Virus record (IMG/VR): IMGVR_UViG_3300042505_001397
Direction: 5' to 3' (one strand)
Source: an uncultured virus (IMG/VR IMGVR_UViG_3300042505_001397)
Lineage: Duplodnaviria; Heunggongvirae; Uroviricota; Caudoviricetes
Length of the DNA stretch: 20,000 nucleotides
Shown here: positions 1-20,000 of the stretch, piece by piece
How the letters are laid out: the number at the start of each line of letters is the position of its first letter
How positions within the stretch are numbered: position 1 is the stretch's first letter
Made by a program: the position numbers and the translations under genes
Notes under the pieces: model-generated
What the model was told of the DNA's origin: nothing
Databases searched by the model: none
The model's input: the letters and a program-made list of their open reading frames with translations, nothing else

Positions 1-147
1 TACACGGTCTTTCACATCCGGAATTGGTTCTCCGTATACACCTTCAAAGTATTCGTAATAATCGCCTAGACTCTCATAAAAAGCGGCTGCGGCTGCAATT
101 CCGTCCAAACAACCCTTGTGATAAATTACTAACGGTTTATTGCTCAT
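1..147 (-). CDS. DHH-family phosphoesterase (NrnB/DHHA1-like), N-terminal 49 aa, truncated by the window edge
   Basis: Not in the ORF track. Manual translation: MSNKPLVIYHKGCLDGIAAAAAFYESLGDYYEYFEGVYGEPIPDVKDRV. The YHxxCxDG motif followed by a small-residue helix matches DHH motif I. SD AAGGAG lies upstream. Confidence 0.7.
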   Translation of the reverse strand, partial: MSNKPLVIYHKGCLDGIAAAAAFYESLGDYYEYFEGVYGEPIPDVKDRV

Positions 148-163
148 TTGTTTCTCCTTTAAG

Positions 164-187
164 ATAAAAGCCCTCCGTTAAGAGGGC
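164..187 (-). terminator. Intrinsic terminator-like hairpin
   Basis: Minus strand GCCCTC-TTAACG-GAGGGC-TTTTAT in an intergenic gap. Confidence 0.7.
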
Positions 188-195
188 AAGTTGTG

Positions 196-396
196 TCAAT
201 TTGTTTTTGAAACTAAGTCGTATGGATGAGGAAATTTAGGTCCATTTATCAAACCTTCTTTCGTATAAGCCACAAGAACTTTTTTATCATTCATACCCAC
301 AACAGGCTTTTCACCTTCGTAGATATTGATGATTGCAATTCTGGAGCCTGATCTATCCAACCAAGTTTCACCAATTTTTGGATTCATTGTTTTCAT
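196..396 (-). CDS. Hypothetical phage protein, 66 aa
   Basis: ATGA overlap with the upstream gene's stop; fits the operon packing. Confidence 0.7.
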   Translation of the reverse strand: MKTMNPKIGETWLDRSGSRIAIINIYEGEKPVVGMNDKKVLVAYTKEGLINGPKFPHPYDLVSKTN

Positions 397-1307
397 TCGA
401 ATATTGTGTCAATTAATTTAGCCAAATAAAGTTGGTCAATTCTGTCTGACTTATTTTTGTCCAACTCGTGAAGTAAAGTACTCATAAAAACGCTGTCAAC
501 GCCTATGAGCTGTTCTTTCAACACAGCAGGATCATGAAGGTCTATATCATGAGCTTGCCATATCATTTTCAGCATTTGTCCCGCTGTGATTCTCCAACCT
601 CTCGAGATGAATTTTCGTGTTCTGAAAATCGAAGCCAGAGGATATAAACTGCCCTGGTAGATTAATGTTTTGGAAAGCATTGCTTCCAAGGCATCTTGAG
701 GCAACACAAGGTTTCTTGCGTTGTAATCGTAATAACATTTACAGTGAGCAAAGTCATAATTTTCATGTATTTCATTTGGTTCACCGAAGAACCTAATCAC
801 GATTTGGACTCTGTCCTTTAGAGTGATTGCATTGTCTGTGAGAAAGACTGGTCTGTATTTATCTTTCTTATCCCTGACGACACTGATAAGTTCTTCAGCC
901 TCTTCCAGTGCATCGGTTTCACCGACCTCCATAAGAGTCGCTTGTTCAGTCTCTCCGGCCACACCTTGGCTTCTGACAATGATTTTTATGCGATCTTCGT
1001 CAATGCCTTTGATGTTTGTTATCACTGCTTTTTCGACGTGAATGTGCTTTTTAACAATCTCAGACTCCATGTTGCTTTTGTATTTTTCAACATAGTACTC
1101 TGTTGTGGCCAATGCAGTTTCATAATTACGAAAATAGATGTCGTAGTCATTGACTTTTTCGCCCAATAACATTGACGTGATACACCCACCGCTCACGATG
1201 ATGTTTTGTCTCATTAATTCAACGAGCTCTGGATTATCAATTGTCTTCAATAAGTCATCCACTTTATTTCTGATGACCATTTCAATCGTGGACTTTTTCA
1301 TACCCAT
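393..1307 (-). CDS. Nucleotidyltransferase, Pol-beta superfamily (CCA/poly(A)-polymerase head-like)
   Basis: Signature VSGGCITS...VNDYDIYF (GG...DxD) and later NYDFAHCKCYYD resembling the (R)DFTxNA motif; SD AGGAG. Confidence 0.7.
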   Translation of the reverse strand: MGMKKSTIEMVIRNKVDDLLKTIDNPELVELMRQNIIVSGGCITSMLLGEKVNDYDIYFRNYETALATTEYYVEKYKSNMESEIVKKHIHVEKAVITNIKGIDEDRIKIIVRSQGVAGETEQATLMEVGETDALEEAEELISVVRDKKDKYRPVFLTDNAITLKDRVQIVIRFFGEPNEIHENYDFAHCKCYYDYNARNLVLPQDALEAMLSKTLIYQGSLYPLASIFRTRKFISRGWRITAGQMLKMIWQAHDIDLHDPAVLKEQLIGVDSVFMSTLLHELDKNKSDRIDQLYLAKLIDTIFE

Positions 1308-1309
1308 TT

Positions 1310-2632
1310 TTAAATCTCCTTTACAATTTGTTGAATTCTTTCTAATGTGTCTGCTTCATTCTTGTCAAAACGTTCTTCTTCGAACCTCGGACTAAATAAA
1401 GACCAACCCAGTTTTTTATCATTGATCACTTCATTGAATTTAACTGATATGATTGAGTTTAACCATTTCTCCTTATTTGTGTAAATTTCTAATCTTTTTG
1501 CGTCTGTGAATCCGGATACCGCAGCAGACAACTCTCCGCATTCAGACACACACAGCAATGAACCGAACGTGTCAGAGTTCTTACCCGTGCCTGGAAGAAA
1601 ATCCAGAATCCTAAGTTCACACACAGACTCATTCTTGAGCTTGACCTGCTCCTTTGATGTGTGCGATTTCCAAACACCTTCAAGAGTCTTTGCCACCGCA
1701 CCCTCTTTTCCAAGTTTACGTGCTTCTTTGTAAAATTCAATTGCTTCACGATAGCTTGTGACAAGTTGTGTTTCAATCAAAGAAACGTCTTTACAGTAAG
1801 ACACATGATCTCTTAAGCGTGCAAGTCTTGAACGATAAGGTGTGACGGAATATTTGGCTATATACTCGGTTGTGTCCACAATGTCCCAAAGCTTTAAGAT
1901 TGGTTTTTCATTTGCAGCAAACTCACCTCCTTTCATCACATGATTGATCACACCGTTGCCTTCTTTACGAGACAAAATGACACCATCTCTTGTGACTAAA
2001 ATTTCTCCCATCGAAGCTGTGTTTTTTGGGAACTCTCTAAAATACTCGAATTGAATATTCTCGAAAGGTCCATCAGGAAACAATTGACCATTCCTTGTTT
2101 GCATGGCGATGGTTTCATTAAATTTCATGATGTTGCAAAACAGTCCATCTGCCTTTTCTTGCACAAAAATACCTCTTTTCCAATCCCAATTTTCAAGATT
2201 CACTTCGCTCGGTAAGGAGCATCGCATATATGGGAATTCAGGTATTGTACCCTTTCTTGCCTTGTTGATGGATTTTACGTCAAAACCTGCTTTCAAATCC
2301 TTGTTCAAAATTCTTAGCAATAATTGGCGAGAGTTACACGAGAGCCTTTCAAGCTCTTTTGATATAGCATCTCTTGCAGCATTTCCTGTCAGTTCTCTCT
2401 TTTGCAAAGCTCTCAAGAGAGATTTTGTTTCAGAGTTAAATTTACCTGCATTTCCTACAACAGGTAGCAGCACATTTTTGACACCAAATGTGATGAATGG
2501 ATCGTAAGCTTTCCTGATGACGTCCAGAAAGAATTCATCCTTCATCAGCTCTTTGAGATATTCAATCTTGGAATTCTTGCTCGGTTCTTCGGCCAATTGT
2601 GACAGAACCAAAAACACTTCATCACTCCCCAT
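1310..2632 (-). CDS. lig: ATP-dependent DNA ligase (T4 gp30-like, with N-terminal DNA-binding domain)
   Basis: Motif I QEKADG, motif III MGEIL, IIIa LWDIV, IV EGAVAK, V VKLK, VI LFSPRF. Start placed at ATG 2632 behind GGAG. Confidence 0.93.
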   Translation of the reverse strand: MGSDEVFLVLSQLAEEPSKNSKIEYLKELMKDEFFLDVIRKAYDPFITFGVKNVLLPVVGNAGKFNSETKSLLRALQKRELTGNAARDAISKELERLSCNSRQLLLRILNKDLKAGFDVKSINKARKGTIPEFPYMRCSLPSEVNLENWDWKRGIFVQEKADGLFCNIMKFNETIAMQTRNGQLFPDGPFENIQFEYFREFPKNTASMGEILVTRDGVILSRKEGNGVINHVMKGGEFAANEKPILKLWDIVDTTEYIAKYSVTPYRSRLARLRDHVSYCKDVSLIETQLVTSYREAIEFYKEARKLGKEGAVAKTLEGVWKSHTSKEQVKLKNESVCELRILDFLPGTGKNSDTFGSLLCVSECGELSAAVSGFTDAKRLEIYTNKEKWLNSIISVKFNEVINDKKLGWSLFSPRFEEERFDKNEADTLERIQQIVKEI

Positions 2633-2634
2633 TT

Positions 2635-2844
2635 TCACTCCCAATTAGGTTCAACATATGTGTAAAAATCACCATTCTCAAAGGCTTTACTGAGTTCCGC
2701 TTGAATTTTCATTGTTTCAATATTTTTTAAATGATTTAAAATACTACTTGCAATTACAAAAGAAGCACCGCCCAATACTTTGTCGATCTCATATTTTTTG
2801 ATGAGATCTTCTAACTCTTTCCTAAACTCAGGATCGTTGATCAT
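2635..2844 (-). CDS. Hypothetical protein, 69 aa
   Basis: ATGA coupling to the upstream gene, SD GGAG. Confidence 0.7.
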   Translation of the reverse strand: MINDPEFRKELEDLIKKYEIDKVLGGASFVIASSILNHLKNIETMKIQAELSKAFENGDFYTYVEPNWE

Positions 2845-3194
2845 AGTGTTTTGAACTCCACCTTAGGTTCTTCCGCTTTATATTCTCCGATCACTGTGTA
2901 AATCAACACAGACTTGCCGGGATTGATCATTGCCAATCTTCTGGCTTCTGTGTCCGCAGCAAGCCTTGACCTGTGAACTTTTGTTGGAAGACCTTTTCCT
3001 ATGACTTCCAATAAGTATCTGTGGTTATCAATTTCAGCTGACATTTCTTTTTCCTTATAAATGAATTTGCAATTTGTGTAATCGGATGTAAAAGGGCAAT
3101 TCTCCATCAATTCACAACCATCACATGAACCCTCTATTTCTTCTTTCACTGGTGTGTACAATTTACCTTTCACCATGATTTCATTTTCTAGCAT
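2841..3194 (-). CDS. Hypothetical protein with N-terminal Cys-rich mini-domain
   Basis: Start reassigned to ATG 3194 (SD GGAG); CxxC...C...C pattern (SCDGCELMENC...NCKFIYKE). Confidence 0.7.
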   Translation of the reverse strand: MLENEIMVKGKLYTPVKEEIEGSCDGCELMENCPFTSDYTNCKFIYKEKEMSAEIDNHRYLLEVIGKGLPTKVHRSRLAADTEARRLAMINPGKSVLIYTVIGEYKAEEPKVEFKTL

Positions 3195-3357
3195 GTTCTT
3201 CTCCAACCTTTTTGTAAATTACGTCAGAATCATCTCGACATTTTAGATCTTCAATGGGTCGACAATCCTTATCGCGTAAGTCGCACATAACACAGTTGCA
3301 GCGATTGTCAACCACAGCCTTGTATGTAACGCCCTCAAATAAGATTTTATGTGCCAT
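3181..3357 (-). CDS. Small Cys-rich protein, 58 aa (below the ORF-track cutoff)
   Basis: Manual translation: MAHKILFEGVTYKAVVDNRCNCVMCDLRDKDCRPIEDLKCRDDSDVIYKKVGEEHARK. SD AAGGA; fills the gap after the hairpin. Confidence 0.75.
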   Translation of the reverse strand: MAHKILFEGVTYKAVVDNRCNCVMCDLRDKDCRPIEDLKCRDDSDVIYKKVGEEHARK

Positions 3358-3374
3358 ATTTGTTCCTTTTCAAA

Positions 3375-3402
3375 ATAAAAGGGATACACCGAAATGTATC
3401 CC
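3375..3402 (-). terminator. Intrinsic terminator-like hairpin with UUCG loop
   Basis: GGGATACAT-TTCG-GTGTATCCC-TTTTATTTT. Confidence 0.8.
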
Positions 3403-3410
3403 ATATTGTG

Positions 3411-3803
3411 TTACTCAGGTTTTTGCACAAAACCCAAAATGCCTTCTGCTCTTCGAGCCAAATCGAAGAAATTGTTTCTCACAAAGTCACTGCAACCACT
3501 CACATCAGTGCCAATTGCAACATCCTTAATTGCGGCCAAACCCTCCATGATTGCTTTGTTAGACCTAATTCCATTTTGCAAGAAAGCGATGTCTGCATTC
3601 AAAGACTCTTTAACGGCTTCAGATTGCAAAGAGCTCTGTTGCACCGCAGTCAACATGAACAGCAAAGGTTCACCCATGTTGTCTTTGATGACTGTGTTGA
3701 TATATTCCAAGTCAGCTCTTGCCTCATCATTGTCAAAACGGTTTTCGACTGATGCTTCTTGAATTTCAACTGTATTTTCTTCAACCACTACTTCTTGATT
3801 CAT
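3411..3803 (-). CDS. Hypothetical acidic protein, 130 aa
   Basis: SD GGGAG, operon packing, followed by a terminator. Confidence 0.75.
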   Translation of the reverse strand: MNQEVVVEENTVEIQEASVENRFDNDEARADLEYINTVIKDNMGEPLLFMLTAVQQSSLQSEAVKESLNADIAFLQNGIRSNKAIMEGLAAIKDVAIGTDVSGCSDFVRNNFFDLARRAEGILGFVQKPE

Positions 3804-3813
3804 TTTAACTCCC

Positions 3814-4119
3814 TTATTGGATTTGATTTTGGATGTACAATGCTTGTTTCAGTAAGTAGCCTTCTAAAGGCCATACTTTCTTGACGGCATCTGCTTTTGA
3901 ATATTTTCTTCCAAGTTCTGCTCTGAAATTTGCAGGATCAGCGCAAGCCGACTCACCTCTCACGGTGAAACCATTTTGCAGTGTCAAAATACAAATTGTC
4001 AAGGTACCGCCTTCGTGATATAGATACTCTTCTTTCACGATTTTCTTTGCAATACTTTCTTCAGTGACTCTGTTGTCATTTAATCCAAAGTCTTTTGCAT
4101 CTTTTTCGAAATCACTCAT
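3814..4119 (-). CDS. Phage N4 Gp49 / Sf6 Gp66 family protein
   Basis: Characteristic TICILTLQNGFTVRGESACADPANF...G...A...VWPLEGYLLK. Confidence 0.85.
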   Translation of the reverse strand: MSDFEKDAKDFGLNDNRVTEESIAKKIVKEEYLYHEGGTLTICILTLQNGFTVRGESACADPANFRAELGRKYSKADAVKKVWPLEGYLLKQALYIQNQIQ

Positions 4120-4131
4120 TTTATTTTTCCT

Positions 4132-5019
4132 TTATTTAATTGGGCAAATGCCACTTGCACATTCATCATTTGACTCGTAATCAATGTTTCCGGTCAGTGA
4201 TGAGATGATTTTTGTTTCACTCACAAGGTCATTGAATTGTTCTTCTGTAATCTCTTCATAAGGAGCTTGAGCGAACCCATGATCGGAATGCAATAAGAAT
4301 GACAATGATTTGTGATTATGCTTGTAGTTTTCTTTTAGATATTGTTTGATATCTTCAAGCTCTTCTTTGCGATAATACACTGTACAGCTCACGCTGTTGT
4401 CGGACCAGATTGTTTGAAGCTTCTTAATCATTTTCAACTGATCAATTGCAGTCATGTCTTTGGCCAACACGGTGCCTTCTGGATAACTGAAAGGAAATGT
4501 CACCACCACTGTGTTATAATCTTCAGAACCATCAAAGTTCTTCACGAATTCCACGGGATAGCCATTTTCCTTGCACACACCTACCAAAGGATGTGATGCA
4601 GCAATACGTATTCTTCTGTACATATACTGAGCATATGCAGGATGAATACCTGGAGTCACGCCTGGAAGTAGTGACAGTGTGCCTGATGGTTTAACGGTGG
4701 TCAGCTTAATTGACCGATTCATGTTGTTTTCTTCCGAATATTCTTCATCAAATATTCTCAAGAACTCATAACATTCATCCAGCCATTCAATTTGCTCTTC
4801 AGTTGCTTGAAGAATACCCGTGACACCGATGCCCATTCTCATGTTCTTGTGAACAATGTGCTCTGTTTCTCTGTTGTGAGAAGGTAGAAGCAATGAATGT
4901 TTGTTAATGCGATATAGCAATTGAGCCACATCAAACAACTCTTCTTTCGACTCAATATTTGGTAAAAAGATTTCTGCCAAACAGCATGTTTCAAAATTTA
5001 CCAATGATTGCTCTGCACA
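4132..5019 (-). CDS. nrdJ: Class II (adenosylcobalamin) ribonucleotide reductase, exon 2
   Basis: Begins with CAEQ (thiyl Cys and Glu); TTVKPSGTLSLL; WSDNSVSCTV; QAPYEEIT; C-terminal CASGICP redox pair. Confidence 0.92.
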   Translation of the reverse strand, partial: CAEQSLVNFETCCLAEIFLPNIESKEELFDVAQLLYRINKHSLLLPSHNRETEHIVHKNMRMGIGVTGILQATEEQIEWLDECYEFLRIFDEEYSEENNMNRSIKLTTVKPSGTLSLLPGVTPGIHPAYAQYMYRRIRIAASHPLVGVCKENGYPVEFVKNFDGSEDYNTVVVTFPFSYPEGTVLAKDMTAIDQLKMIKKLQTIWSDNSVSCTVYYRKEELEDIKQYLKENYKHNHKSLSFLLHSDHGFAQAPYEEITEEQFNDLVSETKIISSLTGNIDYESNDECASGICPIK

Positions 5020-5842
5020 CATTTTGTTACTCGATAAATCGAGGGTTGAATATTTCTATCAACCTCTATATATTACTATATAGTTCAGACTATATCATCA
5101 TCCATCTCTGGAGCTTATCGTCCGATTTTATAATAAAAGCTTTCAAATATAAAAGGATGAACAAGTGCTTCAAACTGTTTGTTAAAATGTTTTGGAAGCG
5201 TCAATCCATATTTATTTGTGGCTTGCTTTTCCACATTAAATTGGATGTTTAGTTTTTCTTTTATAGCGCCCGCTAACTGATAATTATCACCATAACTAAA
5301 TCCGTTTGTATGCAATCTATAAAGAGGACTTTCCTCACCAGATGCTAAGATTATCTTTTTTCTGCTACCATCTGCCATTAATATTATGGCCAAGGCTTCT
5401 GCATCTAAAAGTGTTAGCATATGAGGTTCTATTACTTTTTTACCTTCTAAATAAATTCTGTTTCGTATTTTAGTTAATTTAGGGTGCGCTTTAGATTGTA
5501 CACGAATTTGTTGTCGTCTATTACAACCATCATGTATATTCAAAGCTGGTTCCCAAATTTTATAGCCTATTTCAGCTGCTTCTAAAGTAAGAGCTACTTC
5601 ATGTATGTAATCACTATTTTCCTTTATCATTGTGACTGATAGTCGGGAATTGTGGTTTTCACCCCGTTTATCTAAGTATCCATCAAATGTTGAAAAGTAA
5701 TATAATCTCTTACTAATGTCTTTATTATTAATCATAGTCGTTGCACCTCTTTAATTAAAGTTGGCACAGGATTGCCTAATAGGTTTCCCTGTTTTTAGAT
5801 AAGTTTTCTATACTAATTACTCAGTATAGCCCCAATGCATTT
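5020..5842 (-). mobile_element. Group I intron (IA2, td-like) in nrdJ, 823 nt
   Basis: P1 UAUAACCCU/GGGGCUAUA with U-G at the splice site; P2 with GUAA loop; P3 CUUAUC/GAUAAG; P7 ACGACUA/UAGUCU; P8 with GAGA loop; P9 CUAUAUA-GUAA-UAUAUAG; ends ACAAAAUG. Removal restores YNP|CAE in frame (642 aa). Confidence 0.93.
5115..5735 (-). CDS. Intron-encoded LAGLIDADG homing endonuclease (two-motif, I-SceI/LAGLIDADG_2-like)
   Basis: Motifs YFSTFDG and ALAIILMADG; LHTNGFS; C-terminal FEALVHPFIFESFYYKI resembling the I-SceI C-terminus. Confidence 0.82.
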   Translation of the reverse strand: MINNKDISKRLYYFSTFDGYLDKRGENHNSRLSVTMIKENSDYIHEVALTLEAAEIGYKIWEPALNIHDGCNRRQQIRVQSKAHPKLTKIRNRIYLEGKKVIEPHMLTLLDAEALAIILMADGSRKKIILASGEESPLYRLHTNGFSYGDNYQLAGAIKEKLNIQFNVEKQATNKYGLTLPKHFNKQFEALVHPFIFESFYYKIGR

Positions 5843-6883
5843 AGGGTTATAACCTTCTACGTCTGGATCTGGGTACTCAAATTCTCCAAGTCTACCCATT
5901 TTACGTGAAAGATTCAGGTTAATAAGGCCATAGGGTTCAGAACCTCCTTCATAACCTCTCCAGAAATACTCATGCAAGTCATCGATATCATCACATATTA
6001 CACTGTTATTGCTCATTGCACGATATGATGGTATATTTCCCATGCTCCAGTTTTTCGCCAGTAAATACTCAACGTCATCGGGATCACCAATTGCAATTTG
6101 AGCACTTCTACGGACGTTACCTGCAACAATGATTGCGCCAATGATATTCATCATGTCCAATGCATCGACGGGTCTTATTTGTTTACCTCGTTTCTTTTCA
6201 AGTATTTTAGATATTTCCCCAATGCCCCAACATAGGTCTTCTGGCCCACTTGCAACGCCTCCAAAGCCCTTGATAGGTGTGCCTTTACCTCTAATCGCTT
6301 GCGTTGAATATGTGAATGTTCCATTGTCCTCTGTCTCACTCAAAAATGCCGATTTCAAAACTTTGCCCAAGAACTTTACCCAACCTTCTCTTGAGTCAGG
6401 GATGATGAAATCTGCACCACCGTTGTCAATTCTTGTCGGAGCTTTGAACCACTCTTTGACTGCAGGCAATTTCTCCACATTCTTTCTCTGAATGTTGAAA
6501 CCCACTCCACTTCCAAGAGCCAACATGTCCATTGCCCATGTGAATGGTCTCACTGGATTGTCGATGGTCACAAAAGCACAATTTTGCAATGAAGCCAACC
6601 CATACCTGTTCACGGTTGCTGTACCAGCTTGCCACCAATAGCGACCTGCTACAGAGCCTTTTAAACCCAATAAATGTGAAGCCAGTCGATATTCTTCGTC
6701 CTTGGTAAATCCACAGCCAAATTGTTCATCACACGCATTGATCACACGCAGCACTGTGTCAGGAAACTCTTCAGTTTCTTCTGAGACCTCATTGAGCTTT
6801 CTTGCATAAGTTCTTTTGTAAGTCAAGTATCCAACCGTTGACCACGGGGTTTCAATCTTCGGCAATTCTTCTTTTGTCAACAT
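5843..6883 (-). CDS. nrdJ: Class II ribonucleotide reductase (monomeric RTPR-like), exon 1
   Basis: TYKRTYAR, LQNCAF, LGSGVGF, DSREGW, IKGFGGVASGP, VAGNVRRSA, RAMSNNS; ends EGYNP. Confidence 0.92.
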
Positions 6884-6894
6884 TTTTGTTCCTT

Positions 6895-8517
6895 TTAGTT
6901 AATAGAAGTGAAGTCATCTTCATTTGGAGCCTCAATCATTCTTCCAGTTTCATGTACGTAAAACAAATCTCCACATGGACCAGTTTGACCTGTTGTACGC
7001 GCCTTAAGTACAGAAGTGTGTACTGTGTTTCTTTCATTCTCGGTCTCGGCAGCCATATTTCTTGCAAAGGCTATGATGTCATAACTAATTTGTTTAATAG
7101 AGCCTGAACCTTTAATATCATCCAACGATGGTAATCTACCTTCCTCAAATGATCTACCACCGCTTGGAGCTTTTCTCAAATGAGATACCAAGCCAATCCA
7201 CACAGGATGTTTCTGAACAATTCTTGATAAATCATTCATCATCTTATCTTGTGCCTCATTGCCTGTCAAATCCGCGACACCTTCAGAAACCAAGATTGTT
7301 ATGTGATCTATGAATACATATCTGCAGCCAACTAAGCACATATAAACAATCTTGTCCAGAATCGAGCCATCCGTGAAGTTGCCTTCATGGTTAAGAAGCA
7401 CGACTCTGTTATTACCGAAGACCTCATCAAAACCCTCTCGCAGTTCTTCCAATGGTATTTCTTCGTTTTCAGGGTTTCTGCTGATTGCCATACTGGCAAG
7501 CTTAGAACCTGTTTCAGCAGGTGTCTCTTCCAACGATATGATGCCAATTTTATCTTCTGTTATGGCTAAGTCATTTAACATTATCTCCCTTAATAGTGTT
7601 GATTTACCCGATCCTGTACCGGATATAAATAAGGTTATCTCATTTAGCCTTTGACCCTTAAGCTTCTTATTTATCCTGGCCATACATACAGGGTATGGTG
7701 TTGCAGGTATTTTATTACGCTCTTCGATAGCCTTCCAGATCTCATCTGGGGTTATGATCCCAGACGGTACATATGGTGCTGCATCAAATATGACTTGTAA
7801 TAACTTATTACCGCCCAGTTCAAGAAGAATTTTGTTCGGATCCTTGAGCGGTAACTTGGCTATTTTGACTTTGTCGATGCCAATGATCTTGATCGCCTCT
7901 TCAGTGGCTTTTTGACCAGCTTCGTCAGAATCAAGACACAACACGACTTCATTGAAAGACCTGATCCAATCACGATGTTCAATCAGGGACTTAGACATAA
8001 CTGCAGATGACATGCCGACCACTGGATAAATCTTTTTGTATTTATCCAGGGAAGCTTGTGCAACAGACATTGCATCAATTTCACCTTCCGTGATTATGAG
8101 TCTTCGACCCGCACCGTTGAATTTGTCTCTGCCGAATAAGTCATCAGATTTATTTACCCAACTGAATGCCTTTGGAAGCTTACGTATTTTGTAAGCTCTG
8201 TCTTTGTCATATGGATAATAATGGGTGTCAATCTCACCGTTTTCTCCGTATGCAACCTTGACTCCAAAGAATTCCGTCACATCTTTTGAAATGTCACGCT
8301 CGGCAAAGCCTCTACACGGAAGCTCTTTTATGTCATCAATTGTCAACTTTTTTGAATATTCTTTCTTGTGTTCCACATAATCCTCATGATCTTGCCTTGG
8401 AAAGAATGATTGGCAAGAGAAGCAGAAAGAAGTGCCGTCTTCATATATCTGACGAGCATCTGACGATCCACAACTCTTACTCAAACAAGGTTGATCTTTT
8501 ACGACCACCTTACCCAT
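6895..8517 (-). CDS. DNA primase-helicase (T7 gp4-like)
   Basis: N-terminal Zn finger (C...CGSSD...CFSC), TOPRIM TEGEIDAMS and DSD, Walker A GTGSGKST, FIDHI, VSHLRK, DIKGSGSIKQ. Confidence 0.95.
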   Translation of the reverse strand: MGKVVVKDQPCLSKSCGSSDARQIYEDGTSFCFSCQSFFPRQDHEDYVEHKKEYSKKLTIDDIKELPCRGFAERDISKDVTEFFGVKVAYGENGEIDTHYYPYDKDRAYKIRKLPKAFSWVNKSDDLFGRDKFNGAGRRLIITEGEIDAMSVAQASLDKYKKIYPVVGMSSAVMSKSLIEHRDWIRSFNEVVLCLDSDEAGQKATEEAIKIIGIDKVKIAKLPLKDPNKILLELGGNKLLQVIFDAAPYVPSGIITPDEIWKAIEERNKIPATPYPVCMARINKKLKGQRLNEITLFISGTGSGKSTLLREIMLNDLAITEDKIGIISLEETPAETGSKLASMAISRNPENEEIPLEELREGFDEVFGNNRVVLLNHEGNFTDGSILDKIVYMCLVGCRYVFIDHITILVSEGVADLTGNEAQDKMMNDLSRIVQKHPVWIGLVSHLRKAPSGGRSFEEGRLPSLDDIKGSGSIKQISYDIIAFARNMAAETENERNTVHTSVLKARTTGQTGPCGDLFYVHETGRMIEAPNEDDFTSIN

Positions 8518-8730
8518 TTATCTGATGCCTTTTCTTTCATAATTTTTATCAAGCACTGCCAACAGAAATTTTATGATGCAGCCATAAAGCACAACAAGCC
8601 CTATATAATCTTGTGTACCATACTCCACTAGCGCATACAAATGTTCTCCCATTTTATATAAAGTATGTAATAACAAGCCAACAAATCCTAGCACTGACAA
8701 AGATGTTGCAGTAATCAAGTGTTTTTTCAT
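8518..8730 (-). CDS. Small membrane protein, about 2 TM segments
   Basis: Two hydrophobic stretches, SD AGGAG, abuts both neighbours. Confidence 0.65.
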   Translation of the reverse strand: MKKHLITATSLSVLGFVGLLLHTLYKMGEHLYALVEYGTQDYIGLVVLYGCIIKFLLAVLDKNYERKGIR

Positions 8731-8731
8731 T

Positions 8732-9202
8732 TTATATTTCTCCTTTGAAATCGCCCCAAGACAGGGCTTTGTTTAAACGTTCTTTATGTCTTTCGGTTAT
8801 ATTTTCACTCACATTCCAAGAAATCTTTTCGATACGTTTATTGTACCATTCCTTCTTGGTGGGTGCTTCCACGTGGCACAGAGACCATGTTTCTGCGTAT
8901 GAAAGTGCTCCTTTGGCTTTGTATTGCTCTATGCAAATGAACTCAAAATCAGTCTTTGGTCTTTCGGCCAACATCTCTGAGATTGAATTACTTGAAGAAC
9001 AATATGTTTTCCAATTTGATTCTTGACCTTTATTCAGTTTGCCCGAACCTTTAAAAAGTTTCTTTCCAAGGTAAAAGCGTTTCATGTAAGGATCCCGAAT
9101 CACATATATGAAACCCGAATAAGCATCTTTGTCCATCGGCTCTTCAAAATGCCAGTGTCCATTTCTGCTCAACGGTTTCACAATCACTTTAGGAATCACC
9201 AT
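8732..9202 (-). CDS. GIY-YIG (Seg-like) nuclease-domain protein, free-standing
   Basis: GFIYVI...FYLGKK, WKTYCSSS, conserved E (YAET) and YN. Confidence 0.72.
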   Translation of the reverse strand: MVIPKVIVKPLSRNGHWHFEEPMDKDAYSGFIYVIRDPYMKRFYLGKKLFKGSGKLNKGQESNWKTYCSSSNSISEMLAERPKTDFEFICIEQYKAKGALSYAETWSLCHVEAPTKKEWYNKRIEKISWNVSENITERHKERLNKALSWGDFKGEI

Positions 9203-10046
9203 TTATGCTCCTAATAATATCCCAATGTGAACAACAGAAATAGTCGTTCATGTCTTTTTGCAGATACAACATTTTGCCGTTTGCCAACAAATACTCAAGC
9301 CATTCGTCTCCGTAGGCTTTCATGTATTCTTCCACAACCACATACTGAAATTCGTCTTCAATTGAAACATCAGCAAGCAATCTTTTAGCTTTCACGTCAC
9401 CAACACGCGGAATGCCAGGAATATTGTCAGTTGGATCACCTTTCAAAAGTTGTTCATAAAATAGTCTGTGAGCATCTTCTTCAGAAACTTCCGTCAATTC
9501 CTGTTTCTTCATGTTGTAATGCTTCCCTGGAATACAACGAAGATCCTTGTCTATGGAGCATATGATGAAGTCTATGCCTTTTGAGCGTGCTTCTTCAGCC
9601 CAGATCCTCATGAGATCATCGGCCTCTCTACCATGTGCTTCCACAGCAAGTTCTTCGTGTACCAAAAGTTTCCTAAGTATAGGGACAAAACTATTCTGTT
9701 TGTTTGGGTCTTTGTGGCGATTCATTTTGTAACCTTCATACATCAGATTCCTAAAATTGTCTTCGCCCTTTACCCCCATCAAAACATCTGTTGCGTAAAA
9801 TCTGTCGCAAAGCTCTTGAAAGTCTTTTTTGACATTTTCTAAACATTCTCTCAAATACTTTGCATCTTCCTCCTTTGTGTATTCAAGAGCCTTTCTTTTA
9901 CCATCTTCGTCAAGTTCAATAATCGGCACTTCTTGCTCTTCACCGTCCAATGACGTGACTGTTTGATATTGAACCTTAGTTTGCCACCTTGCCTTACATG
10001 CTTGGTAGCAAAGCACGTCTCCATCAATTATCAGAAGGATACTCAT
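9189..10046 (-). CDS. 5'-3' exonuclease / RNase H (T7 gp6, FEN-like)
   Basis: IIDGD, NFR...YKMNR, EADD, SIDKDL, GDPTDNIPGIPRVG. Start moved to ATG 10046 (TGATG coupling). Confidence 0.93.
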   Translation of the reverse strand: MSILLIIDGDVLCYQACKARWQTKVQYQTVTSLDGEEQEVPIIELDEDGKRKALEYTKEEDAKYLRECLENVKKDFQELCDRFYATDVLMGVKGEDNFRNLMYEGYKMNRHKDPNKQNSFVPILRKLLVHEELAVEAHGREADDLMRIWAEEARSKGIDFIICSIDKDLRCIPGKHYNMKKQELTEVSEEDAHRLFYEQLLKGDPTDNIPGIPRVGDVKAKRLLADVSIEDEFQYVVVEEYMKAYGDEWLEYLLANGKMLYLQKDMNDYFCCSHWDIIRSINGDS

Positions 10047-10198
10047 CAACGACTCCAAAAAGCTTTATCATAAACTTCTAGCAAATCTTCATTCGATAAT
10101 TTTTCTAAAGAGACCTCTTCGGATTCAATAAGACCGTTATCAACTCTGGTTTGCCACCAATGACTACCTAAGATCATTTCTATTATCAGAGATCTCAT
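10046..10198 (-). CDS. Small acidic hypothetical protein, 50 aa (below the cutoff)
   Basis: Manual translation: MRSLIIEMILGSHWWQTRVDNGLIESEEVSLEKLSNEDLLEVYDKAFWSR. SD GGAG; its stop overlaps the exonuclease start. Confidence 0.65.
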   Translation of the reverse strand: MRSLIIEMILGSHWWQTRVDNGLIESEEVSLEKLSNEDLLEVYDKAFWSR

Positions 10199-10481
10199 CC
10201 AATGCTCCCAATTCAACTGAGGTTTCCATGTAACGTAAGGTTCTGTCTATCTTTTCTGCCATTCGATCGGGATAAGGCTCAACATCCAAACCACAAACAG
10301 CTTTCAGCAGAGCCGTTATTGCAAACACATCAGACAATTCCATTTTCAACTCTTCAAAGTTGGTTCTTGGATAACCTGGTGCAGTGTGATGCGGTGTGAA
10401 CCTTTGGCATTTGGAAACACATTGTTGCACTTCTGCAAGCTCTTCTGACAAACAAGCCAATAAATATTCTTGAACGTTCAT
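10164..10481 (-). CDS. MazG-like nucleotide pyrophosphohydrolase
   Basis: LSEELAEVQQCVSKCQRF...ELKMELSDV is the EExxE...ExxD metal-binding pattern; SD GGAG. Confidence 0.75.
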   Translation of the reverse strand: MNVQEYLLACLSEELAEVQQCVSKCQRFTPHHTAPGYPRTNFEELKMELSDVFAITALLKAVCGLDVEPYPDRMAEKIDRTLRYMETSVELGALDEISDNRNDLR

Positions 10482-10490
10482 TTAATCTCC

Positions 10491-11030
10491 TTAATCAAAA
10501 AATGAAACTAACACAACTCTGCGATTTTTGCAGTGAAACGGATATCTTCCATGAAACAGGTTTGCTTTGTATAGAAAAATTGAATTTTCAATGGCTGGAT
10601 TGAAATACCATACTTCAAAATCCTCCATACTATTGAATATCTTGTCCTTAGTCAGTGCCCTATCCCCATGGGTATTAGACGTGAATAAAGCAGTTCCGCT
10701 TTCATTGTCAGTTTCCAAATACAGCACAGAAGCCCATTTGGGTCTCCTACCGGCTATATTTCCATCAGAATGTATACGAATGCTTGTATCTTTTGTCTCA
10801 TCGTTCAACCTTGCGAAAGATGCAATTGTTCTTTGCTGCCTTCCAAGTTCTTTTGACACAGCCAACTCTATACACGACCTTACTCTAAAGCTCAGGTCAG
10901 AATAATACAAGTCAGTACCTCCTATATCAATTGGCGTAAATAAATTATTAGAATACCTATCTTTTACTTGCTCCAATTCATAGTTAGATAATACATTCTT
11001 TATCACCATATAATCATCAATGGATTTCAT
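10491..11030 (-). CDS. 2-oxoglutarate/Fe(II)-dependent oxygenase (DUF6445-like)
   Basis: HxD (IHSDG), WASVLYL, SGTALF, distal H (LFHG), terminal R strand (RRVVLVSFF). Start uncertain (11030 or 11060); overlaps the polymerase end. Confidence 0.78.
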   Translation of the reverse strand: MKSIDDYMVIKNVLSNYELEQVKDRYSNNLFTPIDIGGTDLYYSDLSFRVRSCIELAVSKELGRQQRTIASFARLNDETKDTSIRIHSDGNIAGRRPKWASVLYLETDNESGTALFTSNTHGDRALTKDKIFNSMEDFEVWYFNPAIENSIFLYKANLFHGRYPFHCKNRRVVLVSFFD

Positions 11031-12888
11031 ACCACGAGCCTCCAATTTTTCCGTCTCCATCCATAATATTAACTCCGAATAGTTTTGGCCCTTCTCTAAA
11101 GGCGTTTACTCCAATTTCTCGCGCTCTTTCCGCATGCTCTTCAGGTACCATAAAGTCTATTTCATCGTGCATAAATATTAGCGGAATATATGGAATATTT
11201 TCTTTTTCCAAGTTTTCCATCGCAAGCATAACCGCTGCACTGCAAGTGACTTTCTCACAAGACTGCAAAAGATATACAAGCAACTTATGAAAGGAATCAA
11301 CGTAAATGCGATTACCAGCGATAGAAGGTATGTAGCCCTCTCCATTTTTACTTGTGCTCCCGTAAATTTTCTCAAGTTTTTCAGTTAACATCTTGAACCC
11401 TGGAACAGCCTTCACAAAGCCTTCCTTGAGTTTCTTGCCTTTTCTATCGTCAAAATATCCAAAGATATAACTCCAAAGTTTTGATCCGCTTGCTCCGAAC
11501 AAGAAAGCATATAGAATACGCTTTGCAACAGATCTAGGAACAACGTGATCAATCCCTATATCAGCAAGTACCCCTGTCAGCGTATCTGCGTTAAACTGAT
11601 GAATATCTCCGTGTAGTAGTGTATCAATAAAAGTCTGATCCCCCAAGTAGTGCGCCAAACCTCTGGCTTGATTACCCGCAGAGTCACAGCCAACAAGCTT
11701 CCAACCAGGAAGACAGCTGAACAAGCTTCTCATTTCTTTGCCCCACTTGCTGTCAGCAGACGGAACGTTCACGATGATGGAATGTCTGGCTCTCATACTG
11801 GGTGTCCCAATTGTCATGCAGTCTCCATGAAGTCTGCCATTGGAATCTGTGTTTTCGATCCAACCTTTCAACACAGCCAATCTAGAACTTGCGGTCAAGA
11901 ATTCAACGTAAAGCTTACCGTCACCTCCAAGAAAGTCTAAACTATCTTCCGTAATCTTTGGAGACATCTGAATTTTCTTAAATGTGATTGGGTCTGTCTT
12001 ATAGTTGTATTCTGTGGGAACCCAACCGTTTCTGAATAGGAAAATCTTCACGTCGGTCACTGAATCAAGACTCAATTCTTTGAATTCTACGCGAGTGTAT
12101 GGTCCAAGAATCATTCTTTCTTCACCTTCAAAACCGCTGTAGGGATCGACTCCGAACCAATTTGCCGTGTGAGAATTGTAACAGCCTTGCTTGGTCCACT
12201 TCGGTTCTTTCCACTCAACTTCGCCCAATTTCTTATCTTTGGCCACACACTTGAGACCGAGTCTGGAAGACAATGCAACATATGCTTTGTCTTTTTCAGC
12301 TTCAAGTATCTTGACCATTTCAAGAGCGTAATTGAGATCGAATGGCCAACCCTCTAAAGAAGCTACGGCACACCACATAGACACTGCATGTTCGGCTTTG
12401 AGATACAATGCAATTTGAGGTACTTTTTGCATTAATACAGTCAGCTCATCCACAAGCACATCGTAGATCATTAAGTTCAGATCCACGTCTCGTTCACCAT
12501 ATTCAAGCATTTCTTGACTGAATTGTGTCCAATCGTGGAAGTCAATCTTTGGAAAACCAAGAGCTTGACCCCACACATCTAGACTGTGGCCTGCGTTACC
12601 AAATCGCTTATAATCCAAAACTTGTGACATTACCAAAGTATCGTGAATACCACAATCTTTTGGCAGTCTCACATTGAATAACTTACGAAGAACCATTAAG
12701 TCATAACCAATAATGTTATGGCCTATCACTAAGGTGGCTTTTTCAAATATCGATTTCCAGCGAAGATCTCCCTCTAAGAAGTATTGCTTATCACCTGTGT
12801 CAATGTCAATGATCCACATGAGATGCATTTTCGTGACATCTCTCAGCAGATTATCTGTCTCGATGTCAAAGAGTATTCTCATCGTCAT
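11017..12888 (-). CDS. Family A DNA polymerase with 3'-5' exonuclease (T7 gp5-like)
   Basis: ExoI FDIET, ExoII GHNIIGYD, ExoIII YGERDV; motif A GCDSAGNQAR; DIHQ; motif B RSVAKRILYAFLFG; LLQS; motif C MHDEI. Confidence 0.96.
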   Translation of the reverse strand: MTMRILFDIETDNLLRDVTKMHLMWIIDIDTGDKQYFLEGDLRWKSIFEKATLVIGHNIIGYDLMVLRKLFNVRLPKDCGIHDTLVMSQVLDYKRFGNAGHSLDVWGQALGFPKIDFHDWTQFSQEMLEYGERDVDLNLMIYDVLVDELTVLMQKVPQIALYLKAEHAVSMWCAVASLEGWPFDLNYALEMVKILEAEKDKAYVALSSRLGLKCVAKDKKLGEVEWKEPKWTKQGCYNSHTANWFGVDPYSGFEGEERMILGPYTRVEFKELSLDSVTDVKIFLFRNGWVPTEYNYKTDPITFKKIQMSPKITEDSLDFLGGDGKLYVEFLTASSRLAVLKGWIENTDSNGRLHGDCMTIGTPSMRARHSIIVNVPSADSKWGKEMRSLFSCLPGWKLVGCDSAGNQARGLAHYLGDQTFIDTLLHGDIHQFNADTLTGVLADIGIDHVVPRSVAKRILYAFLFGASGSKLWSYIFGYFDDRKGKKLKEGFVKAVPGFKMLTEKLEKIYGSTSKNGEGYIPSIAGNRIYVDSFHKLLVYLLQSCEKVTCSAAVMLAMENLEKENIPYIPLIFMHDEIDFMVPEEHAERAREIGVNAFREGPKLFGVNIMDGDGKIGGSWYEIH

Positions 12889-13081
12889 ATCTCCATAATA
12901 CTATTTCTTCACCTCTGAGTTCTACCACAATACCAACTGAAATAATACCTAAAAGAGGGAGTAAAACAAAATGAAATATAAAATCTTTCAGTGTAAATTT
13001 ATACCATACGTTACATTTATATTCAATGAAGGATGCAATTACACCTAGAATAACCCATATTATCAACAAAGTAGTTAGCAT
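12866..13081 (-). CDS. Small membrane protein, 2 TM segments
   Basis: Two hydrophobic helices; overlaps both neighbours. Confidence 0.65.
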   Translation of the reverse strand: MLTTLLIIWVILGVIASFIEYKCNVWYKFTLKDFIFHFVLLPLLGIISVGIVVELRGEEIVLWRYDDENTL

Positions 13082-13590
13082 CTCTCATCTCCGAAGATTT
13101 TTTGAACATCTTTTGCCAAAATGGGTTTATTATCATTTTCAATATATGTGATCAAGTATTGAAGATAGAATCTTGCTTTCTTGAGTTCTTGCAGTGGAGA
13201 GTCTTTCCTGCCATTTCTATCAAGATATTTTCTGATTTGAAGTTCCAAGGCTGTTTGAAAACTTTTTGGATCTTTCATTGTGGGCAGCCTAGACATTGCA
13301 TCAATCCATTGATAATCATCGATGTAATTTTGATAATGACTTGGAGTGACTGCATGCACGAATTTCTGATTCCATGCAAAGTCTTTTTCGAGCTTGGAAC
13401 GCCACTCTTCATATTCAGCCACCGAATATAACGATATAACATAGACGTCACCCCCGTTATGTTGTTTTCTGAATACTTGCGTAAATCCTGTTTCAATTAA
13501 ATCTTCGTATGGAATCGCATCAAAATTGGTGGTTTTGAGATGAATATCACCAGTCCGACTATCTATTACCACATACTCATAATTGTTCAT
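13075..13590 (-). CDS. DUF3310-domain protein (family of the T7 gp1.7 nucleotide kinase)
   Basis: C-terminal AVTPSHY...IDAM...KYLDRNGRKD...ELKKARFYL. Start at ATG 13590 behind the strong SD AAGGAGG. Confidence 0.72.
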   Translation of the reverse strand: MNNYEYVVIDSRTGDIHLKTTNFDAIPYEDLIETGFTQVFRKQHNGGDVYVISLYSVAEYEEWRSKLEKDFAWNQKFVHAVTPSHYQNYIDDYQWIDAMSRLPTMKDPKSFQTALELQIRKYLDRNGRKDSPLQELKKARFYLQYLITYIENDNKPILAKDVQKIFGDERC

Positions 13591-13606
13591 TTTTCCTCCT
13601 TTGGAA

Positions 13607-13634
13607 ATAAAAGGACTACCCGTCAAGGTAGTCC
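13607..13634 (-). terminator. Intrinsic terminator-like hairpin downstream of ssb
   Basis: GGACTACC-TTGACG-GGTAGTCC-TTTTATTT. Confidence 0.8.
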
Positions 13635-13647
13635 ATATTTGTGTCAA

Positions 13648-14169
13648 TTAGAACGCGGCAGCAGGTCTTCTTGAAGGTGGTGTTGGAGTTGCCGATGATG
13701 TTTCTTCTGAGAAACTTTCTTCTTCCTCAGCATCATCGTAAGTTTCGAATCCATCAGAGTTCTGAGACTCATACCTTACGAGTTTCAAGATTTGAACGCC
13801 CAGTAAGATTTTAGCCTTGCTGTCTTTCGGAGCCATGAAGCGAACATTGCCCAAAGAGCCGTTACCAATAGATCTTGGATCCACAGGTTGCATTTTACGA
13901 TCCACAACTTCCACAGGCTGATTTTCATTACCATCCTTGGAGTGTGTGTTCTTCTGGATGTTTGCTCTGTAATATAAACCACCGTTGACTTCGTCTTCCT
14001 CGGTTGTCACTTTAAAGCCGTAACCTTCCAATTCTTTCTTGGTGTCTTTGTTACTGGTTCTCATTTGTAATTCCCAGCGAGGATTCACTGTCTGCCCAGC
14101 CACTTTTGTGTTAGGGTGCTTAGGAGATAATTTTGACCACCAGATTTCCACTTCTTTAATAATTGGCAT
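13648..14169 (-). CDS. ssb: Single-stranded DNA-binding protein (T7 gp2.5-like)
   Basis: P-VVD...IGNGS-GNV...L-GVQILKLVRY pattern, acidic tail, terminal Phe. Confidence 0.8.
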   Translation of the reverse strand: MPIIKEVEIWWSKLSPKHPNTKVAGQTVNPRWELQMRTSNKDTKKELEGYGFKVTTEEDEVNGGLYYRANIQKNTHSKDGNENQPVEVVDRKMQPVDPRSIGNGSLGNVRFMAPKDSKAKILLGVQILKLVRYESQNSDGFETYDDAEEEESFSEETSSATPTPPSRRPAAAF

Positions 14170-14224
14170 AATTCTTTACTCTTTTATAAAATTTACATGA
14201 GGGTTAATTTAACGGGCTGCCTGA

Positions 14225-14419
14225 TTAAGCATCAAACATTTCATCCCATTCTTCATCTATGATGCCCGACTTTATGAATTCCCGTTGAGCATCAGTTAGA
14301 TTTGGCATTGCCTTTTGAATCAATTCACCATTGTACCAGCTATCAAGTTGTTTTTGAGTTACAGGCATTTCAAGTGTTCTTGTTTCCCCAGATATTTTAG
14401 AGGTTCTTGTTATTAACAT
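14225..14419 (-). CDS. Phage hypothetical protein, 64 aa
   Basis: Globular-looking sequence (LIQKAMPNL...REFIKSGI..EEWD); SD AGG. Confidence 0.75.
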   Translation of the reverse strand: MLITRTSKISGETRTLEMPVTQKQLDSWYNGELIQKAMPNLTDAQREFIKSGIIDEEWDEMFDA

Positions 14420-14427
14420 ATTGAACC

Positions 14428-14901
14428 TTAATCTATGGAGTATTGGGCAATTTCTCCGTCATTGGAGAGTATAATACTTTTTTTGATATTTGGACATGTG
14501 TCTGCAATCACACGAGGTATATACCAAGTCGGCCCTCCATCATTGTTTGTGAAAGATGCAAACACAGCAAAGTTGCCCGATGCTGTATATCTTGCTTCAT
14601 CAAATGTTGTGGCAACCTCTGTTATATCAGAAAAGTTTCCGGTGCTTTCATTTTCTACTTGTGTGAAAATATGATGTAAGTCTTCCTCAGTTTCTAACAA
14701 GAAGAAATCACCTCCGAATAAATTCACAAACGGCTCTGTTGTTAAATCAGTGTTATCATCTTTTTGATAAACTTCTCCTGGACATAAAGAAGCAATTGAC
14801 ATTTCTTCGCAAGTGAACACAATATTTTTAACTTCTAAATAAACTTCATCTGCACATGTAAAATCATGTACCATTTCTTTTAAACTTCTATAGTGTTTCA
14901 T
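14428..14901 (-). CDS. Hypothetical acidic protein, 157 aa
   Basis: ATGA coupling, SD AGGAG. Confidence 0.75.
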   Translation of the reverse strand: MKHYRSLKEMVHDFTCADEVYLEVKNIVFTCEEMSIASLCPGEVYQKDDNTDLTTEPFVNLFGGDFFLLETEEDLHHIFTQVENESTGNFSDITEVATTFDEARYTASGNFAVFASFTNNDGGPTWYIPRVIADTCPNIKKSIILSNDGEIAQYSID

Positions 14902-15128
14902 TTTTGTTGCTCCTTTCTCATTGTTGTCAAATCATAATAAGCATTTTTCAATGTTATACCTTCAGGCACAAGCTCTTCACCGCCAACTTGCACCACCTTT
15001 GCCAGATTGAAACCAAACCTGTCGGGTATTTCTACCACTACAAGTTGATTTTTCACCGGTGTTTCTCCAAAGTATTTGTATGTGTATACCCTGGCTTTTC
15101 CTGGTTCAAATACTACTTTGATAACCAC
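14898..15128 (-). CDS. Hypothetical protein, 76 aa (SH3-like beta pattern)
   Basis: KVVF...YTY...VVV...AKVVQV; GTG start with SD GAGG. Confidence 0.7.
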   Translation of the reverse strand: MVIKVVFEPGKARVYTYKYFGETPVKNQLVVVEIPDRFGFNLAKVVQVGGEELVPEGITLKNAYYDLTTMRKEQQK

Positions 15129-15364
15129 TTTCTACCTCTTCTTTTAATGAATGGTTTAATATTGAGCTTGATTCTTTTGATATTCATCAATCGCGCACTC
15201 TTGTGAGGAACTAAAATATAAAATTTTCTCGTGGATATATGTATTTCCCGTTTAAATGCCACGAATTTTTGATGATCACTTTGAAAACTTCTTACACTCA
15301 GCAAATATCTGAGTATTTTTGGAACTTTCTTACGTGTGAATTTAAGCCTATGATAGACACTCAT
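15113..15364 (-). CDS. Hypothetical highly basic protein, 83 aa
   Basis: ATGA coupling; fills the operon gap; K/R-rich. Confidence 0.5.
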   Translation of the reverse strand: MSVYHRLKFTRKKVPKILRYLLSVRSFQSDHQKFVAFKREIHISTRKFYILVPHKSARLMNIKRIKLNIKPFIKRRGRKWLSK

Positions 15365-15855
15365 CTATGTTGTCTCAAATAGTCACTGAAATATGTATCG
15401 TCAAGTATTTCTATATTGTCATCTCCAACAGACCATGTTGTGTATATGTCATCTCTTATCGCGACAGCAACATGAATTGCAACTTTATATAGATTACCAT
15501 TCGGTCTTTTGAATAAAAGGCCTCCGACTTCTTTCTTTGGGTTATTGACACTGTAAGAAACATCATACACAATACCTATGTCTTTGCTATTTAAATTTCT
15601 CACTAAACAACAACCATTTAAGTATTGCATGGAGCAATTTCTCAATTCTCTTTCGAGAAATTTTATATCCTCTTCTTCTATTTTTCCATGGTTATATTCT
15701 CTGCCGTACTTTTTATGTGTCACAAGTATGTGCATAAATTCTGCAAAATTTTCTTTGGTTGCTTTCTCAGCAAATTCACAAATTTCTGTAACTGTCTTAT
15801 GTTTTTTTGTGTTTGACTTTGATTGGATTTTGTGAAACGGATTATTTATTAACAT
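15361..15855 (-). CDS. Hypothetical protein, 164 aa
   Basis: SD AAGGAG directly after the RNAP stop. Confidence 0.75.
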   Translation of the reverse strand: MLINNPFHKIQSKSNTKKHKTVTEICEFAEKATKENFAEFMHILVTHKKYGREYNHGKIEEEDIKFLERELRNCSMQYLNGCCLVRNLNSKDIGIVYDVSYSVNNPKKEVGGLLFKRPNGNLYKVAIHVAVAIRDDIYTTWSVGDDNIEILDDTYFSDYLRQHR

Positions 15856-15866
15856 TTATATCTCCT

Positions 15867-16546
15867 TTAAGCAAAACAATATTCTGAGTCTAAAATTAAA
15901 TTTAAATCAAGTGTACCTATTTCTACATTACTGATATCTCCTTGTATATCCTCCATAAGACTATTGAGAGGGTCATTTGCATACAATTCCACAAATGTTT
16001 CTCTCACCAATTTAAATAGCTTCGGCATATCTGCCAACAAACATCCAAACGAGTCGTGTATGGTTGTCATCGGGAAATCTGCCCTGTATACAGTCAAAGC
16101 CAGGTGTGCTGCATCCAAGCTGTGAATACAATTTGGACTTGCTCCTTGCGCTTGTTTACCCTTCGATGGTACATGATCTTCAATGAAACACACTGCCAGC
16201 TGAAGTGTATTTTCAAAGTAACCTGAGCTATTTCTCAAACCCAATGGCGGCCCGTATTGTACCCAGATTTTCTTTACTTTACCTTCTGTATAATGCTGTA
16301 CCACAGGAAAATTGGTTATTGGAACAGTCCAAGAAAGAAATCTTTCTTCCGCTTCCGCCTTTTTACCTGCTTCTTCAAATACAGTTAAGAGCCGCATAGG
16401 GCGTTCCAAAGCCGATTTGCAAGTCTCCAGCACCATTCTACCCATATAAGAGCCCCACTTATGTTCCATGAATAGTAGAAGATCTATACCATGTTTTCTT
16501 GCATCATCAATTTGTTGTTGACCAAGCCCATATGCAGTTCCGCCAT
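15867..16546 (-). CDS. T7-type single-subunit RNA polymerase, exon 3
   Basis: The frame is open back to 16546, giving (Y)GGTAYGLGQQ; WTVP..FPVVQ; SPNCIHSLDAAHL; motif C IHDSFG. Confidence 0.93.
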
Positions 16547-17284
16547 CGTTTTGTTCAGTGACAGTCGTTAGTTGTCACCCGTAATGTGTTTTCATTAAAA
16601 TTATTAAACTGCAAATTCACCGTACAGTTCTTTTGTTTTTGCAAGCACACATTCATGCGCTTCTTTTGCGGTATCAAATAACCCAAGATACAGCTTGACA
16701 CCGTTATGACCTAATCGTGCTTGAAACTTACCACTTGGCGTGCTTAAAACTCCTTTATAACCTGTTGTATTATTTGCAGGTTTTTCAGAGTTTATCTGAT
16801 TTTGTGATTGTGTGGCTATACGTAAATTTTCAATTCGATTATTTAAAGGGTTTCTGTCAATGTGGTCAATTTGCTCTTCCTTTTTCAATGCCTCGTTGAA
16901 TAATTCCCATATAATCCTGTGAACCATATAATTTTTTCTTTTATATTCAAATTGCATATAGCCGCTGCTATTTACCCATCCAACCTCAAATTTTCCATTA
17001 TTACTTTCATATCTAAATAATTTACCATCTTTGTAATATAATATATCTTTCCAATTCATTTCCGTTACCTACTTTTCAAACACATTACAGCTATATATTA
17101 CTATATAGACCAGACTATATCATCATGCAATTGCATGGAGTGCGCTTCCAAGACACTTGTCTTGTACTCCCTTTCGGGATAGTCGTTGCACCTTCAAAAA
17201 GATTTCTCTTTAAGCTTGGCTCAGGATTGACCACGGTGGATGGTTGTCCCCTGAATTCACACTCTTTTACTTCCACCTAGATTA
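16547..17284 (-). mobile_element. Group I intron (IA2) number 2 in RNAP, 738 nt
   Basis: P1 CUUCCAU/GUGGAAG; P3 GAGUGUG/CGCACUC; P7, P7.1 CCC-GAAA-GGG, P7.2, P8 and P9 as in T4 td; 13-bp P9.1 encloses the ORF; ends CUGAACAAAACG. Splicing gives MTLP-T|AT-GG. Confidence 0.95.
16604..17059 (-). CDS. Intron-encoded HNH-AP2 homing endonuclease
   Basis: VHRIIW...IDHIDRNPLNNRIENLR...N; AP2 domain NNTTGYKGV...FQARL...YLGLFDTAKEA. Confidence 0.92.
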   Translation of the reverse strand: MNWKDILYYKDGKLFRYESNNGKFEVGWVNSSGYMQFEYKRKNYMVHRIIWELFNEALKKEEQIDHIDRNPLNNRIENLRIATQSQNQINSEKPANNTTGYKGVLSTPSGKFQARLGHNGVKLYLGLFDTAKEAHECVLAKTKELYGEFAV

Positions 17285-18110
17285 ATGGAAGAGTCATTAC
17301 ATTTCTTTTGACAACTTTTCTACGTTGTTTTACGTCCTTAACTCTGCACCAATATATAGGTGCAATTTTTGGTATTATATCTATGTTTTTGTCTCTAAAT
17401 TCACGAATACGCTCTAAAAGTTCTTTTCTTTGTTCACTTTTAAATTCAGCATTGTAAATATCCTTTTTCAATTGTATTAATGTATCTATTACCGTTTCGG
17501 CTTCTCCAATTTCTTTTTTGGTGAATTTTGATTTTTCAATTTCCAGCTTATCCCACACATAATCTGCAACATATTTATATAGATCTCCAGGCAACTCAAG
17601 AGGTACTAAGTTAACGTGCGGTGCAGTTATTTCATCTTTTGTAAGTGCAGATAAATGTTGACTACCGTTGTTGCTTCCATCAACAAAGCACTCTAAACTT
17701 GAAGAATACCCAAAATCATTGAATGGATCTAGATGGAATCCATGCTTTATTTGCCATTCTCTCAATTTTTTAAGCTCATTACATGCCGCAAGGAATTGCC
17801 AAGGTTTATCTGCTTTCATCCAGCCTTGATTCACCTTGGGTTGCATTGCATAATCAAGCAATATGTCTTCATTATCTGTGGACCATAAATACCTATCCTT
17901 GAGTGGAATCTTATCCGTTTTTGCACCGTCTTCCCTTCCAGATGCTCCTGCCCAATTTGAAGCAATACTAACCATAAGCCAAAAGAAACCCTCCTTTCCA
18001 ATCTCCTTTTTGTCTTCTCTCAGCAAAAGACCTTTTGCTAAGTCAGTACCTTGTTCATGAAAATAAGCTGTTGCTGGATATCTTCTACCACGGAAGTCAT
18101 AATAATAACG
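17285..18110 (-). CDS. T7-type RNA polymerase, exon 2
   Basis: YDFRGRRYP, QGTDLAKGLL, ADKPWQFLAAC, motif A DGSNNGSQHLSAL, DLY, motif B RKVVKRNVMTLP. Confidence 0.93.
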
Positions 18111-18898
18111 CATTTGTTCAGAAAATTTCGCTAATATTTTCTCGTTAATTAACATGTGGCCAATTTCTTCCTGTTCGTATACAGTTAATTGTGCCAGGAT
18201 GCACACCGAATAATAATGCAATTTCTTTATTGGAAAAACCTGCAGAGAACATTGCTTTTATATCTCTCACGGACTCTTCATTTAATTTAGAATTTATTGC
18301 CGTTGTACCCTTCACCATCAATCCCAGATCTTTTGCATGTCTGACATTTTCTAGTTGTGTGCACCATTCTAAATTATCAATATTATTATTCTTTTTGTTT
18401 GCATCTAAGTGGTTTACTTTTGGCAAATTAAGCGGATTTGGTATAAAAACTAATGCCACTAATCTGTGAACCATTTCTTTCTTACTTTTACCGTTATAAC
18501 TCAGTGGCACTTGTAAATAACCTAGACCATTGTCATTTTGTTTCAAGATACGTCCGGCTTTCACATATTCCCCACCAAAAGTACTTTTGACAATTCTATC
18601 TTTACTCTTTACATTGCCATAAGAAGAAACTTCATAACACTCATCAAAATCTTTCCAGATTTCCATAATAATCTCCGACTATTTTAAATTAATTAACAGC
18701 TGTATATTACTATACAGTTCAGACTATATCATCTTGGCATCCGCCAAGCTCCGCGCTTCCACTAAGCTATTAGTGTACTCTACTAAGATTAACAAACATC
18801 CGTCTGTTCTTTTCGATAGTCGTTGCACCTTTTGAAGGCTCAGGATTGTCCTAAGGATGTTTCCTGAATTCACGGAGTTTACTACCACCGACATATTA
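18111..18898 (-). mobile_element. Group I intron (IA2) number 1 in RNAP, 788 nt
   Basis: P1 CUACCAU/GUGGUAG; P3 CUCCGUG/CGCGGAG; P7 ACGACUA/UAGUCU; P9; 10-bp P9.1 encloses the ORF; ends CUGAACAAAUG. Splicing gives FYH|RYYYDFRGR in frame. Confidence 0.92.
18145..18666 (-). CDS. Intron-encoded NUMOD4-HNH homing endonuclease (I-HmuI-like) with C-terminal HTH
   Basis: EIWKD...YEVSSYGNVKS (NUMOD4); VHRLVA..FIPNP...VNHLDANKKNN...NLEWCT..EN..HA; SD GGAG. Confidence 0.93.
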   Translation of the reverse strand: MEIWKDFDECYEVSSYGNVKSKDRIVKSTFGGEYVKAGRILKQNDNGLGYLQVPLSYNGKSKKEMVHRLVALVFIPNPLNLPKVNHLDANKKNNNIDNLEWCTQLENVRHAKDLGLMVKGTTAINSKLNEESVRDIKAMFSAGFSNKEIALLFGVHPGTINCIRTGRNWPHVN

Positions 18899-19642
18899 AT
18901 GGTAGAAAGTTTTTCCAATGAACCTTTTTGCGATATTTCCTATGGCTTTTGCTTCTCTTAGCTTAGTTGCCTTTGCTTCAGGGTTCTGAGAATCCCATAT
19001 GTCTGAAAAAGCTTCAGTTTTATTCCGAAGCGCCCAGTTGTATATCTTGAAAACATCTTCATTAACGTTCCAGCCCATTGCTTGAGATCTGTTTATGCAC
19101 TCAAATATGATCGGGTGTGTTTCTGGAGTGACTTTTGACATCACTTCCTTGCTGCCTGTTTTGATCATCACGGCACCGGACTCATGTCTCAGACTTGTCC
19201 AAGATGCATAGGGTGTTAATGATGGTAATTTCTCTACAGCATCTACTTCGACTTTCTCCCATAATTCGCATATGATTTCATCATTTAGCACTTGAATGAT
19301 ATATGCTGCATGTTTTCCATTTGACTTGCCCAAGAGCACTGTGATCAGACCAAGTTCTTCAAATGAGTAAAGTAAGAATGCCCCTGTCTTTGCAGCCAAG
19401 GAAGAGTCTTTCTTCATCTTGTATTTGCTTCTGACTCCGTGCCCGATTGCAGAGATAACCTCAGTTAGATAAATGGTATTCTTTTTTGATCCCTTTTTTG
19501 ATCTTGTATATAAGTAAACTATTGATACAAGAACATCAAAGTAGTCTTCCACTTCAAGCTCCTTCAAGTATTTCAAAGGGTTTTGATTCGATATTTCATT
19601 TGCCAATCTGGATTTCAATGATGATATTAATATTTGTCTCAT
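18899..19642 (-). CDS. T7-type RNA polymerase, exon 1 (spliced product about 749 aa)
   Basis: Ends INRSQAMGWNVNEDVF...AKRFIGKTFYH, the segment preceding DxRGRxY in T7-type RNAPs. Start placed at ATG 19642, downstream of the hairpin (start less certain). Confidence 0.85.
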
Positions 19643-19665
19643 AATGAAAAGAAAAAAATAAGATG

Positions 19666-19691
19666 ATAAAAGGGCACCCCGAAGGGTGCCC
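19666..19691 (-). terminator. GC-rich UUCG terminator-like hairpin just upstream of RNAP
   Basis: GGGCACCC-TTCG-GGGTGCCC-TTTTAT, 4 nt after the stop of the 43-aa ORF. Confidence 0.85.
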
Positions 19692-19695
19692 GTAA

Positions 19696-19827
19696 TTATT
19701 TTAAAGCCTTTACTGCGTAAACCAAGAAAAGGAGGGCTCCTCCGACTACCACAAATTTTACTAGAAGCCCTACCGCAATTACGGTCATGGCTAAGTTTCC
19801 TAGGGATATTTGTGATTGTTTTTTCAT
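19696..19827 (-). CDS. 43-aa hydrophobic membrane peptide (below the cutoff)
   Basis: Manual translation: MKKQSQISLGNLAMTVIAVGLLVKFVVVGGALLFLVYAVKALK. SD AAGGT; its own terminator follows. Confidence 0.75.
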   Translation of the reverse strand: MKKQSQISLGNLAMTVIAVGLLVKFVVVGGALLFLVYAVKALK

Positions 19828-19928
19828 GATTTACCTTTTTAGTGATTAGATTGATATATTCATAATTATTCTCGATTGATTTTGTTATGGTTTTAAACCC
19901 CATGGGGTCGAGGTAATTTGCACAAGGC

Positions 19929-19965
<37 letters not shown>

Positions 19966-19973
19966 ATTAAGGG

Positions 19974-19993
19974 AGGGGCCCCAAAGGGCCCCT
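19974..19993. terminator. GC-rich hairpin beside the A-tract
   Basis: AGGGGCCC-CAAA-GGGCCCCT, followed by TT on + and, 9 nt later, T33 on -. Confidence 0.55.
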
Positions 19994-20000
19994 TTAAATA

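What the first reader, a model, noticed from the sequence alone, without database searches (positions are those of the whole stretch)
5114..5755. Homing endonuclease whose SD, start and stop are built from the ribozyme catalytic core
Seen: minus-strand AAAGAGGTG-CAACGACT-ATG. GAGGTG overlaps the 3' strand of P6 and is a strong SD 8 nt from the ATG at 5735, whose A is the last paired base of P7 (GACUA). The stop TAA (5115-5117) lies inside the 3' strand of P3 (GAUAAG, pairing with CUUAUC at 5798-5803). The ORF therefore occupies the whole P7-to-P3 interval, where the two sibling introns have short P7.1/P7.2 hairpins. Known: P7 holds the guanosine-binding site, and phage intron ORFs usually sit in peripheral loops (L6, L8, L9.1). 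Inference: ribosome loading and ribozyme folding are mutually exclusive. That would form a built-in switch between endonuclease synthesis and RNR splicing, and would make the ORF hard to delete cleanly.
Basis: partly seen in the sequence, partly recalled or inferred. Interest (0 to 1): 0.8.

Follow-up and report, generated by a model that had tools for sequence, protein, structure and literature searches.

The report
Endonuclease gene wired into ribozyme core
A self-splicing intron in a phage DNA-precursor gene carries a homing endonuclease gene whose ribosome-binding site, start codon and stop codon are all parts of the RNA enzyme's own core helices, and the same layout recurs in dozens of related phage introns.

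Summary
An 823-nt group I intron (5842..5020, minus strand) splits a class II ribonucleotide reductase gene just before its catalytic cysteine codon. It carries a 206-aa I-SceI-like LAGLIDADG gene (5735..5115).

- **Start region:** GAGGUG lies in the 3' strands of P6a/P6. The A of the AUG is the last pair of P7.
- **Stop:** the UAA lies inside the 3' strand of P3.
- **New here:** UG plus codon 2 pair with the codons just before the stop. This short covarying helix closes the ORF off like a P7.1 hairpin.

The layout is a family trait. All 45 related loci start at this P7 position (43 GACUAUG, one GAUUAUG, one GUG with a compensating P7' change). Only 2 of 126 ORF-less cores of the same intron class have AUG there. 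The stop sits in the same three P3' columns in 20 of 35 distinct loci, and P3 covaries around it.

That ribosome loading and ribozyme folding exclude each other is a sound inference, but it is untested. The principle is already known from T4 td/I-TevI. "Hard to delete cleanly" is not supported. Verdict: a new variant of a known kind, of moderate interest.

The parts
5843..6883 (-). Exon 1 of the class II (RTPR-like) ribonucleotide reductase; ends ...Y-N-P
   Evidence: Pfam RNR-II_ins_dom and RNR_Alpha. Aligns to 1L1L up to N406. The exon frame runs on into the intron to a TAG at 5815-5813.
5020..5842 (-). Group I intron, 823 nt, with a U.G pair at the 5' splice site and a terminal G at 5020
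   Evidence: Two RF00028 half-matches. Exon junction fixed against 1L1L. Covariation in the family.
5830..5846 (-). P1: exon CCCU (5846-5843) pairs with GGGG (5833-5830)
   Evidence: Read and reproduced in the minimum-free-energy fold. Not counted, because relatives splice one base further on.
5808..5829 (-). P2 hairpin (7 bp); holds the stop codon of the exon-1 frame
   Evidence: helix 1: 6 of 7 pairs change on both sides.
5798..5803 (-). P3, 5' strand (CUUAUC)
   Evidence: helix 2: all 6 pairs change on both sides; 98.1% of cells paired.
5767..5791 (-). P4 and P5
   Evidence: helix 3: 100% paired. P5 aligns poorly across the family (51.4%).
5745..5765 (-). P6 (GCC/GGU) and P6a (CUUU/AAAG); the 3' strands hold the Shine-Dalgarno GAGGUG (5749-5744; G5744 lies in J6/7)
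   Evidence: helix 5: all 7 pairs change on both sides; 98.8% paired. Anti-SD duplex energy -7.1 kcal/mol.
5735..5739 (-). P7, 5' strand (GACUA); A5735 is also the A of the start codon
   Evidence: helix 6: last pair is A-U in 34 sequences and G-C in 1. The G-C case is L018, which has a GUG start and a compensating change in P7'.
5115..5735 (-). ORF for a 206-aa monomeric LAGLIDADG homing endonuclease (P0001)
   Evidence: PF03161, 66.1 bits against a cut-off of 25. phrog_11023. Related to PDB 6X1J and I-SceI. 116 homologous clusters.
5730..5734 (-). Closing helix, 5' strand (UG of the AUG plus codon 2)
   Evidence: helices 7-9. The fourth pair is G-C in 24, U-A in 5, A-U in 3 and C-G in 1. Same register in 33 of 35 duplex predictions.
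5123..5127 (-). Closing helix, 3' strand (in the K-I-G codons just before the stop)
5114..5119 (-). P3, 3' strand (GAUAAG); holds the stop codon UAA at 5117-5115
   Evidence: The stop lies in the same three alignment columns in 20 of 35 distinct relatives.
5101..5112 (-). P8 hairpin
   Evidence: helix 10: 98.6% paired; 3 of 4 pairs change on both sides.
5088..5100 (-). J8/7 and the 3' strand of P7 (UAGUC, 5092-5088)
5030..5083 (-). P9 (5083-5066), P9.1 (5064-5044) and a further hairpin (5043-5030)
   Evidence: helices 11 and 12 (98.4% and 90.7% paired). The last hairpin is read only.
4132..5019 (-). Exon 2 of the reductase; begins C-A-E-Q (the catalytic cysteine)
   Evidence: Aligns to 1L1L from C408 to the C-terminus. 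Pfam Ribonuc_red_lgC.

Best explanation
**What it is.** This is a mobile group I intron of the phage IA type. It sits exactly in front of the catalytic cysteine codon of a class II ribonucleotide reductase. It carries an I-SceI-like LAGLIDADG homing endonuclease gene in the loop of a short helix that directly follows P7.

**How the gene is wired into the core.**
- The Shine-Dalgarno sequence is the 3' strand of P6a/P6.
- The A of the AUG is the last base pair of P7, the guanosine-binding helix.
- UG plus codon 2 form the closing helix.
- The stop codon lies in the 3' strand of P3.

**Proposed mechanism (inferred, not shown).**
1. On any one RNA molecule, a 30S subunit can load only while P6, P7 and the closing helix are open. 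The ribozyme is active only when they are closed.
2. The 3' partners of P7, the closing helix and P3 are transcribed about 620 nt after the ribosome-binding site. The nascent transcript therefore offers a short window for ribosome loading.
3. Once the 3' half is made and the last ribosome has terminated in P3', the core folds. Folding hides the ribosome-binding site, and splicing restores the reductase mRNA.
4. The endonuclease is thus made in small, self-limited amounts. It cuts intron-less reductase alleles at the conserved active-site sequence and so spreads the intron.

**Likely origin.** The purine-rich P6 strand is common to the whole intron class. The AUG is specific to ORF-bearing members. 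The ORF therefore probably recruited a ready-made SD-like element by gaining a start codon at the P7/P7.1 junction.
For: **Shown**
- Coordinates and ORF.
- Both intron halves match RF00028. The exon junction falls at N406/C408 of 1L1L.
- Covariation for P3, P6/P6a, P7, P8, P9 and the closing helix in 35 distinct relatives: 92.5% of cells paired against at most 46.8% when slid, and 0 of 500 shuffles reach the observed covariation score.
- The start codon is at the P7 position in 45 of 45 loci. 43 read GACUAUG, one GAUUAUG and one GACUGUG. The GUG case has the compensating U-to-C change in P7'.
- Control: in 126 distinct ORF-less cores of the same class, the base after GACUAU is C in 98, U in 23, A in 3 and G in 2.
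- The stop lies inside P3' in 20 of 35 distinct loci (UAA 15, UGA 3, UAG 2), with matching changes in the 5' strand.
- Codon 2 and the third-last codon covary as Watson-Crick partners: AGU with CUC, AUU with AUC, ACU with GUC.
- The protein is conserved and intact. There are 116 clusters, and both motif aspartates (D18, D122) are invariant.
- The anti-SD duplex energy averages -7.2 kcal/mol in ORF-bearing introns against -4.1 in ORF-less cores.

**From the literature (passages read)**
- The ribosome-binding sites of T4 intron endonucleases are sequestered by RNA structure. Freeing the I-TevI site causes a td splicing defect (PMC2988022; PMC3073962).
Against: - No experiment or expression data bear on the order of events. 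Laying four runs gave no spliced junction. The only RNA-library piece (5331-5576) need not be RNA.
- The P6/P6a hairpin alone is weak (-2.2 kcal/mol). Sequestration of the SD would rest on tertiary folding, which cannot be computed here.
- In one clade (L039, L041-L044) the SD-like element is no stronger than in an ORF-less sibling (-3.9 kcal/mol).
- In 14 of 35 distinct relatives the stop is not in P3'. One lies upstream, one in P8, four just after P7' and eight in P9 or beyond. A stop in P3' is therefore common but not required.
- The overlap could be a passive result of ORF extension ('core creep') with no regulatory role.
- The promoter scan found no more sites than expected by chance (8 against 6.3 expected). 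It covers only sigma-70-type sites, and this phage encodes its own RNA polymerase.
Confidence: 0.6

Rival explanations
1. Passive overlap. The endonuclease gene entered the loop of P7.1, and its ends later crept outwards to the nearest usable start and stop ('core creep'). The arrangement is tolerated but regulates nothing. A little protein is made from whatever fraction of the RNA is unfolded.
For: - Stop positions vary widely among relatives: P3', P8, just after P7', P9 and the 3' splice site. This is what the core-creep hypothesis predicts (hypothesis read in PMC3073962).
- The SD-like purine run in P6 is present in ORF-less introns too.
Against: - The start is fixed at one nucleotide position in 45 of 45 loci spanning 31-100% protein identity.
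- It is kept through a compensated AUG-to-GUG change.
- AUG is nearly absent at this position in ORF-less cores (2 of 126).
- Such constancy suggests selection on the exact placement, although selection for translation alone could also explain it.
Confidence: 0.25
2. Separate transcript. As in T4, the endonuclease is translated mainly from a late transcript that starts inside or just upstream of the intron. That transcript lacks the sequences needed to fold, so core folding is irrelevant to its expression.
For: [quoted passage not shown]
- Some relatives (L006-L008, L010) have TTGACA-N17-TAAACT across P1/P2. This was read by eye and not tested.
Against: - No promoter-like site lies between 5842 and 5736 in the window. 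The scan as a whole gave 8 sites against 6.3 expected.
- The TTGACA motif is not conserved in the family.
- A transcript starting within the 5' part would still contain P6, P7, P7', the closing helix and P3', so the pairing could still form.
Confidence: 0.07
3. Maturase. The LAGLIDADG protein also binds its own intron and stabilises a core that has lost P7.2. The tight ORF-core interlock then reflects co-evolution of the protein and its RNA partner. This does not exclude the best explanation.
For: - LAGLIDADG proteins with maturase activity exist, including one in a bacterial intron (Thermotoga neapolitana; passage in PMC3984707).
- The ORF-bearing introns have one closing helix where the siblings have two hairpins, P7.1 and P7.2.
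Against: - Nothing in the sequence tests RNA binding.
- Both catalytic motifs are intact, so the protein is at least an endonuclease.
- Most phage group I introns self-splice without a protein. This last point is recalled general knowledge, not taken from a call.
Confidence: 0.08

Closest known systems
Phage T4 td intron with I-TevI. Gibb & Edgell 2010 was not read; it is cited through passages in PMC2988022 and PMC3073962.
   Same: - A phage group IA intron in a nucleotide-metabolism gene.
- The endonuclease ORF overlaps P6a/P7.
- The ribosome-binding site is sequestered by RNA structure.
- Ribosomes in the core impair splicing.
   Different: - I-TevI is a GIY-YIG enzyme sitting in the P6 loop, and only its last 20 nt overlap the core.
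- Its ribosome-binding site is hidden by a dedicated hairpin inside the loop and freed by a late promoter.
- Here the hiding structure would be the catalytic core itself (P6, P7 and the closing helix), and no internal promoter was found.
Cyanophage Pf-WMP3 DNA polymerase intron with I-PfoP3I (PMC3428280, passages read)
   Same: A phage IA2 intron whose ORF is predicted to contribute to P6a, P6, P7, P7.1 and P7.2.
   Different: - An HNH nicking enzyme.
- Its ORF starts in P6a and runs through P7. Here the ORF starts at the last base pair of P7 and occupies the P7.1 loop.
Synechococcus lividus LSU rDNA intron with a LAGLIDADG ORF (Table 1 of PMC3073962; PMC1995217, passages read)
   Same: A LAGLIDADG ORF whose two ends overlap core helices (P6/P7/P3/P8/P9.0/P9).
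   Different: - The ORF is inserted in P8.
- The host gene is bacterial rRNA.
- The overlap was noted with a caution about ORF prediction, and no family-wide conservation of the start was reported in the passages I read.
Bacillus thuringiensis nrdF intron with I-BthII (Table 1 of PMC3073962; PMC2248736 seen only as title and start of abstract)
   Same: A group IA intron in a ribonucleotide reductase gene, with the ORF overlapping P6a/P7/P7.1.
   Different: - A GIY-YIG enzyme inserted in P6a.
- Bacterial chromosome, and the small-subunit gene.
The two sibling introns in the same window (RNA polymerase gene)
   Same: The same P6-J6/7-P7 core (AGGUGCAACGACUAU) and the same J8/7-P7'-P9.
   Different: - C instead of G after GACUAU, so there is no AUG.
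- Short P7.1 and P7.2 hairpins.
- Their HNH ORFs begin after the P9 region.
I-SceI family of monomeric LAGLIDADG endonucleases (PDB 1R7M and others; 6X1J)
   Same: Profile match of the family alignment: E 1.1e-15 to 6X1J and about 1e-10 to I-SceI. Pfam LAGLIDADG_2.
   Different: - I-SceI sits in a mitochondrial rRNA intron (recalled).
- This clade is from phages and metagenomes, and it targets reductase genes.

Membership tests
Group I intron (Rfam RF00028) | Match to the covariance model at the gathering score (50 bits) | tested here: not met
   No hit at gathering. The two halves score 45.9 and 38.3 bits with E 1.6e-09 and 3.1e-07. The model cannot bridge the 620-nt ORF between P7 and P3'.
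Group I intron (Rfam RF00028) | Conserved helices P3-P9, including the P3/P7 pseudoknot, supported by covariation | tested here: met
   54 pairs, 92.5% of cells paired, and 41 pairs with changes on both sides. P3 has 6 of 6 covarying pairs, and P7 is 99.4% paired.
Group I intron (Rfam RF00028) | U.G pair at the 5' splice site, terminal G, and in-frame exon ligation | tested here: met
   U5843 pairs with G5833, and G5020 is the last intron base. The joined exons read N-P-C-A-E, matching 1L1L residues 406-410.
Group I intron (Rfam RF00028) | Self-splicing activity | not testable with these tools
   No spliced junction was seen in the four runs laid. This says nothing either way.
Subgroup IA2 (P7.1 and P7.2 joined by G-U-A; definition as quoted in PMC3428280) | Two hairpins, P7.1 and P7.2, between P7 and P3' | tested here: inconclusive
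   The siblings have both, joined by GUA in sibling A. The reductase intron has one closing helix at the P7.1 position, and no P7.2 was identified.
LAGLIDADG homing endonuclease (Pfam PF03161 LAGLIDADG_2) | Profile match above the curated cut-off | tested here: met
   66.1 bits against 25, over residues 18-180. phrog_11023 at E 2.5e-06.
LAGLIDADG homing endonuclease (Pfam PF03161 LAGLIDADG_2) | Two LAGLIDADG motifs, each with a conserved acidic residue (monomeric type) | tested here: met
   F17-D18-G19 and A121-D122-G123 are invariant in 43 aligned homologues.
LAGLIDADG homing endonuclease (Pfam PF03161 LAGLIDADG_2) | Site-specific cleavage of the intron-less allele | not testable with these tools
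   No intron-less allele was found in the runs laid.
Structure-controlled translation of an intron endonuclease (T4 I-TevI type) | SD and start codon base-paired in a conserved RNA structure | tested here: met
   The SD lies in the 3' strands of P6a/P6 (7 of 7 pairs covary). The AUG lies in P7 and the closing helix.
Structure-controlled translation of an intron endonuclease (T4 I-TevI type) | Internal late promoter that yields a transcript with a free ribosome-binding site | tested here: inconclusive
   The sigma-70 scan gave 8 sites against 6.3 expected, none between 5842 and 5736. The phage's own polymerase promoters are unknown.
Structure-controlled translation of an intron endonuclease (T4 I-TevI type) | Translation of the ORF lowers splicing | not testable with these tools
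   This needs in vivo or in vitro assays.

The most novel reading that the evidence does not exclude
The ribozyme core is itself the translational operator, and the ribosome is a folding gate. Each pre-mRNA allows a brief co-transcriptional burst of endonuclease synthesis. Termination of the last ribosome inside P3' then licenses formation of P3, the closing helix and P7. Splicing follows, and the ribosome-binding site is shut permanently. This would be a self-timed, promoter-independent control, conserved in a large family of phage reductase introns. The endonuclease may additionally stand in for the missing P7.2 as a maturase.
Probability: 0.3. Interest if true: 0.7.

Novelty: new variant of a known kind. 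Interest (0 to 1): 0.5.

Why it matters
**For intron biology.** This is the tightest interlock between a homing endonuclease gene and a ribozyme core that I could find.
- The ribosome-binding site, the start and, in most relatives, the stop are all core nucleotides.
- The start is fixed at one base pair of the guanosine-binding helix across a family of at least 116 protein clusters.
- The family offers a natural graded series: same start, but stops in P3', in P8, after P7', in P9 or at the 3' splice site. Such a series could test the 'core creep' hypothesis and the conflict between translation and splicing, without the dedicated hairpins and late promoters of T4.

**For annotation.**
- Rfam finds nothing at its gathering threshold.
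- Gene callers extend 52 of the 116 clusters upstream through the P7 sequence, and start 4 at an internal Met.
- The split reductase fragments in the deposited Pseudomonas phage genomes SPA01 and FBPa8 are left as 'hypothetical protein', or carry only an RNR beta-subunit label.

Tried and rejected
- **Near-identical phage records.** Megablast of 4900-6000 found none. The window's own assembly is not held. The nearest record, G001, is 100% identical over the query.
- **Expression and splicing.** One search for runs, then four runs laid.
  - There were no joints, so there is neither a spliced form nor an intron-less allele.
  - One 246-nt contig from an RNA library covers 5331-5576, but it need not be RNA.
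  - Most holders are lake-water metagenomes.
- **Alternative start at Met36 (MIKENS).** Rejected; see the first-reader verdict.
- **Internal promoter.** No support.
- **Thermodynamic folding.** It reproduces P1, P2, P4-P6 and P7. It cannot model the pseudoknot or tertiary structure, so it does not show how well the SD is hidden.
- **Closing helix by energy alone.** The signal is modest: mean -5.1 against -2.7 kcal/mol for shuffled sequence, and z below -1.5 in 17 of 35. The case for this helix rests on its fixed register and on covariation.
- **Earlier notes of this scan.** Nothing on this genome or this protein.
- **Literature.** Seven full-text searches found no description of an ORF in the P7.1 loop with its start codon in P7, nor of this reductase-intron family.
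  - The library holds only open-licence papers.
  - 'P7' alone cannot be searched because it is under three characters.
  - Absence from print is therefore not established.
  - Gibb & Edgell 2010 itself was not read.
Full report
**1. What is in the window**

All genes in the window run on the minus strand. They form a phage replication module:
- DNA ligase, primase-helicase, a 5'-3' exonuclease and a family A DNA polymerase;
- a T7-type RNA polymerase;
- a B12-dependent (class II) ribonucleotide reductase split into two ORFs, 6883..5813 and 5022..4132.

Between the two reductase ORFs lies ORF 5735..5115. It encodes 206 aa and matches Pfam LAGLIDADG_2 at 66.1 bits against a cut-off of 25.

**2. 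The intron and its borders**

- At its gathering threshold Rfam finds nothing in the window.
- With relaxed thresholds the group I model matches twice, at 5852-5720 (45.9 bits) and at 5196-5066 (38.3 bits). These are the two halves of one ribozyme, separated by the ORF.
- Against the Lactobacillus leichmannii enzyme (PDB 1L1L), exon 1 aligns up to N406 and exon 2 begins at C408, the alignment counterpart of the catalytic cysteine. My exon-1 query stopped two bases short of the junction codon CCT (Pro), which accounts for position 407.
- The intron is therefore 5842..5020, 823 nt. U5843 pairs with G5833 at the 5' splice site, and the intron ends in G5020.
- The exon-1 reading frame stops ten codons into the intron, inside P2.

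**3. Checking the observation**

| Element | Position | Where it lies |
|---|---|---|
| GAGGUG | 5749-5744 | G5749 closes P6a, G5747-U5745 form P6, A5748 is a bulge, G5744 is in J6/7 |
| Spacer | 8 nt | J6/7 and P7 |
| AUG | 5735-5733 | A5735 is the last base of GACUA, which pairs with UAGUC at 5092-5088 |
| UAA | 5117-5115 | inside GAUAAG (5119-5114), which pairs with CUUAUC (5803-5798) |

AUG 5735 is the only possible start. An in-frame UAA lies five codons upstream with no start codon between. The next in-frame AUG (Met36, 'MIKENS') lies beyond the first LAGLIDADG motif, whose residues K9, F17, D18 and G19 are invariant in 43 aligned homologues.

**4. The layout is a family trait**

*Named phages.* Two Pseudomonas phages hold 30-32% identical ORFs. 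In SPA01 the flanking CDSs are annotated as hypothetical proteins. In FBPa8 the upstream fragment is annotated as a reductase beta subunit and the downstream one as hypothetical. In both, the ORF starts at GACUAUG, preceded by GAGGUG or GAGAUG.

*Protein search.* The large protein database gave 116 clusters, all carrying PF03161 except one 148-aa fragment.
- 57 of the gene calls start at the conserved Met.
- 52 are extended upstream and read '..TTM..', which is ACG-ACU-AUG translated in frame.
- 7 are otherwise. Four of these begin at the internal Met. For the one whose DNA I fetched (P0027), the contig (L172) holds the complete in-frame N-terminus from GACTATG, only 31 nt from its end. That gene call is an edge artefact.

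*DNA loci.* I examined 45 loci: 43 from IMG/VR plus the two named phages.
- 43 have an in-frame GACTATG.
- L046 has GATTATG.
- L018 has GACTGTG.
- L004 is the window's own phage, and ten other loci duplicate another locus over the stretch aligned.
- 35 are distinct and complete.
- In a further set of 11 metagenome loci, 9 have the P7 start and 2 are cut off by contig ends. At least two of these are the same contigs as IMG/VR loci.

*Control.* The same collection holds at least 126 distinct ORF-less cores with the same P7 and P7' sequences 40-70 nt apart. An AUG at the end of P7 therefore marks the ORF-bearing introns. It is not a by-product of the core consensus.

*The SD-like run.* By contrast, the purine-rich 3' strand of P6 (for example GGAAGGU) is common to the whole class. 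The mean anti-SD duplex energy is -4.1 kcal/mol in ORF-less cores and -7.2 in the 35 ORF-bearing introns. The ORF seems to have adopted an SD-like element that was already there.

**5. Structure by covariation**

I aligned the 35 distinct introns end to end and counted a hand-drawn structure on the alignment.

| Measure or helix | Result |
|---|---|
| Whole structure | 92.5% of 1883 cells paired; 33-47% when partners are slid; 41 of 54 pairs change on both sides; 0 of 500 shuffles reach the covariation score |
| P3 | 6 of 6 pairs covary |
| P6/P6a | 7 of 7 pairs covary |
| P8 | 3 of 4 pairs covary |
| P9 | 6 of 7 pairs covary |
| P7 | almost invariant |

The one variable pair in P7 is the one that holds the A of the AUG. 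It is A-U in 34 sequences and G-C in L018. L018 has the GUG start and reads CAGUC instead of UAGUC in P7'. Both the base pair and a usable start codon were kept.

**6.

- U5734, G5733, A5732, U5731 and U5730 pair with G5123, C5124, U5125, A5126 and A5127. That is the UG of the AUG plus codon 2, paired with the codons for (K)-I-G just before the stop.
- The helix stands in the same register in 33 of 35 duplex predictions.
- Its fourth pair is G-C in 24 sequences, U-A in 5, A-U in 3 and C-G in 1.
- In codon terms, AGU goes with CUC, AUU with AUC and ACU with GUC. No protein-level reason links residue 2 to residue 204 in this way.
- In L036 the ORF stops earlier, and the 3' strand of the helix lies in non-coding sequence, yet it still pairs.

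The ORF is thus the loop of a helix that abuts P7 directly and ends 3 nt before P3'. This is the position of P7.1 in the siblings, whose P7.1 also begins with the U that follows GACUA. The whole AUG is base-paired in the folded ribozyme.

**7. The stop codon**

Among the 35 distinct introns:
- 20 have the stop in the same three columns of P3' (UAA 15, UGA 3, UAG 2);
- 1 overlaps the edge of P3';
- 1 lies upstream;
- 1 lies in P8 (SPA01);
- 4 lie directly after P7' (UAGUC|UGA or UUGUC|UAG), including FBPa8;
- 8 lie in P9 or beyond.

P3 changes together with the stop. Examples are CUUAUC/GAUAAG, UCUAUC/GAUAGA, GCUACU/GGUAGC and UUUAUC/GAUGAA.

The longer proteins end in '..GDDIV', which is J8/7 and P7' read in frame. 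In L172 the frame runs on to the 3' splice site. This graded series is what the 'core creep' hypothesis predicts (PMC3073962, passages read).

**8. Where the family sits**

I read the flanking codons by eye. I did not test them with a profile, except for the window itself.
- Most members lie at or within one base of the catalytic cysteine codon of an N-x-C-x-E motif. This holds in class II-like (Y-N-P|C) and class I-like (R-N-A|C-T-E, S-N-L-C) reductases.
- L045 lies at the second cysteine motif (C-N-L-G-S).
- L172 lies about 20 codons upstream of an intact G-Y-N-P-C-A-E-Q.

**9. How it probably works**

*Shown:* the anatomy above, an intact and conserved endonuclease gene, and a fixed start.

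*Inferred:*
- An initiating ribosome needs the SD and the AUG single-stranded. It also covers tens of nucleotides around them (general knowledge, not taken from a call). That span would take in P6, J6/7, P7 and the 5' strand of the closing helix.
- An active ribozyme needs these same nucleotides paired.
- The two states therefore exclude each other on one molecule.
- The 3' partners are transcribed about 620 nt later, so the nascent RNA offers a short loading window. The local P6/P6a hairpin is weak, at -2.2 kcal/mol.
- After the last ribosome terminates in P3' the core can fold. Folding hides the ribosome-binding site and allows splicing.

This makes endonuclease synthesis self-limiting without the dedicated hairpin and late promoter used by T4 (PMC2988022). 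[quoted passage not shown] So the principle is known. What differs here is that the catalytic core itself is the sequestering structure, and that the design is fixed across a large family.

I give this reading 0.6. The main rival, passive overlap with no regulatory role, gets 0.25.

**10. What is not supported**

'Hard to delete cleanly' is not supported. Any deletion inside the ORF leaves the closing helix as a hairpin at the P7.1 position, and that is what the ORF-less relatives have. I found no direct evidence on expression or splicing. The four runs laid gave no junctions.

**11. Novelty**

- Overlap of endonuclease ORFs with group I cores, sequestered ribosome-binding sites and translation-splicing conflict are all in print (PMC3073962, PMC3984707, PMC2988022, PMC3428280; passages read).
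- In seven searches I found no description of an ORF in the P7.1 loop with its start codon sharing a base pair with P7, nor of this LAGLIDADG-bearing reductase-intron family.
- The library is limited to open-licence papers, and 'P7' alone cannot be searched.
This fits the view that overlap as such is ordinary.

I class the finding as a new variant of a known kind, with interest 0.5.

Noticed in passing
window 18895-18140 and 17276-16560 (minus strand, approximate): The two sibling group I introns interrupt a T7-type single-subunit RNA polymerase gene (PF00940 in ORFs 18221..17277 and 16469..15867). Each ribozyme part is followed directly by an HNH endonuclease ORF (18666..18145 with NUMOD4 and HNH_3; 17059..16604 with HNH_3). 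These introns therefore probably carry their endonuclease genes in the 3' (P9) region. Rfam did not report either intron even at E up to 0.1. I did not determine their 3' ends.
   Followed up: partly
window 17285-17262 and 18905-18878 (minus strand): Both sibling introns follow nearly the same exon sequence (..CCAUUAAU..) and have the same guide sequence (GGUGG), although they lie about 1.6 kb apart in one gene.
   Followed up: no
L002 (OP875100.2, Pseudomonas phage SPA01) 1520-4130; L003 (ON857932.1, phage FBPa8) 2064-3847: In both deposited genomes the gene around the LAGLIDADG ORF is split by an unannotated group I intron. In SPA01 the flanking fragments are annotated as hypothetical proteins. 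In FBPa8 the upstream fragment is called an RNR beta subunit and the downstream one hypothetical. The SPA01 upstream fragment ends ..E-A-S-N-L-C, which reads like a reductase large-subunit active site.
   Followed up: partly
L172 1-860: A family member sits at a different reductase site, about 20 codons upstream of an intact G-Y-N-P-C-A-E-Q. Its ORF runs from the P7 AUG through the whole 3' half of the ribozyme, to a UGA that appears to span the 3' splice site.
   Followed up: partly
window 5847 (run X10, record 6): A lake-metagenome contig matches exon 1 with 13 differences over 269 bases. At the splice site it continues into the 5' end of a different variant of this intron family, resembling L016. 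Closely related reductase genes thus carry divergent introns of the family at essentially the same site.
   Followed up: no
L006-L008, L010 (upstream parts shown): In these relatives the P1 loop and P2 read TTGACA, a 17-nt spacer, then TAAACT. This is a good sigma-70 promoter look-alike pointing into the intron. It is not conserved in the window or in most of the family.
   Followed up: no
window 8732-9202 (minus strand): A free-standing SegE-like GIY-YIG endonuclease gene lies between the primase-helicase and the exonuclease genes. This 20-kb window therefore holds at least four homing-endonuclease-type genes of three families.
   Followed up: no
window 19657-19888 (plus strand): A weak sub-threshold Rfam match to the MicX sRNA (29.4 bits against a gathering score of 75, E 0.0046). 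It begins with a GC-rich hairpin and is probably chance or a terminator-like element.
   Followed up: no

Follow-up and report, generated by a model that had tools for sequence, protein, structure and literature searches.

A T7-like polymerase gene and its residue map

The window, i.e. the whole 20-kb stretch of viral DNA analysed here, carries on its minus strand a gene for a DNA polymerase with the following features, residues being numbered in the window protein.

11017-12888, minus strand: T7-like family A DNA polymerase gene, 623 aa, 3'-5' exonuclease fused to polymerase (open reading frame and translation, Pfam, PHROG, PDB, fold)
12859-12867, minus strand: Exo I motif, D8-I-E10, equivalent to T7 D5 and E7 (translation and T7 map)
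11662-11685, minus strand: motif A, DSAGNQAR, with catalytic D402, N406 (T7 L479, Taq I614) and gate residue Q407 (T7 and Taq alignments)
11668-11670, minus strand: codon CAA of Gln407, at the steric-gate position (T7 and Taq alignments)
11494-11535, minus strand: motif B/O-helix, RSVAKRILYAFLFG, with R452, K456, Y460 and F464 (T7 and Taq alignments)
11497-11499, minus strand: codon TTC of Phe464, at the O-helix Tyr position (translation)
11251-11277, minus strand: motif 6, VYLLQSCEK, on the long palm helix, with V538 (T7 N611), Y539, Q542 (T7 Q615) and E545 (T7 G618) (T7 alignment)
11161-11169, minus strand: motif C, H574-D575-E576, equivalent to T7 H653, D654 and E655 (T7 map)

The product belongs to family A: it matches the PF00476 profile (55.3 bits against a cut-off of 34.3, residues 272-620) and PHROG 17, DNA polymerase (E 1.9e-98), it retains the catalytic carboxylates of motifs A and C as well as the Arg and Lys of motif B, and its AF2 model (pLDDT 96.4) has the right-hand fold of the Klenow type, with a Foldseek TMq of about 0.7 against Bst, Klenow and Aquifex Pol I. 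T7 gp5 is its nearest relative, both by HMMER alignment, in which gp5 chains are the top PDB matches, and by Foldseek with the AF2 model, where gp5 ranks top (TMq 0.74-0.79, E 4e-36), at a sequence identity of 22-24%. This proximity, the Tyr at B3 and the fused exonuclease assign it to the T7-like PolAs (cluster 5, cd08643), and it is placed within the tree of T7-like representatives. The window polymerase is 81 residues shorter than that of T7 (704 aa); a thioredoxin-binding thumb insertion occurs in only about 29% of cluster 5, according to a passage of Czernecki et al. 2023 (PMC10201439).

Its gene neighbours (PHROG) are a T7-like primase-helicase, an exonuclease and a single-subunit RNA polymerase, as in T7, together with a ligase and a Gp2.5-like ssDNA-binding protein. 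Incidentally, the RNA polymerase and reductase genes in the window are split, and an Rfam scan for group I introns near them gave 0 matches at gathering thresholds. Each of five related viral records encodes a single PolA, and none of the five a PolB. The profile and PDB matches, the conserved exonuclease and polymerase residues, the lone PolA of the relatives and the setting in a replication module suggest that the gene probably encodes the working replicative DNA polymerase of the phage, T7-like and with proofreading fused.

Residue equivalences were taken from an alignment-derived T7 map, which recovers T7 D5, E7, D475, E480, Y526, Y530, K536 and D654. On this map the exonuclease residues D8, E10, D63 and D134 correspond to T7 D5, E7, D65 and D174, and the polymerase residues D402, R452, K456, D575 and E576 to T7 D475, R518, K522, D654 and E655, all of the latter invariant or nearly so in alignment A1. 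The equivalents of T7 Y526, K536, Q615 and H653 are conserved likewise, and the DxE exonuclease and motifs A, B, 6 and C are all shared with gp5. The departures from T7 are Gln for E480, Phe for Y530, Glu for G618, Asn for L479, Val for N611 and Asp for R604.

Q407 aligns with T7 E480 in the HMMER comparison with gp5 and with Taq E615 in a separate Taq alignment, DSAGNQAR pairing with T7 DASGLELR and Taq DYSQIELR. In the O-helix, AKRILYAFLFG pairs with T7 AKTFIYGFLYG and Taq AKTINFGVLYG, such that F464 stands at T7 Y530 and Taq Y671, and Y460 at T7 Y526 and Taq F667. The first-pass annotation had read from the sequence a Gln at the steric gate, a Phe for the O-helix Tyr, a Tyr at the 762-equivalent, T7-type ddNTP-permissive position, and intact catalytic Asp residues (D402 and D575); translation and alignments agree on all of these. 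The Klenow counterparts, which I take to be E710 at the gate and Y766 on the O-helix, are consistent with the Taq alignment. The hydrogen-bonded Glu/Tyr pair of the canonical pocket is thus replaced by Gln407 and Phe464. The motif 6 positions derive from the gp5 alignment of the window polymerase, residues 520-600 compared alone with the PDB having given no useful match for placement on Taq or Klenow; E545 lies within helix 533-562 of the AF2 model.

Neither Q407 nor F464 is a chance or private change, because both are present in 121/121 members of a close set made up of the query and its 120 best homologues (62-96% identical). Glu545, N406 and Y460 are equally constant in this set, H574, D575 and E576 are kept in all 121 and are invariant in alignment A1, and D8 with E10 is found in 115, the remaining 6 being N-terminally truncated.

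Coupling and repeated switching among T7-like polymerases

A wider comparison used 131 full-length sequences as rows, namely the query, those of 8 cultured phages and 122 representatives; the latter come from the best-scoring 150 of about 4,700 matches to the window polymerase, hence a query-centred sample of PolAs. Class counts were read from alignment columns and not from regex motifs, which gave false class calls. Glu at motif 6 column 545 is present in 76/76 rows with a Gln gate and in 0/55 rows with a Glu gate. Written as gate/O-helix/545, the Gln class is composed of QFE (60 rows), QLE (10), QYE (5) and QME (1), and the Glu class of EYG (45), EYA (7), EYD (1), EFG (1) and EY- (1). Neither mixed state, a Gln gate lacking Glu545 or a Glu gate having it, occurs in the 131 rows, and column 545 is as informative about the gate as the gate is about itself (mutual information 0.981 in both cases). 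The O-helix residue varies more freely, being Phe in 60, Leu in 10, Met in 1 and Tyr in 5 rows of the Gln class, and Tyr in 54 and Phe in 1 of the Glu class. The residue preceding the gate also changes alongside it, from Leu or Ile to Asn or Cys.

The coupling of Q407 and E545 is therefore strict and the O-helix position a looser follower; loss of the hydroxyl at 464 is not obligatory, since five Gln-gate rows still have Tyr there. It had been proposed from the sequence alone that the gate and O-helix residues co-evolved, with Q/F covariation among PolA homologues as the check. Positions 407 and 464 do co-evolve on the 131-row tree, where a dependent model of evolution outperforms an independent one (LR 41.6, p 2e-8), and independent contrasts go in the same direction in 4/4 cases. 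That part of the proposal stands; the strict partner of Gln407, however, is not Phe464 but Glu545, which had been overlooked.

Could the three residues simply mark one old clade, co-inherited by descent and with no functional coupling? A large clade does hold 18 of the 26 Gln-gate rows in a 53-row IQ-TREE, built with the trait columns taken out. Yet the gate state changes 4 times on the FastTree, and 4 changes are forced by starred branches of the IQ-TREE. A single Gln clade is rejected by the AU test (dlnL 288, p 2.3e-36), in which the Gln group was defined after the tree had been seen. The Gln/Glu state has thus switched at least four times, each time with the whole Q/E545 pair, the trees, a FastTree and a quick IQ-TREE, being unrooted and implying no direction of change. 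Two Gln-gate proteins, P0255 and P0244, stay nested among Glu-gate kin in trees of the whole length, the N-terminal half and the C-terminal half; recombination or domain swapping as the source of the scattered Gln-gate lineages is accordingly rejected. A set of 119 other proteins was examined around P0255: E/Y/G is the state of all 27 full-length members with the best scores (55-64% identity), and the set as a whole shows 113 full-length Glu-gate rows (EYG 104, EYA 5, EYD 1, the rest in other states), 5 fragments and 4 more proteins of the Q/F/E state. Together with the missing Q/Gly and E/Glu545 mixtures, these data already largely refute mere co-inheritance, which now appears scarcely credible.

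The Gln gate with the motif 6 Glu is not confined to uncultured viruses. The polymerases of Roseophage SIO1, Pelagibacter phage Kolga, Vibrio phage 1.208.B and Roseobacter phage CRP-7, at 30-35% identity with that of the window, share both residues with it. Kolga and 1.208.B match the window throughout (Q/Y/F/E, the second letter being the 762-equivalent), while SIO1 differs by Leu at the O-helix position and CRP-7 by Phe at the 762-equivalent. The Glu (E710)-Tyr (Y766) pair has been called invariant or universally conserved in passages of papers from 2013, 2016 and 2025 (PMC3715850, PMC4882331, PMC12220841). A literature search, with subscription-only papers and supplements outside its scope, found no paper describing a Gln at the family A steric gate or discussing these residues in SIO1, Kolga, CRP-7 or 1.208.B. 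The Glu-Tyr rule is not universal, because a large natural group of sole replicases, including those of long-known cultured phages, lacks the pair, and in this group a third change is always present. The pair is a fixed reference point of polymerase enzymology and a main engineering target for acceptance of RNA or modified nucleotides; its repeated, all-or-none switching offers a clean natural case of epistasis in an active site.

A proposed relocation of the gate carboxylate

Canonical enzymes exclude the 2'-OH by means of a motif A strand Glu (T7 E480), to which the Tyr terminating the mobile O-helix (T7 Y530) is hydrogen-bonded through its hydroxyl. The window enzyme probably represents a second pocket design, in which the long palm helix would have taken over the gate carboxylate from the motif A strand and the Tyr hydroxyl would have become dispensable; this design, the move of the carboxylate and the role of working replicase are judged probable as a whole. 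Gln407 is isosteric with Glu but uncharged. E545, three residues past the conserved motif 6 Gln and at a point where canonical enzymes have Gly or Ala, would accept a hydrogen bond from the Gln407 amide and thereby hold the gate residue. The gate would be anchored to the static palm instead of the moving fingers, and, because of this anchorage via E545, the O-helix hydroxyl that is gone in F464 would no longer be needed. Since the gate retains its aliphatic portion, selectivity for dNTPs is expected to persist.

The course of the long palm helix, which follows the minor groove in the direction of the insertion site, the covariation of the two residues and one published sentence on the helix suggest a putative spatial contact between Q407 and E545. 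The sentence in question, from a passage of PMC4882331, states that the long palm helix interacts with E710 and Y766. Along the same line, excerpts of Hohlbein et al. 2013 (PMC3715850) describe Klenow mutants bearing the two window substitutions at the same aligned positions, made singly in the laboratory and without the helix Glu: E710Q is a crippled mutator, with weak dNTP binding (Kd2 from 0.83 to 230 uM) and a low incorporation rate, and Y766F behaves as, or nearly as, the wild type. These phenotypes agree with the idea that a Gln gate requires compensation and that the Tyr hydroxyl can be spared. Unlike the Klenow single mutants, the window enzyme combines both changes with E545 and is conserved as sole replicase; the third change would explain why E710Q fails when made alone, and it offers a concrete three-residue swap for T7 or Taq polymerase.

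The pocket may differ beyond a simple move of the carboxylate, because the window clade shows further changes, namely V538 for a near-invariant Asn, Y539, and N406 adjoining the gate. Retained sugar selectivity is likewise an assumption, since rNTP incorporation improves in the engineered Taq variants I614N:L616I and I614K, as listed in a review table (PMC4854868). Together with E615G, which raises rNTP use too (same table), these Taq changes map to the sites of N406 and Q407, and they lend some weight to another explanation, in essence that of the first-pass annotation: Glu to Gln and Tyr to Phe would form a co-evolved two-residue change by which the selection of sugar or base, or the fidelity, is loosened or retuned. 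On this view, rNTPs and 2'-modified or unusual nucleotides would be accepted better than by T7 polymerase. The co-evolution of positions 407 and 464 and the mutator phenotype of E710Q (PMC3715850, in the passage cited above) would agree with it. On the other hand, Gln is isosteric with Glu, which would keep the steric block; the compensating Glu545 is never missing, suggesting function restored rather than changed; and large, abundant phage lineages with intact proofreading have this state fixed in their only polymerase. Such a retuning is regarded as unlikely, and the relocated carboxylate is preferred.

A bolder extension of the relocated carboxylate is possible, and rather doubtful as a whole. 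Family A would possess two interchangeable pocket designs, the palm-helix Glu clamp uncoupling the sugar check from the closing of the fingers. Kinetics or selectivity might then be altered, for example as tolerance of ribo-, 2'-modified or damaged nucleotides, aided by the Asn at the Taq I614 position. The design might provide polymerase engineering with a natural, transplantable scaffold, and it might have been reached repeatedly via short-lived intermediates such as the states of P0189 (E/Y/Asp) and P0260 (E/Phe/Gly).

Genome chemistry and the DpoZ comparison

It may also be asked whether the pocket is adapted to DNA of non-canonical make-up, for instance with 2-aminoadenine (Z) or deoxyuridine. 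The gate touches the sugar and the minor-groove side, and not the C5 or purine C2 substituents, which speaks against such an adaptation, as does the spread of the Gln/Glu545 state over phages as diverse as SIO1, the Vibrio phages and Kolga. A link with deoxyuridine is suggested by DSS3_PM1, a member of the Naomviridae whose DNA is reported to contain dU (PMC8323127), since it is the nearest cultured relative in the phage collection (38% identity) and has a Gln gate like the window; it nevertheless keeps Tyr at position 464. The dU-DNA module of the Naomviridae type consists of a phage dCTP/dCMP deaminase and a dTMP phosphatase (PMC12697855). The pathway was sought through PF00383, ThyA and ThyX; the dTMP phosphatase of DSS3_VP1 belongs to the HD-hydrolase family PF12917. 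In the related records, the dCMP/dCTP deaminase PF00383 is encoded in 1/5, alongside a polymerase of 54% identity, and is missing from the relative with 96% identity. For ThyX and for ThyA the count is 0/5, which is uninformative either way on dU-DNA. Within this search for PF00383, ThyA and ThyX, a link with a dU genome is not supported.

As for Z-DNA, the O-helix change from Tyr to Phe is common to both DpoZ clusters, phiVC8-like and Wayne-like, according to an excerpt of PMC10201439, and was confirmed here in the phiVC8 DpoZ sequence; the window shares this Phe. PurZ (PF00709) was found neither within the 20-kb window nor in any of the five related records, three of which are at least 90% complete, under a search whose control was positive in 14/14 genomes. 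The Z-genome link is rejected on this ground and on the state of phiVC8 DpoZ (E/F/Ala). Overall, an adaptation to non-canonical DNA is very improbable. In annotation, a Gln gate should be taken neither as evidence that a polymerase is defective or exotic nor as an indicator of modified DNA. DpoZ belongs to another PolA cluster, and that of phiVC8 differs from the window enzyme by its Glu gate and by the Ala at the motif 6 position.

Pocket residues of the polymerase

T7 gp5 chains in the PDB match the window polymerase with an E of 4e-26, and the AlphaFold2 model built from a 96-sequence alignment (mean pLDDT 96.4, pTM 0.91) has T7 gp5 structures as top fold matches (TMq 0.74-0.79), with the Pol I structures of Aquifex, Bst and Klenow ranking next. 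The gene and its motifs are:

11017-12888, minus strand: DNA polymerase, 623 aa (Pfam DNA_pol_A above cut-off; PHROG 17)
11662-11685, minus strand: motif A, DSAGNQAR, aligned to T7 DASGLELR and Taq DYSQIELR
11494-11535, minus strand: motif B/O-helix, RSVAKRILYAFLFG, aligned to T7 RDNAKTFIYGFLYG and Taq RRAAKTINFGVLYG
11251-11277, minus strand: motif 6, VYLLQSCEK, whose E545 aligns with T7 G618

Motifs A and B were aligned twice, with HMMER against T7 gp5 and, independently, against Taq. Since the alignment-derived numbering map recovers T7 D5, E7, D475, E480, Y526, Y530, K536 and D654, Q407 can be placed at the steric-gate Glu site, Y460 at the ddNTP-sensitivity (762-equivalent) site and F464 at the O-helix Tyr site. 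The first-pass annotation had reported Gln for the gate Glu, Phe for the O-helix Tyr, a T7-type Tyr at the 762 position and intact catalytic Asp residues, and these observations were correct in every detail: Q407 and F464 align with the corresponding residues of both T7 and Taq, Y460 with T7 Y526, and all exonuclease and polymerase catalytic residues are kept in the alignment.

The residues N406, Q407, Y460, F464, V538, Y539 and E545 are present in 121/121 sequences of the close family (query plus 120 best hits, 62-96% identical, many from 60-86 kb contigs). A wider set was formed by the best 150 representatives (50% identity clusters), chosen by score to the window query, out of the 4,701 hits of an exhaustive HMMER search.

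Residues at the gate, 762- and 766-equivalent positions in the best 150 representatives
State: representatives
QYF: 65
EYY: 49
QYL: 9
QFF: 5
QFY: 4
QYY: 2
EFY: 2
EYF: 1
Other single states or fragments: 13

Both gate states occur in the aligned cultured phages; T7, VP4, HTVC103P, S-CBP1 and P-GSP1 carry E/Y (gate/464), whereas Kolga and Vibrio 1.208.B carry Q/F, as in the window, SIO1 carries Q/L, and CRP-7 combines Q/F with Phe at the 762-equivalent. Bacteriophage DSS3_PM1 has the Gln gate, the motif 6 Glu and Phe at the 762-equivalent and keeps the O-helix Tyr; the accessible literature on that phage makes no mention of its gate, motif 6 or 762-equivalent residues. The Glu-Tyr pair is called invariant or universally conserved in papers of 2013 (PMC3715850), 2016 (PMC4882331) and 2025 (PMC12220841). 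In their available text, the 2023 PolA reclassification mentions only the DpoZ Phe (PMC10201439; the sequence logos of its Figure 3 could display the variant uncommented), and two works of 2026, a T7 preprint and a paper on UDG-fused PolA, mention only the Glu gate. Full-text searching yielded nothing on a Gln gate or matching mutant names in natural enzymes; Gln-gate sequences, SIO1 included, have long been public.

A third residue coupled to the gate

Every alignment column was ranked by mutual information with the gate state over 131 full-length rows, position 545 not being presupposed; the rows are 122 representatives (28 of the 150 were excluded as fragments or as having no aligned motif residue), the query and 8 cultured phages added by hand. 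The top column is residue 545, three residues past the conserved motif 6 Gln, and its mutual information, 0.981, is as high as the gate column has with itself: Glu occupies it in 76/76 Gln-gate rows, and the 55 Glu-gate rows have Gly (46), Ala (7), Asp (1) or a gap (1). Apparent exceptions to the Q407-E545 pairing in an alignment-free check were all motif mis-matches.

Residue 406, adjoining the gate, ranks second (Glu class, n=55: L42, I11, V1, M1; Gln class, n=76: N34, C21, I12, A4, Y3, L1, D1). Column 464 ranks third, with F60/L10/Y5/M1 in the Gln class and Y54/F1 in the Glu class. The strict partner of Q407 is therefore E545, and the coupling to position 464 is looser. Residue 531 is Arg in 53/55 Glu-class rows and variable across the Gln class, and residue 539 is Tyr in 57/76 Gln-class rows; residue 538 (T7 N611, the motif 6 Asn) is Asn in 54/55 Glu-gate rows and N35/V19/C9/S7 among Gln-gate rows. 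In the window clade V538 (codon 11275-11277, minus strand) and Y539 (codon 11272-11274, minus strand) are further remodelling of the E545 helix.

In the Klenow fragment, E710 and Y766 are reported to form a hydrogen bond in the closed complex; as a single mutant, E710Q binds the correct dNTP more weakly (overall Kd from 0.83 to 230 uM), has a lower rate and acts as a mutator, and Y766F is near wild type (PMC3715850). A simulation paper describes both residues as contacted by the long palm helix (PMC4882331), and E545 lies within a long helix, residues 533-562, of the AlphaFold2 model. The proposed reading is that the negative charge required by the pocket now sits on the palm helix instead of the motif A strand and that E545 would position Q407 through the Gln amide, in a presumed contact and hydrogen-bond swap; the Tyr hydroxyl, left without a partner, would then be free to be lost at 464, which fits the residues seen there, with Phe, Leu or Met accepted and Tyr still tolerated in 5 rows. 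As Gln retains the aliphatic chain that clashes with the 2'-OH, deoxyribose selectivity is expected to persist in the Gln-gate enzyme. Pointing the other way, N406 is at the position of Taq I614, where I614K and I614N:L616I increase rNTP incorporation (review table, PMC4854868).

Shared descent or repeated switching

At least 4 changes of gate state are needed on a FastTree phylogeny of the 131 rows, and position 464 changes with it in 4/4 independent contrasts (sign test p 0.125, four pairs being too few to attain significance). A Pagel-type likelihood test, in my own implementation on the midpoint-rooted FastTree, prefers dependent evolution of gate and 464 (LR 41.6, 4 df, p 2e-8); the co-evolution proposed earlier for the Gln/Phe pair thus holds as dependence, but the strict partner of the gate is E545.

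A quick IQ-TREE (LG+G4), built from 53 selected rows after columns 406, 407, 464 and 545 had been taken out, requires 4 gate changes, each imposed by branches whose SH-aLRT is 95 or higher; both this tree and the FastTree come from fast methods, and the changes are counted without a direction. The Gln lineages are (i) a large clade with the window, Kolga, CRP-7, DSS3_PM1 and Vibrio 1.208.B, (ii) an SIO1-like Q/L clade adjoining T7 and HTVC103P, and (iii, iv) the proteins P0255 and P0244, single lineages within Glu-gate clades. Constraining all Gln-gate rows to one group lowers the log-likelihood by 288 units (AU p 2.3e-36), the group having been chosen with the tree already in view. Domain exchange as the cause of the scattered lineages was rejected, because separate trees of residues 1-380 and 381-623 both keep P0255 and P0244 with their Glu-gate kin.

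In a separate search started from P0255, 119 further proteins were compared, and the top 27 full-length matches by score (55-64% identical) were all E/Y/G (gate/464/545); over all 119, the Glu gate was found in 113 full-length rows (EYG 104, EYA 5, EYD 1, others), along with 5 fragments and 4 further Q/F/E proteins at lower identity. Two rare mixed states among the metagenomic representatives, E/Y/Asp in P0189, sister to P0244, and E/Phe/Gly in P0260, are possible evolutionary intermediates.

Modified DNA and gene content

A link of the Gln/Phe pocket to non-canonical DNA, in a Z or dU genome, might be considered, for the change of the O-helix Tyr to Phe is reported as common to both DpoZ clusters of Z-genome phages (PMC10201439) and is present in the phiVC8 DpoZ sequence; that enzyme, however, retains Glu as its gate residue, with Ala at the motif 6 site, and PurZ was found in 0/5 related viral records (3 of them at least 90% complete) with a control positive in 14/14 genomes. 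As to dU, DSS3_PM1, at 38% identity the closest cultured relative, is a dU-DNA member of the Naomviridae, phages that employ a dCMP/dCTP deaminase (family PF00383) and a dTMP phosphatase of the HD-hydrolase family PF12917 (PMC12697855); the deaminase family occurs in only 1/5 relatives and is absent from the 96%-identical one. Among the families searched (PurZ, the deaminase and the thymidylate synthases), no support was seen for a link to either kind of genome. The same five records each hold one PolA gene, and neither PolB nor a thymidylate synthase (ThyA or ThyX) turned up in them.

By ORF, Pfam and PHROG annotation, a minus-strand phage replication module fills the window, including:

minus strand: ATP-dependent ligase
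minus strand: ribonucleotide reductase
minus strand: T7-type primase-helicase
minus strand: 5'-3' exonuclease
minus strand: MazG-like pyrophosphohydrolase
minus strand: Gp2.5-like ssDNA-binding protein
minus strand: T7-type single-subunit RNA polymerase

At its 3' end the polymerase gene shares 44 bases (11017-11060) with the beginning of the following ORF (10491-11060), which has only weak 2OG-Fe(II) oxygenase similarity (E 0.005, below cut-off). A 304-aa ORF (393-1307, minus strand) belongs to PHROG 4400, of unknown function; it resembles nucleotidyltransferases weakly and has no Pfam assignment.

The RNA polymerase lies in three ORFs (15867-16469, 17277-18221 and 18896-19903, minus strand) that match successive parts of PHROG 414, and two HNH endonuclease ORFs (16604-17059 and 18145-18666, minus strand) occupy the gaps; no Rfam intron family reached threshold around them, and the arrangement may reflect either introns that have diverged or a gene that is genuinely split. 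Likewise, a LAGLIDADG endonuclease ORF (5115-5735, minus strand) divides the ribonucleotide reductase (PHROG 367) into N- and C-terminal ORFs (4132-5022 and 5813-6883, minus strand). With a GIY-YIG SegE-like ORF at 8732-9202, the window holds at least four homing-endonuclease genes in its 20 kb.

Follow-up and report, generated by a model that had tools for sequence, protein, structure and literature searches.

Organization of the RNA polymerase gene

The window, i.e. the whole stretch of 20,000 nucleotides that was analysed, carries at 19642-15867 (minus strand) what, judged from its sequence, is a T7-type single-subunit RNA polymerase (RNAP) gene of an uncultured lake phage, broken by two group I introns. 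Exon 1 (18899..19642, minus; 744 nt, 248 codons) begins with an ATG at 19642 and encodes the N-terminal region. Exon 2 (17285..18110, minus; 826 nt) comprises 275 codons and the first base of a Tyr codon and contains motif A and most of motif B, while exon 3 (15867..16546, minus; 680 nt) supplies the last two bases of that Tyr codon, 225 codons that include motif C, and the stop. These borders had been proposed in a preliminary description of the locus and proved correct to the base. When joined, the three minus-strand exons give 2250 nt, i.e. 750 codons with one terminal stop and a 749-aa product, in agreement with the in-frame join of about 749 aa with motifs A, B and C that the same description had put forward. 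The matches of relatives to exon 1 begin at residue 1. Upstream of the RNAP start codon, at a distance of approximately 30 nt, is a terminator-like hairpin (19672..19691, minus); of its 8 pairs 7 are G-C, and TTTT comes directly after it.

The Pfam family RNA_pol (PF00940; cut-off 22 bits) was matched by both exon 2 (E 3.1e-33, 115.7 bits) and exon 3 (E 5e-24, 85.4 bits). Exon 1 had no match in the Pfam search and is contiguous with the remaining gene in intronless relatives. The catalytic residues of T7-type RNAPs, which we take to be the Asp of motif A, the Arg/Lys/Tyr/Gly helix of motif B and the His-Asp of motif C, were located by alignment with T7 gene 1 (reference sequence from NC_001604). 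In this alignment, motif A reads VDGS (at T7 D537-S539), motif B reads RRKVVKRNVMTLPYGG (at T7 R627-G640) and motif C reads IHDSFG (at T7 H811-D812). The joined product could be aligned over its full length with T7 RNAP, with identity at 187 of 675 aligned positions, as well as with uninterrupted relatives; its C-terminus is YCFA, as compared to FAFA in T7.

The two introns and their open reading frames

Intron 1 (18111..18898, minus; 788 nt) is a group I intron inserted at a site designated A, after T7 F416 by alignment. Exon 1 ends in ...CAT, the final exon base being U in the transcript, and the intron opens with TAA, so that a stop is the first in-frame codon after the exon. Intron 2 (16547..17284, minus; 738 nt), also of group I, interrupts at site C2 the codon that aligns with T7 Tyr639, splitting it in phase 1 (T before the intron, AT after it). 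Exon 2 ends in ...CCA T and its frame runs on as TTA ATC TAG, with a stop at the third codon. The in-frame stops that had been noted earlier within 1-3 codons of each intron 5' end are thus at codon 1 of intron 1 and codon 3 of intron 2.

Both introns scored above the gathering score of 50 bits for Rfam family RF00028, intron 1 with 59.8 bits (E 1.5e-14) over 18908-18700 and intron 2 with 82.0 bits (E 1.9e-20) over 17308-17091. Run over the whole window in gathering mode, Rfam gave 0 hits, and the E-value mode on shorter stretches recovered both introns; we put this false negative down to the speed filters of the scan. The margin of intron 1 over the Rfam cut-off is less than 10 bits. In intron 1, the exon sequence CUACCAU pairs with GUGGUAG of the intron to form P1, and in intron 2 the exon sequence CUUCCAU pairs with GUGGAAG, each with a U.G pair at the splice site.

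Each intron carries a gene for an HNH homing endonuclease. The gene of intron 1 (18145..18666, minus; 173 aa) has Pfam matches to NUMOD4, HNH_3 and HTH_38 and also matches phrog_59 (E 5e-52) and the I-HmuI structure 1U3E (E 2.3e-9). The gene of intron 2 (16604..17059, minus; 151 aa) matches Pfam HNH_3 (E 5e-16), phrog_99 (E 4.6e-53) and 1U3E (E 0.0028), with a weak AP2-like match at its C-terminus (7ET4, E 0.0098). Identity to the ORFs of other introns at the same site is 59-97% for intron 1 (site A) and 61-67% for intron 2 (site C2).

Downstream of the ORF, the 3' element of intron 1 (18111..18153, minus) consists of the P9.1 3' strand, the P9.2 hairpin (18142-18120) and a tail to the G at 18111. 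Its P9.1 3' strand (18153-18144) pairs at long range with 18697-18688. The 3' element of intron 2 (16547..16591, minus) has the same parts, with 13 pairs between the P9.1 3' strand (16591-16579) and 17090-17078, a P9.2 hairpin at 16578-16558 with a UAACGA-type loop, and a tail to the G at 16547. By virtue of the P9.1 pairing, the ORF of either intron is bracketed by a stem.

Ribozyme structure and covariation

The covariation set consisted of 16 aligned intron cores from five insertion sites. In these cores, 92.2% of the cells pair, as compared to 34-46% when the partners are slid; by this percentage the structure is at an advantage over the slid controls, since it was derived from intron 2. 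Compensatory changes were found in 33 of 50 pairs, and none of 500 shuffles reached the observed values. P1 reaches 98.2% pairing despite site-to-site differences in exon sequence, with changes on both sides in 6 of its 7 pairs, and the U.G pair at the splice site is present in all 16 introns. P3 is 100% paired with compensatory changes in all five pairs; P4, P8 and P9 are 98.8%, 90.5% and 100% paired, respectively, and P7 is invariant. The P9.1 stems differ in sequence yet remain complementary, bracketing the ORF in most introns. All 16 introns of the clade begin after T and end in G, and the intron of phage Draal03 (see below) fits the same rule, so that 17 of 17 end in G.

Characteristic of subgroup IA in the scheme of Michel and Westhof are two additional hairpins, P7.1 and P7.2, which separate P7 from the 3' strand of P3. 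Intron 2 allows both to be drawn; across the set, 55.7% (P7.1) and 72.7% (P7.2) of the cells are paired as drawn, in a region that is poorly aligned and has a large insertion in the site-A introns. Helices P6a and P6b, taken from intron 2, were in conflict with P6 by overlap, and the tested structure omits them. A P10 pairing was sought by eye, with no convincing assignment. The earlier recognition of the two insertions as group I introns with HNH genes is borne out by RF00028, by the covariation and by the Pfam HNH matches.

The ribonucleotide reductase gene of Aeh1 is split by a homing endonuclease gene (HEG). The RNAP could likewise be a gene in pieces, as in other HEG-split genes, in which case there would be no splicing and the polymerase would consist of three polypeptides that assemble. 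The accessible text on the Pseudomonas phages ZC03 and ZC08 describes an N4-like RNAP2 that is split by homing endonuclease genes (PMC5418858), and an engineered split T7 RNAP exists (record MG833025). For the present locus we consider such an arrangement extremely unlikely, given that both insertions contain complete ribozyme cores with covariation and that intron 2 interrupts a codon. Furthermore, the first in-frame start available to exon 3 is the Met at 16469, and its use would cost 26 residues (from the split Tyr to the Met) including the YG of motif B; exon 2 lacks a start of its own at 18110 and is reached from the HNH ORF in a different frame.

Insertion sites and probable mobility among relatives

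The locus was compared with 56 related IMG/VR loci. Forty-two of these have no insertion where covered, with a gap of exactly 0 at the predicted junctions. Sister introns are present in the remaining 14, distributed over five sites that are all in or near conserved motifs in the alignment to T7. By junction, the gap is exactly 0 nt in 49/53 loci at A, 52/56 at B and 45/53 in region C. Given these 0-nt gaps, a chance origin of the match between the exon borders is excluded. Continuous RNAP ORFs are found, for instance, in L003 (749 aa) and L005 (760 aa). Site A is occupied in 4/53 loci and site C2 in 4/53; the doubly interrupted arrangement recurs on the IMG/VR contig L002, and in one relative two introns are separated by a mini-exon of 45 nt that encodes the core of motif B. 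The endonucleases group according to the site of insertion, with identities within a site of 59-97% (A), 57-69% (B), 68-72% (C1) and 58-67% (C2). Complete genomes of relatives are approximately 70-82 kb. The nearest record, a 17-kb fragment (G001), holds only an RNR intron.

The recurrence on L002, an independent contig, speaks against an assembly artefact, in which intron-like sequence of other phages would have been joined chimerically into the RNAP gene. Extra depth does accumulate on the intron cores, and at 17091/17125/17228 and 18699/18733 many contigs branch off, which indicates that similar cores exist in other contexts in these samples. Nevertheless, Logan contigs from four other lake runs cross all four exon-intron borders with 0 differences (e.g. 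X2 record 11 over 16341-17506 and X4 record 22 over 18014-18784), and both guide sequences are complementary to their own flanking exons. The probability of an artefact is, in our judgement, practically negligible. One contig skips 61 nt (17118-17180, side 27) and in this resembles the shorter P8 region of a relative. No intron-free joint was present among the contigs of the four DNA runs, and no RNA run was found to contain the locus.

A near-identical phage, L046, has introns at A and B, as compared to A and C2 in the window, and this differing intron set points to recent mobility. The two differ at 75 of 744 nt in exon 1 and 51 of 680 nt in exon 3, but at just 11 of 788 nt in intron 1, which is 98.6% identical between them while exon 1 is 90% identical. 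Exon 2 shows 20 differences, of which the nine that fall within 8 nt of the B/C2 junctions are all synonymous.

It could also be that the locus has decayed, with one or both introns no longer splicing and the RNAP a pseudogene in this genome. Intron ORFs have indeed decayed in relatives, as seen in L032, where the ORF is truncated to 89 aa, and in the C1 intron of L035, which keeps a remnant of 27 codons. In the window, both HNH ORFs are of full length and no core helix is disrupted; neither stops nor frameshifts occur in the exons, which retain 95-100% protein identity to L046. The same allele is present in several lake assemblies that are independent of each other. Decay at this locus is thus very unlikely.

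Proposed mechanism and possible roles

The reading that we favour, and hold to be very probable, is that a T7-type RNAP gene is interrupted by two mobile group I introns belonging to the same family, which are predicted to fold as ribozymes, each carry an HNH gene and excise themselves. The exon 5' of each intron would pair with the internal guide sequence, with a U.G at the splice site, and the conserved P3-P9 core would come next. The HNH gene sits behind P9, with the long-range P9.1 stem returning the G-ended 3' splice site to the core. Both introns would then self-excise after transcription through a guanosine-initiated two-step transesterification, and only the doubly spliced mRNA would encode the active enzyme, as the RNAP pieces have no usable starts of their own and intron 2 breaks the Tyr codon of motif B. 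By what is known of the family, each HNH enzyme may nick the corresponding allele without an intron when a relative co-infects, and the intron would be copied in during repair (homing). The clustering of the ORFs by insertion site and the high identity of intron 1 between the window and L046, as compared to that of exon 1, lend indirect support to homing.

Compatible with self-splicing mobile introns is an adaptive role, either as a splicing delay of transcription by the phage RNAP, the timing gate suggested in the preliminary description, or through the HNH enzymes as weapons against intron-free relatives. The accessible text of Birkholz et al. 2024 (PMC11620839) reports that gp210 of the jumbo phage PhiPA3, an HNH enzyme encoded by an intron in the gene for a subunit of the virion RNA polymerase, nicks a related phage's intronless allele, the PhiKZ homologue, and provides a competitive advantage. 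Intron-free and intron-bearing relatives of the window co-occur in IMG/VR (14 of the 56 loci with an intron), and the clustering of 9 of the 20 exon 2 differences near the B/C2 junctions, all synonymous, would be in line with such a role. However, these changes are explained equally well by co-conversion of the adjoining exon sequence or by the need for pairing between exon and guide, and the literature search turned up no account of phage RNAP expression being timed by a group I intron. By analogy with gp210, cutting of intronless co-infecting relatives is plausible; an adaptive role as a whole appears doubtful.

Taken further, the RNAP gene may be a battleground in a clade of lake phages of about 75 kb, in which HNH-intron lineages at five sites would serve as weapons of interference competition, in the manner of gp210 in jumbo phages, the clustered synonymous changes at empty sites (e.g. 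C2 in L046) would be immunity alleles under selection for escape from cleavage, and transcription would require up to two splicing events, even across a mini-exon of 45 nt. This scenario is offered tentatively and is, in our estimation, rather improbable.

Significance of the host gene

It is textbook knowledge that essential phage genes can harbour group I introns with HNH genes. In the main texts of the openly accessible literature, no description of a T7-type RNAP with an intron was found, in agreement with the preliminary description, to which no doubly interrupted T7-type RNAP was known. Many known examples at the same sites had been named there as a contrary outcome, and such examples exist in part: metagenomic relatives have introns at A and C2, and the sister intron of the Dracovirus phages described below is nearby. 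The locus is apparently a familiar kind of selfish element in a host gene for which there is no published description.

What is added here is the host gene, in that the hallmark polymerase of T7-like phages is an intron target, and the scale, with five sites in one uncultured clade and up to two introns per gene. To our knowledge, intron-mediated competition at RNAP genes has so far been shown only for the multisubunit enzyme of jumbo phages. The differing intron sets, together with endonucleases that follow the site, offer a natural series for the study of homing, co-conversion and possible intron-mediated competition in RNAP genes. Such polymerases are fragmented by gene callers, as seen in the GenBank records of the Draal and Drael phages. 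Fragmented gene calls and the misses of fast Rfam scans imply that marker-gene surveys of Autographiviridae-like phages may under-call or mis-size the RNAP.

Comparison with known systems

PhiPA3, as far as the accessible text describes it, is similar to the window in having an HNH-carrying group I intron in a phage-encoded RNA polymerase gene. It differs in that the gene encodes a subunit of a multisubunit RNAP and has one intron with experimental proof, whereas the window has a single-subunit T7-type enzyme and two introns that are known from sequence.

In T7-like phages, the DNA polymerase gene is the host of comparable introns. Introns with HNH endonucleases in this gene are reportedly found in phiL7 and, as Bonocora and Shub are said to have described in 2004, in PhiI/W31. 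According to the accessible texts, Pf-WMP3 has an HNH-carrying group I intron (I-PfoP3I) within a T7-like phage's gene for DNA polymerase (PMC3428280), and K1F likewise has an intron with an HNH endonuclease in its DNA polymerase gene (PMC4925675). These introns share with those of the window a T4-type core, HNH nicking endonucleases and a location in the catalytic motifs of an essential polymerase; they interrupt the DNA polymerase, whereas in the window it is the RNA polymerase, with two introns in one gene. Judged by similarity at the DNA level, the intron family of the window is also represented in Xanthomonas phage Valrath, in the DNA polymerase, and in ULINTec6, in the primase/helicase. 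As candidates for an RNAP intron both were rejected, as the core matches sit in these other genes. The split RNAP of Xanthomonas phage P4 consists of two overlapping CDS with no insertion and was not accepted as an intron case.

Among cultured phages, the T7 motif-B region was found at 1716 places in 1711 records, i.e. at most five records hold it twice. An unannotated sister intron was identified in the T7-type RNAP gene of four cultured Dracovirus phages of Pseudomonas syringae, Draal01-03 and Drael01 (PP179319-PP179322), in which the RNAP is annotated in GenBank as two CDS with a 'hypothetical protein' in between. The word 'intron' does not occur in the main text of the paper on these phages (PMC11256456). 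The Draal/Drael intron scores only 25.6 bits against Rfam; its core is approximately 84% identical to the window introns over two conserved pieces, and it shares with them the 3' hairpin and a tail ending in G. It is located in motif B, in the codon read as T7 V634, five codons upstream of site C2. In contrast to the window, these phages have a single intron, the ORF of which is placed in P6 and shows no relationship to the HNH ORFs of the window.

Several introns in one essential gene are also known from Staphylococcus phage Twort, in which Landthaler et al. reportedly described two group I introns in nrdE in 2002. Like the RNAP gene of the window, Twort nrdE is an essential phage gene with several self-splicing introns; it is a different gene, in a different group of phages. 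I-HmuI (1U3E), presumably the HNH nicking endonuclease of the DNA polymerase intron of Bacillus phage SPO1, is the best solved match of both window ORFs, at low identity. The ORF of intron 1 has a layout like that of I-HmuI, with an HNH domain and a C-terminal helix-turn-helix, whereas the C-terminus of the intron 2 ORF is AP2-like and not a helix-turn-helix.

RNA polymerase gene and predicted spliced product

The T7-type RNA polymerase (RNAP) gene lies on the minus strand as three open pieces spanning 19642 to 15867. With the exon coordinates of the preliminary description (19642-18899, 18110-17285 and 16546-15867), the pieces measure 744, 826 and 680 nt and join into 750 codons with one terminal stop. 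The predicted product of about 749 aa with motifs A, B and C was borne out, as the join is in frame, contains a single stop, gives exactly 749 aa and aligns to T7. In Pfam, exon 2 matches the T7-type RNA polymerase family PF00940 at E 3e-33, and exon 3 does so at E 5e-24. The predicted product was aligned to T7 gene 1, taken from NC_001604. Apart from a shortened N-terminus it spans the entire enzyme, with identity at 187 of 675 aligned positions. The alignment shows that motif A (VDGS at T7 D537-S539), motif B (RRKVVKRNVMTLPYGG at T7 R627-G640) and motif C (IHDSFG at T7 H811-D812) are kept, and that the C-terminus reads YCFA where T7 has FAFA.

Three open pieces could also mean a polymerase made as three separate subunits. 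Two features count against this: intron 2 splits a codon, and exon 3, if made separately, would lack the YG of motif B, its first in-frame start being at 16469.

On the same strand, a G+C-rich hairpin with the sequence GGGGCCC...GGGGCCCC comes before a 33-T run (19932-19964 and 19970-19990). Downstream of them follow a hydrophobic ORF of 43 codons (19827-19696) and a terminator-like hairpin (19691-19672). The T run may be a genuine homopolymer or may have arisen in assembly.

Intron ribozymes and splice sites

Both gaps between the exons, proposed earlier to be self-splicing introns, are group I introns. Rfam family RF00028, with a gathering score of 50, matches 18908-18700 in intron 1 (18898-18111) at 59.8 bits and 17308-17091 in intron 2 (17284-16547) at 82.0 bits; each intron also has a U.G pair in P1 and a terminal G. 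A default gathering-mode Rfam scan of the whole 20-kb window returned no matches, whereas shorter stretches run in E-value mode recover both scores. The failure of the whole-window scan is a filter miss, and calls for caution in pipeline annotation.

Both 5' exons end in U. This base makes the U.G pair of the 7-bp helix that joins exon and intron guide sequence (exon CUACCAU with intron GUGGUAG for intron 1; exon CUUCCAU with intron GUGGAAG for intron 2). The last base of each intron is G, and the codon split by intron 2 is a Tyr codon, interrupted after its first base. In-frame stops had been noted within one to three codons of each intron 5' end, and they fall at codon 1 of intron 1 and codon 3 of intron 2. 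A long-range stem brackets the HNH ORF in each intron, with 10 pairs in intron 1 (18697-18688 with 18153-18144) and 13 pairs in intron 2 (17090-17078 with 16591-16579), and is followed downstream by a 7-bp hairpin and a short tail with the final G.

Covariation across the intron cores

Sixteen intron cores were aligned, and intron 2 supplied the structure they were tested against, in which P7 is represented as a pseudoknot. Paired cells amounted to 92.2%, compared with 34-46% when the 3' partners were slid by 1-3 columns, a comparison in which a structure taken from one of the aligned sequences is favoured over the slid controls. The compensatory counts are unaffected by this, and changes on both sides were found in 33 of the 50 pairs. 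None of the observed measures was matched in any of 500 shuffles (0/500). The pairing pattern points to selection on the RNA structure. P1 was 98.2% paired although the exon sequence varies from site to site, hence each intron has a guide sequence that fits its own exon. P3 and P9 were 100% paired and P7 was invariant; P7.1 (55.7%) and P7.2 (72.7%) were weak as drawn. All 17 introns considered (16 from the clade and one from Pseudomonas phage Draal03) start after T and finish in G.

Insertion sites and occupancy in related loci

Exon 2, searched against IMG/VR, yielded 71 loci, of which 56 with an exon-2 protein identity of at least 45% were taken as the clade; these include L002, which is the window's own sequence. 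Insertions were found at junction A in 4 of 53 covering loci, at junction B in 4 of 56 and in region C in 8 of 53, and the gap is exactly 0 nt in all other loci. The exon borders of the preliminary description are thus base-exact. At least one intron is present in 14 of the 56 loci, a count that includes duplicates such as L056 and L066.

Reading the borders splits region C into three sites, giving five in the clade, which were placed on T7 by alignment. Site A (window/L002, L046, L027 and L029) follows T7 F416, just before the DWRGR-type block; site B (L046, L055, L056 and L066) lies between G538 and S539 in motif A; site C1 (L006, L018, L030 and L035) lies between R632 and S633; site C2 (window/L002, L022, L032 and L048) is inside the Y639 codon; and site C3 (L035) follows R647. 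L035 (3589-4644) carries two RNAP introns 45 nt apart, namely an ORF-less C1 intron of 295 nt, in which part of the endonuclease C-terminus survives, and an ORF-bearing C3 intron of 716 nt. The mini-exon between them has 15 codons and encodes NVMTLPYGGTAYGLG, the core of motif B.

Endonuclease genes

Each intron holds an HNH endonuclease gene, as anticipated, located behind P9 and with a Pfam HNH_3 domain in both ORFs. On the minus strand, the ORF of intron 1 (18666-18145) has NUMOD4, HNH_3 and HTH_38, and that of intron 2 (17059-16604) has HNH_3 and a weak AP2-like tail. Among solved structures, both ORFs match I-HmuI best (1U3E; E 2.3e-9 for intron 1 and 0.0028 for intron 2), and the two ORFs share just 35% identity across the HNH core. 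Protein comparison groups the endonuclease ORFs by insertion site, with identities of 59-97% within site A, 57-69% within B, 68-72% within C1 and 58-67% within C2; the lone C3 ORF is 34-39% identical to the C1 and C2 types. The ORF has decayed in two relatives, leaving 89 aa in L032 and 27 codons in the C1 intron of L035.

The minus strand carries two further elements with endonuclease-like ORFs. One of them, within 4132-6883, is a third group I intron, which splits a ribonucleotide reductase (RNR) gene into 6883-5813 and 5022-4132 (phrog_367 positions 26-370 and 388-697), with a LAGLIDADG-type endonuclease ORF (5735-5115) between the pieces. On either side of this ORF, RF00028 has a match under the 50-bit cut-off, scoring 45.9 bits at 5852-5720 and 38.3 bits at 5196-5066. 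The same intron is present in G001, the 17-kb record nearest to the window. The other, between the primase/helicase and exonuclease genes, is a free-standing ORF of 156 aa that resembles homing endonucleases (8732-9202; phrog_7363, E 1e-11; also phrog_447).

Probable intron mobility and proposed mechanism

The closest relative, L046, has introns at A and B and none at C2, and its differences from the window are spread unevenly over the segments: 75/744 nt (10.1%) in exon 1, 11/788 nt (1.4%) in intron 1, 20/826 nt (2.4%) in exon 2 and 51/680 nt (7.5%) in exon 3. Of the 20 exon-2 differences, nine fall at most 8 nt from the B and C2 junctions, and each of these is synonymous. These clusters, at spliced-mRNA positions 1176-1182 and 1563-1569, mark the insertion sites where the intron content of the two near-identical phages differs. 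Such a mosaic would be the expected trace of recent intron transfer with co-conversion of the flanking exons. The clustered synonymous changes would fit equally well with selection for pairing to the guide sequence or for escape from cleavage.

The anatomy of the introns, their covariation and the colinearity with intron-free alleles are direct observations. By analogy with established group I biology, guanosine-initiated self-splicing would remove both introns, the doubly spliced mRNA would be the only one to encode an active polymerase, and the HNH enzymes would nick intron-free alleles, leading to homing. The timing gate of the preliminary description would be a speculative addition to this scheme.

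Assembly support in lake metagenomes

The two-intron arrangement is present in IMG/VR contig L002. Logan contigs from four further lake-water runs cross exon-intron borders with 0 differences, and no intron-free joint was found among the contigs of those four runs. None of the sequencing runs found to contain the locus is an RNA run. In four lake metagenome runs, the intron-core segments 17091-17240 and 18682-18812 have about twice the depth of their flanks, and many contigs diverge into unrelated sequence at these conserved segments, which shows that members of the intron family occur widely in these communities in other genomic contexts.

Comparison with known systems

The statement of the preliminary description that the introns described in T7-like phages are in DNA polymerase genes agrees with PMC3428280 and PMC4925675. 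Full-text literature searches turned up no published intron in a T7-type RNAP. Sequence records, however, do contain one: in the GenBank annotation of Pseudomonas phages Draal01-03 and Drael01, the RNAP is two CDS around a 'hypothetical protein'. In the cultured phage Draal03 (PP179319), 3977-4748 is an unannotated group I intron within the T7-type RNAP gene, and the main text of the Draal/Drael paper (PMC11256456) does not use the word 'intron'. The Draal/Drael intron scores just 25.6 bits in Rfam. Its core pieces share about 84% identity with intron 2 of the window, and it likewise has a matching guide sequence, a 3' hairpin and a terminal G. It is inserted in motif B, where it interrupts the Val codon of KTPV|MTY. 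The Draal03 ORF, located in the P6 region, has no relationship to the HNH ORFs found in the lake clade.

The feature is genuine, and its description is precise. As a kind of element it is ordinary; from this host gene it is apparently undescribed in print. What sets it apart is that the gene is interrupted twice, that one site falls within the codon aligned to Tyr639, and that invasion at several sites extends across the clade. The closest functional precedent, as described in PMC11620839, is the jumbo phage PhiPA3, in which an HNH intron occupies a virion-RNAP subunit gene and its endonuclease nicks PhiKZ and gives a competitive advantage; on that account the PhiPA3 host gene encodes part of a multisubunit enzyme, unlike the T7-type RNAP of the window.
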